DNA of 36,585 bases, taken from the IMG/VR virus record IMGVR_UViG_3300032274_000025, positions 1 through 36,585 of that record; one strand, given 5' to 3'. The stretch comes from a virus. Lineage: Duplodnaviria > Caudoviricetes. The position numbers were made by a program, and so were the translations under genes. Of the stretch, positions 1 through 36,585 are shown in pieces; the stretch's first letter is position 1, and every line of letters begins with the position of its first letter. Under the pieces are notes generated by a model that saw only the letters and a program-made list of their open reading frames with translations, was not told where the DNA came from and made no database searches.

Positions 1-127
1 GCGACGGCGAATGGAGGCGGTAGCGTTCGCCGAGGCTGGCTGGGAAGAGGCGCAGAACGACTATGCGCCAAGTTCTTCCGATGGCTTCGCTGACACCCAT
101 ACCCATCGGATGCTGACCGCGGCCGGG
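1..127. repeat. Terminal direct repeat, copy 1 (circular assembly overlap)
   Basis: 1-127 is identical to 36459-36585, and an ORF reads in frame across the join. Confidence 0.97.
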
Positions 128-144
128 CTGTTGGCGGCCAGCGA

Positions 145-1359
145 ATGAGCGCGCGTCTGCTGCTGGGTGACTGCCTGGAGAGCATGCGCGCGATGCCGGA
201 CAACTCCGTTGACTCGCTCGTGTGCGACCCGCCAGCGGGCATCTCGTTCATGGGTCGCTCTTGGGACGGCGACAAGGGCGGGCGCCGTCAGTGGGTCGCG
301 TGGCTCGCCGAGGTGCTGTCAGAGGCTCGACGTGTCGTGAAGCCCGGGGGCCATGCGCTGGTCTGGGCGCTGCCTCGGACGTCGCACTGGACGGGATGGG
401 CTGCCGAGGAGGCAGGGTGGGAGGTTCGCGACAACGTGGCGCACTGCTTCTGGAGCGGCATGCCCAAGGGCGGGAGCATCGGGTCGCGGATTGATGCGAT
501 GGCCGGGGCTGAGCGGGAGGTGGTTGGGCATCGCGACAAAGTGGATTCTTTCGGGGATGGTGCTGGCAATCACGTCTACGGCGGTGGTCCCGACCACGGC
601 GGCAGGATGGCAATCACCGCCCCAGCAACCCCCGAAGCCGCGAAGTGGGAGGGCTGGCACACTCACCTGAAGCCGGCCTATGAGAATTGGTGGCTCCTCC
701 GCAAGCCGCTCGCCGAGTCGTCAATCGCCCGGCAGGTGCTCGCCACCGGAACCGGGGCGCTGCACATCGACGCGTGTAGGTTCGCGCAGGGGTCGAGCGA
801 ATGGCCGGGTCCGCAGGAGGGCAAGCCTGCAGGGGTCGGTGCATACGTGCCGAACAACGAAAACCAAGTGTACGGCGCGGGCATGGGCGGCGGGGAATGG
901 ATCGACAAGGGTGGCCGCTACCCCGCAAACCTCGTTCACTTCGCCAAGCCGTCCCGAGCCGAGAAGGAGCGAGGCTGCGAGGGCCTGCCTCCGATGCTGT
1001 CAACCGACGTGACGGGGCGTGAACCCGGAAGCCCCGGGCAGTTGAACGGGATGTCAGGGATGACCCGACGCGGCGACATCCGCAACCATCACCCGACGCC
1101 AAAGCCGATCGCCTTGATGCGGTGGCTCGTGCGACTCGTGACGCCCGATGGCGGGACATGCCTTGACTGCTTCATGGGTTCGGGCACCACAGGCGTGGCA
1201 TGCAAACTCGAGGGCTTCGACTTCATCGGCTGCGAGCTCGACCCCGCCTACCTTGACATCGCCCGCGCTCGCATCAAGCACGCAGCGCCCGGCCAAGAGG
1301 TCGAGGGCGGCAACGACCACGAGCCCGACGGGCCATACCAGCCGGGGCTGTTCGGATGA
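145..1359 (+). CDS. DNA N6-adenine/N4-cytosine methyltransferase (beta class)
   Basis: N-terminal GDCLE, catalytic DPPA (DPPY-type), HPTPKP, and C-terminal SAM-binding DCFMGSGTTG; ATGA overlap with the upstream ORF. Confidence 0.92.
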   Translation: MSARLLLGDCLESMRAMPDNSVDSLVCDPPAGISFMGRSWDGDKGGRRQWVAWLAEVLSEARRVVKPGGHALVWALPRTSHWTGWAAEEAGWEVRDNVAHCFWSGMPKGGSIGSRIDAMAGAEREVVGHRDKVDSFGDGAGNHVYGGGPDHGGRMAITAPATPEAAKWEGWHTHLKPAYENWWLLRKPLAESSIARQVLATGTGALHIDACRFAQGSSEWPGPQEGKPAGVGAYVPNNENQVYGAGMGGGEWIDKGGRYPANLVHFAKPSRAEKERGCEGLPPMLSTDVTGREPGSPGQLNGMSGMTRRGDIRNHHPTPKPIALMRWLVRLVTPDGGTCLDCFMGSGTTGVACKLEGFDFIGCELDPAYLDIARARIKHAAPGQEVEGGNDHEPDGPYQPGLFG

Positions 1360-1625
1360 GTTGGACCATCGACGTCCTCGGCTCCTGCTGGCGATGGGGC
1401 AACTACTCGCTGACCCGTGGCGGCGATGACCTCTGGCACGTGTACCTCTTCCGCGGTGGCGTGTTGCGCCCGGTCGGTGAGCTGCGCGAGCCAAGCGTAG
1501 AGAAGGCCCGACGATGGGCCACGCGAATCGCTTCGGGGCAATTCCGTCCCGGGGTCGGCAGTGTTCAGGACGCGGGAGACCGTGCATCAGGCGGGGCACT
1601 GCCGACCCGAAGCGAGGCGAGATGA
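1356..1625 (+). CDS. Hypothetical protein
   Basis: ATGA overlaps at both ends. Confidence 0.7.
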   Translation: MSWTIDVLGSCWRWGNYSLTRGGDDLWHVYLFRGGVLRPVGELREPSVEKARRWATRIASGQFRPGVGSVQDAGDRASGGALPTRSEAR

Positions 1626-1927
1626 ACCAACAGGGAGGGGCTATGCCATTGCCTACAGAGGCGCATTCAACGTGGCAGACAGTTCGCATCGGAGACGACT
1701 TCGGTGATGTCGATGACGCTCCGCAGGTAGGCCCCCGCGGCGGGCGTCGTGTTCCGGTCGCCATCGTGTGGCGGCCGAACGGCACTGGCCTGTTCCGGCT
1801 CGTGAACCAGGAGGGTAAGACGGCGCTTTTCCCCTTCGTGAAGTGGCACAACGGCAGCAGGCCGATTCACCGCAGACCGACCTATCGGTACACGCCGGTG
1901 CGTGAGTGGCTGAAGGGGACAGCGTGA
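1622..1927 (+). CDS. Hypothetical protein
   Basis: ATGA overlap at 1622 (alternative ATG at 1643 after GGAGG); stop overlaps the rusA GTG. Confidence 0.65.
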   Translation: MNQQGGAMPLPTEAHSTWQTVRIGDDFGDVDDAPQVGPRGGRRVPVAIVWRPNGTGLFRLVNQEGKTALFPFVKWHNGSRPIHRRPTYRYTPVREWLKGTA

Positions 1928-2331
1928 TCACCTTCACCATCCCCGGCCAGCCGGTCCCGAAGGGACGCCCTCGCTTCTGGGGAGGACGAGCCGTCACACC
2001 GAAGCGGACGCGCGAGTATGAGGCGCGCGTCAAGAGTTACGCCCGGCTGGCGATGGCCGAGCACGGGACGCTCGACGGGCCAATCAGGGCGGAGGTCGTC
2101 GCGGTGTTCCGCCGGCCGAAGCGGCTGCTGAGGAAGAAGGACCCGGCTGGCCGGATGTGGCACGCCGGAAGCGAGGACCTGGACAACGTGGTGAAGTCGA
2201 CGCTGGACGGCATCAACGGCACCATCTACGTCGACGACAAGCAGGTATGCAGCATCGGCGCGGTCAAGGTGTACGCCGCCAAGGGCGAGGCCGAGCACGT
2301 CGAGGTGACGCTGTGCCGGCTGAAGGGATGA
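1924..2331 (+). CDS. rusA: RusA-family Holliday junction resolvase
   Basis: FTIPGQPVPKGRPRF, DLDNVVKSTLDG and DDKQV catalytic motifs. Confidence 0.92.
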   Translation: MITFTIPGQPVPKGRPRFWGGRAVTPKRTREYEARVKSYARLAMAEHGTLDGPIRAEVVAVFRRPKRLLRKKDPAGRMWHAGSEDLDNVVKSTLDGINGTIYVDDKQVCSIGAVKVYAAKGEAEHVEVTLCRLKG

Positions 2332-2540
2332 CCTGCGTGTGGTGCCACGGCACCCATGAGTGCTGCGCATGCGCCGCGTACACGACGCCGGACGGGTGCG
2401 CGCACTGTCAGGGGTCGGGACGCTGCCACGCGTGCCTCGAGTTGCCGTTGCGGCGACGCGTTGGCTCGGACCTGACGATCGACGATGCGAGTCAGGACGG
2501 GATGCAGATGGCGGTTGACTACTTCTTGGAGGGGACATGA
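2328..2540 (+). CDS. Small Cys-rich protein, DnaJ-like zinc finger
   Basis: CVWCHGT, CCAC, CAHCQGSGRC, CHAC; ATGA overlaps at both ends. Confidence 0.7.
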   Translation: MTCVWCHGTHECCACAAYTTPDGCAHCQGSGRCHACLELPLRRRVGSDLTIDDASQDGMQMAVDYFLEGT

Positions 2541-3436
2541 TCGAAGACATCGAGAAATACCACGTCGCCGGCTCTATCTCTGGGGGCAAGGACTCCTGTG
2601 CGATGTGGCTGCACCTGCGCGAGATGGGCGTGGAGATTGATCCAGTGTTCATGGATACCGGATGGGAGTCCGACGCCACGTACATTTATCTAGACCGCCT
2701 GGAGGACTACTTCGGCACCGAGATCAAACGCATTTCAGACCCCGGGCCAGCGCTGACAGAAGAGACAGCGCCCGTCGTCGAACGCTTCGAGAAGATGGTT
2801 GGCCGTCGCTCATCCATGGTTCGTTGGATTGTCCACAAGGGAACGTTTCCGAGTCGCGGTCGGCGCTGGTGTACCCAGCAACTCAAGATTGCACCGATGA
2901 AGTTGTACCTGGACAGCATCGAGGACGCAGAACCCCTGAATGCAGTTGGCATCCGCGCGGAAGAGTCGGTCAAGCGGGCGGCGCTTCCGGTGTTTGAGTA
3001 TTCCGAGAAGTGGAAGTGCGACGTGTGGCGTCCCGTTCACGGATTCACGTTCGCCGATGTCGTGGACATCCACAGCAGGCATGGGCTAGAGCCGTGCGAC
3101 CTGTACCTAGACGGGGCCAAGCGACTGGGCTGCTGGCCATGCATCTACGCGTGCAAATCGGAACTGCGCACCATCGGAAGGCGGGATCAAAAGAGGGTCG
3201 CAACGCTTCGGGCCATGGAGGAGTGGCTTACCGAGAAGAAGAACGCCAAGCGTGGATGGTTTCAGAACCGGCGAGACCAGACCGACGGAACTCCATGGCA
3301 CATTGACGAGGTGTTGACATGGGCCAACACCTCACGGGGAGGGCGACAGCCCGAGTTGTTCACGGCGCACAAGCGCGACCGGGGTTGCATGGACTGGGGC
3401 CTATGCGACACCGGAGGCGGCAGCGATGAAGCGTAG
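2537..3436 (+). CDS. PAPS reductase-family (PP-loop, CysH/DndC-like) protein
   Basis: SGGKDS PP-loop, DTGWE, RWCTQQLK, GIRAEES..R, RLGCWPC. Confidence 0.9.
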   Translation: MIEDIEKYHVAGSISGGKDSCAMWLHLREMGVEIDPVFMDTGWESDATYIYLDRLEDYFGTEIKRISDPGPALTEETAPVVERFEKMVGRRSSMVRWIVHKGTFPSRGRRWCTQQLKIAPMKLYLDSIEDAEPLNAVGIRAEESVKRAALPVFEYSEKWKCDVWRPVHGFTFADVVDIHSRHGLEPCDLYLDGAKRLGCWPCIYACKSELRTIGRRDQKRVATLRAMEEWLTEKKNAKRGWFQNRRDQTDGTPWHIDEVLTWANTSRGGRQPELFTAHKRDRGCMDWGLCDTGGGSDEA

Positions 3437-3512
3437 ACGACTAGCAGCATGGCTCGTGCTGGCCTTCGTGGCTGCCATCGTGACCGCGCTGGCGCTTCTG
3501 GGGGTGGTATGA
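3426..3512 (+). CDS. 28-aa membrane peptide (below ORF-track cutoff)
   Basis: MKRRRLAAWLVLAFVAAIVTALALLGVV; fills the gap and its stop overlaps the next ATG. Confidence 0.55.
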   Translation: MKRRRLAAWLVLAFVAAIVTALALLGVV

Positions 3513-3724
3513 CCCTGCCCGATGACGGCTGGTACGTCTTCACGACAGAGGGCGTCACGTCCCGACCGCTCAAGGGTGCGTGGGCGGAGCTCTACCTCGC
3601 CGACCTGAAGGCCCGGGGCAAGTCGGGAACGATGCGCCGAGTCCCAGCACCCCCGCCGTACGTGGCGCCGCTAGAGCGCCGTCCGCGGTTGGTCGAGATG
3701 TGGAGGGGTGATGCGGGTAGGTAG
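3509..3724 (+). CDS. Hypothetical protein
   Basis: MTLPDDGWYVF...; ATGA overlap. Confidence 0.6.
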   Translation: MTLPDDGWYVFTTEGVTSRPLKGAWAELYLADLKARGKSGTMRRVPAPPPYVAPLERRPRLVEMWRGDAGR

Positions 3725-4409
3725 TCTCTTCGCTGGCATTGGTGGCCTTGAACTCGGCATTGAGTCCGCGCTGGATGCGGAGACTATTTGGCAGGTTGAG
3801 ATCGACCCATTCTGCCGGCAGGTGCTCACGAAACATTGGCCAGAGGCGACACGGTATGACGACATCAGAGGGCTCACAGGGCTTGCTTCCGTTGACATCA
3901 TCTGCGGGGGGTTCCCCTGCCAGGACCTTAGCGGCGCCAACCACCGAGGCGGCGACGGGCTCGCAGGCGCCCAAAGTGGCCTCTGGTTCGAAATGCTCCG
4001 AATCATCCGAGAGTGTCGGCCGCGCTTCGTCGTCATCGAGAACGTCTCTCGACTCGCTCGGAGGGGTCTGGACGTCGTTGTCAGTGGGCTCGTCGATGAA
4101 GGTTTCGAGGTGGAAGCCACGCGCATCGAGGCCGGAATGGTGGGCGCACCCCATCACCGGGAACGCCTACTCATCGTGGCTAGCCACCCCGACAGAGACA
4201 GCGAACCAGTGGGCGCCAAGCATGGCAAAATGGCCCGGATGTGCGGCTCTACAACGATGGTTTCGCGCGAGTGGCGCAACGTTCGAATGGCTGATGGGAT
4301 TCCCCATCGGATGGACAGACGTCGAATGAGGGCGCTTGGCAATGCCGTGGTGCCCCGGGTTGGCGCCATCGCCGGGGCGCGAATCGCAGAGGTGCTACAT
4401 GCCCTGTGA
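3711..4409 (+). CDS. DNA cytosine-5 methyltransferase, alpha-type subunit (motifs I-VIII and X)
   Basis: FAGIGG (I), GGFPCQDLS (IV), IENV (VI), HHRERL (VIII), ALGNAV (X); no motif IX in this frame; GGAGG RBS. Confidence 0.92.
   Translation: MRVGSLFAGIGGLELGIESALDAETIWQVEIDPFCRQVLTKHWPEATRYDDIRGLTGLASVDIICGGFPCQDLSGANHRGGDGLAGAQSGLWFEMLRIIRECRPRFVVIENVSRLARRGLDVVVSGLVDEGFEVEATRIEAGMVGAPHHRERLLIVASHPDRDSEPVGAKHGKMARMCGSTTMVSREWRNVRMADGIPHRMDRRRMRALGNAVVPRVGAIAGARIAEVLHAL
3856..4329 (+). CDS. Putative nested beta subunit of the C5-MTase (+1 frame, carries motif IX)
   Basis: Open frame ending in FEWLMGFPIGWTD (motif IX-like), preceded by WLATPT; ATG 3856 with GAGG upstream; start uncertain. Confidence 0.7.
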   Translation: MTTSEGSQGLLPLTSSAGGSPARTLAAPTTEAATGSQAPKVASGSKCSESSESVGRASSSSRTSLDSLGGVWTSLSVGSSMKVSRWKPRASRPEWWAHPITGNAYSSWLATPTETANQWAPSMAKWPGCAALQRWFRASGATFEWLMGFPIGWTDVE

Positions 4410-4584
4410 AACGTGCGGCGGACTCAAGACGATCGGCCAACGTGTCGCCGGTGGCTTCGAGGGCGTGCCTTGCCCCGTCTGCCGTCCGTGGCCCGACCAC
4501 GAGAAGACGATGCGTGAACGATACAACGATCTGCGACCCGGGTGCTCCTATGCGGAGTGGGTTCGCAGCATGGGGGTGAAGTGA
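4399..4584 (+). CDS. Small zinc-finger protein
   Basis: CETCGG...CPVC; GAGG RBS. Confidence 0.6.
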   Translation: MPCETCGGLKTIGQRVAGGFEGVPCPVCRPWPDHEKTMRERYNDLRPGCSYAEWVRSMGVK

Positions 4585-4775
4585 TGAAGACCGCATGCCC
4601 GAAGTGCAAAGCGCTGACGCAGAGCAGGACGTGGAGGCCACCCAGCGCCAAGAACTTCGTAGAGGTGTACGAGTGCGGGAGCGTGTACTTGTGGGGGCTG
4701 TTCAGCGTTACGAAGGAACGGGAGTTACTGCCATGCGTCCAGATCGAGCAGGAGGACGACCCATGTACCACCTGA
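4584..4775 (+). CDS. Small Cys-containing hypothetical protein
   Basis: CPKC, YECGS; TGATG overlap. Confidence 0.6.
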   Translation: MKTACPKCKALTQSRTWRPPSAKNFVEVYECGSVYLWGLFSVTKERELLPCVQIEQEDDPCTT

Positions 4776-4852
4776 AGTTTGACGGCCTCCGCACCAACGG
4801 CAAGCACTGGAAGCCCGACCCGGGTTGGACGTGTCCGAGGTGTCGGTCATGA
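4763..4852 (+). CDS. 29-aa peptide with CPRC
   Basis: GGAGG RBS; stop overlaps the next ATG. Confidence 0.45.
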   Translation: MYHLKFDGLRTNGKHWKPDPGWTCPRCRS

Positions 4853-5034
4853 CCCGCCCGCTACACCGACCGCTGCGCAAGCCGCTCACGCTGGGGCTAC
4901 GGAGGGGCAGCCAAAGCCTCGATGCCACCCGGGCATTCAGCGGGTGGCGAGCGATGCCCAACGTGTACGGCGTCACGTTGCGGGGCTGCTTGATGGCGGC
5001 CACACACGTCGACATGAGGCGGCGCACGCGCTAG
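4849..5034 (+). CDS. Basic hypothetical protein
   Basis: ATGA overlap; end of the coupled chain. Confidence 0.45.
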   Translation: MTRPLHRPLRKPLTLGLRRGSQSLDATRAFSGWRAMPNVYGVTLRGCLMAATHVDMRRRTR

Positions 5035-5048
5035 ACTGACAGACCACA

Positions 5049-5143
5049 GTCGGACCGTGACCCGACGCAATCAAAGTATGCCCCACGGGGCAACACGCAG
5101 CCGCTCCCCGATGCGTCACGGCTCGGGTGAGCGGCCATGCGTG
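5049..5143 (+). ncRNA. Candidate structured cis-RNA element A (three hairpins, kissing loops)
   Basis: GTCGG/CCGAC stem, TGCCCC/GGGGCA stem, GCCGCTC-CCCGA/TCGGG-T-GAGCGGC stem; loop segments CCGTGAC and GTCACGG are complementary. Confidence 0.5.
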
Positions 5144-5153
5144 GAGGCAAGAC

Positions 5154-6395
5154 ATGGACCCTGACGAAATGCCGCCATGGCTGGACGAGGAGTCACCACA
5201 ACCCATCGACCTGACCGGCGGGCCGCCAGCAAACGAGCCGGACCACCTAGCGCATGCGGCGCTTGACATGGTGCATACGCGCTACTCGTCCTATCCGAAG
5301 AAGAGCAAGCGAAACATCGCCCTCATCCTCGAACTCGACCGCCGGTGGAAGGATGAGATTCGCCTCAACCTCTTCGATGGTCAGGTCTACATCCGGGGTG
5401 CCGCGGTCGACGACACGTCAGAGACTGAGATCGCCATCTGGATTGACCGGCACTACGGCATCGACGCGTCGACGGTGATGGTGAGTGAGATCGTTCGGCT
5501 CATCGCGACCCGGCACTCCTATCACCCCATCCGTGATTACATGGCGGGCCTTGAGTGGGACGGCACCGAGCGGGTAAAGCACCTGCTTCGGGACTTCTTC
5601 GGGGCAGATGACACCCCCCTGAACCGCGTGCTGGCTCGCTGCTTCCTCGTCTCGTGTGTCGCCCGGGTCATGGTGCCCGGCTGCAAGGTGGACACCGTGC
5701 TCATCCTGAAGGGCTTGCAAGGCAAGGGCAAGAGCGAAGGCTTCCGGGCGCTCGCCTCTGACGACTGGTTCAGCGACTCGGCGATCGAGATGGGGCATAA
5801 GGACGGGTACGGCGCGCTCAACGGTGTTTGGATTTACGAGTTCGGTGAGCTCGACAGCCTCAACCGCAAAGAGGCAGCGACGGCCAAGGCGTTCTTGTCC
5901 GGCCGCACCGACCGCTACCGCCCCAGCTACGGGCGCAACTTCATCACCCAGAAGCGGCAGACCGTCATCGTGGGCACGACCAACGAGGAGACGTTCTTGA
6001 AGGACGCCACGGGATCACGGCGGTACTGGCCTGTCGAGGTGCATGACCCCGACGTGGAAGGCATCGAGAAGGCGAGGGATCAACTCTGGGCCGAGGCGTT
6101 GCAACTCTACAAAGAGGGTTGGACGTGGTGGCTTTGGGAGACACAGGCCGATGAACTGCGAGCTGCGTCTGAGGTGTGGCGGGATGTCGATGTGTGGGAC
6201 AGCGAGGTAAGGCGATGGTGCCAGGGGCGCGTGTTCGTGACGGTTTTCGAGGTGCTTGATCAGGCAATCAAGATGCCAGCCGACCGCATGAGCAAAGGCG
6301 CGCAGATGAGGGTGGCGAAGGTGCTACAAGCGGCAGGGTGGCGGAAGTGCAGGCAGGGGATCGACCGAGTGTCGGGATGGGAGCCGCCGGAGTGA
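5154..6395 (+). CDS. VapE/VirE-family P-loop ATPase (putative replicative helicase)
   Basis: YHPIRDY, PGCKVD, Walker A GLQGKGKS, WIYEFGEL, YRPSYGR, GTTN, DATGSRRYWP; ATG 5154 with GGAGG (ORF track starts at GTG 5127). Confidence 0.9.
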   Translation: MDPDEMPPWLDEESPQPIDLTGGPPANEPDHLAHAALDMVHTRYSSYPKKSKRNIALILELDRRWKDEIRLNLFDGQVYIRGAAVDDTSETEIAIWIDRHYGIDASTVMVSEIVRLIATRHSYHPIRDYMAGLEWDGTERVKHLLRDFFGADDTPLNRVLARCFLVSCVARVMVPGCKVDTVLILKGLQGKGKSEGFRALASDDWFSDSAIEMGHKDGYGALNGVWIYEFGELDSLNRKEAATAKAFLSGRTDRYRPSYGRNFITQKRQTVIVGTTNEETFLKDATGSRRYWPVEVHDPDVEGIEKARDQLWAEALQLYKEGWTWWLWETQADELRAASEVWRDVDVWDSEVRRWCQGRVFVTVFEVLDQAIKMPADRMSKGAQMRVAKVLQAAGWRKCRQGIDRVSGWEPPE

Positions 6396-6540
6396 GAATC
6401 CGACGCACCACACCTAAAACGGCCACAGAAACTATTTGTTTTATTCCAATGCCCCACTACCCATAAAAAGGTGAGGAGGTGTGTCAGAGTGGCTTCCAGT
6501 GCGGCCGCACACCTCGGACGCACCTCGCCACACCTCATGG
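6396..6540. other. Putative replication origin (CACCT iterons and AT-rich core)
   Basis: CACCT at 6411, 6510, 6521, 6531 and inverted AGGTG at 6469, 6477, around an AT-rich tract AAACTATTTGTTTTATTCCAAT; lies directly after the VapE gene. Confidence 0.55.
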
Positions 6541-6549
6541 TGATAGGAT
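6539..6549 (+). promoter_or_regulatory. Possible extended -10 promoter for the packaging genes
   Basis: TGA-TAGGAT just upstream of ATG 6556; shares TGGTGATAG with the promoter at 35795. Confidence 0.35.
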
Positions 6550-6555
6550 GGTCAT

Positions 6556-6921
6556 ATGGCAAAGAAGCCCCCTAGCAACGTAACGAAGCTCCAGATCGTA
6601 CCGCCTCCGCCCTCGGCGGAAGAGATGGCCGAGACGGATCGATTGAGCGTCCTGAAAGCAGTGAGGAGCATCGACGGGCTGATTGATGCGGCCATCACGA
6701 AGGCATCCGAGGGGCTGATCGACCAGCAGCAAGGGGCTCGGACTCTTCGGGGGGGGCTGGACCTCGAGCTAGCAAGGGCAGCTGCAACCTGGGTGCAGGT
6801 TCGCCGCGCGCTCATCGACAGCCACCCGGGGCTGATGAGCGTACAGGGCATCCACGCAGCGCCCGCCGATGTGACGCCGGAAGAGCTGGCGGCGATGATT
6901 GTCGAGGAGCTGGCAGGTTGA
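6556..6921 (+). CDS. Putative terminase small subunit
   Basis: Helical 121-aa protein overlapping the TerL start; positional inference only. Confidence 0.5.
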   Translation: MAKKPPSNVTKLQIVPPPPSAEEMAETDRLSVLKAVRSIDGLIDAAITKASEGLIDQQQGARTLRGGLDLELARAAATWVQVRRALIDSHPGLMSVQGIHAAPADVTPEELAAMIVEELAG

Positions 6922-8321
6922 GCCTGACTGATGCTGAGGTGCTCGAGGGGTGTCGCCGCATGTCGAACGACAAGCGGCAAGAGATGGCGGCGCGTATCGC
7001 AGCGAAACAGAGGCACAGGAAGGCGCACCCGCTCGCCTACGCCACGCTGTGGCACTCGGCCAAGACCAGCCAGCGTGACGCCGTGGCGTGCGTATTTGAC
7101 CCCTCCGTGACCGAGGTGTGGATGCTCGGGGGGAATCGGTCAGGCAAATCCGAAGGCGCAGCCATGACGGATATCGTTTGGGCGCTCGGTCGTGACCACC
7201 CCGACAGCCAAGCATGGGCGGCTCGCAACGGCATCGACATCTCGTGCGTGCAGCCGGGTCCGGGCCTCGTGTACAACGGAGCTCCGACCGGCAACGACTC
7301 GAGGCGGTACGTGAGGCCGAAGATCCGGAAGTACTGCCCGGAGGGGACTACGTATCGCTCATGGGGCAGCGACAACGAGGCTGAGGCCACGCTGCCGAAC
7401 GGCGGGCGCATCGTCTGCAAGACGGTCAAGCAGGGGCGCGAGGGTTGGCAGGGTGATGCTTGCCATTACGTCCGCTTCGACGAAGAGCCGTCTGATGGCG
7501 CCGTTGTGCGTGAGGCGATGGCTAGGCTGATCGACTTCGACGGGAAGATCTGCTTCTCGATGACGCCACTGAACGGGTGGACCGACCTGCTTGAGTCGCA
7601 CGTGCGCACGCCTGACCCTGATGTGCGTGTGCGCTGGCTGCATGGTGAGGACAACCCGCACATTCCGAACGAGGCCCTGAACCGCATCCTGTCCAAGTTC
7701 GGCGCCCATGAGCGGGACGCCCGGCTGCGTGGTGAGATCGTCGCCCTCGAGGGTCGGGTCTTCACGGACTGGCGCCGAGACATGCACGTCATCCCGTCGC
7801 AGCCTATCCCCGATGACTGGCTCCGGTTCGTCGGCTGGGACTTCGGCACGCGCAACCCGACGGCGGTGGTGTGGATGGCGCACGACCCGAAGGACGATGT
7901 GGTCCACGTGTACCGCCTGCACTACGAGGCTGACCGGACGTTGGCATGGCATGCCGAGCGGTTCACCAAGTTGTCAGAGGGCGAGGCCATCGAGTTCGTA
8001 TGCGCTGACTCTGCCGACCGTGGCGCGCGGCTCTCACTGGTGCAGGAGGGCATCACGACGGTAGCCAGCCGGAAGGGGCCGAACAGCATCCGCGACGGTA
8101 TCAACACGATCGCCGCCCGACTGGCCCCCGATGCCGAGGGCAGGCCGCACCTGGTCATCCACGAGTGCTGCACGGAGCTCATCAAAGAGATCGAGTCGTA
8201 CCGATGGGACACGACCAAGAAGAAGGGCGACATGGCTGATGCTCCGCTGAAGAAGCAAGACCACGCCATCGACGCTATGAGGTACGCTCTGACCATGTTT
8301 CAGCGAGGCGGGTATGTCTAA
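6918..8321 (+). CDS. terL: Terminase large subunit
   Basis: GGNRSGKS Walker A, RFDEE Walker B, SMTP, GWDFG nuclease motif, DHAIDAMRY. Confidence 0.95.
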   Translation: MSLTDAEVLEGCRRMSNDKRQEMAARIAAKQRHRKAHPLAYATLWHSAKTSQRDAVACVFDPSVTEVWMLGGNRSGKSEGAAMTDIVWALGRDHPDSQAWAARNGIDISCVQPGPGLVYNGAPTGNDSRRYVRPKIRKYCPEGTTYRSWGSDNEAEATLPNGGRIVCKTVKQGREGWQGDACHYVRFDEEPSDGAVVREAMARLIDFDGKICFSMTPLNGWTDLLESHVRTPDPDVRVRWLHGEDNPHIPNEALNRILSKFGAHERDARLRGEIVALEGRVFTDWRRDMHVIPSQPIPDDWLRFVGWDFGTRNPTAVVWMAHDPKDDVVHVYRLHYEADRTLAWHAERFTKLSEGEAIEFVCADSADRGARLSLVQEGITTVASRKGPNSIRDGINTIAARLAPDAEGRPHLVIHECCTELIKEIESYRWDTTKKKGDMADAPLKKQDHAIDAMRYALTMFQRGGYV

Positions 8322-9660
8322 CGACCGCGACGAATATGACGCATCCATCGACCTGGCCCACCGCAATCGCGAGTTCACCCCGGGCATCGTGGCCCCCGGC
8401 ATGGTGCTGTACGACCGTCATGGAAACCCCGTCGGGTGCTCGAACAACCCGCTGCAGGTCGGACCCCGTGAGGCGTTCGGCGGTCTCGCTGTTGCCTCTC
8501 CCCGCTCGCTCTTCGACAGCAAGCTTGACGTTGAGGGCGAGGCCGGCGTCTCGTGGTTCGAGGACATCAGCGCCACGGGCGCCACATTCACCCACAACTC
8601 GAGCGCCAGTACCGCCACGCTGTCGATCGGCAACAGCGGCACGACCCCCGACGGGTCACGCAGCATCCGCCGATCAAGGGTTACGCCGTACATCCCGGGG
8701 CACGGGAAGCGCGTCTTCCTGACCTTCTGCTTTGAGGAGGCGACCGCCGCCGCGAACGTTCAGAAGAACGTCGGCATGTTCGACGACAGCGACGGCACCA
8801 TCCTCCGGCAGACGTCCGCGGGTGTCACCCTGCTCATCCGTGACAGCACGAGCGGCACGGTGGTCGAGACCAACGCCGTTGACCAAGCGGATTGGGACGA
8901 CCCCTTCGACGGGACGGGGCCGAGCGGCATTACGGCGGACTGGTCGAAGCGGCAGATCCTTGTCATCGATCTACAGTGGCTGGGCGTTGGTGCTGTTGCT
9001 GTGGCGCTCGATATTGACGGCGTCATCTACTCTGCGCACGTCTTCAAGCATGCGAACATGGGCAGCGGTCGCCCGTACATGGCGACGGCCGTGCTGCCGG
9101 TCAGCTACGAGATCATCGCCAGTGGTGCAGCCATCTCTTCAAAGCAGGACCTCACGCAGATCTGCTGCTCGGTACAGAGCTTTGGCACTGAGTCTGCGCT
9201 GGTTCAGGACGACATCGCAAGCAACCGCACCACATCCAGGCTTGCAGCCACCACCGGTACGCCAGTGGTCAGCATGCGCGCCAACAGCGCCCGTGTTCCG
9301 CTCGAGCCCGCAGAGGTCGACCTGCTCAACGGCGAGAGCTCCAAGTCGCTCTATTGGGAGCTCGTCTTCAACGGCGCGCTCACCGGCGCATCGTTCAGCG
9401 CGGCGAGCGGCGACACGCACCACGATATCGACGTGTCAGCCACAGCCATCACCGGCGGCAAGCCCATCGCGAGCGGCTACGTCGCGGCTGCTGGCGGAGG
9501 GCAGGCGGCTACCACGCTGTCCGCCGTGCTTGCGTCCCGCGTACGCCTGGGGATCGGCCTCGATTCGGTAGGGGATACGCTGTCCCTGGTCATCTACAAC
9601 CTCGGAACCGGCACAGCCGCATGCTATGGCACCATCCAGTGTGCGAGCTACCACGGGTAG
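8314..9660 (+). CDS. Putative virion-associated beta-rich protein
   Basis: Ser/Thr/Ala/Gly-rich, predicted beta strands; EAFGGLAVASPRSLFDS, YIPGHGK and DLQWLGVG resemble an uncharacterised phage structural family. Confidence 0.55.
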   Translation: MSNDRDEYDASIDLAHRNREFTPGIVAPGMVLYDRHGNPVGCSNNPLQVGPREAFGGLAVASPRSLFDSKLDVEGEAGVSWFEDISATGATFTHNSSASTATLSIGNSGTTPDGSRSIRRSRVTPYIPGHGKRVFLTFCFEEATAAANVQKNVGMFDDSDGTILRQTSAGVTLLIRDSTSGTVVETNAVDQADWDDPFDGTGPSGITADWSKRQILVIDLQWLGVGAVAVALDIDGVIYSAHVFKHANMGSGRPYMATAVLPVSYEIIASGAAISSKQDLTQICCSVQSFGTESALVQDDIASNRTTSRLAATTGTPVVSMRANSARVPLEPAEVDLLNGESSKSLYWELVFNGALTGASFSAASGDTHHDIDVSATAITGGKPIASGYVAAAGGGQAATTLSAVLASRVRLGIGLDSVGDTLSLVIYNLGTGTAACYGTIQCASYHG

Positions 9661-9694
9661 ACAACTCCGCCCGCATCCGCTAGGCTCATCTCAC

Positions 9695-9787
9695 GCCGAA
9701 CGTCTACCGGCTGTCACAAGATTGGCGACTCCATCGAGGGTTGCCCGCCCGCCCGGGAGTAGACGCTCGGGTCGGGCGCTTGGAGTT
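9695..9787 (+). ncRNA. Candidate structured cis-RNA element B (same architecture as A)
   Basis: GCCG/CGGC stem, GGCGACTC/GGGTTGCC stem, CGCCCG-CCCGGG/CTCGGG-T-CGGGCG stem; loop segments CGTCTAC and GTAGACG are complementary. Confidence 0.5.
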
Positions 9788-9792
9788 TCGAT

Positions 9793-10122
9793 ATGGGAGA
9801 AGAGACGAACCGCCCAATCAACAGCCTCGCGGACGTCGAGCGCTTTGGCGATGCCGACCTTGAGGTGGTGCGGGCCAAGCTGGACGTGGCGCTCTCGGAC
9901 ATGGCGGATGGTGCTGACTACAAGTGCAGCGTCAACGTCGGGGTCAAGAGCCGCAAGAAGGACGCCCGCCTTCCCCGTCACGTGGGCTGGTTCCACGTTG
10001 AAGGCTTCTCGCTTGTGGCCCGGTACGCGGCGACGGTGCGGGACCTGAAGGCCGAGAACGAGAAGCTGAAAGCCATGCTTCACCTGATTCGCAAGGGGGT
10101 AACATGGACGCACATCCAGTAG
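9793..10122 (+). CDS. Hypothetical protein with C-terminal coiled coil
   Basis: TGGAG RBS; DLKAENEKLKAML. Confidence 0.7.
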   Translation: MGEETNRPINSLADVERFGDADLEVVRAKLDVALSDMADGADYKCSVNVGVKSRKKDARLPRHVGWFHVEGFSLVARYAATVRDLKAENEKLKAMLHLIRKGVTWTHIQ

Positions 10123-10490
10123 ATACGATTTTACTCATCCCCGCCCCGGGCTCGACGCTGCTGGATGATGCGTGTGCGCCTGTGGCGTACCGCCTGAAGG
10201 AGTCGAACGACCCGGAGTCTTGGACGTTGTGGCGCTTTCCGTCAAGGGTCAAACACCGTACAAATCTGGTCCGTGAGCGCGCCATCGTCCTCGCCCGTGA
10301 CGGCAAGGTGCAGGAACACGGGTGTCTGACGTTGGCGGACAGCACCCAAAGCGATTTTGAGACACTGCGCGGCCTTACGGTCCATGCCGCACTCATTGGC
10401 AAGTCCGCTCGACTCCTTGCCTTAGTCGAGGCGCACTACCCCGACGCCCGCCTCGTCTTCATCGCTGGCGGTGTGGAGGTGGCGCTGTGA
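10104..10490 (+). CDS. Hypothetical protein
   Basis: Tiles between its neighbours; locally more AT-rich codons. Confidence 0.6.
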   Translation: MDAHPVDTILLIPAPGSTLLDDACAPVAYRLKESNDPESWTLWRFPSRVKHRTNLVRERAIVLARDGKVQEHGCLTLADSTQSDFETLRGLTVHAALIGKSARLLALVEAHYPDARLVFIAGGVEVAL

Positions 10491-10774
10491 AGCGTTGGTG
10501 GTTCAGCTGGCACGGACCGGAAGACGACTGGCGCGCGGTGCGATGGCCCCCGCCTGATGGGTGGTTGGGCTACTGGTGCAGCGGCTACGACGACGAAGGC
10601 GCTACCGTGGTCGGGTGGGCTGAGGCCGAGTCAGAGGCCGGTTGCGTGGCTCTCGTGAAGGCCAGTTGGCCGGAGTGGGATGGCGTGTGGCGCATCGAGC
10701 CGTCCGAAAAGCCCGACCCGCCGGGGAGTAGGTTCCCGCGCGCCGATGGCTTTCCAGAGTGGGAGAACCGATGA
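10487..10774 (+). CDS. Trp-rich hypothetical protein
   Basis: GTGA overlap; GGAGG RBS. Confidence 0.7.
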   Translation: MKRWWFSWHGPEDDWRAVRWPPPDGWLGYWCSGYDDEGATVVGWAEAESEAGCVALVKASWPEWDGVWRIEPSEKPDPPGSRFPRADGFPEWENR

Positions 10775-11484
10775 TCATCACCGCCACGACCATCGACATC
10801 AGCCAGCCGAAGACCGGGAGCACGTGGCGCCGTCGCTGCTTGGCGCCCATCATCGGGGCGGAGACGAACTTCCTCGATGGGAAGGAGTACCGCAACGGGC
10901 ATGTGCCTCTCCATCGGTTCTCCTCGGCAGCACTCGAGGGCCGCACGGTGCGCGCTGTCGTCCGCAACCCGTGGGACTGGTACGTGTCGACGTGGTGCCA
11001 CATGCGCGGCAGCGTGGCGAAGAGTTCGCAGATACGGCGCCAGTTCACGCTGTGGGCCGGCGGTCGGGAGCCGACGTGGGAAAGCGTGCTGTATGGCTGG
11101 ACGCACCCGTGGGAGTTGGAGGCGCTGCCAGATCGTGAAGACGCGGTTTACAATCCGGGCACCGCCGCTTCTCGCTTTCGACGTACTTGCAACGGGCTCT
11201 GGACGTGGCATACGTCCTGGTTTCACGGCATCGCCATGTGCTCGGTGTGGCCGCCTGTGCGCATCGACTCCGCGCAGCAGGTCGAAGCCTATGCCGCGCT
11301 GTACCCGGAACACGCGGACGCCATCAGAGCGCAGGCGCCCATCAACGTCGGGACGACTGACGGGGAGTGGTGGACACCGGAGCGGGTGCGCTGGGTCGAA
11401 GAGGCGGACGACTTCCTCTCTCGGCGTTTCGGTTACGATGGTCCGGGGGCCGTGTCGTCACGCGGTCCGATGTGGAGGCTGTGA
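10771..11484 (+). CDS. Sulfotransferase-family protein (Sulfotransfer_2-like)
   Basis: 5'-PSB-like QPKTGST, 3'-PB-like VVRNPWDWYVS, C-terminal INV...WWTPE..V...D...RFGY. Confidence 0.75.
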   Translation: MIITATTIDISQPKTGSTWRRRCLAPIIGAETNFLDGKEYRNGHVPLHRFSSAALEGRTVRAVVRNPWDWYVSTWCHMRGSVAKSSQIRRQFTLWAGGREPTWESVLYGWTHPWELEALPDREDAVYNPGTAASRFRRTCNGLWTWHTSWFHGIAMCSVWPPVRIDSAQQVEAYAALYPEHADAIRAQAPINVGTTDGEWWTPERVRWVEEADDFLSRRFGYDGPGAVSSRGPMWRL

Positions 11485-11732
11485 TGATTCCTGATTCTAT
11501 TTTGAGGGCTGCTGAGGGGGCATTGTACGGCGAGGGTGACTACACCCCATCGTCCGCCCTTGTTGCCGCTGGCTGCGAGTCATCTTTCGCCATGCACGAT
11601 CGGGATGAGTGGGAGACGGAGATGACAGCGCGGTACCTTGGCGTGTTCTACCGCCTCAAATACACCGTCAACGGCTACGATGTTGTCGGCACCGTTGAAC
11701 CGGGACCGAATAGCGGAGGAATGGCAGCATGA
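11484..11732 (+). CDS. Hypothetical protein
   Basis: TGATG overlap; GGAGG RBS. Confidence 0.6.
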   Translation: MIPDSILRAAEGALYGEGDYTPSSALVAAGCESSFAMHDRDEWETEMTARYLGVFYRLKYTVNGYDVVGTVEPGPNSGGMAA

Positions 11733-11845
11733 GTGCGAAGAAGCAGAAGCCAAAGCGGGTGATCTCTCGCAACAACCGCGGCACGGGCGTGCTATTGCCC
11801 GCCTCGCCGTTGTTGAATGCAGCACTCGAAGCGAAGAAGCCATGA
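11729..11845 (+). CDS. 38-aa basic peptide
   Basis: MSAKKQKPKRVISRNN...; ATGA overlaps at both ends; GGAGGA RBS. Confidence 0.5.
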   Translation: MSAKKQKPKRVISRNNRGTGVLLPASPLLNAALEAKKP

Positions 11846-12033
11846 GCAAGCCAAGCCGAAAGAAGACGCCCGCGGGCATTGTGGTCCTCGGGCCGGATGA
11901 CAAGGCCCCGGCCGAGCTCGCGCGCTGGTCTGCGCCTGGTCCTGGGTACCATCCCGGGGCTGCGGTCAAGCACAAGGGCAAGGTCTACGTGACGCCGGAC
12001 TTCCCGCTGGCGGTCGCTGTGGCGATGCTGTGA
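11842..12033 (+). CDS. Hypothetical protein
   Basis: ATGA overlap. Confidence 0.55.
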   Translation: MSKPSRKKTPAGIVVLGPDDKAPAELARWSAPGPGYHPGAAVKHKGKVYVTPDFPLAVAVAML

Positions 12034-12110
12034 ATGCACAGCAGGCGCGGCGCGTCGTACCCGCGTGAGGTTCCGATGTTGTTGCTCGCATCCATCTAGG
12101 AGGTTGTGTC

Positions 12111-12533
12111 ATGCCCGCATACCACGGATACCCCCAGCACATCGACGCGCACCCAGAGCGGCCTTGGTGGCGGCCCTACACAACCCCGCTCGACGGCCGC
12201 GACGGATGGACTCGGCACGCACACGACGGCACCACGCCCATCGTGTACGACCCCGACCCGATGCCGGAGACCCTGGACGAGTACACCGCGTGGCTCGACG
12301 ATGCGCTGGCCGATGCTGATCGCCGGATGCCTGTGCCCCCGCCGCCTCCACTGTGCGGGCAGGTGTGGGTCGAAGGCAGCATCGCCGAGACCGTGCAGGC
12401 TGTCCGTCATGGGCGGGTGTACTTCTCGGCGAGTTCGCTTGATGCTCGGGGTTCTCGCGAGTGGCCCCCACCAAACGCCGTCCTTGTAGCCGAGCCGCTG
12501 AGTCCTTGGGCGCCGATGGTGGGCGCGGAGTGA
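12111..12533 (+). CDS. Pro/Trp-rich hypothetical protein
   Basis: Strong AGGAGG RBS. Confidence 0.7.
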   Translation: MPAYHGYPQHIDAHPERPWWRPYTTPLDGRDGWTRHAHDGTTPIVYDPDPMPETLDEYTAWLDDALADADRRMPVPPPPPLCGQVWVEGSIAETVQAVRHGRVYFSASSLDARGSREWPPPNAVLVAEPLSPWAPMVGAE

Positions 12534-12766
12534 TGCTGTTGCTCCTGCTGATTGCCTGCGTCTCCGAATACGACCGAGGCTGCGAGTACGCGCGGACGTC
12601 GACGGCCTATGAGATGGGTGTGGCTGATGCCGAGGCCGGCCTGTCCGTCTGGGATGGCTCATGGCGTGGCATTGAGTGCAGCCCCCCGGAAGAGTTCGCG
12701 GAGGGCTGCTACACGTGTGCGTTCGAGATGTACGGCGAGGGCTACGCCTCGGTGCCTGCGAGGTAG
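12533..12766 (+). CDS. Putative small lipoprotein
   Basis: MLLLLLIA-C lipobox-like start; acidic, Cys-containing mature part. Confidence 0.6.
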   Translation: MLLLLLIACVSEYDRGCEYARTSTAYEMGVADAEAGLSVWDGSWRGIECSPPEEFAEGCYTCAFEMYGEGYASVPAR

Positions 12767-13461
12767 TCAGCGACTGACAGCACCTTGGTCGGCTCGAGCC
12801 CACGAAGGTACTCCTCGACCGATGGTCCTTCGACCTCTTGCGCCATGATGTGGCCGACGATGGCCGCGCGGATCTCCGGATCGTTGCGCACCGCCTCGAG
12901 CACGAGTTCTGGCACGTTGGCCAGGGCCTCCTTCACCGCGTCGGCGATGGCGTCGGGCTCTTCGATGGAGCGGATGGCCAGGGCCTCGGCGTTCGCCGGG
13001 ATGGTCACGGCGCTGATCTCCAGAAGCTCGTTCTGTGCCAGCACCATGCCGGTGGCTGCATGCTTCGGGTGGTTCTCGCCGAGTGCCGAGCGGGGGGTGA
13101 CGCTGCCCGGCCGGAAGCCGACAGACACAGTGTTCAGCGTGCCGTTGCGGAACTGCTCCGCGACGGTGTTGGCGAGGGGGTTGTGGTCGCCCTCGTCGAA
13201 CTTCGGACGGAATGTCAGCGCCTGCCCGATGCCTTCGATCTCCTCGACTCGGACGTCAAGCGCGCGTCCAACGGGTGGAGTGCTCGGGTCGTGCGCCCAC
13301 AGCATCACCGGGTTTGCGTTGAAGTTGTCGAGAAGCCACGACTGGTCAACGATGTCGCCCATACGATCGCTCGTAGAGGTGCTGGCAATGATGCGCATCT
13401 CGCCATCGTCGCCATCTTGGCGGGTGAAGATGACATCAATTTCGCGCTTGAGGTGTCTCAT
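12742..13461 (-). CDS. HK97-family prohead protease
   Basis: ASTSTSDRMGD, NPVMLWAHD, VSVGF, ELLEISAVTIPAN. Confidence 0.93.
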   Translation of the reverse strand: MRHLKREIDVIFTRQDGDDGEMRIIASTSTSDRMGDIVDQSWLLDNFNANPVMLWAHDPSTPPVGRALDVRVEEIEGIGQALTFRPKFDEGDHNPLANTVAEQFRNGTLNTVSVGFRPGSVTPRSALGENHPKHAATGMVLAQNELLEISAVTIPANAEALAIRSIEEPDAIADAVKEALANVPELVLEAVRNDPEIRAAIVGHIMAQEVEGPSVEEYLRGLEPTKVLSVADYLAGTEA

Positions 13462-13465
13462 GGGT

Positions 13466-15478
13466 CTACTCCAGCACCGGAATCAAGGTGCATCTGCAGT
13501 TTGCGTCTAGCGCAGCCGAACCGAACCCGCCCGGATAGCGTGCCCCCTCGCCTGTCGCCGTGTGGAACTCTTCGCCGACCTCGACCGTCTGCCCGTCGAG
13601 TGTACGGTGCGCGGCTCTGACTTCGCCATCGCGAGCGGTCAACCACTGCTTCTTGACCGGGAGGCCATCGGCAGCGGCTTGCCCGTATGCCTGCTCCGCG
13701 CCAGCGTTGACGAACCGGGTGGCCTCGGTCCGGGCAATCTGGAGCGACCGGCGGGCGCTGAACCCATACGAGCGCAGCAGGGTGTTCTGAACGTCGTTGA
13801 CGCTCTGCCCTTCGGACAAGCCGGCGAGGATGGAGCGGATGACGTTGCCCTGCGTACTGGCCATGAAGATCGCAGTACTGCGCGTCTTCTCTTCGAGGTT
13901 GGCGAGCGTGGGGTCGAAGACGAGACGAGCGCCCATGCGGAGGGCTGCGGCACGGAAGGCCCGAACCAGCGCCGACCTCATAGGCAGGCGCAGCGCCTTG
14001 ACGATGGCCGCCTCTTCTTCTGCGACGGCGAGGATGGCCAGGATTTGCTCATTGCTGAGCGCCTTCGTGGTGATGCCTCGCTGCTCGTCGGTTCGCCCTG
14101 CCACCTCTTCGATGCGCTTGGCGTAGCGGCGCACGGCGTCCCGAAGGTATCGCATCGTCGCAAGGTGCAGGTCCCGCTCTGACGGGGCGTGTACGGAGTC
14201 GATGAAGTTGCGCCACGTGTCGGCGCGCTCATTCTCGGTGCGGGGAAGGGCCTTGGTCTCTTCCTCGTTCTGTTCTTCGGGCTCCTCCTCCACAGCGGGC
14301 TCGGGAGCGAAGACCACGAACGCGTCCTCTGGTACCTCGATGCCCTCCATTTCGTAGGCTGCAACCGCGTCGATGCCGTTCATGATGTGCATCTGCACCC
14401 GTGACAGCCGTTCGGTGCGCGACTCTTGCAGCGCCTCTACCTCTGAGAAGTCGAAGACCACGACGTCGTTCGCCTCGCCGACTCGACGGGCAAGCCAAGT
14501 CAACGCGTCAGCGAGAGCCGCAGCGGGGCCACCACGCAACGACTCCCAATAGGTCTTCATCTGCTGCTGCTGCGTGGCGAAGTTCGCAGTGGGCAGCGAC
14601 AGCCGGGCAGGCGGCACACTGAACGTGGCAAGGGTCGCGTCTCGTGTGTCGCTGCGCTGCTCGGAGAACTCGAGGTCTCGCGGGGTCGCGCTCACTGAAT
14701 CGAACTTGACGCCGCTTCCAAGGATGAGGTACCCGCTGCCCTCGCTTGACCAGCGGCTGACTGCCTCCTTGACGCGCTTTACGATGGCATCGCCCCAGTT
14801 CGACAGGTCGCCATCTTGCGGACTGAACACGCCCTCGAGCCGCCCGCGCTTGGCGGCGTCCGCGGTCATCTTCTTGGCGGCGAGGTCTGCGGTCAGGTCT
14901 GCGTGCAAGGCGCGGATGGACCCCTCACCTACGATGGCCTCGATGCTGTCGGACCACGATGCGTTGCGCACGTGCAACACGTCTTCCCACTCGTAGTTGA
15001 CGCTCCCCTGGTACTGGTAGCCCTGAATCTGACCGTCGCTCTGCGGCACTGGTTCGGTGCGGTTCGGGTGCATCCGAAGCAGGGACTGACCGCCTTGGAT
15101 GAGGCTGTAGTGGTTGCCCGCGAGTTCATAGTCTACGACCGCCTGACGAATCCACTCGCGCCACGTTGTTCGCGTTGCGGGCCTGCTGATGATGGCGGTG
15201 ACCGGGTGGTTCTCGACCTCTGCCCCGTTGCGCATGACCTTGATGGAGAGGCCGGACAGGTCGTCAGCTTTCGCGAGCACGCATGCTCGCACCCATGGGA
15301 AGGCGGACATTGCCGCCATGCTGTTCATGGTCGGGTACGACTGCACCGCGGGGCTGTCGGTGGCGAAGTCTGCGCCCGCCTGGAAGGTGTCGGGCTCGGT
15401 GAAGCGCAAGGCGCGGAGCATGCCTACGACGATCCTCGTCATGATGCCGGGTCGCTGTCGTACTGGAAGACTGCTCAT
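13466..15478 (-). CDS. Portal protein (HK97-like) fused to a C-terminal MuF-like minor head domain
   Basis: WVRACV, LAGNHY, VLHVR, RDLEF, FSVPP (portal); IARTE, KKQWLTARDGEVRAAH..LDGQ, NCRC (MuF). Confidence 0.9.
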   Translation of the reverse strand: MSSLPVRQRPGIMTRIVVGMLRALRFTEPDTFQAGADFATDSPAVQSYPTMNSMAAMSAFPWVRACVLAKADDLSGLSIKVMRNGAEVENHPVTAIISRPATRTTWREWIRQAVVDYELAGNHYSLIQGGQSLLRMHPNRTEPVPQSDGQIQGYQYQGSVNYEWEDVLHVRNASWSDSIEAIVGEGSIRALHADLTADLAAKKMTADAAKRGRLEGVFSPQDGDLSNWGDAIVKRVKEAVSRWSSEGSGYLILGSGVKFDSVSATPRDLEFSEQRSDTRDATLATFSVPPARLSLPTANFATQQQQMKTYWESLRGGPAAALADALTWLARRVGEANDVVVFDFSEVEALQESRTERLSRVQMHIMNGIDAVAAYEMEGIEVPEDAFVVFAPEPAVEEEPEEQNEEETKALPRTENERADTWRNFIDSVHAPSERDLHLATMRYLRDAVRRYAKRIEEVAGRTDEQRGITTKALSNEQILAILAVAEEEAAIVKALRLPMRSALVRAFRAAALRMGARLVFDPTLANLEEKTRSTAIFMASTQGNVIRSILAGLSEGQSVNDVQNTLLRSYGFSARRSLQIARTEATRFVNAGAEQAYGQAAADGLPVKKQWLTARDGEVRAAHRTLDGQTVEVGEEFHTATGEGARYPGGFGSAALDANCRCTLIPVLE

Positions 15479-15571
15479 GTATGCCTCGGTCGTTGTATGA
15501 TACCTTGCGCATTGTAAGCGCCCGCTTTACAGTTTGCACGACTCACATACTCCCAGCGAAGGGGCTCCAGC
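15479..15571. promoter_or_regulatory. Divergent intergenic region between portal and capsid genes
   Basis: Relatively AT-rich; minus-strand TACAAT and TATCAT -10-like hexamers; imperfect palindrome TGTAAGCG-CC-CGCTTTACA at 15513-15531. Confidence 0.5.
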
Positions 15572-17050
15572 ATGGAAGCGAAAGAACTCGTCGATACCGT
15601 CGGCGCAATCAAGGCCAAGATCGACAGCGGCGAGATCGTCGGAAAGGCGGCGCTTGACACCGCCGTGACCGAGTTGAAGACCGCTCTGCGCGCCGACCAA
15701 GAGAAGCGCGCCAACCTCGCGCAGACTCGCCCGCTCGGCGACGATGAGCGCAAGCTGTCGAAGTACCTGCCCGTCGATGAGGCAGACATCAAGGAGCAGC
15801 CCCGTTCGTTCCACGTGAACAAGGACGTCGGCGGCTTCCAGGTCAAGCACGCCGAGTTCACAGAGGGCAAGGGTGACAGCTTCGGCCTGCTCGATGACCC
15901 GAACCCCGTCTGCGATTGGCAGAAGGAACTCCAGGGCCTCGTGACCGCTCGGAACATCGTGCGCGCTGCTCGCGGCAATCGCCGCGGTGCGGGTGACTCG
16001 CCCATCTCCGACCGTCGGATTGCCCGCCACATGCGGAGCGCACCCGACATGGTGAAGCGCATCTTCAACGATTCCTCAGGCGTCGGCGCCGAGTGGATTG
16101 ACGATGTGATGTTGCCCGACCTTCAGCGCACGCTGGAGCTCGACCGCCGCCTCGAGGCCAACTTCGGTGTTGTCAACGTGCCCGCCTCCGGAAATCTGCT
16201 GATTCCCTTCCAGACCACCGGCTTCCGCCCGTACCTGTCGGGAACGAACACCACCGACGACCCGGCGCAGTACACCGCGTCCAGCGTCGTCACCGCGCAG
16301 CGCACCTACGCTCCGGTGAAGATTGCGGTTCGCGCCGTCATCGACGAAGACGCCAGCGAAGACAGCCTTCTGGCAGCCATGCCGCTGCTCCAGGCGGAGA
16401 TTTCCAAGGCCATCACCGACGGCAAGGAAGACTGCATCATCAACGGCGACACCGCCGCCACTCACCAGGACGCCATCGCATCGTGGAATGCTCGCAGCCG
16501 ATGGGGCGCCACTGGCCTCGGCGGAAGCGGCGACCACCGCAAGAGTTGGATTGGCCTTCGTGCCCGCGCGTACGACGTCGGCGCCACGATCGACCAGTCC
16601 GCGGCGAAGACCGCCGCCGGCTTCCGCGCCGCCCTCGTGGCGATGGACTCCCCGCACTTCCGCGACGACGTGATGTGCGTGGTGTCCCCCGAGTACCTGA
16701 TCGAGACCATGTTCGGGTTCACGCAGACCGAGACCCTGGACACCTTCGGCCCGGGTGCCACCATCCTCTCGGGGCAGCTCGCCAGCCTGTACGGGTACCC
16801 GATCGTCGTGTCCGAGTTCATGACGAACGACCTGCACACGACCGGTCTCTACACCGGTTCCAGCGCGACGACCGGGTTCGCCCTGGTCAACCGCAGCCGC
16901 TTCCGCATGTTCCGCAAGCGGGGCAACCGCGTACGCATGGCGACCGACATCACGCGCGGTGTCGTCAATCTCGTCGGCGACGAGCGCACCCTGTTCGACA
17001 CGTTCGACGCGGCTGCCACCAAGAACGTTCACTTCAGCTTCAACCTGTAG
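15572..17050 (+). CDS. Major capsid protein (HK97 fold) with N-terminal delta/scaffold region
   Basis: GAEWIDDVM, SEDSLL, CIINGD, LYGYPIVVSEFM; size and position. Confidence 0.9.
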   Translation: MEAKELVDTVGAIKAKIDSGEIVGKAALDTAVTELKTALRADQEKRANLAQTRPLGDDERKLSKYLPVDEADIKEQPRSFHVNKDVGGFQVKHAEFTEGKGDSFGLLDDPNPVCDWQKELQGLVTARNIVRAARGNRRGAGDSPISDRRIARHMRSAPDMVKRIFNDSSGVGAEWIDDVMLPDLQRTLELDRRLEANFGVVNVPASGNLLIPFQTTGFRPYLSGTNTTDDPAQYTASSVVTAQRTYAPVKIAVRAVIDEDASEDSLLAAMPLLQAEISKAITDGKEDCIINGDTAATHQDAIASWNARSRWGATGLGGSGDHRKSWIGLRARAYDVGATIDQSAAKTAAGFRAALVAMDSPHFRDDVMCVVSPEYLIETMFGFTQTETLDTFGPGATILSGQLASLYGYPIVVSEFMTNDLHTTGLYTGSSATTGFALVNRSRFRMFRKRGNRVRMATDITRGVVNLVGDERTLFDTFDAAATKNVHFSFNL

Positions 17051-17059
17051 GGGTTCACG

Positions 17060-17446
17060 ATGTCCATCCAAGCACGCATTCAGGCGTCCATTGCTTTCCC
17101 CGTGGCCATCGCGGCCGGTACCGACGAGGTTTGGTATTGGACCAACCCGCACCCCGGCACGTGGAAGGTCGAGTCGATCTACTTCACCCCGGGCACCGCG
17201 CGCACCGCTGACCCGACGAACTACACGACCTACTCGGTGAAGAACGAGGCGACTGAGATCGCCACCGCCGACACCACCGCGGTCTCCCTGGTTCTGCTGA
17301 CTCCGATCGCCATGACCCTCAGCGGTACCGGGTCCTCGCTCGAGGTCGCCCAGGGCGACACGATGCAGTTCCTGAAGACCGACGCGGGCACCGGGCTTGC
17401 GCTCGACGGCTCGTTTGAGGTCTCGCTCGTTCAGGTCAAGGTCTGA
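17060..17446 (+). CDS. Putative capsid decoration protein
   Basis: Small Thr-rich beta protein right after the MCP. Confidence 0.55.
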   Translation: MSIQARIQASIAFPVAIAAGTDEVWYWTNPHPGTWKVESIYFTPGTARTADPTNYTTYSVKNEATEIATADTTAVSLVLLTPIAMTLSGTGSSLEVAQGDTMQFLKTDAGTGLALDGSFEVSLVQVKV

Positions 17447-17808
17447 TGGCTGTCCTGCGCAACAACGGGGCGCGGTACTCTGCGTCTGGTCGTGGCGCAG
17501 AACTCGTCGAGTGGCTGCCCGGTCAAGAGCGGGAGGTCACCGACGAGCAGTGCGCCTACCTGCTGGAGACCTTCCAGCAGTTCTCAGTCGTCGCCGTGGT
17601 GCAAGCCTACAAGCCTGCGCCCGTCGTCGACAAGGGGCCGGACGTCGCTGCCATCCTGTCGAACGCCCGTCAGGCTGTGCAGGACATCTCGCTGGGTAAG
17701 CATGACTCGGCGCTGGCTGCCCTGAAGGCAGCCGAAGGCGAACGGAGCAAGCCGCGACGTTCGATTCTGAAGGCGATCAAGGAGCGCGGCTCGTTCCTGG
17801 GGGTGTAG
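17446..17808 (+). CDS. Hypothetical head-region protein
   Basis: TGATG overlap; C-terminal E..KPRRSILKAI. Confidence 0.65.
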   Translation: MAVLRNNGARYSASGRGAELVEWLPGQEREVTDEQCAYLLETFQQFSVVAVVQAYKPAPVVDKGPDVAAILSNARQAVQDISLGKHDSALAALKAAEGERSKPRRSILKAIKERGSFLGV

Positions 17809-17809
17809 G

Positions 17810-18418
17810 TTGGCGCTCATCACAGCAGCGGAGGCGCGCGTCTATATCCCCGGGCTGACCAGTACCGGCGAGGACACGAACCTCGACACGCTGATCGGTC
17901 GTGCTGACTCGGTGATGGCTGCGTGGTGCGGCTTCCCTCCTGCCTCTGCTGGAGCGGATCCCACCCTGGAAGACGTCACCTATACGCACTACTTCGACGG
18001 TCCGATGACCGGCGACGGCCGCGCGTTGATGCTTCAGGTCGTGCCCGTGGCCTCTGTCACGACGGCGAAGACCGACACCGGCGGTGACTGGGCATACGCC
18101 ACGACCATCGGCAGCGGAGACCGCACGCTCGACGGTGTGCGTGGCTTCCTGTACGTGAACCCCGATGCCTCTGACGGCTGGGTGGTCGGGAGCCGCGCAA
18201 ACGAGGTCGTCTATGTGGCTGGGTACGCGACCATCCCGGGCGCCATCAAGCACGCATGCGGTGTGCTCGTTGCCCATTGGTGGCGGCTGCGAAAGGAGCG
18301 CGGTAAGTCCTCGGTGTCTGCCGGCGGCTCCAACGTGAACACCCGCGATGAGACGCTGCCCGATGAGGTGAAGCAGATCCTCTCCCCCTTCCGCCTGATG
18401 GATGGCTTCATTGGCTGA
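17810..18418 (+). CDS. Head-tail connector/adaptor (gp6-like)
   Basis: LITAAEAR, YVAGYATIPGAIKHAC, LPDEVKQILSPFR. Confidence 0.85.
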   Translation: MALITAAEARVYIPGLTSTGEDTNLDTLIGRADSVMAAWCGFPPASAGADPTLEDVTYTHYFDGPMTGDGRALMLQVVPVASVTTAKTDTGGDWAYATTIGSGDRTLDGVRGFLYVNPDASDGWVVGSRANEVVYVAGYATIPGAIKHACGVLVAHWWRLRKERGKSSVSAGGSNVNTRDETLPDEVKQILSPFRLMDGFIG

Positions 18419-18974
18419 GTCCTTCGAAGAGTGGAACAAGAAGCTCATCACGTTCGGCGCGCTGCTGAAGGTCGGGGTTCAGAACTCCCTGGAAGGGGCC
18501 GCCCTTGTCGCCGAGCGTGCGGGCAAGGTGAACGCCACCCGAAAGCTGAACGTCCGCAGCGGTCGCCTGCGGTCGAGCATCCGCGCGGAAGTCCGCCCCG
18601 GGTTCGTGCTCGCCCTGATGGCAGGCAGTCAGAAGGACGTCAAGTACGCCGCGCTTCAGGAGTGGGGCGGCACTGTCAAGCCGAAGAAGTCGCGACACCT
18701 CGCGATTCCGCTGCCCGCTGCCCGCACTGCTGCCGGCGTGTCTCGCTACCCGTCGCCCCGCGCTGTGCCCGGCTTGTTCTTCCTGAAAAGCAAGGCCGGA
18801 AACCTGCTACTGGTCCAGCGTGACGGGGACAAGATTCGCCCGATGTACGTGCTCAAGGACCGCGTGACGGTACCGGCTCGACCCTACCTGCGTCCCGCCC
18901 TCGAGACAGCGCGCAAGTCGTTGATTCCCGAGCTCCAAGACATGATGGTCCAGGCGGTGCTCCCCAATGGCTAG
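18402..18974 (+). CDS. Neck/virion morphogenesis protein (HK97 gp10-like)
   Basis: VRSGRLRSSI, YAALQEWGG, PARPYLRPAL. Confidence 0.82.
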   Translation: MASLAESFEEWNKKLITFGALLKVGVQNSLEGAALVAERAGKVNATRKLNVRSGRLRSSIRAEVRPGFVLALMAGSQKDVKYAALQEWGGTVKPKKSRHLAIPLPAARTAAGVSRYPSPRAVPGLFFLKSKAGNLLLVQRDGDKIRPMYVLKDRVTVPARPYLRPALETARKSLIPELQDMMVQAVLPNG

Positions 18975-19440
18975 CACCATGTCAACGCTCGCCGACCGCA
19001 TCCGCACGGTGCTTCGTGGCATCGATGCTACGGGTTCGTACACGTACAACCTCAGCATCGACGCCGACCAAGTGGACTACGGCGACAGCCAGGACCGAAC
19101 GCCGCCCGCCGTCCGCATCACGTCGCTCGGTCTGGACTCCGCTGAGGCGGTCACCCTGACGCGCTACTCGCGCACCGTGACGGTGAACCTGATTGGCTGG
19201 GTGCCGGTGTCAGCAGACAACCCAGGCGAGCGGATGAAGGCAGCCTCTGACCTCGCGAACGACATTCATCTAGCCATCGAAGCCGACCGCATCGACGGCG
19301 GTGCCGGCACGCTCGGTGTGCTCACCACGTCCGTCGTGGTCGAGTCCGACGTGCTCGACGGCAACAGCCTCATGCTTGACGGCTGCGGCGCAGTGGCCGC
19401 GCGGGTTACCATGTCGTATCGCTCGACGACGGGGGTCTGA
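18967..19440 (+). CDS. Putative tail terminator
   Basis: Size, position, DIHLAIEAD. Confidence 0.65.
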   Translation: MASTMSTLADRIRTVLRGIDATGSYTYNLSIDADQVDYGDSQDRTPPAVRITSLGLDSAEAVTLTRYSRTVTVNLIGWVPVSADNPGERMKAASDLANDIHLAIEADRIDGGAGTLGVLTTSVVVESDVLDGNSLMLDGCGAVAARVTMSYRSTTGV

Positions 19441-20222
19441 TGAGCTGGTATGACGACACATTCGAGAACCGCTGGCCAATCATGTCCGATGGCTCTGTGG
19501 ATACGGAGTGGCAGATCGCCATCCCGTCGAATTGGGATTGGTTCTGGGACAACGTACAGGATACGACGAACGGCTATGACATCGTGATCTGTCAGGGCGA
19601 CGGGGAGACCCTGCTCACCTTCGACTTGTCGGGGTTCAACCACTCGACGAAGACCTGCACCATTCGATGGAACGACACGGCGACCGGTAGCACGCACACG
19701 GTGTGGTGGATCTACTGGAACAAGGCCAGCCCGTCCGACTTGTCGGGGTCTCCGACCACAGCGACCCCGCAGACCGCGCTCATCAGCCTCGTTGACCCGC
19801 TATCGAATGCGGACACGTTGGACCTTGGGCCTGAACGACCGGGCTCCACTGCCCCCGCGAAAGAGATTCAGAAGGTACCGGGTGAGGCGAAGATGGTATG
19901 GGCACGACTGCCCCCGTCTCTCTCGATGGACCGGATGCACGGGAGTGCTGGCTCTCAGAAGCTGTACGAGGTCGGGGTGTGGAGCTTCTTCGTATTTCAG
20001 GCAGGCGCCGACGCCAGCCTGGACACCCCCAGCGGGAACAGGATCGTTGAGGACCGCGAAGGGAATACATGGGTCGGCGCGTGGCTGACTCTTATCGGTT
20101 GGACCGATGGCGACGACTACACCGGCCAGATTGCCGTTCTATTGGGTAGCGCGTCAAACGAGGTCGGGGTCACGATTCAAACCAATTTCATCATAAGATC
20201 GCGCGATGCGAGTGAGGCATAG
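19440..20222 (+). CDS. Tail-region protein with a DUF2341-like N-terminal domain
   Basis: SWYDD.F.NRWPI, NGYDIV...DGETLL, WIYWN pattern. Confidence 0.55.
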   Translation: MSWYDDTFENRWPIMSDGSVDTEWQIAIPSNWDWFWDNVQDTTNGYDIVICQGDGETLLTFDLSGFNHSTKTCTIRWNDTATGSTHTVWWIYWNKASPSDLSGSPTTATPQTALISLVDPLSNADTLDLGPERPGSTAPAKEIQKVPGEAKMVWARLPPSLSMDRMHGSAGSQKLYEVGVWSFFVFQAGADASLDTPSGNRIVEDREGNTWVGAWLTLIGWTDGDDYTGQIAVLLGSASNEVGVTIQTNFIIRSRDASEA

Positions 20223-20224
20223 AC

Positions 20225-21175
20225 ATGGCACAGCCACAAACATCCTTCGGCGGCTCCATTGGCCTTGCAGAAGAAGTCACCTACGGAACCGCGGTAGCCC
20301 GCACGAACTGGCTGGAGATCGTGTCTTGCACGCTCGACCGCGAGATCGACTACCAGCCTGAGCCCACGCTCGGGCGCATCGGCGATGCGGGTCGCGTACC
20401 TCGCCGGAAGTACGTGGCAAGCGACAACAGCGGCGGTGAGATCGAATGGGTCATGGCCTACGATGACTCGACCCTGATGATGATGAAGCACGCCTTCGGT
20501 GGTGTGTCCACCACGGGATCGGGACCGTACACGCACACCTGCACCCTCGCTGCCCTGCCGATCGGCCTGACCATCGAGAAGGCGATCAACTCGTCGAAGG
20601 GCGAGGTCTTCGAAGGCTGCAAGATCACAGACCTCACGGTCAGCATCGATGCGGGCGGGCTGATGATGGGCCGCGCGTCGATCGTCGGAGAGACCTCTGG
20701 CGGGCTGGTGTCTTCTGGGACCCCGACCTACACGAGCGCGCTCGAGGAGGTCAAGCACCACCAAGCCGGGCAGTTCTCTTTCAACAGCGTCAGCTACGAC
20801 ATCAGCAGCATGTCGGTCACTCTTGCGAACGGCGTCGATCGCCGGCAGGTGCTTGGTTCGTCCTTCACGAAGGAGCCGACGCCACAGGGCAAGCGCGAGG
20901 TCACCATGTCCGTGACCTATGAGTACATCGCCGACACCCCGCACACTGCGTTCCTCGCCGGTACGGAGTCCGATGCGGCGATCACCTTCACCGGCACAGG
21001 CAACAACAGCTTGGCCATCACGCTGCACAACGCGTACATCACCAGCGTCGCAACCCCTGTGCAGGGTCCGGGCATCGTCACGCAGACCATCGAACTGCGC
21101 GGGCAGTCCGACGGCTCTGACCTCGGTCTCTCGTTCGTCTTCATCAATGACAACGTGACGGCGACCAGCAACTAG
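20225..21175 (+). CDS. Major tail tube protein
   Basis: AEEVTYGT, GPYTHT, TIEK, FEGCKI; position before the chaperone and tape measure genes. Confidence 0.85.
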   Translation: MAQPQTSFGGSIGLAEEVTYGTAVARTNWLEIVSCTLDREIDYQPEPTLGRIGDAGRVPRRKYVASDNSGGEIEWVMAYDDSTLMMMKHAFGGVSTTGSGPYTHTCTLAALPIGLTIEKAINSSKGEVFEGCKITDLTVSIDAGGLMMGRASIVGETSGGLVSSGTPTYTSALEEVKHHQAGQFSFNSVSYDISSMSVTLANGVDRRQVLGSSFTKEPTPQGKREVTMSVTYEYIADTPHTAFLAGTESDAAITFTGTGNNSLAITLHNAYITSVATPVQGPGIVTQTIELRGQSDGSDLGLSFVFINDNVTATSN

Positions 21176-21200
21176 CCACCCCAGACAGGAGGGCACCGCC

Positions 21201-21686
21201 GTGTCCATCATCAAAGCAATTGCAGAAGCAGCACGCGAGGACGTCGAGATTGGCGCGCTCGTGTGGCGTATCCGTGCCGTTGAGCCGTACGACCTCCTTG
21301 AGCACGGCCAGCCGGGGCTGATGATCATGAAAGAGGTACTTGACCCGGGCGGCAAAGACAAGCCGGCGAAGGACTTCGACATGCTACGCATGAGCAAGGC
21401 GCAGCGCGAGAAGGGGCGCAAGGCACAGAAGGCATTCGACGCCTTGGTGTGCGCCGCAGTCACGCACGTGCGCGCATCGGATGAAGACGACTTCACTCCG
21501 ATCAAACTGGTACCGCGCGAGCCGATGGCGAACGAAGACGACGGCATCCTGTGGATTGGCACCCTGCCACCCGGGACGGCGCAGATCCTCATGGGTCGCG
21601 TCTTCAATCTCTCCGTTCCTGCGGAGGCCGCTGAAAGGCTGGCGACGTTTCGCGGAAGACCCAACGCGGATAGCGATGCTGCATAA
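21201..21686 (+). CDS. Tail assembly chaperone (gpG-like)
   Basis: Between tail tube and tape measure genes; AGGAGG RBS. Confidence 0.75.
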   Translation: MSIIKAIAEAAREDVEIGALVWRIRAVEPYDLLEHGQPGLMIMKEVLDPGGKDKPAKDFDMLRMSKAQREKGRKAQKAFDALVCAAVTHVRASDEDDFTPIKLVPREPMANEDDGILWIGTLPPGTAQILMGRVFNLSVPAEAAERLATFRGRPNADSDAA

Positions 21687-21849
21687 GGTGGCCCGCGCTT
21701 ACGGCAAGTGGCCGCACGAGGTGATGCAGTTGAGCGTCGAAGAGCAGAACATCGCCTTTCTCTGCGTGCTCACCCATGATGCGCACGTGGCATCCATCAT
21801 GAAGGACGGCGGGGCATTCCCTGTTGTCGACCTCGCCAGGATGGTCTGA
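21649..21849 (+). CDS. Frameshifted extension of the tail chaperone (gpGT-like), +1 frame
   Basis: Overlapping +1 frame (YGKWPHEV) ends 1 nt before the TMP ATG; in-frame TTT CGC at 21648. Confidence 0.65.
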   Translation, partial: FAEDPTRIAMLHKVARAYGKWPHEVMQLSVEEQNIAFLCVLTHDAHVASIMKDGGAFPVVDLARMV

Positions 21850-21850
21850 C

Positions 21851-23920
21851 ATGGCAAGCCGCGCAACAGCAGAGGTCATCCTCGTCATCAAGGATGAGGC
21901 ATCCAAGAAGCTCGTGCAGGCGTCAAAGAACGCCAGCCAAGCAACCAAGGGCTTCCAGGAAGCTGCGGCCACAGCGGGGCGCGTGGGTGCTCTTGCGTTC
22001 ACCGCTGCGGCTACCGCTGCGGTGTCGGCGAGCGCGTCGATCATCGCCCTGACGGCTGACGTTGCTGCTGTGCGCAATGAGATTTCGGACATGGGGGCAC
22101 GAACCGGCGTCACGAACCGGACCCTTGCAGGGCTGAAGTTGGCGGCTGAACGGTCGGGCGAGGACTTGTCATCTCTGAACGAGGTGTTGAACCCGCTGGT
22201 GGCAAAGCTGGGACAGGTACGGCAGGGCAGTGCTGGAGCAGAGGAGTCCTTTGCATCGTTTGGCATTCAGATCCGAGACGCGAACGGTGAGCTCTTGTCG
22301 AATGACGACGTGCTCAAGAACGTTGCTGCGGGCCTGCAAGGCATCAAGAACCCGTCAGAGCGGGCATCCGCCGCCGTCGCCATCCTTGGCGAGAGTGGCG
22401 GGAAGCTGAATCAGATCCTCGGCGATGCATCGCTCGAGACCTTCGTGGACCAAGCCGAACGCTTCGGCACCGACGTCGGTCCGGAGGCGTCAGCATCCGC
22501 CGCAGCGTGGCAGGCGTCGATGGCAGACCTGTCGCTCGTGCTGTCGGGTGCAGCGTCGGACCTCTCCGACTTCTTCAACATCACCGGGAAGCTCGATAAC
22601 TTCGTGCTGGGCTTCGTCTTCGTCAAGGAGGTAGCGACCGAGGCGTTTGCATCTATCGGCGGGCAGATCATCGCGCTCGGCAAGGCGATGGAGAAGGTGT
22701 TCGCCGGCGACCTCGTGGCCGCTGCCAAGATCGCAGACAAGGCCATGTTGGACTTCGGCGACACCGAAGACGAGGTCCTTGACCGCATCATGCGGAAGGC
22801 GGAGAACAGCACGAAGGCGTTCGCGCAGAACCGCAAGGCCCTGCGAGAAGGCGGCGGCACGGCTTCCACTGGTGGCGCTGGCGTCGGCGGCGCTGGTCGC
22901 AGGAACGTCAACGCCGCGAAGTCAGCGACCGACAAGGCGGAGGAGGCAGCACTCAAGGCAGCCGAGAAGGCAGCCGCTGACCAGCTGAAGCTTGCACAGG
23001 AGAACTACGCCACGTTCAACCAACTGGTGGAAGACGGGTTCAACGCCCAGCTTGCAGCGGCGAACGCGGCCGATGAGGCAGCCACCGCACAGGCAGCGGA
23101 GAACTTCGCGCTCTTCAACAAGCTGGTAGAGGAGGGGCTTGACAGGCAGTTCGAAGAGAGCGTCAAGGCGGCGGAGGAGGCGGCCAACGCGCCCACCCGC
23201 ATGCAGCAGTCAGCGGAGGGCATCACCAATGTGATCTCGGTGATGGAAGGCGGGCTCACCTCCATCCTCGCCGCCATGGGTCCGGCCGGCGCTATCGCTT
23301 CGTCCATCATCGGCCTGCTGTCGAACCTCGATGGCTTCGTTCAGGGCCTCATCGACAGCATCGACGACATGATTGTCGGCTTGGTCGAGTCGCTGCCCAC
23401 CGTCATCTTCGAACTCATCCCGCAGCTCGTGCAGATGATTGTGCTGGAGCTCCCGCTCGCCATCGCCGAGGCCATCGACACCGTGTTGAAGCGGCTGTTC
23501 AAGGTCTTCATGCCGAAGGAGTCCAAGAAGGCGGAGAACCTGGAAGCCCGACGCGCCAAGCAGAGCGCCAAGCTGGCGGACAAGTTCGGCACCACCGAGT
23601 CATTCCGTGACCGTGGCTTCTTCGTGCGGCTGCTCGGCAACATGTTCGCCAACGAGGAGCCCAACAGCGGCACCGAGGGCTTTGCGTCGGGTGGCTTCAT
23701 CTCATCGAGCGGCATGGCAAAGGTCCACCGTGGCGAGCGCATCGTGCCGCAGAACGGCGTCGTGCCCTCGTCGGGGATGGGCGGCATGGGCAGCAGCACC
23801 AACGTGAACCTGACTATTCATGTGACCGGGCTTCTCGATCCGGCGGGTGCGGACAGGTTGGTCGAGCAGTTGAACCGGTACATCGGACCGCGCGGGTTCG
23901 GCATTGCGAGCGTGAGCTGA
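21851..23920 (+). CDS. Tape measure protein
   Basis: 689 aa, Ala-rich helical; GIQIRDANG, FASGG...VHRGERIVP. Confidence 0.92.
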   Translation: MASRATAEVILVIKDEASKKLVQASKNASQATKGFQEAAATAGRVGALAFTAAATAAVSASASIIALTADVAAVRNEISDMGARTGVTNRTLAGLKLAAERSGEDLSSLNEVLNPLVAKLGQVRQGSAGAEESFASFGIQIRDANGELLSNDDVLKNVAAGLQGIKNPSERASAAVAILGESGGKLNQILGDASLETFVDQAERFGTDVGPEASASAAAWQASMADLSLVLSGAASDLSDFFNITGKLDNFVLGFVFVKEVATEAFASIGGQIIALGKAMEKVFAGDLVAAAKIADKAMLDFGDTEDEVLDRIMRKAENSTKAFAQNRKALREGGGTASTGGAGVGGAGRRNVNAAKSATDKAEEAALKAAEKAAADQLKLAQENYATFNQLVEDGFNAQLAAANAADEAATAQAAENFALFNKLVEEGLDRQFEESVKAAEEAANAPTRMQQSAEGITNVISVMEGGLTSILAAMGPAGAIASSIIGLLSNLDGFVQGLIDSIDDMIVGLVESLPTVIFELIPQLVQMIVLELPLAIAEAIDTVLKRLFKVFMPKESKKAENLEARRAKQSAKLADKFGTTESFRDRGFFVRLLGNMFANEEPNSGTEGFASGGFISSSGMAKVHRGERIVPQNGVVPSSGMGGMGSSTNVNLTIHVTGLLDPAGADRLVEQLNRYIGPRGFGIASVS

Positions 23921-24738
23921 TGGGCAACCCGACGATCTGGTACTACCCCGACACGAGCGGCACCGTGATTGAGATCGACCTCGCCGACGTGTCTGACCTC
24001 GAGGTCTCGACCGAGCAGTTCCGCACGACCGCGGAGGGGTTGAACGGCTCCATCCGGACAACGAACTACGGCGTGCGTCATCGGCTGCGGCTGGTACGCG
24101 CCCGATTCAACGGACAGAACACCGCGGGCGAGGACTTGGTGATTGCCTTGCGCACCCTTGAGAGCCACCTGAAGAGGGGCGGGCGGTTCGGGTTCGCGCT
24201 CGACAAGGACAAGGCATGGGCGGCGTTCTTGAAGACGCGGTACGCCAGCACAAAAACGGTGCTTCAGACGAACGGCAACAACTTCTTCAACACGTCGGCG
24301 ACCCTCGTATCAACTGACATTGTGGTGCTTCAGAGCGCCAACCCAGAGGGCACGGTCGAGTATGCCCGGGTGAGCAGCCTGAGCGGGGACAAGATCACCC
24401 TTGCAGCCGGGTTGCGAAACCCCTTCATGAACCCGCCGGCCGTCATCAGACACCGCGACTTCTACCCCGTGATGCAGTTGAACCCGGCGTCGGTCGATGG
24501 CTCGATCATCACGACCGATCAGCGGTACAACTACACGCTGGACATCGACGCCGTTGAGGACGTCGACAGCCTGTTCAAATACAGCGGCTTCGCTGGCCAA
24601 CTCACCGGCAGCAGCAGCACAAGCGGCTCGAGGTCGCTGTCCCTGGACACAGCAATCAAGCGAGCAAAGGAAGGGGTCGGGCTCGGTGTTGGTGGTGACG
24701 ATGGCGGACTGCCGAAGGGCACGAGGCTCAACCGCTGA
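23920..24738 (+). CDS. Distal tail-like protein
   Basis: Follows the TMP; TGATG overlap. Confidence 0.6.
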   Translation: MGNPTIWYYPDTSGTVIEIDLADVSDLEVSTEQFRTTAEGLNGSIRTTNYGVRHRLRLVRARFNGQNTAGEDLVIALRTLESHLKRGGRFGFALDKDKAWAAFLKTRYASTKTVLQTNGNNFFNTSATLVSTDIVVLQSANPEGTVEYARVSSLSGDKITLAAGLRNPFMNPPAVIRHRDFYPVMQLNPASVDGSIITTDQRYNYTLDIDAVEDVDSLFKYSGFAGQLTGSSSTSGSRSLSLDTAIKRAKEGVGLGVGGDDGGLPKGTRLNR

Positions 24739-26288
24739 TGGCATGGTCGCCCCGATTCGCTACGGACTTGAAGCACGGCACCATCGCGCCGAACTTCATC
24801 GTGCGCGGCATCAAGACCGCGGAAAGCCCCGGGCCTGGGTGGCAGGTCGGTGGCCCCGTGGCGGCGTTCGGTTCGGGCATCGTGCAAGGTGTCACCGTGT
24901 CCGGGTCGCGCGTCTCCACGAGCGACTGGAGCGCCACGACGGGCGGCATCAGCGTCCGGTTGATTGGGGACTTGTCGGGGCTGCTGCCTCGCATCCATCG
25001 CGGTCAGGTCGTCGAAGTGTTGGCCGGCTTCCCGGGGTACTCGGAAGCCGACTATCAGCAGATCGCACTGGGTCAGGTGTACGATCTGACGCGTCAGTCA
25101 GATGCGCGAGAGTACACGCTGACCCTCCGCGATATCTGGGCAGCCCTGTCGAGTAGGATCTCTACATCGGCGGATGAGTTGTCACTGTTCGCAGGGCTGT
25201 CCTCCACTGCCACCACCGTGAAAGTGAACTGGACCGGTGGCGGCACGATCGACATCACCCGCAGCACCGAGTTTCCAAAGGAGACCGGCGGGAACGGTGC
25301 ATTCAGCGTGGTAGACAACAGCGGGGCCACGTTCTATGTGACGTGGAGTTCATCGGTAGCCCTGACGCCGGGGCGGCGGTACACCATCGTCAGCGCAAAC
25401 GCACTGAACACGACTTCAGCGAACGCCGATGCTGGCAACGCCGTACAGGCGATTGGCTACATCGACGACGAGCCGCCCGATGTGGTGCGGAAGATCATCG
25501 CCAGCACCGGAGCGGGCACGAACGGCGCCTATGACACGCTGCCGGCTGACTGGGGCATGGGCCTGCCCGACCGCTTCATTGCGCACGACGACATCAAGCG
25601 AACGCTGAGGTACACGCGGACCGTGTCGGGCAGCAATGACTGGGAGGTGTGGAGCTCGACGTCCCAGGCCAACCCTGCCGCTTGGCTGTTCGGCATCCTG
25701 AAGCCAGCCGGCTACTTCCCCGCCATCGTTCAGGGCCAGATGACTGTGCGCGCTGCGGTCAACCCGGTCGAGACGTCCGCCTACTTGCTCGAGCCGACGC
25801 CGCGGAATGACGTGCCGCACCTCAACGATTCCATGCTGACGCGGCAGCCGCTGTCCTCGTGGTCAGCGTGGAGCCCGGACCATGGCGTCGAGTACTACCG
25901 GGTCACGGTGCAGACGACGGGCTCGACGGTCAGCAGCGAGGAGGTCGTGGGCGCGATGCCTGCGGAGGACACATACACCGTTGAGATTGGCGACTACATC
26001 CCGGCGAACAAAGGCAACTGGATGGACTCCACGCGCGACCGGTTGCGGGTGTGGCTGCAACGCGTGCCGGAACGCTTCTCTGTCAACCTCGTCGACATGG
26101 CGATGGCGGGGCATGCGATTGGTTCGGTGCCGTTCGTCACCAGCGCGGTGCTGCATGGCCGCATCGCGAAGACAAGCGACGGTCTGCACAGCGTGCCCGC
26201 GCTCGTTACTCAGATGGCGATTGAATGGCAACAGCGTACAATGACCCTGACGTTTGAGATCGTCTCTGATTCAGCGTCCGACTTCTAG
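24738..26288 (+). CDS. Tail tip/baseplate hub-like protein
   Basis: 516 aa; position; TGATG overlap. Confidence 0.6.
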   Translation: MAWSPRFATDLKHGTIAPNFIVRGIKTAESPGPGWQVGGPVAAFGSGIVQGVTVSGSRVSTSDWSATTGGISVRLIGDLSGLLPRIHRGQVVEVLAGFPGYSEADYQQIALGQVYDLTRQSDAREYTLTLRDIWAALSSRISTSADELSLFAGLSSTATTVKVNWTGGGTIDITRSTEFPKETGGNGAFSVVDNSGATFYVTWSSSVALTPGRRYTIVSANALNTTSANADAGNAVQAIGYIDDEPPDVVRKIIASTGAGTNGAYDTLPADWGMGLPDRFIAHDDIKRTLRYTRTVSGSNDWEVWSSTSQANPAAWLFGILKPAGYFPAIVQGQMTVRAAVNPVETSAYLLEPTPRNDVPHLNDSMLTRQPLSSWSAWSPDHGVEYYRVTVQTTGSTVSSEEVVGAMPAEDTYTVEIGDYIPANKGNWMDSTRDRLRVWLQRVPERFSVNLVDMAMAGHAIGSVPFVTSAVLHGRIAKTSDGLHSVPALVTQMAIEWQQRTMTLTFEIVSDSASDF

Positions 26289-26297
26289 GGGAACCCC

Positions 26298-26630
26298 ATG
26301 GCCCAGACCTTCAGCAACGCGAACGAGATCCTACGGTTCGCCAACGACTCAACGATCGGTGAACTCACAGAGGTCGCCTTTGCGGCGGATGCCCGCTCCT
26401 GCCTTGTCCAGTTCTTCGATTCCGGTGGCACGGTCGGAACAGCCGGGAAGGTTGCGCTCGTAGGCGTCGACGGCGCAGCCATCGGTGCGGACTACATCAC
26501 GGTTGGCGCTGACGCTACGTTGTCGCTTACGCTGTACGGGGATGACAGCACCGAGGCCATCCTCAAGATCTACGTGGCATCGAGTGTCGCCAGCGGCATC
26601 GTCGAGATCGTCAGCAGCGAGTTGCCGTAA
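26298..26630 (+). CDS. Putative minor tail protein
   Basis: Small beta-rich protein. Confidence 0.55.
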   Translation: MAQTFSNANEILRFANDSTIGELTEVAFAADARSCLVQFFDSGGTVGTAGKVALVGVDGAAIGADYITVGADATLSLTLYGDDSTEAILKIYVASSVASGIVEIVSSELP

Positions 26631-27325
26631 TGCCGCCCCGCATCAAGCAGCATCCGAAGACCCTCGCGCGTGAGATGCACTCGCTCGACCCTGACGCGTG
26701 GAACGCGGAACAGGTGACGGACTGGACGTTCTCTCTCACGGGTGGGAAGCTGCGCGCCACGTACGCCGGCAACCCGACGGCGGTCGATTGGAACTACAAC
26801 GGCGGCGTACAGGTGGAGACGGGCGCTATCCTGGTGGGCCGTGAGCTCACCCAGGGCATGGCTGTGTCGCTGAATGGAGTAAGCCACGCGCTAGCTGTTG
26901 CCATGGACCACGACCAGCCATCCGTCAACGGAATCGGGGTCGGGGTCGGCATCATCAACGCGTCAACGTTCGCCGCTGCAACCGAGTGGATGGCGGTGGT
27001 GAACGAGCGAGACGGAGCCACGACCCTGACCATCCGCGACGAGAGTGACGCCGCGGAGTTCTCGGTGGGGGCTGCCGTGGCTCAGGCCGACTACAACCGG
27101 GTGAGTTTCAGCGGTTCGATCATCGATGGGCTGTGGCAGATTGTGCGGCGTGGCAGTGATGACGATGTGATCGGCCAGAAAAACAACCGCTTCGCTGCAT
27201 TCGTCGATCTCGACGGTCAGAGATGGTGGCTTGCGTTGTTCTTTGTGTCCACTGCGGGAGCAGACGGGACCGTCGATGTCACCCGTGCCGCTAGCATCGG
27301 GCAGCGCGCGGGACTGTTCACCTGA
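26630..27325 (+). CDS. Putative tail/receptor-binding protein
   Basis: Beta-rich; TAATG overlap. Confidence 0.5.
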   Translation: MPPRIKQHPKTLAREMHSLDPDAWNAEQVTDWTFSLTGGKLRATYAGNPTAVDWNYNGGVQVETGAILVGRELTQGMAVSLNGVSHALAVAMDHDQPSVNGIGVGVGIINASTFAAATEWMAVVNERDGATTLTIRDESDAAEFSVGAAVAQADYNRVSFSGSIIDGLWQIVRRGSDDDVIGQKNNRFAAFVDLDGQRWWLALFFVSTAGADGTVDVTRAASIGQRAGLFT

Positions 27326-27561
27326 TGGCACACCTCATCGCAAAGACAAACGGCAGACCAGCGACGGCAGCCATCACAGCGCTCATCGTCGCCGAGTCGG
27401 GCGGGTTTGCGCTGTTGACGTACAGCCCGCCACATCCAAGGCTTCCGCGCGGATGGGAGAAGGTCGAGTCGGGGGCGGCCGACCTGCCAGATGCCGCGCA
27501 CGATCGAAAGTTATCCAGCGAGGCTATCCGCCTTGCGCTGTTGAACAAGGCGGACCCATGA
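27325..27561 (+). CDS. Hypothetical protein
   Basis: Overlaps at both ends. Confidence 0.6.
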   Translation: MAHLIAKTNGRPATAAITALIVAESGGFALLTYSPPHPRLPRGWEKVESGAADLPDAAHDRKLSSEAIRLALLNKADP

Positions 27562-27911
27562 GCCTCCTGACCGACGAAGAGAAGCAGCTTCCGCGAGACG
27601 AGAAGCGCGCACTCCGCAAGCAACGCCGACACGAGAAGTGGGGCGGACCCGTGCCGCCGTGGGTGGTCCGCGTTGCCGACGTCACCAAGACCATCGCCCA
27701 GAAGGCCACCGTCATTCTGGTCACGGCTGCGACCGAGGCAGTCAAGGCGGCAGCGGTCGCGACTCTTTCGGGCGGCAAGGCCCGGCACGAGTTTGCAGTC
27801 GACCGGCTTCTCGAATCCGCGAGGACTCACGCAACCCCACTCGCCCGCGCCGAAGCTGCGGGACTTGTTGAGGACGTGTTCAGCGTCCTCGAAGACGCAG
27901 GAGACATCTGA
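27558..27911 (+). CDS. Holin-like protein (LL-H-like pattern)
   Basis: ATEAVKAAA...GGKARHEFAV...GLVEDVF pattern; lysis-region position. Confidence 0.45.
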   Translation: MSLLTDEEKQLPRDEKRALRKQRRHEKWGGPVPPWVVRVADVTKTIAQKATVILVTAATEAVKAAAVATLSGGKARHEFAVDRLLESARTHATPLARAEAAGLVEDVFSVLEDAGDI

Positions 27912-28147
27912 TGCCCGACGACACCCTACCCCCGCCTGCTGCTGCCCCCGCCAAGGCCACCGACAAACAGAAGTGGTCCGCCGCTCTGGCCGCTGTCGCG
28001 GCTGCTGCTGCGCTCGGCTACACGATGCTGACCGGCGAGACTCTACCCGCTGCTGACTGCCCGGTGTGCCCCGTCTGTGAGGAGGCGCCCGCTGTCGAGC
28101 CGGAAGCGCCGAAGCCCCCGGAAGCCGCGCCGGTTGAGGCGGAGTAA
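27911..28147 (+). CDS. Small membrane-anchored protein
   Basis: One hydrophobic helix, then CPVCPVC and a Pro/Glu/Ala tail. Confidence 0.65.
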   Translation: MPDDTLPPPAAAPAKATDKQKWSAALAAVAAAAALGYTMLTGETLPAADCPVCPVCEEAPAVEPEAPKPPEAAPVEAE

Positions 28148-28299
28148 TGGACGCGTTCCGCAAGCTGTGCGTCAAGCAGACGAGTCCTGGAGGGATGCGG
28201 TGTCCGTGCTGTCGCTACTCGCATGGTGACAAGAGGCGCGGACGAAAGCTTGCACGGACGCAACTCAAAGCCCGCGACCGCCAGGAGGTGTGGCAGTGA
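28147..28299 (+). CDS. 50-aa basic protein with PGGxxCPCC
   Basis: TAATG and GTGA overlaps; MDAFRKLCVKQTSPGGMRCPCCRY... Confidence 0.55.
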   Translation: MDAFRKLCVKQTSPGGMRCPCCRYSHGDKRRGRKLARTQLKARDRQEVWQ

Positions 28300-28508
28300 C
28301 CCGCTACGCCCAACAGGTAGCCGATGCGCTGCTCGACCTCACCGAAGCACGCGAGAAGGGCGCCAACACGTTCGCGGTTCGTGGCGTTGATGATGTCCTG
28401 TGCTCACCGGTCACGGAGGCCACCCGCTTCGCACGCGACCTTGCCCGGTCCGGAGCGCTGAACCATCCGCCTGCGCCACCCGTTGGAGTGCAGTGGTTGC
28501 TACCGTGA
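28296..28508 (+). CDS. Hypothetical protein
   Basis: AGGAGG RBS; GTGA overlaps. Confidence 0.6.
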   Translation: MTRYAQQVADALLDLTEAREKGANTFAVRGVDDVLCSPVTEATRFARDLARSGALNHPPAPPVGVQWLLP

Positions 28509-28591
28509 CCCCGACCGCCGTCATCCTCGTGGCCTCGCTGTGCGTTGCGGCGTGGCTGCTGTACCTGACCCGACTGGATGACCCGCCATGA
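28505..28591 (+). CDS. 28-aa membrane peptide
   Basis: MTPTAVILVASLCVAAWLLYLTRLDDPP; overlaps at both ends. Confidence 0.5.
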   Translation: MTPTAVILVASLCVAAWLLYLTRLDDPP

Positions 28592-29160
28592 TTGCACCCG
28601 GACTGACTGACAGCGAATACGCAGCCCTCCCCCTGTCGGCGCGCATCTACGCAGCGGCTGCGCGCTTCCTGGGCATGCGCTACGCCACGCGGGACAGCGA
28701 CGTGCGCTACCCGTACCACGCGGGCACGTTGCCGGAGTCCCGGGTGGGCGGCGATCGGGTGAACTGCTCGCCGATGACCACCGCGATCCTGATGGCGGTC
28801 TACGACAAGCCATGGACCCCCGACGACTACGGCGACCTCGTTGTGTTCGCCGAGTCGCTACAGCGGTACCCCAAGGGAGACAGCCCCATCCGAGCCCTTG
28901 AGAGATACGAGATTGCACAACGCATCCCCGCGTTCACGTCTGGTGACTGGCACCTGGTGCAGTACTGGAATCGACGGGACGCCAACGGGCACGCAGTTGC
29001 TGCGGGTGGTGGGCACTCGGTGCTCGTGTACTTCGAAGGCTCCGACTGCTGGACGCTCGAGGCCACATCGAAGGGCGGCATTGGGCCGAAGTTCAGCGCC
29101 AAGAAGCCCCGCGACTTCACGCGGAAGGCGCTGCTGCATATAGCGCGTTTGTGGCCCTGA
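28588..29160 (+). CDS. NlpC/P60-like cysteine peptidase, candidate endolysin
   Basis: FLGMRY, VNCS (catalytic Cys), GHSVLV (His), LEAT. Confidence 0.65.
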   Translation: MIAPGLTDSEYAALPLSARIYAAAARFLGMRYATRDSDVRYPYHAGTLPESRVGGDRVNCSPMTTAILMAVYDKPWTPDDYGDLVVFAESLQRYPKGDSPIRALERYEIAQRIPAFTSGDWHLVQYWNRRDANGHAVAAGGGHSVLVYFEGSDCWTLEATSKGGIGPKFSAKKPRDFTRKALLHIARLWP

Positions 29161-29208
29161 TGGGGTCTAGCGACCGCGCGAGCAGCGGCGTACGATTGGG
29201 AGGCGGGG

Positions 29209-29673
29209 ATGAGTCAGGATGACGTCAGGGAACTACGCGGGGAGCTCGGCAAGTTGCGGGAGGTTGTTGCGGGACACACGCAGCAGCTCAGCAACGGCGA
29301 GCAGTTCCGGCGCGACCTTGACGCGCTCAAAGCCATCGGCGCAGACCGGCGAATCTTTCTCATCGAGGGCGACATGAGCGCACTGCAGGAATCTCACACC
29401 GAGCTTGACCACGCGGTCAGAAACATCACCGGCCACTTTGACGGGATGGCAAAGGAGATCGCCACCGAGCGCGCAGAACGCAAGGCGGCCGACGAGGCGT
29501 CCAAGCAGGTCGAGAAGACTGCGATCGGCTGGCTGAAGGTGAACTGGGTGGTTGTCGTCGTGGCGCTGCTTGTCGTCCTGACCATCATCGACGCGCTACA
29601 GGACGACCTCGATACCATGGATGTCGTCGAACAACTCGAGCAACGCGGCGTGAAGTTGGCGCCCACGCCGTGA
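29209..29673 (+). CDS. Coiled-coil protein with a C-terminal transmembrane helix (lysis-associated)
   Basis: Heptad pattern, then VNWVVVVVALLVVLTII; GGAGG RBS. Confidence 0.7.
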   Translation: MSQDDVRELRGELGKLREVVAGHTQQLSNGEQFRRDLDALKAIGADRRIFLIEGDMSALQESHTELDHAVRNITGHFDGMAKEIATERAERKAADEASKQVEKTAIGWLKVNWVVVVVALLVVLTIIDALQDDLDTMDVVEQLEQRGVKLAPTP

Positions 29674-29768
29674 TTGAAGCGGTCGCCGGCGGCTGTGCCG
29701 TTGTCGGCATTGCGATCGTGCTCGTGCTCTTGATGCTGGCTGGGACGGGTGGCGGCCCTAGGAAGTGA
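29670..29768 (+). CDS. 32-aa membrane peptide
   Basis: MIEAVAGGCAVVGIAIVLVLLMLAG...; GTGA overlaps. Confidence 0.45.
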   Translation: MIEAVAGGCAVVGIAIVLVLLMLAGTGGGPRK

Positions 29769-29909
29769 CCTTCCATTACGAGGATGACTTTCATCGCCGC
29801 ACCTCCAGCAACGCCAGGGCTACGGCGTGGGCGAGGTGGGCCTTCCCTTCGACACAAAGCCCCACCCCGACAGAGACGTCGTCATCGGGCACCTCCGCGA
29901 GTCGGGCGC

Positions 29910-30143
29910 TCACGAGAACCCCCGCAGCAGCACTGGTGCGGGGCCTCCACGTGCTCGGTATATAGCCACCGCCAACTCGTCAATCCTGCCGACGCCCCCG
30001 CACGCACGGCACGGTGGCGCGTCGCTGCGCTTGCAGATGCACTCGCCATCGTAGCTAACGCACACAGCCTCGTGCTCCGGCTTTGGAGGCTCGATCCCCT
30101 TGCAGTGCGGGCAAGTCACCCAACCATCGACATCACTCGTCAT
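29910..30143 (-). CDS. Small zinc-finger protein
   Basis: CPHCKG, CRACGGVG; AGGAGG RBS; ATGA overlap. Confidence 0.65.
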   Translation of the reverse strand: MTSDVDGWVTCPHCKGIEPPKPEHEAVCVSYDGECICKRSDAPPCRACGGVGRIDELAVAIYRARGGPAPVLLRGFS

Positions 30144-30562
30144 CGAGCACCTCCTGATTGTCGAGCCAACGCCACCTCGGCAGCGTCGAGCCACAACGTC
30201 TCGCCGGGTACGTGCTCGTCGATGATGTCGATCGCCTGCAATAGCATCGCCCGCAGCCGCTCGACCTCCGCTACAAGGTAGCGGTTGGCCGACGCCTGCA
30301 ACGCCACGTCAACGGGCGGCGGCTTGTCTTCCGCCCGCAGCCGCTCAACCTCCGCGCACTTCGCGTCGTAGGCGGTGAGGAGGGCGGGCATGGAGTCCAC
30401 CCGCGCTCGCCACATTGGTGGGAGGTCGGCAAGACGGAACCACACCACGTCGCACCCTTGCGCCTCGCAGCCGTCAACAGAGCCGGTGACAGCATCTGGC
30501 GGCACGTGGCAGGCACACGCCTCCCGCATCCGCCGCAGGTCGTCTTTGGTCAGGTCACTCAT
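30140..30562 (-). CDS. Ead/Ea22-like protein with GCxAQGCD motif
   Basis: PALL...AEVERLR, with AEVERLR present twice; GAGG RBS. Confidence 0.6.
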   Translation of the reverse strand: MSDLTKDDLRRMREACACHVPPDAVTGSVDGCEAQGCDVVWFRLADLPPMWRARVDSMPALLTAYDAKCAEVERLRAEDKPPPVDVALQASANRYLVAEVERLRAMLLQAIDIIDEHVPGETLWLDAAEVALARQSGGAR

Positions 30563-30767
30563 TGGGCACCTCACTCTCCTGCAACCACTGCCAGTGCTGC
30601 TCCGCGGTCTTCGGGCACCACCCGATGGCCTTCCCGATGGCGACCCAATCGGCACCCTCCGAGAGCATGCGCTCGATGGTGGGGACGTGGCCCTGCTGGA
30701 CGAGGCCGAATTTCAAGGTGAGGCCGGCCTCGTTGAGGAGGTCGTCGAGGGTGGGGTCACTCTTCAT
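30555..30767 (-). CDS. Small HTH-like protein
   Basis: GADWVAIGKAIGWCPKTAEQHW; AGGAGG RBS. Confidence 0.6.
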   Translation of the reverse strand: MKSDPTLDDLLNEAGLTLKFGLVQQGHVPTIERMLSEGADWVAIGKAIGWCPKTAEQHWQWLQESEVPNE

Positions 30768-31080
30768 CAGCCACCTCCTTCCAAGCGGCGTCAGCGTCCT
30801 CGTCCGCCCGACACACTTCGACTTCCACGTCCTCCTCGGCTGCCCACCCGATGAGCCACCTGTCGTACTCTTCGTGGTCGTGCTCGTCGCAGAAACGCTG
30901 CTGCTTCTCGCACCATTCCGGGTCGGTGTAGACGACCACGGTGTAGCGCCCCATCTCTCGGTGCCCGCAGTCCACCGCGTCGATGAAGTCTTCCATGGCG
31001 TCACAGATGACGGCGTCACGGTCGGTGCCGCATCGGAGCGGGTACTCCTCGTCTGCTACGACAGCGGCGTAGCTACTCAT
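30757..31080 (-). CDS. Highly acidic protein
   Basis: 33 Asp+Glu versus 9 Lys+Arg in 107 aa (hand count); GGAGG RBS. Confidence 0.75.
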   Translation of the reverse strand: MSSYAAVVADEEYPLRCGTDRDAVICDAMEDFIDAVDCGHREMGRYTVVVYTDPEWCEKQQRFCDEHDHEEYDRWLIGWAAEEDVEVEVCRADEDADAAWKEVADEE

Positions 31081-31999
31081 CGCTCACCTCCCCAACCACT
31101 TCCGCCGCGGGGGCGGGGAGCGGGACGTCTTCCTTGCAGAGCTTCCGCCAGTCCTGGGAGGAATGACCGCTGAAGCACCAGACTCCAGCGCGTTCGCCGA
31201 AGTTGTAGCTCTTTACGTCCAGGTACCGCTCGGCCGCCTCACGGCTGAAGAACGGCCCGGTGATGCAGTGCGCCACCTTGGAGCGAGACGGCCAGCCGGA
31301 CTCGGCACAGTCGTCGGTGTGGTGCGCCATACCGTCGGGGTCGACGATGCCCCACCACGGGAAGGCCGTCCCCTCGGCGTCTGGCACCCGCACGGCCTGG
31401 GGCTTCGGCTTGCCCGCTTCCCACTCCGCCAGGAACTCCTCGTAGCCCGGGTCCTTGATGGGAAAGCCTGTCTCCCCGCAGTCCGCACACGTGCCGTCCT
31501 GGTAGCCGTCGGGCGTCTCGGGCTGGGGCTCGATGTTCTCGTGGCGGCAGCCCGAGATGACGTCCGTGTTCAGGACCGGGAGGCTTGCGCCCACAGAGGC
31601 CGAAGCGTCTGCGGGTCGCCCCCGAATGCCCGTGGCTTCACGCAGTTCCTGGTGCTCGTGAGCGATCACTTGGTCTAGGTCGCGCATGTCGAACGGTAGG
31701 CCACAGGTGTTGCAGTTCATGAAGTGCTCGGGCAGGGGCGTCTCGGGCACCTCTTGCAGGCGGGAGAGGAGGGCAGTGGCGTGGTTTACGTCCATGTCGG
31801 TCGTGGAGCCGTCGATTGCATGAGCGTCCATCAGGCGCATCGCGCACCCCCGTGCCAACCGCACCACCTCACGCGGCACAGCCACCCAGCCGGGCGGGAG
31901 GACGGGGGCGCCTTTGTGGGTCGGCGACCCGAACCCGCACCGAGGGCATCCGGGGTTTGCGCAGCGGTTGGTGTCGGTGCAGTTGTCGATGGGGTTCAT
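31073..31999 (-). CDS. Mosaic multi-domain protein with several Cys/His metal-binding motifs
   Basis: CANPGCPRC, HFMNCNTCG..DMRDLDQV..HEH, CADCG, C-terminal PWW...ITGPFFSREAAE domain. Confidence 0.7.
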   Translation of the reverse strand: MNPIDNCTDTNRCANPGCPRCGFGSPTHKGAPVLPPGWVAVPREVVRLARGCAMRLMDAHAIDGSTTDMDVNHATALLSRLQEVPETPLPEHFMNCNTCGLPFDMRDLDQVIAHEHQELREATGIRGRPADASASVGASLPVLNTDVISGCRHENIEPQPETPDGYQDGTCADCGETGFPIKDPGYEEFLAEWEAGKPKPQAVRVPDAEGTAFPWWGIVDPDGMAHHTDDCAESGWPSRSKVAHCITGPFFSREAAERYLDVKSYNFGERAGVWCFSGHSSQDWRKLCKEDVPLPAPAAEVVGEVSDE

Positions 32000-32268
32000 G
32001 TTGTCTCCAGCGAAAGAAGGTTCACAACCACAGCGCCCTCGGGCGTGAGGTTGACTCTGGACGGGTAGCGGCCCTTGACGGCGACGAAACCCTTCGCCTC
32101 AAGGCCGCGGGTCTGGTTGTGACAGTTGTTGGTGGTGAGGTTGGCCGCCCTGGCGAGCATCGAGACCGTGCAGCCGGACCGCGACACAAGCAGGGCAAGA
32201 AGGCTTCGCTGCCGGCTCGTGACCGTTCGGTCTAAGATCGTCCGGAGCATGTCGGTGTGGAGGGTCAC
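31996..32268 (-). CDS. Winged-HTH (MarR-like) DNA-binding protein
   Basis: TSRQRSLL, TVSMLARAANLT, LEAKGFV, VNLTPEG. Confidence 0.75.
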   Translation of the reverse strand: MTLHTDMLRTILDRTVTSRQRSLLALLVSRSGCTVSMLARAANLTTNNCHNQTRGLEAKGFVAVKGRYPSRVNLTPEGAVVVNLLSLETT

Positions 32269-32441
32269 GCCACACCCCACCGGCGACAAGCCCACGACAG
32301 CGCAGACGCGCCAGCGAACGAGCGCGGAGTGATGAGCGCGCCACGGGTCAGGCACCACGCTTGCAGGTACGCGTTGGCCTGTCTGGCCACCGGGGCTTCG
32401 TCGATGCGCGCAAGCATGCACGCTGGGATTGCGGGGGTCAT
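32265..32441 (-). CDS. Hypothetical protein
   Basis: Overlaps at both ends. Confidence 0.55.
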   Translation of the reverse strand: MTPAIPACMLARIDEAPVARQANAYLQAWCLTRGALITPRSFAGASALSWACRRWGVA

Positions 32442-32656
32442 CGTCTCATCTCCGTCAGCGGGTCGCATTGGCACCTGTCCATGTATGGCTTGCCCATGTG
32501 CGGGTCGCACACATCAAGGCAATGGAGGGCTTTGGCTTCTCTTTTGAGGTCGCCATCTCCGGCGGCCATGAGTGAGACGGCAAAGACCGCGGCGACGACG
32601 ACCACAAAAGTGATGCCAACCAGAAGCCCCAGCCTGTCCATGGCGTATTCGGTCAT
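32438..32656 (-). CDS. Small membrane protein with a Cys-rich C-terminus
   Basis: TM helix; CLDVC, CQC. Confidence 0.65.
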   Translation of the reverse strand: MTEYAMDRLGLLVGITFVVVVAAVFAVSLMAAGDGDLKREAKALHCLDVCDPHMGKPYMDRCQCDPLTEMRR

Positions 32657-33444
32657 GACGTCACCTCGTCCAGCATCATCAGCAACTCAACGTCGCGGCG
32701 GTTGCGCTCGAGCAGCAGCCCGCGACGGGACGGGTCCAGCCAGTCGCCCACCGGGTCCTCGCTGCCTTGCTTTCCCTCGCCAAGATACGCCTCGCAGATG
32801 GCGCCGAACGAGCGCCCACGCCTTGGCATCCCCCGCCCCATCACGTCGATGCTTCGTGAGCTCCCGCCACGTGAGAGCGTCCAGGGGATGGCGTCCCGCA
32901 GCTTGCGCAGCACCTTGGCGGTGGCGGGTGCGGACTTGCCCCAGTTGGCATCGGTCATCGCAGCATGAAGCAGCCGGCAGACGGAGCGGTGGAGCAACGG
33001 AAGGTCGTAGTGGTTGCCGTTCGCCGTCACCCATTCGATGCTGTGCGCGTAGTCCGGCAACTTCAGGGCGAACTCAACGAGCAGCACGCCGCTGTCAGGC
33101 CCGGAGTGCTGGTAGACATCGCCCTCGTAGGCCCATCCGATCGTGTTGATGACGGCGAGGTCCGGATTCTTCGCGAGGTTGCGCCACGCCTGCTCGGCTG
33201 CCTCCTCACAGTCGGCGAGCCACTGAGTCCGCAGGCCGTCGTAGTCAGCGCAGGCCTGCTCATAGTCTGCTTGGTTCGCGGCAGCGTGTGCCCTGATGGT
33301 CTCTTCCCTGCTGATGTTCCTCGCGATGCGCTTGAGCGTTGGCTGCGCCGGCTCCTTCGGCAAATTCTTGCCGACGAGCAGCGCGTGCTTCTCGGCGTTG
33401 GTCATCGGTGGTGGGCCTGCTTCCAGGTCGAGGTAGATTCTCAT
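32653..33444 (-). CDS. DEDD/DnaQ-superfamily 3'-5' exonuclease
   Basis: ExoI YLDLEAG, ExoII NGNHYDLPLL, ExoIII RNRRDV; GAGGAG RBS. Confidence 0.8.
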   Translation of the reverse strand: MRIYLDLEAGPPPMTNAEKHALLVGKNLPKEPAQPTLKRIARNISREETIRAHAAANQADYEQACADYDGLRTQWLADCEEAAEQAWRNLAKNPDLAVINTIGWAYEGDVYQHSGPDSGVLLVEFALKLPDYAHSIEWVTANGNHYDLPLLHRSVCRLLHAAMTDANWGKSAPATAKVLRKLRDAIPWTLSRGGSSRSIDVMGRGMPRRGRSFGAICEAYLGEGKQGSEDPVGDWLDPSRRGLLLERNRRDVELLMMLDEVTS

Positions 33445-34226
33445 GGCGACTCCTCGTCGGGTTCGATGTCGATGGGCTGGCTGTCTTCCTCTTTGCCGCA
33501 CCACTCCTCGTAGGTGGTCCGCCCGTCCTCGTTCGCGAGCCACGCCAGCAGCTTGACCCGCGTGTCTTCGGTCATCTCCGACGGCTTCGGGCGGCTGTGA
33601 GCGGCGCACCATCGCTTGAGTTGGTCGTAGTCCACCTTCGGGTCGGGGAGTTCGGCGAGTACGGCGAAGAATCGGCGCTGGTCTTCAGGCTCCCAGCGGG
33701 CAGGCTGCACCTCTTCTGGCGCTGCTTGCACGGGTCCTGGGTCGGAGAGTTCGCCGGTGTGGTACACCCCCGTCAGGAGGTCGGGGCAGAACGCGCGGAT
33801 GCCGTTGCTGATGGCGCGAGCTCGCAGCATGTTCGCCGGGTAGGTGTTCCAGTTGCCCCGACCGGCAAGACCCGCCCGCTTCGCATCGGCCATCGTGAAC
33901 GTTGAGGTGAAGGAGTCCCACCCTTCTCGCTTGAGCACGAGGGTCGCGCTCTCGCTGTCGGTGTGCTCCCACCTGAAGCGGACGCCGTTCTGCGCAACGA
34001 GCCGCAGCATGAGCTCGGCCTTCATTGTGATCTTGCCCTTGACCATCTCGAGGTTCCGCAGGGATTCCATCGGCGCGAGCCCGAGTTCCGACCCGGCGAC
34101 CATCAAGCAGAACGCCTGCTCTGGTGTGCGGATGTCGTTGCTGAGGAGCCCGGACTTCACGAGGGCCTTCGCCATCTCGAATCCCGCCTCTGGGCTGTTC
34201 GGGGTGTAGGGGGTCAGCGAGTTCAA
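33441..34226 (-). CDS. recT: RecT-like single-strand annealing protein
   Basis: GSELGLAPMESL, FTMADAKRAGL, NWNTYPANMLRARA, CPDLLTG; TTG start after GGAGG. Confidence 0.85.
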   Translation of the reverse strand: MNSLTPYTPNSPEAGFEMAKALVKSGLLSNDIRTPEQAFCLMVAGSELGLAPMESLRNLEMVKGKITMKAELMLRLVAQNGVRFRWEHTDSESATLVLKREGWDSFTSTFTMADAKRAGLAGRGNWNTYPANMLRARAISNGIRAFCPDLLTGVYHTGELSDPGPVQAAPEEVQPARWEPEDQRRFFAVLAELPDPKVDYDQLKRWCAAHSRPKPSEMTEDTRVKLLAWLANEDGRTTYEEWCGKEEDSQPIDIEPDEESP

Positions 34227-34330
34227 AAAGCACCTCCATAGTTGATCACCCATGCGAAGGGCGTGAAGCCGACGATACACAGACCGGCGGCGATGTCTTG
34301 CGCGTATTCGCGCAGGGTGTAGGGGGTCAT
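34223..34330 (-). CDS. 35-aa hydrophobic peptide
   Basis: MTPYTLREYAQDIAAGLCIVGFTPFAWVINYGGAF; overlaps at both ends. Confidence 0.55.
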   Translation of the reverse strand: MTPYTLREYAQDIAAGLCIVGFTPFAWVINYGGAF

Positions 34331-34914
34331 TGGTCGTCCTGCGTAGGCGGGGTGGGAATGTGCTGGCGTACGATGTCCGCGCACTCTGCGAGGGTTGCCG
34401 CGTCGGCGGCGGCGTCGGCGTCTGCGTCTGCGTAGGCGTAGGCGTAGGCGTAGGCGGCGTAGGCGGCGGCGTAGGCGGCGGCGTCGGCGGCGGCGTAGGC
34501 GTCGGCGTAGGCGGCGTAGGCGGCGTAGGCGGCGTCTGCGGCGGCGTAGGCGGAGGAGGCAGCACTCAAGGCGTCTGCGTAGGCGTAGGCGTAGGCGTAG
34601 GCGTCGGCGGCGGCTGCCCTCACCACGTCCAGCCCTACATCTCCCCTGCCCCACGCCTCTGCGGCCTCAATCGCCAGCCGAGGGCGATCCTCCCCGTCAG
34701 GCACATGCACGAGCGACAGCCGGGCACAGGCGCACGCTGCCATCACGACAGTCTTGTGGTCTGCTCCAGCGCGAGCCGCGTACCAGAGCAGCCAGTCTCC
34801 GCGCGGGCACTCGTCCCACGCCTTCTGAAGTGACCGTCGTTCGCCGACCCACGCGACGGCATCGTCGCAGGCGTTCATGTCGATGAGGTGCTGACGCAGG
34901 GTGTAGGGGGTCAC
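34327..34914 (-). CDS. Imm5-like domain protein with an Ala/Tyr/Asp low-complexity tract
   Basis: RGDWLLW, ACACAR, EDRPRLAIEAAEAW, ECADIVR; GTGA overlap. Confidence 0.75.
   Translation of the reverse strand: MTPYTLRQHLIDMNACDDAVAWVGERRSLQKAWDECPRGDWLLWYAARAGADHKTVVMAACACARLSLVHVPDGEDRPRLAIEAAEAWGRGDVGLDVVRAAAADAYAYAYAYADALSAASSAYAAADAAYAAYAAYADAYAAADAAAYAAAYAAYAYAYAYADADADAAADAATLAECADIVRQHIPTPPTQDDQ
34398..34616. repeat. Degenerate GCC/TAC/GAC codon tandem repeat
   Basis: Runs of GGCGTA, GGC and GCGTC on the + strand. Confidence 0.9.
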
Positions 34915-35246
34915 GGAAGCACCGTCAGGTCGGACACCGTGGGCCATCCGCAAGCGGCCAGGATGCAGAACGTGACGGCGAGCGAGCTGAGGCCAGCCAC
35001 GATGTAGGTGAGCACGACTTCCACAGCGTGCGCTGTTGCAGTGGTCCCATCCTTCCGCTCTTTGTTCTGCTTTATCGGGTTGGTCGTAATGGCCGCCACC
35101 ACGGACGAGAACGCCCATGCTTGCCACATGGTGGCGCCGATGCCGACCCATCCGAGAATGATGGTCACCACCCACGCATTCAGCACAGTGAGCACAGGCA
35201 GGCTGAAGAGCACAATCACCAGAGCCCAGAATGTATCGTCTTTCAC
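34911..35246 (-). CDS. Integral membrane protein
   Basis: About three hydrophobic segments; AGGAGG RBS. Confidence 0.7.
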   Translation of the reverse strand: MKDDTFWALVIVLFSLPVLTVLNAWVVTIILGWVGIGATMWQAWAFSSVVAAITTNPIKQNKERKDGTTATAHAVEVVLTYIVAGLSSLAVTFCILAACGWPTVSDLTVLP

Positions 35247-35437
35247 GCTTCCTCCTTCACACAGTCATTGCAGCGGTGACCATCACCGTCATCGTTCATG
35301 TCGTCGCGGGCGTACCACTCGCCGCACACGATGCACTCGGCACAGCCACACTCGACTGTGCCGGATGTGTGGCACCGCTCGCCGCACTCGCTGCACGTCG
35401 AGTAGTAGGCGCCCCAGTCGGGTGCGAGGTTGCTCAT
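35243..35437 (-). CDS. Small zinc-finger protein
   Basis: CSEC, CGC, CIVC, CNDC. Confidence 0.65.
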   Translation of the reverse strand: MSNLAPDWGAYYSTCSECGERCHTSGTVECGCAECIVCGEWYARDDMNDDGDGHRCNDCVKEEA

Positions 35438-35721
35438 GGGGTCACCGCCCGCAAGCAGAAGACGCGCACGACGCCGTAGTGGCTGAACGACTGCCCCCAC
35501 CCGTCAGAGTGAGGAGCGTCGACCGGGGTGCCCAGGTCATCGGCCGCGGCGTCGAACTGGGCTTCGGAGAGGAGAACCTCTACGCCCTTGCGCGGGTCGT
35601 GGCTAACGCCAATGGCTGCCGGGAAGGGCGGCGAGGTAGTGCGCAGGGTGTCACCGTACTCCGTGAGGAACGCGACCGCGGCTTCCAGGGCTGCAATCTG
35701 CTTGTCGAGGGCGTCGGGCAT
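35434..35721 (-). CDS. Hypothetical protein, first gene of the leftward operon
   Basis: AAAGGAGA RBS downstream of the leftward promoter. Confidence 0.7.
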   Translation of the reverse strand: MPDALDKQIAALEAAVAFLTEYGDTLRTTSPPFPAAIGVSHDPRKGVEVLLSEAQFDAAADDLGTPVDAPHSDGWGQSFSHYGVVRVFCLRAVTP

Positions 35722-35743
35722 CGGGTCTCCTTTCGATGTCCAG

Positions 35744-35772
35744 AACATATCGAGTGTTGAAAAGTAATGCAA
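35744..35772 (-). promoter_or_regulatory. Leftward sigma70-like promoter
   Basis: TTGCAT-N17-TATGTT on the minus strand. Confidence 0.7.
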
Positions 35773-35782
35773 GGCACTTGCA
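35768..35782. promoter_or_regulatory. Candidate operator palindrome over both -35 boxes
   Basis: TGCAAG-GCA-CTTGCA. Confidence 0.5.
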
Positions 35783-35806
35783 AACAAATATCGCTGGTGA
35801 TAGAAC
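35778..35806 (+). promoter_or_regulatory. Rightward sigma70-like promoter
   Basis: TTGCAA-N17-TAGAAC with TGn extension. Confidence 0.65.
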
Positions 35807-35825
35807 CGTTGTCACTGGAGGGCAG

Positions 35826-35984
35826 ATGTCCGAGACGAAGCATGTAGGTGTGGCGATGAGCGCTGACCTGAAAGAGAAGGCAGACACGATGGCCAAGGAC
35901 GACGGTGGGCGGTCTCTGTCCTCGCTCATCCGCAAGCTGCTTGAAGAGGCGTGGGCCAAGCGGGAAGAGGAGGCGAGCGCATGA
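35826..35984 (+). CDS. Ribbon-helix-helix (Arc/CopG-like) regulator
   Basis: KHVGVAMSADLKEKADTMA..GRSLSSLIRKLLEEA; GGAGG RBS. Confidence 0.85.
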   Translation: MSETKHVGVAMSADLKEKADTMAKDDGGRSLSSLIRKLLEEAWAKREEEASA

Positions 35985-36259
35985 CTTATCCAGCGTTGAA
36001 CGCTCACCTGAAGCCGGCCTCTACCTACACTGTGCAGCGCGCGAAGTTGCCGCGAGCACCGAATTGTGAGGCATGTGGGGTGGCCGGGATGGTGGCATCA
36101 CCGGACCTTCCTCGCGGTAGGTGGAATGTGGTGTGGCACCACCACGACTACGCCAAACCTCTGGACGTCATTCCCCTGTGTTGCTCATGCCACTACATGG
36201 TTCACGCCGGGCGGATCGACGAGCCACGCACAGGGCGTAGGTACGGGGGCGCACAATGA
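35981..36259 (+). CDS. HNH-like zinc-binding protein
   Basis: CEACG...HHHDYAKPLDVIPLCCSCH..VH. Confidence 0.75.
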   Translation: MTYPALNAHLKPASTYTVQRAKLPRAPNCEACGVAGMVASPDLPRGRWNVVWHHHDYAKPLDVIPLCCSCHYMVHAGRIDEPRTGRRYGGAQ

Positions 36260-36585
36260 CCCCCGACGAACGCGCACGCCTCGCCGTGCTGGCTGATGAG
36301 GTGAAGCACCTGTCGTGGGATGCGTGCGTCGAGTACGGATGCGGTGCGCAGGGCTGCGACGAAGGGGGCGACGTGGAGGCGCGCCTCTACTACGACGACC
36401 TGCCCGACGACATCCGCGCGTTGGTTGAGGCTGTGCCGGCGTTGTTGGCGGAGGTCGAGCGACGGCGAATGGAGGCGGTAGCGTTCGCCGAGGCTGGCTG
36501 GGAAGAGGCGCAGAACGACTATGCGCCAAGTTCTTCCGATGGCTTCGCTGACACCCATACCCATCGGATGCTGACCGCGGCCGGG
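36256..36585 (+). CDS. Ead/Ea22-like protein spanning the circular junction (continues at 128-148; 116 aa)
   Basis: MTPDERARL...GCGAQGCD...VPALLAEVERRR...AASE*; ATGA overlaps with both the HNH and MTase genes. Confidence 0.75.
   Translation, partial: MTPDERARLAVLADEVKHLSWDACVEYGCGAQGCDEGGDVEARLYYDDLPDDIRALVEAVPALLAEVERRRMEAVAFAEAGWEEAQNDYAPSSSDGFADTHTHRMLTAAG
36459..36585. repeat. Terminal direct repeat, copy 2
   Basis: Exact copy of 1-127. Confidence 0.97.

Follow-up and report, generated by a model that had tools for sequence, protein, structure and literature searches.

A leader of about 90 bases with three hairpins (P1, P2, and P3) was found ahead of two genes of the uncultured phage analyzed here and ahead of a helicase gene of a related phage. 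Judged from sequence and folding, this leader is real and uncatalogued, and we infer a mechanism in which pairing between two of its hairpin loops may set the access of ribosomes to the gene behind it. A first-pass annotation had suggested a repeated cis-acting leader RNA beside a Shine-Dalgarno (SD) sequence, a view that our analysis supports and that is strengthened by upstream promoter-like sites and by a third copy with a new loop code. Positions refer to the 36,585-nucleotide stretch that was analyzed (the window), and the features described for its two copies, element A (5049–5135) and element B (9695–9778), lie on the + strand. Together with the third, copy C, they make up the known family. 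The leaders are 84–90 nt long, fold into three hairpins with a loop-loop match, and in every case end 3–8 nt ahead of an SD; A and B thereby occupy the interval from a promoter-like site to the SD.

Element A lies behind a predicted promoter-like site, P_A (TCGACA-N17-TAGACT, 5009–5037), whose −10 hexamer overlaps the stop codon of the ORF at 4831–5034. By sequence and folding, its P1 (5049–5066, 5 bp) presents the loop code CCGTGAC at 5055–5061 and is followed by a 12-nt linker (5067–5078) that contains UCAAAG. Hairpin P2 (5079–5092) had been drawn as TGCCCC[ac]GGGGCA, which would need a 2-nt loop; the predicted fold is instead TGCCC[CACG]GGGCA, a 5-bp stem with a CACG tetraloop. P3 (5100–5135) is predicted to have 13 bp, bulged U5112 and U5128, and the loop code GTCACGG at 5115–5121. 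A 6-bp extension (5094–5099/5138–5143) enlarges the predicted P3 to 5094–5143. The minimum-energy fold places CACGCA/TGCGTG, a pairing previously taken as an alternative that reaches the SD, within this extension, where it overlaps the SD (GGAGG, 5143–5147) at its first G only. The first gene behind A (5154–6395) encodes a VapE-like DNA helicase/primase-family ATPase of 413 aa (Pfam PF05272, E 1e-77; PHROG 1313).

Element B is likewise preceded by a predicted site, P_B (TAGACA-N17-TAGGCT, 9658–9686; 8/12), whose −35 hexamer overlaps the stop codon of a virion-protein gene. Its P1 (9695–9711, 4 bp, from sequence and folding) carries the loop code CGTCTAC at 9701–9707. In the 12-nt linker (9712–9723), TC at 9714–9715 and CAAG at 9717–9720 make up the 5′ strand of a further predicted helix, P0. 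The predicted P2 (9724–9745, 8 bp with two G-U pairs) abuts P3 directly, and P3 (9746–9778, 12 bp with a bulged U9772, also predicted) bears the loop code GTAGACG at 9759–9765. The CTTGGAG that follows (9779–9785), with the same letters in copy C, comprises the 3′ strand of P0 and the SD GGAG (9782–9785). The first gene behind B is an ORF of 109 aa (9793–10122) for which no homolog was found. For GACTCCA/TGGAGTT, the pairing earlier read as reaching the SD in B, the folding energy is less favorable than that of P2 by 4.8 kcal/mol, and C shows no equivalent; P2 as an anti-SD strand was rejected on the same grounds, being energetically worse and missing from C. The bulged U of P3, which had been described as a kept feature, is present in A and B and is not kept in C, where a G-U pair is possible.

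All hairpins named in that annotation, together with the two 7-nt loop matches (CCGTGAC/GTCACGG and CGTCTAC/GTAGACG), were confirmed at the positions first claimed. Both elements fit a strict three-hairpin, 7-nt kissing descriptor with a bulged long P3, which matched twice in the window and twice in total in 687 dinucleotide shuffles, with no shuffle containing two matches; a loose descriptor was uninformative by itself, matching 0.77 times per shuffled strand (486 shuffles). Further, a covariance model built from A alone, and therefore blind to the kiss, returned B as its top match outside A over the whole window (E 0.065). The fold z-scores were −3.9 for A, only −1.2 for B, and −2.8 for C. 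Two sequencing runs containing this DNA each gave one contig identical to it over 4000–12000 with no variant letters, although both may be its source and thus not independent; no RNA dataset containing it was listed. The absence of a named family was borne out: no Rfam match was obtained over A or B at E ≤ 1 or over A, B, and C at E ≤ 10, and cmscan of the three copies against Rfam 15 gave no gathering-score match. The small self-cleaving ribozymes (pistol, twister, hammerhead, HDV-like, and hatchet) likewise had no Rfam match in A, B, or C, and these families differ in topology from this leader.

The third copy was found in 1 of 320 related loci, ahead of a helicase-methylase-primase-VapE operon, so that replication genes stand behind two of the three copies. 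By protein, the closest relatives are P0003, P0004, P0123, and P0124 (57–76% identity). A covariance model from B alone placed C at the top of 100 loci (E 0.71; 0.033 when 47 kb was searched), and a descriptor fitting C, relaxed after C was seen, gave no full match in 323 Mb of shuffles. In C, a longer P1 is accompanied by a longer linker (18 versus 12 nt). No covariance model joined all three copies: the A model missed C, and the B and B+C models missed A.

Wider searches returned no additional member. In IMG/VR, a pattern on P3, which did not fit A either, gave a kiss in 0 of 52 matches; a corrected version gave a 7-nt match in 1 of 114, without a comparable fold. A promoter-plus-P3 pattern found 46 loci (33 distinct), with no loop match exceeding 5 nt; among the 75 loci (53 distinct) of a promoter-consensus pattern, a 6-nt kiss did not occur. 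Because the P3, corrected, and promoter-plus-P3 patterns demanded GCTCGGGT, which is missing from C, C-like members were undetectable by these three. Single-protein scans with VapE and ORF 9793 found no locus, blastn of A, B, and C against cultured phages returned short chance pieces only, and the B+C model had no match on 50 viral records, in a run without a positive control. Because the named VapE matches come from Myxococcota, this phylum was also searched. The A model matched weakly in 6 of 151 of these genomes, none with the fold; the B+C model matched in 4 of 151, in which no kiss reached 6 nt; and a linker/SD pattern matched in 52 of 401, the architecture being absent from all 38 matches inspected. 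Among 199 loci, the B+C model scored two (L104 and L074) at 20–21 bits; both lack the kiss and overlap the VapE 3′ end, and they were rejected. A three-hairpin kiss in Pseudomonas prophages (L181, L270, and L277) was lost in most of 92 distinct homologous stretches and was set aside as a chance feature of an origin-like region. A scan for two-hairpin kisses with an SD showed no overall enrichment (16 real versus 20 shuffled).

In every copy, the tips of loops 1 and 3 are exact 7-base complements, whereas the letters differ between copies. The three codes, including the two within one genome, are unrelated and mutually orthogonal, with kiss energies of −10.5, −8.5, and −9.1 kcal/mol for cognate pairs versus −0.3 to −1.9 kcal/mol for cross-code pairs. 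An extended helix joining the P1 5′ strand and loop 1 with loop 3 and the P3 3′ strand was also considered; it was seen among the folding intermediates of A and B, is missing from C, and is not conserved. That these are not RNA features at all, but either folds that arose by chance in GC-rich spacers or inverted repeats at which an Arc-like repressor binds the DNA, is scarcely credible. The window is 64% GC, the loose descriptor matches often, and an Arc-like repressor is indeed encoded at 35829–35984. However, both shuffle tests argue against chance, a DNA operator would keep its letters whereas here they change on both sides, and the G-U pairs in P2 and P3 of element B favor one strand, the + strand.

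In B and C, the linker (UC-N-CAAG) is predicted to pair with the CUUG-GA after P3. This helix, P0, would close a P0/P2/P3 junction and bury the SD. Its register is shared by the two copies, with gains of −2.0 and −8.2 kcal/mol, and both of its strands (UC-N-CAAG and CUUGGAG) are the same in B and C, whereas all loop letters differ. The anti-SD pairings proposed earlier are not common to the copies; P0 is what B and C share. When the linker was held single-stranded in folding computations, opening of the SD rose from 0.13/0.35/0.43 to 0.60/0.67/0.91 in B and from 0 to 0.2–0.5 in C. In a crude reach test in which all junction orientations were tried (the portion of PMC3258123 consulted gave no junction-family rule), the kiss fits when P0 is open, needing 64–73 Å of the 95–130 Å available. 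With P0 closed in B, it needs 31–81 Å on a 21-Å tether; in C, a folded-back P0 and a bent kiss could coexist (27–48 Å versus 42 Å). By this crude geometry, P0 and the kiss would be mutually exclusive in B and mostly so in C, so that the kiss likely means translation ON. We tentatively propose, therefore, that A and B may act as translational gates in which the loop 1-loop 3 kiss stretches the linker and prevents the helix that buries the ribosome-binding site. The hairpins would fold in order during transcription, and loop 3 would emerge about 15–20 nt ahead of the SD, so that the kiss could form first and hold the ON state. If the kiss were lost, whether to a competing same-code RNA, to a protein, or because of a different 5′ context, P0 would be free to close, turning translation off.

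Because P0 does not vary between B and C (6 of 6 pairs are the same), covariation lends it no support, and its constancy could reflect constraints on the SD and on an A-rich linker. Compared with shuffles, the linker-SD pairing was not significant (p 0.22, 0.28, and 0.057; whole leader, 0.11 and 0.09). P0 is nearly absent in A, where the linker pairs only weakly with the SD for a gain of 0.2 kcal/mol, and the reach test found the P3 extension compatible with the kiss (87 Å needed versus 101 Å or more available). Since this SD-side helix and the kiss do not exclude each other, the gate would be weaker in A, or would only dampen translation.

A relaxed sigma70-like scan of both strands of the genome returned only two sites, P_A and P_B, one ahead of each element; P_A is one of three sites at 9/12 in the window, and P_B, at 8/12, one of 32 such sites genome-wide. 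A and B each start 8–11 nt after the −10 hexamer and hence a few nt after the predicted transcript starts. The leader could thus be a constitutively folded 5′ cap or insulator that does not switch, the kiss locking a weak 5′-terminal hairpin onto P3 so that the transcript end is shielded from nucleases and the leader is prevented from mispairing with the ribosome-binding site. In line with this, P1 alone is weak (−5.6 and −7.7 kcal/mol), the kiss contributes a further −8.5 to −10.5 kcal/mol, and the explanation holds equally for A with its near-absent P0. We consider it unlikely, however, because C lies inside a gene cluster where no sigma70-like site was detected and because it leaves unexplained the constancy of both P0 strands between B and C, whose loops differ in all their letters.

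The same arrangement recalls the put RNAs of phage HK022, which are ∼70 nt long, form two stem-loops with a triplex, and bind the β′ zinc-binding domain (PMC9378689, as far as consulted). As with putL and putR, two related structured RNAs occur per genome, each directly behind a host-type promoter (predicted here). The nascent leader might accordingly bind host RNA polymerase and promote read-through of the long operons behind P_A and P_B, and the scans gave no further strong + strand promoter that could serve the packaging and structural genes. Such antitermination is nonetheless improbable: the leader has three hairpins over 84–90 nt and a loop-loop match, whereas the put RNAs, in the text consulted, neither carry a kissing code nor stand in a fixed relation to an SD; the 3–8-nt spacing would not be needed; and the + strand of the window has only two terminator-like sites. 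Still less probable is a transcription attenuator in which P3 is a terminator hairpin weakened by the kiss. P3 is long and GC-rich, but no U run follows it in A, B, or C, and the terminator scan does not flag it on the + strand.

The orthogonal codes also admit sensing in trans, in which loop 1 would kiss loop 3 of another transcript of the same code, blocking the own kiss so that P0 closes. The leader would then be a barcoded, protein-free switch with a private 7-nt code, turned ON by its own kiss and flipped OFF by same-code transcripts. All three codes are orthogonal, two of them within one genome, and the replication genes behind two copies would suit such control. A precedent is IsrK of Gifsy-1, a prophage leader RNA that controls translation of the first gene by means of alternative structures and whose short isoform, made by a terminator, acts in trans on its own long form (PMC4825925, in the part consulted). 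The likeness to IsrK would lie in a phage leader with alternative structures at the first gene; here, however, no intrinsic terminator and no U-tract behind P3 was seen in the sequence that could release a short isoform. Moreover, a kiss within one molecule can be accommodated geometrically and should prevail when the RNA is scarce, the rest of the genome holds no complement to the leader longer than 11–12 nt, and drift also yields orthogonal codes. We regard sensing in trans as rather unlikely.

The gate that we tentatively favor has partial counterparts in known systems. In IncI1/IncB plasmids, long-range pairing of a leader hairpin loop is needed for translation of the replication gene repZ, and the pseudoknot requires a leader peptide and is prevented by antisense RNA (PMC8053102 and PMC10724649, as far as consulted). 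The likeness to rep-activating pseudoknots raised in the first-pass annotation is fair as a functional analogy, replication-gene control by loop pairing being what we infer here, but the leader is probably not of the IncI type. Here the pairing joins two hairpin loops through a code that is free to vary, and one copy also leads non-replication genes. No SD-led leader peptide was seen on reading leaders A, B, and C (leader A has a 28-codon frame, 5078–5164, without an SD). No antisense sigma70-like site lies within 260 nt of A or C; for B there is one, at 9935, that matches at 8/12, a score shared by 32 sites genome-wide.

In the guanidine-IV (GGAM-1) riboswitch, two kissing hairpins are proposed to stretch a linker and so keep a regulatory helix from completing; the switch acts on a Rho-independent terminator, and its ligand-binding bases are highly conserved (PMC7736828, in the part consulted). 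The steric idea may be comparable, but our leader lacks the U-tract and an Rfam match and has an extra hairpin (P2), variable loops in three different codes, and an SD-covering helix, and downstream stand VapE, an ORF without known homolog, and a helicase rather than sugE-type genes. A riboswitch in which a metabolite or phage protein stabilizes the kissed state would fit the size and position of the leader and the kissing-hairpin logic, and the conserved CAA(A/G) linker and the CCCG/CGGG of P3 could form a tertiary dock. Nevertheless, few unpaired bases are invariant over the three copies, the loops change completely, and the downstream genes are unrelated to a metabolite, all of which makes this reading quite unlikely.

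Control of phage replication genes is usually ascribed to proteins or antisense RNAs. If the leader does sense in trans, it would provide copy-number or superinfection (sibling phage) sensing of phage replication without an antisense gene. If the proposed gate is correct, this compact leader would use an interchangeable kissing code to set, through strain, how accessible the ribosome-binding site is, and would thereby parallel the guanidine-IV steric idea at the level of translation. It would then also hint at a broader uncatalogued design, and its three natural orthogonal codes could become orthogonal parts for synthetic RNA regulators.

Both leader RNAs upstream of the VapE gene (5154-6395) and of ORF 9793, referred to here as elements A and B, respectively, are very probably genuine structured RNAs. 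Element A consists of hairpins P1 (5049-5066), P2 (5079-5092), and P3 (5100-5135), and element B consists of P1 (9695-9711), P2 (9724-9745), and P3 (9746-9778), with a linker of 12 nt following P1 in each. As proposed in the first-pass annotation, loop 1 is complementary to loop 3 over 7 nt in both elements, and the codes are indeed different, with 4 of the 7 pairs of this predicted loop-loop interaction (the kiss) differing on both sides. A loose descriptor of the architecture returned 0.77 matches per shuffled strand, and a strict descriptor returned 2 matches in the window compared with 2 in all 687 shuffles together. Further, the best match outside A of a covariance model built from A only was B (E 0.065). 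Consistent with the earlier suggestion that no named family applies, an Rfam search of the elements gave no match. The element was not found in the titles and opening lines of abstracts of the literature on phage kissing-loop leaders, new motifs, and motif catalogues; supplementary motif lists and subscription journals could hold it. The leader element is uncatalogued, with three known copies.

A relaxed sigma70 pattern applied to both strands returned exactly two sites, the predicted promoters P_A (TCGACA-17-TAGACT, 5009-5037) and P_B (TAGACA-17-TAGGCT, 9658-9686), separated from P1 of A and of B by 11 and 8 nt, respectively; because the pattern was written after both sites had been seen, the scan overstates its own selectivity. 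In a standard promoter scan, P_A is among 3 sites in the window at 9/12, and P_B scores 8/12, a score shared by 32 sites genome-wide. The two sites agree at 17 of 29 bases; identity this high occurs at 29 positions in the genome, and common descent of the cassettes is therefore not established. In A and B alike, almost the entire 5' leader would consist of the element. TAGA/TCTA boxes in P_A, P_B, and the loops of B may resemble Arc operators. A leftward sigma70-like site (35815-35787) stands back to back with the gene for an Arc-like ribbon-helix-helix protein (35829-35984).

The third copy, C, is intergenic in an IMG/VR contig of a related phage (L058:5280-5369) and leads genes for a helicase, a methylase, a primase, and VapE. 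It shares ACAGTCGGA with A and the linker CAAGATT and post-P3 CTTGGAG with B, and carries a third loop code, GTACCAG/CTGGTAC. Rescanning 320 loci (240 around VapE relatives and 80 around virion-protein relatives) with the P2 requirement dropped gave 16 matches versus 20 in shuffles and therefore no overall enrichment. A descriptor restricted to what A and B share, yet relaxed after C had been seen, matched 1 of the 320 real loci (8.9 Mb) versus none in 323 Mb of shuffles, and a kiss-blind model built from B alone gave C the top rank in a set of 100 loci (E 0.71). The A model does not detect C, neither the B nor the B+C model detects A, and a search for a sigma70-like site at C found none; these model misses and the negative promoter search at C count against one tight family. 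In the fitted B+C alignment, which is structure-biased and misfits the P1 columns for C, both partners differ in 8 of 30 pairs. Just upstream of C (L058:5215-5265) lies a second long GC-rich hairpin, scoring 13 bits with the B model.

The window comprises an entire phage contig (36,585 bases, 64% GC, terminal repeat of 127 bases) encoding terminase, portal, capsid, and tail proteins, an Arc-like repressor, two DNA methylases, RusA, a PAPS-reductase-family protein, and the VapE-like helicase; no integrase was recognised in it. Two microbial-mat DNA runs, which may be its source, yield one contig identical over the regions compared, and the few named VapE relatives come from Myxococcota bins. 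A portal/MuF gene and a prohead-protease-like ORF occupy the minus strand at 12742-15478, with terminase, capsid, and tail genes on the plus strand, an orientation unbroken in contigs from both runs; its borders showed no clear inverted repeats. ORF 34327-34923 (minus strand) ends in a long Ala/Tyr/Asp low-complexity tract with AAYAAYADA repeats. A sulfotransferase-like protein in the cluster behind B (10759-11484; Atlas 0.96, TM 0.7) and the PAPS-reductase-family gene, which lies apart from that cluster (2537-3436), are possibly a sulfur-based modification pair.

Most stand-alone VapE genes directly follow another coding gene, which encodes a primase where this was examined (L058), and element A occupies this place here (5154 and upstream); no primase gene was recognised among the 63 ORFs scanned in the window. 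Just 3' of VapE (6396-6545), an AT-rich patch is surrounded by CACACCT/GAGGTGTG repeats in direct and inverted orientation, an arrangement that looks like an iteron-type replication origin. A Pseudomonas prophage locus (L181:11690-11820, minus strand), with about 90 such loci, was rejected as a further member because its apparent kiss is not conserved. In these loci, GGGACAG repeats surround a conserved group of hairpins (TTTCTC..GAGAAA, CACGCGTGCGCG) located 600-700 nt 3' of the primase-helicase gene, and this group is likely a replication origin.

The predicted minimum-energy folds of both B and C contain a helix, P0, between the linker and the bases 3' of P3 (CAAG/CUUG, one bulge, and UC/GA). 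This helix, which is longer in C, closes P2 and P3 into a junction and occludes the Shine-Dalgarno sequence (SD). Folding assigns P0 a gain of 2.0 kcal/mol for B and of 8.2 kcal/mol for C; cognate kisses are worth 8.5-10.5 kcal/mol as free duplexes compared with at most 1.9 for cross-codes. By a crude reach estimate, the kiss is feasible when the linker is free; with P0 closed, none of the orientations tried allows it in B, and C allows it only with P0 folded back along P3 and a bent kiss. Because this estimate sets the kiss against closed P0, the kiss may represent translation ON and P0 translation OFF. Since transcription reaches loop 3 ahead of the SD, transcripts starting at the local promoter would be ON by default. 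P0 shows no covariation, 6 of 6 pairs being identical between B and C, and its pairing does not reach significance in comparison with shuffles (p 0.22, 0.28, and 0.057).

In the 100 nt preceding the predicted starts, positions 4970-4977 repeat 8 nt of the loop 3 region of A (1.8% of windows) and positions 9656-9662 are complementary to 7 nt of loop 1 of B (2.4% of windows), with post hoc p values of about 0.02 each. In read-through transcripts, these mimics could sequester loop 1 and so prevent the kiss, a lead only because the computed folds lack such pairing and C has no comparable mimic within 100 nt upstream.

In element A, folding and the reach estimate place a P3 extension instead of P0, covering one SD base and compatible with the kiss, which fits the main rival reading, a constitutive 5' cap or insulator. 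Trans-kissing between transcripts and a ligand or protein sensor rank behind it, as does put-like antitermination; HK022 put comprises two promoter-proximal RNAs, and its fold differs from that of our elements (PMC9378689). IncI/IncB repZ requires a pseudoknot for translation, which antisense RNA blocks (PMC8053102, PMC10724649), and the kissing hairpins of guanidine-IV are proposed to stretch a linker, preventing a terminator (PMC7736828). The earlier likening to IncI/IncB rep pseudoknots holds in logic but not in membership, the leader peptide being missing here; on the antisense strand within 260 nt, no sigma70-like site was seen for A or C, and B has one candidate scoring 8/12, at 9935. 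Unlike guanidine-IV, our elements have no U-tract and no conserved loop. The elements belong to none of IncI/IncB repZ, guanidine-IV, HK022 put, and IsrK. By analogy, they would work like repZ and guanidine-IV, and the best reading, which we put forward tentatively, is that the kiss and P0 may compete to gate translation.
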